From NCBI GenBank assembly GCA_020184695.1, contig JAANOX010000092.1, positions 1 to 13,813 on the forward strand: DNA of 13,813 nt, written 5' to 3'. Shown here in pieces: positions 1 to 13,813 of the stretch. Under the pieces are notes generated by a model. The model searched no databases, was not told the DNA's origin, and was given only the letters and a program-made list of their open reading frames with translations. Made by a program: the position numbers and the translations under genes. The DNA comes from Histomonas meleagridis 2922-C6/04-290x (taxonomy: Eukaryota > Protista > Parabasalia). How positions within the stretch are numbered: position 1 is the stretch's first letter; every line of letters starts with the position of its first letter.

Positions 1-1
1 G

Positions 2-581
2 GAAAAATATACTTATATAACACCTAAAAAAATGAATAAATTTATAAATACTTATAATAATAGTTATCATTCTGCAATGAATTGTTCTCCTAATGAAATG
101 TTTAATTATAAAGACTTAGAAAAAAAGTATATTTAGGTGTTTAAAATTGATCGATAAACAACAAAAAATTAAAGATTTAATTATACCAGTAGGTTCTTAT
201 GTTAGATATATATTACCACGGCATGACGGTATACATAAAAAACGTTATCAAATTAGCAGAGAAATGTACAAAATAGATGACCGTAAAGGACATATGTATA
301 CATTAATTGCTAAAGATGGTTGCGTAATAACGAAGCCTAGACATCAATTAATTATAGTGAAAAATAAAGCTGAACATAAATATAAGTTAAATACTATACC
401 TAATAGATGGAATGGTTCTATAGAAAAGATATTATCATATGATAAAGCTAAAAATAAATATACTGTATTATTTAAAGTTCCGGGTAGTAAACCTTATAAA
501 GACATTATACCAGCAAGTTATTTACGTGGAAATACTTATCAAAAAATAAGTGATATTGAAAAAGAATTCTTTAAAAAATAA
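2..581 (+). pseudogene. Retroviral-type (rve) integrase, C-terminal part, frameshifted near 128-136
   Basis: Frame 2 reads ...INTYNNSYHSAMNCSPNEMFNYKDLEKKYI* (YNxxxHSxxxxSP is the typical end of the rve core). It stops at TAG 134-136, and frame 3 continues FRCLKLIDKQQKIKDLIIPVGSYVRY... Restoring a TA in AAGTATATTTAGG joins them (KYIFRC). Tail has an SH3-like segment (VGSYVRY...YKI...GHMYTL) and a chromo-like segment (IEKILSYDKAKNKYTVLF). Confidence 0.8.
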
Positions 582-627
582 GTGAGCCAAAGTGAGTTAT
601 GAGTCAGTAATGATTGAGTAATGAGTA
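582..627. repeat. Short TGAG(T) motif cluster directly after the integrase stop
   Basis: TGAG at 583, 593, 600, 615, 622 (four of them TGAGT) within 46 bp. Confidence 0.4.
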
Positions 628-681
628 TATATGATAATAAATTGATGTAAATTAATCATATTTTTGTTCAAAGTTTACTAT

Positions 682-922
682 TACGATGAATTTAATTAAA
701 ACTCTTGTATGTCCTCAATGTCCACGATGTCCTGGATAGTCCATGGACAGTAACATTCTCCTAAAACTTACCCGCAACACGCAACTACGCAACAATACAT
801 ATATCCTAACAGTAGATGTTGTTATATGCTTTTTGCTAACAATTTCTATAATAAGACCTTTATAAAGGACATAGTCGACTATTTTGTCGGACAAAAATAA
901 CTATATATATTGTTTATATGGC
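682..922 (+). repeat. Inverted repeat copy A (modular, origin/promoter-like)
   Basis: Matches the reverse complement of 2767-3004 in blocks: 707-748 vs 2936-2977 (38/42), 761-796 vs 2888-2923 (34/36), 830-854 vs 2833-2857 (25/25), 859-874 vs 2811-2826 (16/16). Also TACGATGA at the outer edge and ATGGCG at the inner edge. Confidence 0.92.
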
Positions 923-925
923 GCT

Positions 926-2832
926 TTAATTATCACATATTAATTCATAATTACTGACTTCAACATCATTATCGGACTCTGTTTAGTGATATATAGTCTT
1001 GTACTCATCCTTTAATAAATAATACCAACGCCTATCACCAGTGGACTCACGTTTTCTAATACATTTATCTTTCAATTGTAGTTGAACAGACCTTGTTTTA
1101 ATCTCATAAGATTTATAACTTAAAGCGTCACTACATACCCAACTTTTACATAACGCATAATAATGATCACATATAAATTGTTCTACAGGGTTTTTAAAAG
1201 CTTCTATTAAGTCTTGTTTAGCTTCTGTCATAGGTATGATTCTTGAATTAAAATTACTAATATCTCTTTGTATAAAATATGTTAATAAAAATGACTATAA
1301 AACTCTGAAGTAAAACTGTTATATAGAGTATTCCAATAATCATGATTGTCCTTATATTTGCCATTACATAATAATACAACATATCTTCTATCACCAGACT
1401 CAATTTTAACATAATAACTATTATAAGTAATAAATATTAAATTAGCAACGTTTTCAGAAGTTCTTCTAGGTTGATTTTTCTCATTAATTCTGATAATTTT
1501 GTCAGTAATAATTGATTTTAACGTGTCAAAGTTAGCCAACCTGTCTTCACCAGCGTTCTTTAATTCATTGAGAACTAATAACATCTTACTTTCAATAACA
1601 CTGTTGAAGTTACCTGTTAACTCACCTATTTGATTAATGTTATTTTCACTATAACCGCTTAATAGCTCACATATAACGTCTGTAAAGGTGTTCTTACCTA
1701 TTCCTTGTAAACCTTTTAATACAATAGCTGTTTCAGTCTTTTTGCCAGGATTTTTGATTATGTAAGATATCCAGTTTAATATATAGTTATATATATAATC
1801 ATTGTTATCGGCAATTACTTCATGAATAAGACTTAAGTATTGAGATATTATATCTATGTTTATATTATCAACAGTGCTGTATTTATAACATTGAAACAAA
1901 GAGAATATATTTTTGTTATTTTTACTATAGAATTTAACACCTTTGATAGTTAATTTAGATTGATAATTAATGATAGCATCATATGCTGTTATATACTTAT
2001 TACCATCTTTCCAAAGTTTAATCATTTTGAGCGATTTATTCATAGTAGATTCTGTTAATAATAATATTTTATATTTATTATTATGAATATCAAATGTCTT
2101 CTGAATAAACATTAAGTTATGACTTTCTATAAATCTAATCACTTTGCTTAGATCTTAAACGATATCCTTATAACATTTATATATGTGGTTTTCAGCTTTC
2201 TCACGTATATTTGTCATAGTAAAGTTATCATTAAGGTCTATGTTATGTATTATACCTTCATCAGCACTACCTTTAATATATGTATTATAATAGTCTTCAT
2301 TATAGAGTTTAATTATTTTAATTAAAACTCCGTAATGAGTTTGTAAATGCATATATCTCTCTTTAGCATTATAAAAGTTAGATTTAGCATTAGGCGTTAA
2401 GTTACAATTATTATATATAAAGTCATATGCTTCATTTATTACTTCATTAGGCAAACTGTTAATAGCGTGAAATAGTGGAAATAGTGTTATTTCTTTTGAT
2501 AATAGCATATAACCAGCATCATTATGTATTTCAAGACCTTCTAAACCGTACATTAATGTTCTAGCAAAACCGACAGTGATATTGTCAGAGTTATTATACA
2601 TTATAATTATATTTTGAACTTCCTGTGATTGTTCTATAGTTATTTTTATATCTAAATCCTTTAATATATCATTAACATTTCTGATAATAATACTGTCATA
2701 ATTACCTCTAATAAATTCATATGTTGAAATAGATAATTTATGTGATGAATCTCTATATTTTGAACCCGCCATTACAATTAATGAACGTTTATTTTCATCG
2801 TATTGTCCGTCTATGTCCTTTATAAAAGGGTA
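926..2832 (-). pseudogene. Primase-associated domain + SF3 (D5/NrS-1/DUF5906-like) helicase; one gene split into three track ORFs
   Basis: ORFs 2155-2772 and 1282-2142 are in frame, separated by one TAA (DIV*DLSKVIRF). ORF 983-1231 joins via a frameshift in the A-run near 1287-1290 (...SH|LLTYFIQRDISNFNSRIIPMTEAKQDL). Walker A GLQGIGKN, Walker B LLVLNE, motif C region NLIFITYN, arginine finger DRRY. Frame stays open upstream of the ATG to 2832 (YPFIKDIDGQYDENKRSLIV-MAGSKY) and past the TAA at 983-985 for 18 acidic codons to 926. Confidence 0.85.
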
Positions 2833-3004
2833 TTATTATAGAAATTGTTAGCAAAAAACACACCAATACTATTATTATTGTTGCTAAATTGTTGCGCAGT
2901 TGCGTGTTGCGGGTAAGCTTTAGACGAAGTTGTTCGTCCTAGGACTATCCAGGACATCCAGGACATTGAGGACATACTATAATAATAGCTTAAATCATCG
3001 TATT
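2767..3004 (-). repeat. Inverted repeat copy B, overlapping the 5' end of the helicase gene
   Basis: Reverse-complement match to 682-922. GGAC at 2942, 2952, 2961, 2970; palindrome GTCCTAGGAC 2936-2945; hairpin GACGAA-GTTG-TTCGTC 2923-2938; three GTTGCG units at 2891-2911. Confidence 0.92.
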
Positions 3005-3046
3005 TATTGAGATATTCATATTTTATTGCTGATTCGATATATTTTT

Positions 3047-3258
3047 ATATATTGATTAGTTTATACAAAAGTGTCATTATTAACGGTCAACTTATATGAT
3101 GTATTTGTACATAATATTACTCATATTTAAATAATTAATATATTGATTAGTTTATACAAAAGTGTCATGTTATATGAAAAATAACCGTTAACAGACTTGT
3201 TATATGAAAAATAACCGTTAACAGACGTGTTATATGAATAATAACCGATGACACTTTT
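3047..3258. repeat. Intergenic repeat cluster: 31-bp direct repeat, 30-bp tandem repeat, 11-bp inverted repeat
   Basis: ATATATTGATTAGTTTATACAAAAGTGTCAT identical at 3047-3077 and 3138-3168. Unit TGTTATATGAAAAATAACCGTTAACAGAC(T/G) about 2.7 times at 3168-3247. AAAAGTGTCAT (3158-3168) is inverted at 3248-3258. Confidence 0.92.
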
Positions 3259-3287
3259 TAATGTAAACATCACAAAAATATATAAAA

Positions 3288-6200
3288 TTAACTTATAAAT
3301 ACAGATACTGTATGATTATTTATTACAGCTGTAATTTTACCAATAATCATACTGTTTATTTTTGTTGTTAATACAGTATCATCATCTAAAATACTGCCGT
3401 CAAATAATATTATATCGCCAACAGAATATTTACTAGAATCATTAACGTTAAAATAATAATCTCCGTGAGTAGCAAAATCTATAGTATCTTGATTAATACT
3501 AATATCTTGTTTTATAGTATCTCCTATTTGAAAAACACTGTTAGCAATATGTTTATCAACACATATTCCTATAAATTCTTTATAAGAACCTGTACTTTTA
3601 ACAGAAGGTATACAATTAGTAGAATCTGTAGTAGAAATATACTTATTAACATCATTTTCATTAACTAATTTATAAACATCACCTGTTATAAATACTGGTT
3701 TTCCAATAGTAAAATTATCGATATTTTCATTTTCAGAAATAGGACTGTTATGTATAATTGTTTTATTAATTTGACCTCCTCCTGAACTGCTAATAATTGC
3801 TTTTCATCTACCTGTGTTTTTAATACAGCATTTTGATAAGGAACTATATCACTTGGTTCATGAGTATGACTCGTTAATGCTAAATTATTTAAGTTAATTC
3901 CGTTAACAGTATTACAATTTATATTACCGTTACTGTTAAAAGTAATTGATCCAGAACCGTTTCTTTTAAACTCTAATGAATCAGTAGATGTTATTCTCCA
4001 AGAGTAATCACTGTTAAATTCATTATTATCATGAAAATCTATATAACAACCTACTTCCATAACACCATCACTTTTAATAGTAGCTATACAAGGCAATGTG
4101 TTTAAATAATTTCCTGCTGAAGAACCGTTATTCAAATAATAATTATTAATTTTACCGTTAACAGTTAAGTCGTTATTTATAGTATTATGAGTATGATTTA
4201 TTAAAGAATATTTATCATCATGATTATGACTTGTTAAAGAGAAGTTATCAACAGGTATATTATTAATATAATTTACTTCTAAATTACCATATATTTTTAA
4301 ATCGTTATTTATAGTGTTGTGAGTATGATTTATTAAAGATATGTTATCAGTGTCAATATCATTAATATAATTACAATTTATATTTCCGTTAACAGTTAAA
4401 TTATTATTAACAGTTAAATTATTATTAAATTCTGTATGAGTATGATTTTTTAAAGAAATGTTATCAGTATCAATATCATTAATATAAGTACAACTAATGC
4501 TTCCGTTAACAGTTAAATTATTATCAATTGTGTTGTGAGTATGATTTATTAAAGAATATTTATCGTCATGATTATGATCTATTAAAGCATATTTTTCATC
4601 ATGATTATGAGAACTTGGCGGAAAAGTTGTTGGTTTATCAGTAATATCATTATAACTATGAGTATGATTTATTAATGAATATTTATCGTCATGATTATGT
4701 GTTGTTAATGAAATATTATTAGTATTAATACCGTTAATAGAATTACAACTAATATTACCGTTTTTATATATACTTACGTAATTACCGTCACAAGTTTTAA
4801 ATCTTAAACAAGTATCAATATTATCATCAGAACCTACGTAATGTTCTATTATACTACAATCATCGCCATATGGTAATACACCTATTTCCATTCTGATAGA
4901 ATTACCTGTTACTGCATTAGATCTATAAATGAATAATCCTTGATAAATATTTGTATCATCTGGATATTTGCTGCAATCAATATTGATATTACGTTTTGAT
5001 GTTAATATTCTGCAGGAAATATCATTATCTACTAATAAATCTTGTTCAACCTTTGTCCAAACGCCGTATTCATTATATGATATTCCTGTTAAAGCCTTAT
5101 TTATATCAGTTAAATTATCATTAGTTAAATACTGATCATGAGTATGATTTATTAATGAAAAATTATCAACAGGTATATTGTTAACAGAATTAACTTCTAT
5201 ATTACCATTAACTTTTAAATCTTGATTTATATCAGTATATATTTCATAAACATCTTCTTCCTCAGTAGTTTCTATATAATCTTTATTAAAAGTAATTCCT
5301 GTTAACTTATTGTTAATATTAAATATATCATTACTAATTATTGATAATTCATCTAAATCAATGCCGTTAATAAAATTACATTCTATATCACCATTTATTT
5401 TTAAATCTTGATTAATATTAGTATATATTTCATAAATATCCTCTTCCTCCTCTTCTTCATTAATAATTGTTTCTAATAAATCCTTATGATAAGTAATTCC
5501 TGTATAATTATTTAAATCAGAGCTTATTAAGTATTGATCATGAGTATGATTTATAAAACGTTTATATATCTGACAGTCAACTAATAACATACCTAATTCA
5601 TTAGTTCTCTGTCCTTTAGAAACATCTTTATAATAATATTTTAAGTTCTTAAATATAGTATTCATTTCAGGAAACAGATTTATTAAATAATTATATTCAT
5701 TAAAACTATTATCGATATCAGTATCATCAGGACCTTCTAAATCATCTAAATTTTCATCTGTTGATATATCATATTCATCAAAAACTACTGATCTTACTGT
5801 AGGTATAGGTATATAACCCCTGGCTCCTGTAACCACATTCTTTAATCTGCTAATTAACGACATAGCCCAAGAACTGTTTTTAATACTGTTATATACTTTA
5901 CTTGCCAGTTCAGCAAATTCAGCTAATGACATAGCAAAAGAAAAGGCATCTAATAAGTATTCTAGCCAGTTCTTCTTATATCCTTCACCATCTTCTCCAG
6001 GAGCACCTGTTAATAATTCTTGTATCTCATCATCATCTATAATCATTTGTTTTGTTAAATAATATTCTGATGTTAATACTCCATCAACATTAACTATCCC
6101 ATAAGTATGTCCACTGTCTTCTAACATAATACTATTACCGTTTGGAAAATTAATTAATAAATTGTTTTCAGTAATTCCTTCATCGGTGATATTATCGTAA

Positions 6201-7324
6201 GTTGATATATTAACACCATTCTCAAATAATATTACATCAGAAATAGTTAAAATACCGTCTTCAATAAGTGCTATATTATTAGTATCAATTTCGTTGATTT
6301 TACCGTTAACTATAAGATCTTGATTAATTAATGTATATTTTTCATAAATATCCTCCTCTTCCTCCTCATTAGTTTCTAATAATTCTTCGTTATAATAAAT
6401 ACCAGTTAATTTATTATTAATATTATCTAAATTAGCACTTGTTAAATAATCACTATGTATATGATCTATTAATGAATATCTATCATCATGGTTATGTGTT
6501 GTTAAAGAAAAACTGTCAACAGATGTATTATTTATAGAATTACATTGAATATTGCCGTTATTATTAAAAATAATTGTTTTACCGCCTTTTGCTTGAAAAC
6601 TTAATGTATCAGTTATAGCTCTAATCCTCCAAGTATTATCTTTATTATAATCATCTCTATAATGAAAATCAATGTATTCTCCTACTTCCATAACGCCGTC
6701 TGTTTTAACAGTAGCTATACAAGGAATTGTTATTGTTGAATTAGATCCTCCTCCAGCACTGTTTAAAATATAATAATCATTAATTTTACCGTTAACAGTT
6801 AAATCATTGTTAAAAATGTTATGAGTATGATCTATTAAAGCATATTTGTTATCATGATTATGATCTATTAAAGAATATTTGTTATCATGATTATGATCTT
6901 TTAAAGCGAAATCTTCTGTAGAATAACCGTTAATAGTATCTATTAAAAGATTACTTATACTGACGTTATTATTATCTTCATTAATTTTAACAAATTCTTT
7001 GTATAAATCTAATACTTTATCAATATCACTAAACATTTGTTTTAAATAAGCATTATTCATAATATTGGATCCTGTAATAATATCACTTACTAATATATCA
7101 TTTATTAAAGTAATGTTTTTAATACTGTTATCTAAAGGATTAATTATTATATGATTTCTTCCGTATGTAAATATAAATGATTTATCTAAACTGTTAATTG
7201 TTAATGAACAAATTCCGTTTGAAATAGTATCTGCTGTTTTACTGTGATTAGAATATATTACACTGTTTTTATTTAATAATGATTTTACTATATTTTCTAA
7301 TATTTCGTATTGTTGAAGTGTCAT
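3288..7324 (-). pseudogene. Large virion fibre/appendage protein (about 1345 aa if repaired), frameshift at T-run 3801-3804
   Basis: 17 H-x-H motifs, repeated DLxVNGxIxCNxINxI beta-shaft units, HTHSYNDITDKPTTFPPSSHNH, two GVMEVGxYIDFH modules. Adding one A to GATGAAAAGCA opens about 172 further codons (KAIISSSGGGQINKT...FATHGDYYFNV...IIGKITAVINNHTVSVFIS*) ending at 3288. Confidence 0.78.
6827..6899 (-). repeat. 33-bp coding tandem repeat (DHNHDNKYxLI) in the fibre gene
   Basis: 6827-6859 and 6860-6892 are 32/33 identical, plus a partial third copy. Confidence 0.9.
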
Positions 7325-7363
7325 TTTATTATATTATAAATAAATATTTTTATTGTTAATAAA
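7325..7363. promoter_or_regulatory. Putative compact bidirectional promoter between divergent fibre and 259-aa ORF
   Basis: Only 39 bp, almost pure A/T, between two divergent ATGs, both in AAAATG context. Inferred from gene layout only. Confidence 0.35.
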
Positions 7364-8143
7364 ATGTTAAGTGAAACACAACTTAATTATCGAGTGTCTG
7401 AATTATCCATAGAAGAAAATAATACTAATTTAGATATAGAAGAATATGAAAGAGATTTAACGTATGTAAATAAAAATGTTGGTTATACATTTAGATATCC
7501 ACAACGTTGGTTAGAATCTCCTAGTCAGAATAAAGTAGTTGGAATAAGAAGACTTGATATAATACCTACTTCTCACGTAATTTCATTAAAATGTGTTGCA
7601 AAAATTGATGATGAAGAACAAATAAAAACTATTGTTAATATTCAAATTATTAGTAATAATACTTTGCTGGAAATAATTACTTATTTAATCAATTCTCTTA
7701 ATAATGCATTTACTACTAATGATCCCGGTTTTGAATACTTATATAATGAAAAAGGAGAACTTATGATTAATTGTGATTATGAATTCAAATTTGTTGATCC
7801 TATTAATGGCGCATATGACAACAATATAAATAATTTCTTAATATTCTTAAATCAAGATACTACAGATGATAATTATAGTATATTAAATAATTTGATTAAT
7901 GATAAATCCTCTACTAATGTTTGGAATAAAGTATATTTTAAATTCCGTGCATCATTCAGTGATAGTAAAAGAAGATTTATTGGTGTTAAAGGTGATTTTT
8001 ATGAAAAACCAACTGTTATATATAATGCACCTTCTGACGGATCTACTTTTAATATACAATTTACATCTGATGGAAAGAATCCTATATATCCTATTCATTG
8101 TAGATTTATTATACAATTAGTATTCATGTATAATTATAAGTAA
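7364..8143 (+). CDS. 259-aa beta-rich protein, possible single-jelly-roll minor capsid (penton) paralog
   Basis: Intact ORF with element-like codon usage. Alternating hydrophobic strands (YTFRYP...VVGIRRLDIIP...FNIQFTSDGKNPIYPIHCRFIIQL) loosely follow the penton pattern. Product call is inference. Confidence 0.45.
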   Translation: MLSETQLNYRVSELSIEENNTNLDIEEYERDLTYVNKNVGYTFRYPQRWLESPSQNKVVGIRRLDIIPTSHVISLKCVAKIDDEEQIKTIVNIQIISNNTLLEIITYLINSLNNAFTTNDPGFEYLYNEKGELMINCDYEFKFVDPINGAYDNNINNFLIFLNQDTTDDNYSILNNLINDKSSTNVWNKVYFKFRASFSDSKRRFIGVKGDFYEKPTVIYNAPSDGSTFNIQFTSDGKNPIYPIHCRFIIQLVFMYNYK

Positions 8144-8184
8144 ACAATTATATTAAAATGAACAAAAATAAAATAGTTATATTT

Positions 8185-10368
8185 TTATAAATTCATCAAT
8201 GTTTTTATAGGATCTTCACTGTTAATACATTTATTTTTATATTTGTTATTAACATGATATATATATTCATTATTAATATTTTTGCCGATCCAATTATCAG
8301 CAGACTTGATATATATTTCCTTGAATATATGTTCTATCTTAAACTGACCTAATTTATCGCCAATATATCCTAACTCATATAATTTGTTATAATCTTCTTC
8401 AGATATTAATAACAAATCAACTTTAGAATAATATACATTAGATATTAAACTTATAATATGATTCATTTTATCATTAAAATTATTTAATACTGATCTTGCA
8501 AATTGTGGATAAGTAAAGTGTTCTTTATGAGGTTTTATTGTATATACATAGTTATCTTCATCATATTTAATAACATAAGGTGCAAATTCTTCAATATATT
8601 TATCAACGCAGCTTTTGCTGCAACCAGCTTTGCTGGCATTAGTCTTTAATTTTTTATTGAAATTAGGTGGTTTTCTAATAGATGTTCCCCAACAACTATT
8701 CATCATAAATTTTAATGTAGTAGCCAATTTATCATTACCGGAGTTCTTAGCTTTTATTCTTAAGTTATATAATACTTCTATAATTTGCTTTATTTTAGTA
8801 TTTTCTCTATTAAAAGCACCGTTATTATCAGGTTTACCTATAGGTATTGATGTTACAGATGACATATATGCTCCGTTTAAATCTATATAATAATATTTGC
8901 CTGTTAAATGTATTTGTTTCCATATAGTCTTAGGAAATATACATTCACTACGTATTTTATTTGAAATATCACCTGATAACTCATATACATTATTAAAACA
9001 ACCGTATTCATACATTATTTTTAACATTAAATCGCTGTATCTGTGATAAGCCTTTACATTAATATTTGAACCTAAATTATTAAAAATAGGTTGTAATTCA
9101 TTGAATCTGTAGTTAACTTCATTATCAGCAATATTATACCCAAATAATTTCTTACCGTGTTTCATTCTTTTAACAAAATCAGGTATATACTTCTTATCAG
9201 GAATATGTATTAATCTATAACTGTTATAAGGTTTATTAATAGTTTTATAGCTCCAACATAATTTATTATAAGCATTAATATCCATAGGTTTTAATAGATT
9301 ACATTGTTTCATAGTATTAATTAAATAATATATAGATATCGGTCTGGTAGCGTATTCTATTGTTCTATTTTTACTATAATTTTTAATACTTTCAATAGAT
9401 ATATTAACAGTGTCATTAAACATATAATGATCATCTATAATGATTAATTTTATAAGTTTATTATATTGTTTACCGTAATCTCTGTGAGTAAAACCTTTAT
9501 TAGCCATATATCTGACATTAATATGTACTTTTAATAAATCTGATATATTATTTAATTCTGATAACGGAACTGTTCTAGTATTTATAAAAGATCTTAACAT
9601 ATTAATCTCATTATCATTAAATAAATTACTTGCAATAAATGATTGTATCGAACAAGATTCATTAATATTTTCATTATTGATATTGTTGAAAATACCATAT
9701 TTTGTAAGATCTATATCTGTAGTATTAATCCAAGGAAAGAATCCTGGATTAACTCTTTTACCGTTTTTAAAATTTCTAAACTCAAACTTTATAGATTTGA
9801 TATTTTTAAAGGTTTCTAATGCTAAAGTATTACTGTCACTAATATCATCTTTTTCATTAATAATATTATATATAAAATTAACAGTATTCATATTTCCGTG
9901 GTAATATAATATATTATTATTATCGTCAATAATAGTCATTCTAATATCTTTATTTATTTTAGGACCTGCTGCCTTTATAGTGTACATTAATGATTTTAAC
10001 ATAATATTGTGTTTATTAGAAATCACTGTATGAGTAAAATCTTTCTGAGTCATTAATTTCTTAATTAAATCTTTAGTTATATTGTTAATAGATTTATTAT
10101 TTTTTACAGTTTTCTCTGCAGGTTCATTTTCAGATAATGCTATATTATAATAATCATCAAATGGATCACTATAATTGTATTCACTACGTTTATTGTGTTT
10201 GATTTTATATTGTAATTGATTTACTAATAAATGATCATATTTATTATTCATTTCATCATAAACCTTATATTTGATTTTAGTATTTATATGTTCAAATTTG
10301 TCCGGTAAAGTATAACCGTAATTATTGAACAATTCTATTACTTGTTTTGTTGTTAGCTTCTCTGGCAT
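8185..10368 (-). CDS. Reduced protein-primed-type family B DNA polymerase with OTU-like domain
   Basis: Motif A YIDLNGAYMS (D at 8881-8883), motif B KFMMNSCWG (about 8687-8713), degenerate motif C YYSKVDLL (D at 8416-8418), downstream LGQFKIE. Papain/OTU-like ESC (C239, 9652-9654) ... LIIIDDHY (H314, 9427-9429). No ExoI DxE motif recognised. Confidence 0.75.
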   Translation of the reverse strand: MPEKLTTKQVIELFNNYGYTLPDKFEHINTKIKYKVYDEMNNKYDHLLVNQLQYKIKHNKRSEYNYSDPFDDYYNIALSENEPAEKTVKNNKSINNITKDLIKKLMTQKDFTHTVISNKHNIMLKSLMYTIKAAGPKINKDIRMTIIDDNNNILYYHGNMNTVNFIYNIINEKDDISDSNTLALETFKNIKSIKFEFRNFKNGKRVNPGFFPWINTTDIDLTKYGIFNNINNENINESCSIQSFIASNLFNDNEINMLRSFINTRTVPLSELNNISDLLKVHINVRYMANKGFTHRDYGKQYNKLIKLIIIDDHYMFNDTVNISIESIKNYSKNRTIEYATRPISIYYLINTMKQCNLLKPMDINAYNKLCWSYKTINKPYNSYRLIHIPDKKYIPDFVKRMKHGKKLFGYNIADNEVNYRFNELQPIFNNLGSNINVKAYHRYSDLMLKIMYEYGCFNNVYELSGDISNKIRSECIFPKTIWKQIHLTGKYYYIDLNGAYMSSVTSIPIGKPDNNGAFNRENTKIKQIIEVLYNLRIKAKNSGNDKLATTLKFMMNSCWGTSIRKPPNFNKKLKTNASKAGCSKSCVDKYIEEFAPYVIKYDEDNYVYTIKPHKEHFTYPQFARSVLNNFNDKMNHIISLISNVYYSKVDLLLISEEDYNKLYELGYIGDKLGQFKIEHIFKEIYIKSADNWIGKNINNEYIYHVNNKYKNKCINSEDPIKTLMNL
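8608..8637. repeat. 30-bp GC-rich double-hairpin insert, in frame in PolB
   Basis: GCAGC-TTTT-GCTGC AA CCAGC-TTT-GCTGG C; 17/30 GC; encodes ASKAGCSKSC. Confidence 0.8.
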
Positions 10369-10439
10369 TATGTTTAAATAAAAATAAAAAAAAATAAATT
10401 TTATATAAAAATATATTTACAAAATAATATTTAACACAG
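10369..10439. promoter_or_regulatory. Putative bidirectional promoter between divergent PolB and penton genes
   Basis: 71-bp A/T tract between divergent starts. Inferred from layout. Confidence 0.3.
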
Positions 10440-11250
10440 ATGTTTTATATGGTTAAAATGTATAATAAAATTATAGATTATACTATATCATCATATGATT
10501 ATGAACATTATAATAGAATTAATGTAAACCTACCTGGACGACCTACTCGAAAATCTAAAATGATAATAACATCATTAACTTCTAAATGTTCTATAGTAGT
10601 AATAGAAAAAGATGATTTTATATATTAATGATACAAAATATACTTTTAATAAACAATATACTAATATTAATAGTGAATCATTTATACTCTTATTAAATGA
10701 ATTAATAATTGATACAGGAATTACTACAGAAATCGATGAATGTGAGAGAATAGTATTTTCCAGTGACGATCAATTTACTATTAATAGTTGTAGTTATAAT
10801 ATATTACAATTATCAGGTTTATATGATCAAGTATTACCATTATCTGCTAACACGAAGTCTAGCCCTGAAGAGGGTAGTTATAAGAGTGATAATAATAAAT
10901 ATGAGATTTTAGCAGAATCTGTTGGAAATTATCTTTCAACACCCATATTATATATAGTAAGTAATTTAGGAAAGAGTAGTTATAGAAATTTAAATAATAA
11001 TCTAAATATATCTAAAATAATATTACGAGTAAATAATAGTTTTAGTGCTAATTATCCTATAATAGTTAATAATGCTGATTTTGCTGTAGAAATGAATACT
11101 AATGATTTGTCACATGTAGAGTTAACATCTGTTGACGCTAATTTGCATGAGATACACTTATTAAACCCAATGTATATAACTATAAGTGTTAGTGGTGTGT
11201 CTGATGATGATGTTATTGAAAATAATAATCTTGATACCCCCGAAGGCTAA
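10440..11250 (+). pseudogene. Minor capsid protein (penton), frameshifted near 10620-10626
   Basis: ORF 10440-10628 (...SIVVIEKDDFIY*) and ORF 10612-11250 (YINDTKY...) join by restoring a TA in TTTTATATATTAAT. Penton-like pattern: LLNELI...ERIVFSS..FTI...ILQLSGL...STPILYIVSN...ILRVNN...VELTSVDANLHEIHLLNPMYITISV. Confidence 0.65.
10848..10876 (+). repeat. 29-bp dispersed mini-element, copy 1
   Basis: TAACACGAAGTCTAGCCCTGAAGAGGGTA, 26/29 identical to 12645-12673; contains hairpin CCCT-GAAG-AGGG. Confidence 0.8.
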
Positions 11251-11279
11251 AACAATAAAGTTGTTTATTTTATTTTTAT

Positions 11280-12182
11280 TTGAATATTATAAGAAATAAA
11301 GATAATAAATTTAAAGAAATTGATGAAAACTTTAATAGAATAAGTAGAATGAATAAAGAAGTATTAGATAATGCTTCAATTAAACCTATACATGAAAAAT
11401 ATCCCTCAGCACAGAATGGAATATGTGCTTTTATAGCTCCAATGGGCAGTGGTAAGAGCTATACTTATATAAAATTATCTGTCTATCAAGAAGTATTATT
11501 TGATGAACCTTTTTTTGAATTGATAGTTATATGTTCTACTAGTAGTAAGTCTGATTAAACAGTAAATGACTTTAAAATATTAATTAAAAAGAGTAAACTT
11601 GTTGCTATAAAGGATACTGATTTATTGGATTATTTAAATAAATATATGAGACGTATTTTGAAATATAATTCTATTATAAAATATGCTAACAGTAATTTTA
11701 AAGAAATCAATGAAGAATTAACAAGGATAATAAATAAACATAAGTTAATTATTCGAAATGATGATAACAAAAAACTATTAAAATATATATCATTGAAATT
11801 ATTTAAATATAATTGGAAAACATATCCTCACAGAATGTTATTAATATTAGATGATTTTGCAAACCATGCATTAATAAAGAATAAAGAAACAGATTTAATG
11901 AGGTTATTAAAGAAATTAAAACATTTCAATATTAATGTAATTATTTGTGTACAAACAGTAAAATCTATATCAAAAGATTTGAAAAGAACATTATCTGATA
12001 TAGTATTGTTTCCATGTATCTCTAGAGATGATTTTTATGAACTTATTAAAGAATCTCCAGCAAGTTGTTTTGATGTAGATAAGTTATGGAATGAGTATAG
12101 TAAAATTAAAGATCAACATAGTAGATTTAACATATGGATAAAAGCCAGAAGAGTTACTATAACGTTGAGTAATGTCAAATAA
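11280..12182 (+). pseudogene. A32-like (FtsK/HerA family) genome-packaging ATPase with one internal TAA
   Basis: ORFs 11280-11558 and 11625-12182 are in frame across TAA 11556-11558 (STSSKSD*TVNDFK...). Walker A APMGSGKS, Walker B LLILDDFA, KKLKHFNINVIICVQT (A32 RH..Q motif, here KH). Track start is TTG. Confidence 0.85.
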
Positions 12183-12228
12183 ATAAAATACTTTTTTAAT
12201 ACACATTTTATTTATTTCTTACATAAAT

Positions 12229-12681
12229 ATGGAAGCATTTGAAGATTATATTAAAACTGAATATGATGGCAAATATAAAGTCGTTAATTTCAAATATTCT
12301 CACAATATATTAATCAAAATTGATAAAAAGACAAGAACACCAATCAAACAATGTATTATATTTGTTAATGTTAAGTTTTATGATGATGAACTTAATATAT
12401 TAAACACCCTGAATCTTAAATTCATTAATAATACACTTGCTAAAGTATCAGGAAAAGAGCTTACTAATATATCACCTTCTGAGGTTAATAATAAGTTTAT
12501 TAACGCTAAGAATGATATAATAAAAATTATTAAAAATAAATTAACAGATAAATGCAATAAAATCAAAGCAAAAATAAATGATTTAAATGAATGTTTTGAT
12601 TTATCTGATAAAGTATTAAATGACGTTGATGTTGTCAAAGATAATAACACGAAGTTTATCCCTGAAGGGGGTAATGGTTAA
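12229..12681 (+). CDS. 150-aa hypothetical protein with Lys-rich helical C-terminus
   Basis: ATG-initiated ORF with the same codon style as the element; no family recognised. Confidence 0.6.
   Translation: MEAFEDYIKTEYDGKYKVVNFKYSHNILIKIDKKTRTPIKQCIIFVNVKFYDDELNILNTLNLKFINNTLAKVSGKELTNISPSEVNNKFINAKNDIIKIIKNKLTDKCNKIKAKINDLNECFDLSDKVLNDVDVVKDNNTKFIPEGGNG
12645..12673 (+). repeat. 29-bp dispersed mini-element, copy 2
   Basis: TAACACGAAGTTTATCCCTGAAGGGGGTA, 26/29 identical to 10848-10876. Confidence 0.8.
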
Positions 12682-13813
12682 TTCTTCAAAAAAATCTTCA
12701 CTTTTTCAATAAATGAGTTTGGAATTATAGTTAAATTATTCCCTGAACATAAAGCAATTGATATTAATGCTAAAGCATGTATTTGTTTAATTTAAGTCTT
12801 GTTTTAATATTATAATATTTCAAAATAAAATTTGGAAATTATTTAAAATATTTAGTACAGCACTTATATTGATGAAAAATTTGTAAAAATAATATATTTA
12901 AGATTTTTAGTTTTTTTATTTTTTAATTATTCTCGATTTTTTACATTTCAAATGATGATGAGCACAAAATTATATTTTTTTTATACAAATTTTTCTATGT
13001 TGTGAAAGATACAGTTCGAATGATTCATCGCATCTAAAAGATTTAAAGAATTTGATTTATAATCATTAAAAATTTTATTTAAAAATTAATGAATCAGCAA
13101 ATTTCGAACATATTATATCACACATATAAGGAAATATTGATACAATGAATAAAGGCAACGCTTCAATAATATCAGCTTCATTTTGATGATCTTGAATCGA
13201 ATTAGTTAAACACATTATAATCGATGATACAAAACTATCATTAAACATTTCCCGATTATTTTGTGATGGTTGGAGATTAAGGAAAAATGGAGTAATAATA
13301 TAATTTGATTAGAGTTAAGTCAAATTAATAAATTCATAAAAGATTTATTAATAATTTGGATCCTATCATTAAATATATCCAAAAATAAGAACATTAAATT
13401 TCGATCTGCATAATTTTTGATATATTTTAGAAAGAATTCAGGATGAGATTTTTATAGAAAGTTTCATTATAACCTGATCGTGTAATGAAACTGATTTTAA
13501 ACAATTAATGACACTTTCTATGCGTAGAGAAATTATAACAAATAAAAATGGCATTATCAAAGATAAACACATTTCACTTGCATCAGGAGAAAAAGAAGAA
13601 AGCTTAGTCGGCAGTCGGATGCTGGTTAACTCCTTAACATACTTGTCACTTATGATTTTCCCAATGATTTTTATTGATAATTTTTATATTTTTCAAAATA
13701 CTTCGTAAAATGAATATCCACAATAATAGCATTTGCTTTCATCATTTGTTTTGTATTGTAAAAAATATTTTGTTGAATTTATTTGGTAATGGAATCTAAT
13801 AAACTAAGATATA
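12678..13813 (-). pseudogene. Probable host flank containing degraded minus-strand coding remnants (helical protein)
   Basis: Several stop-free minus-strand stretches: KLSIKIIGK...KISS (about 13441-13683), ITPFFLNLQ...DSLIFK (about 13077-13296), KQIHALALISIALCSG...IFLKN* (ending 12678). They are separated by stops and shifts. No viral motif recognised. Confidence 0.3.

What the first reader, a model, noticed from the sequence alone, without database searches (positions are those of the whole stretch)
682..3004. Helicase gene bracketed by ~240-bp modular inverted repeats inside the virus
Seen: 682-922 and the reverse complement of 2767-3004 share four near-identical blocks (38/42, 34/36, 25/25, 16/16) separated by diverged spacers. 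They enclose exactly one gene, the primase-associated/SF3 helicase. Polinton inverted repeats are normally terminal; these are internal. Conserved blocks with free spacers suggest selection on a cis-element. Inference: an origin-flanked replication module that could invert, excise or be swapped, or a captured mini-replicon nested in the PLV.
Basis: partly seen in the sequence, partly recalled or inferred. Interest (0 to 1): 0.8.

Follow-up and report, generated by a model that had tools for sequence, protein, structure and literature searches.

The report
Facing Maverick ends around dead helicase
The inverted repeats are real, but they are two copies of a ~200-bp module found many times in this protist genome, likely the ends of two neighbouring Maverick virus-like elements, and the gene between them is a broken remnant, so this is likely pile-up debris rather than a mobile replication cassette.

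Summary
The inverted repeat is real: arms 682-893 and 2804-3002 align at 75-79% in five exact blocks of 15-25 nt, more clustered than uniform decay gives. The enclosed gene is not intact. It is a primase-polymerase/SF3-helicase remnant that lacks the first ~143 codons (the conserved prim-pol D-x-D, H and D residues) and has two in-frame stops and a frameshift. The break lies at arm B's inner edge. Contigs of the holder runs show the arm as a dispersed multi-copy module. Its sharp edge faces inward (2801-2804), sister copies continue there into AT-rich non-helicase DNA, and the arm-helicase junction is at single-copy depth. A B-like arm also follows the integrase in a sister copy. No target-site duplication flanks the outer ends, and no inverted or excised cassette was listed. 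Best reading (0.55): terminal repeats of two Maverick copies facing each other across an older helicase gene, as in the nested and concatenated Mavericks of Trichomonas. The partner repeats were not seen, so this is inferred. The conserved iterated motifs are a plausible protein-binding cis-element. A mobile replicase cassette stays possible at about 0.1.

The parts
1..581 (+). C-terminal half of an rve (c-)integrase gene, frameshifted near 135
   Evidence: Relatives of 377-387 aa at up to 83% identity, 4 of 8 with PF00665; first piece 36/44 identical to P0187
682..893 (+). Arm A: outer TACGATGA, ATGTCC iterons (9-bp period), CGCAAC x3, 25-nt block, inner GGACA motifs; likely terminal repeat of the integrase-side Maverick copy with its end facing right
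   Evidence: sister copies with the same outer flank; terminal role inferred
871..896 (.). Two short palindromes (12 and 15 bp) at the inner end of arm A, absent from arm B
   Evidence: Read from the sequence
926..2802 (-). Remnant of an AEP primase-polymerase / SF3 (D5, NrS-1-like) helicase gene: first ~143 codons missing, stops at 2155-2157 and 983-985, frameshift near 1285
   Evidence: 79% identity to P0004 from residue ~144; DUF5906 E 1.7e-19; missing part is the prim-pol fold; stop at 2155-2157 covered without difference by contigs of three runs
2795..2804 (+). 10-bp sequence TCATCGTATT at the helicase/arm B junction, repeated 200 bp away at 2995-3004; unexplained
2804..3002 (-). Arm B: second copy of the module; sharp inner edge at 2801-2804 cuts the helicase gene; likely terminal repeat of the fibre-side Maverick copy
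   Evidence: depth step and loose ends; terminal role inferred
3044..3247 (+). Local direct repeats (34 bp twice; 30-bp unit x2.7) between arm B and the fibre-like gene
3288..7324 (-). Large tail-repeat / fibre-like gene, frameshifted near 3800
   Evidence: PHROG tail-fibre hit E 3e-4
8185..10368 (-). Open 727-aa ORF, likely protein-primed DNA polymerase B
   Evidence: 50 unnamed relatives plus one PF03175 protein at E 4e-9; no direct Pfam hit
11349..12182 (+). Packaging-type P-loop ATPase with one in-frame stop
   Evidence: PHROG 2666 E 5.8e-6; 52% identical to the ATPase upstream of the helicase in L081

Best explanation
The two arms are copies of a multi-copy ~200-bp module, likely the terminal inverted repeats of two different Maverick/Polinton copies whose ends face each other, and the helicase between them is a dead remnant that the fibre-side copy likely cut when it inserted or was fused into it. 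Shown: arms, block pattern, multi-copy state, inward sharp edge, truncation at that edge, pseudogene state. Inferred: the left copy ends integrase-then-arm A, the right copy begins arm B-then-fibre gene; the integrase would join element ends into AT-rich DNA, including older Maverick genes; the iterated TGTCC and CGCAAC blocks would be binding sites for end-acting proteins (integrase, terminal-protein/PolB initiation or a host factor), which would keep blocks conserved between subfamilies while spacers drift.
For: Summed contig depth in X2, X3 and X4 is 0 at 2772-2791 and rises at 2802-2811 to 11188, 40 and 45, against 529, 4.7 and 6.0 at 3022-3042 (summed depth is no copy number). Loose ends before 2801/2804 are AT-rich and not helicase in all four runs (7 of the 24 rows shown, of 57). 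The contig bridging helicase and arm B has single-copy depth (X1, 2772-2857, 789). Homology to full-length relatives starts at residue ~144, at that edge; 97 of 120 relatives align from the first 50 residues of P0004. A sister contig joins the integrase end (560) to an arm placed on B rather than A, so B-like arms occur beside both integrase and fibre gene, as a repeat at both ends would. In T. vaginalis class 3 Mavericks the order ends PolB, integrase, tail-repeat, S1, TIR with the primase internal; TIRs are 100-900 bp, class 2 TIRs begin with poly-A/T, and elements are concatenated or nested (PMC12289875).
Against: The partner repeats and any target-site duplication were not seen: no third arm lies in the window, although 12950-13813 looks non-viral (no Pfam hit in six frames), and the missing helicase N-terminus is not in the window. 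Sister copies share 7-19 AT-rich bases beyond TGTCC, so the exact terminus is not fixed. No gene occurs twice in the window, which also fits one rearranged element. The helicase's probable native stop (926-928) lies only ~30 bp from arm A, which suits a native neighbour. Contig tables give no orientation or intervening letters for the joints. No contig listed from X2 or X4 covers the junction.
Confidence: 0.55

Rival explanations
1. The arm is an internal intergenic module (origin or promoter/terminator block) that normally sits between integrase and helicase 3' ends; arm B came from a second copy fused head-to-head by a deletion that destroyed the helicase 5' end.
For: Arm A lies ~100 bp after the integrase stop and ~30 bp from the helicase's probable native stop; integrase-arm linkage recurs in a sister; inward-facing TGTCC/GGACA iterons resemble iteron origins of primase-helicases (recalled); L081 has an iterated repeat tract of other sequence upstream of its helicase.
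Against: Inner flanks of sister arms differ from each other and none is joined to a helicase 3' end among the 15 of 26 joints shown; depth at 841-980 is only 2-3 times single-copy.
Confidence: 0.22
2. The arm is a small non-autonomous mobile unit (MITE-like or solo end) with imperfect TGTCC...GGACA ends that inserted twice, once beside and once into the helicase gene.
For: Varied flanks on both sides and many diverged variants; the core begins with TGTCC and ends with GGACA; a 10-bp direct repeat flanks arm B.
Against: The missing helicase 5' part is not beyond arm B; the outer TCATCGTA motif is kept in three variants with different spacers, which random targets would not give; arm A has no matching duplication.
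Confidence: 0.1
3. One reading: arms plus helicase form a replicase cassette that can invert, excise or be exchanged; this copy is a decayed example.
For: Both inner ends abut the helicase coding sequence; repeats bracketing replicases in polisuviruses are reported (10.64898/2026.10.13.758929) and primase-less helicases flanked by repeats occur in entomopoxvirus TIRs (PMC11296320). One contig at about twice single-copy depth links a TGTCC block (732) to the inner end of B (2804), and long loose ends at 2804 are not helicase.
Against: Gene lacks the conserved prim-pol residues and carries 10 changes in 148 conserved columns against 1-5 in 183-184 for its six closest relatives; outer ends fade gradually with no target duplication; arms only 75-79% identical; junction at single-copy depth; no inverted-repeat bracket in the 7 closest of 159 loci; no recombinase family hit among 11 proteins.
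Confidence: 0.1
4. Assembly chimera of collapsed repeats.
For: Region is highly repeated; no listed contig spans the whole stretch.
Against: Short-read contigs bridge helicase-arm B without difference (X1, 2772-2857) and arm A-helicase (X2, 857-1086); X1 may be the source sample.
Confidence: 0.03

Closest known systems
Trichomonas vaginalis Mavericks (TvMav1-3; PMC12289875, passages and supplement 1 part 1 read)
   Same: c-integrase, PolB, A32-type ATPase, primase/D5 gene, tail-repeat protein; TIRs of 100-900 bp; concatenated and nested copies; helicase relative in T. vaginalis at 59% with a 198-member cluster annotated partly as prim-pol
   Different: Different gene order; PolB-like ORF had no named T. 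vaginalis relative among 51 hits; TvMav TIR sequences could not be compared; no capsid gene identified here
Repeat-bracketed replicases and tandem elements of Polisuviricotina (10.64898/2026.10.13.758929; abstract and section 13 read)
   Same: AEP-SF3 gene between repeats in an element that also has pPolB; tandem integration and deletion across neighbours
   Different: Here the gene is cut at the repeat, the repeat is a dispersed genome-wide module, and its sharp edge faces inward
Mobile D5-like helicases in entomopoxvirus TIRs and PLV end modules (PMC11296320; passages and section 9 part 1 read)
   Same: Primase-less SF3 helicase next to inverted repeats; repeats proposed as origin and integration substrate
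   Different: No tyrosine recombinase or T5orf172/GIY-YIG hit here; truncation is unique to this copy as far as the contigs show
NrS-1, ASFV PrimPol, SaPI5 PriRep and poxvirus D5 primase-helicases; pRN1 prim-pol
   Same: Model of full-length relative P0004: residues 349-738 match NrS-1 C-terminal region (Z 26.0, rmsd 4.6, 365 aligned); 29-198 match archaeal prim-pol 3m1m (Z 10.0, rmsd 3.4, 147 aligned)
   Different: The window copy lacks residues 1-143 of that fold and is broken

Membership tests
Maverick/Polinton | rve-type integrase | tested here: met
   (C-terminal half, frameshifted)
Maverick/Polinton | Protein-primed PolB | tested here: inconclusive
   727-aa ORF with DLNGAY and MNSCWG motifs; one PF03175 relative at E 4e-9; no direct Pfam or PHROG hit
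Maverick/Polinton | Packaging ATPase | tested here: met
   one in-frame stop
Maverick/Polinton | Major and minor capsid genes | tested here: inconclusive
   No capsid family hit for the ORFs scanned; ORFs at 7364 and 10612 were not folded
Maverick/Polinton | Paired near-identical TIRs at both ends with a 5-6-bp target duplication (recalled) | not testable with these tools
   No genome held; partner ends outside the window
Maverick TIR (role of the arms) | Multi-copy, one sharp edge with varied flanks | tested here: met
   depth step at 2801-2804, at least four different AT-rich flanks
Maverick TIR (role of the arms) | Canonical 5'-AG...CT-3' termini (recalled) | tested here: inconclusive
   Edge reads TGTCC at 2804, with 7-19 shared AT-rich bases beyond it in sisters; true terminus not fixed
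AEP primase-polymerase/SF3 helicase | SF3/D5-like helicase domain with Walker A | tested here: met
   GLQGIGKN; DUF5906; NrS-1 match
AEP primase-polymerase/SF3 helicase | N-terminal prim-pol domain with D-x-D, H and D residues | tested here: not met
   D73, D75, D136, D138 in 32 of 32 and H111 in 31 of 32 relatives; all lie in the part missing from the window
Mobile or invertible cassette | Sharp outer ends with target duplication | tested here: not met
   Outer depth fades over 2982-3022; no direct repeat outside 682 and 3002
Mobile or invertible cassette | Inverted, excised or empty forms | tested here: inconclusive
   None clear in 15 of 26 joints shown; the 732-to-2804 joint has unknown letters between; only contigs were available

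The most novel reading that the evidence does not exclude
The arms are iteron origins for the AEP-SF3 replicase and bracket a replicase module that moves between parabasalid Mavericks or invades their end-to-end junctions; this locus is a dead example and the helicase-free 732-to-2804 contig is its empty site.
Probability: 0.1. Interest if true: 0.6.

Novelty: new member of a known kind. Interest (0 to 1): 0.25.

Why it matters
If the best reading holds, this is ordinary nesting or tandem pile-up of Mavericks, as described in Trichomonas, in a lineage for which two paper searches listed no Maverick description. The useful by-product is a ~200-bp end module whose blocks stay conserved between subfamilies: candidate binding sites for Maverick end-acting proteins. 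If the less likely cassette reading held, it would be direct support for the proposed autonomous movement of AEP-SF3 replicases.

Tried and rejected
Whole-genome search: no genome held. Genetic code 6: tested and rejected, since long ORFs end in TAA and stops coincide with frameshifts. Arm motifs in viral contigs: 0 matches for two patterns. A 20-mer in prokaryote genomes: 6 loci, 20-24-nt matches only, taken as chance. Arms against 159 helicase loci: best E 0.084. PolB alignment in viral contigs: 0 of 186 stretches confirmed. Single-strand folding of either arm: z -1.4 and -1.5, no notable structure. Single-sequence model of the N-terminal domain: pLDDT 50, not used. No RNA holder listed. Zero depth at 2772-2791 in X2-X4 is not read as absence of the junction. 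PolB decay test uninformative (10 of 179 against 11 of 187 in the closest relative). Earlier findings: nothing in four look-ups. Protein atlas unavailable. One Polinton paper not held; PMC13735942 has no Maverick passage; PMC10120064 and PMC2836005 read as passages only. bioRxiv supplements and paper figures could not be seen and may show closer precedents.

Full report
Observation. The inverted repeat is present. blastn aligns 682-877 with 2808-3002 at 78.9% (E 5.6e-39), and the local score of 256 compares with a maximum of 54 in 500 shuffles. Extending to the last GGACA gives arms 682-893 and 2804-3002, with 161 of 215 columns identical and exact runs of 17, 17, 20, 25 and 15 nt. Uniform divergence reached that clustering in 1.1% of 3000 simulations and in 0 of 238 with matched identity. 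Each arm carries an outer TACGATGA, ATGTCC units at 9-bp spacing, three CGCAAC units, a 25-nt block and inner GGACA motifs. Neither arm folds better than shuffles.

Context. The window is a decayed Maverick-type region. It holds the C-terminal half of an rve integrase, a tail-repeat gene, a likely protein-primed PolB and a packaging ATPase. Named relatives of the helicase come from Histomonas (67%), Trichomonas vaginalis (59%), Monocercomonoides and Streblomastix, so the host is likely a metamonad gut protist (inference). Code 6 was tested and rejected.

The enclosed gene. The closest relatives are about 740-780 aa. A model of relative P0004 (pLDDT 84.9) has a prim-pol fold at 29-198 (3m1m, Z 10.0) and an NrS-1/D5-like helicase at 349-738 (Z 26.0). 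The window copy is 79% identical to P0004 but starts at residue ~144. D73, D75, H111, D136 and D138, conserved in 31-32 of 32 relatives, are missing, and that part is found nowhere in the window. Of 120 relatives of 484 aa or more, 97 align from the first 50 residues, and 1 (P0071) starts near residue 140. The copy also has stops at 2155-2157 and 983-985 and a frameshift near 1285; the first stop is covered without difference by contigs of three runs. It changes 10 of 148 conserved columns, against 1-5 of 183-184 in its six closest relatives. It cannot be a working replicase.

The arms in the rest of the genome. No genome was held, so I laid contigs of the four best holder runs, which are two samples of one study and may include the source. 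Over arm B, summed depth is 10-75 times the level at 3022-3042 in the conserved blocks; this is not a copy number, but it shows many copies. The step is on the inner side: X2, X3 and X4 go from 0 at 2772-2791 to 11188, 40 and 45 at 2802-2811. Seven of the 24 loose-end rows shown (57 in all) lie before 2801 or 2804 and are AT-rich, non-helicase and of at least four kinds. The contig across the helicase-arm B junction has single-copy depth in X1. On the outer side depth fades over 40 bp, A-type flanks occur in other copies, and TCATCGTA is kept in three variants. Support for the cassette is also lacking: none of the 15 of 26 joints shown is a clear inversion or excision. Two rows are ambiguous. 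The joint 732 to 2804, at about twice single-copy depth, links a TGTCC block to a B-type inner end, and long loose ends at 2804 are not helicase; the letters between are unknown. The joint 478 to 859 puts an arm beside the middle of an integrase gene, orientation unknown.

Related loci. The arms have no match in 159 helicase loci (best E 0.084), and none of the 7 closest loci, which are short (1.6-6.7 kb), has inverted repeats around the helicase. In L081 a shorter helicase follows the ATPase directly, so the gene is an ordinary member of such elements.

Mechanism. I favour two Maverick ends facing each other (0.55). The left copy would end integrase then arm A. The right copy would begin arm B then fibre gene, and its end cut an older helicase gene at codon ~143. 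This explains the inward edge, the varied flanks, the 75-79% identity (different subfamilies), the B-like arm beside an integrase and the exact truncation. It fits T. vaginalis, where integrase and tail-repeat genes lie near a TIR in class 3, the primase is internal, and Mavericks are concatenated or nested (PMC12289875). Against it, no partner repeat or target duplication was seen, the window may reach non-viral DNA near 12950 without a third arm, sisters share 7-19 AT-rich bases beyond the edge, no gene is duplicated, and the helicase's probable native stop lies ~30 bp from arm A. These points keep an internal origin-like module with head-to-head fusion at 0.22, a MITE-like unit at 0.10, a mobile cassette at 0.10 and an assembly chimera at 0.03. 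What the blocks bind is untested.

Known comparisons and novelty. Repeats bracketing replicases, and tandem integration with deletion, are already described for these viruses (10.64898/2026.10.13.758929), as are primase-less helicases beside inverted repeats (PMC11296320). Searches listed no description of this repeat or of Mavericks in the closest named genus; subscription papers and figures were not visible. Verdict: new member of a known kind, interest 0.25.

Noticed in passing
window 2795-2804 and 2995-3004: The same 10-mer flanks arm B at exactly 200 bp. The inner copy is helicase coding (YDE) and the outer is the arm's conserved motif; not explained by any model.
   Followed up: partly
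loose end before 2804 in X1, X2, X4: A sister flank forms an 8-bp-stem hairpin directly outside the arm, nearly symmetric, as a junction of two facing ends would be.
   Followed up: partly
joint 456 to 3334: A sister contig links the integrase C-terminal region with the 3' end of the fibre-like gene on opposite strands, suggesting another gene order.
   Followed up: no
L081 855-1079: Tract of iterated ACAAATT units bounded by a 33-bp inverted repeat upstream of a 499-aa helicase that lacks the prim-pol part; origin-like, unrelated in sequence to the arms.
   Followed up: partly
L081-L085: Related elements carry 470-510-aa helicases that begin near residue 320 of P0004 with their own start codon, a natural primase-less form.
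   Followed up: no
window 8185-10368: PolB-like protein family of 50 unnamed relatives at 33-76% with no Pfam hit; intact ORF in an otherwise broken element.
   Followed up: partly
window 3686-7324: 1212-aa ORF built of repeated H-x-H-D units and acidic tracts, tail-fibre-like, with a frameshifted C-terminus.
   Followed up: no
L165 2942-3200 and 7570-8199: Clostridial locus with many GGGGACAGGCACC-type palindromic repeats beside an ORF that looks like a REP-associated tyrosine transposase (recalled motif); shares one 20-mer with the arms, taken as chance.
   Followed up: partly
window 12950-13813: Stop-rich region with no Pfam hit in six frames; may be host DNA beyond a truncated element end.
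   Followed up: partly
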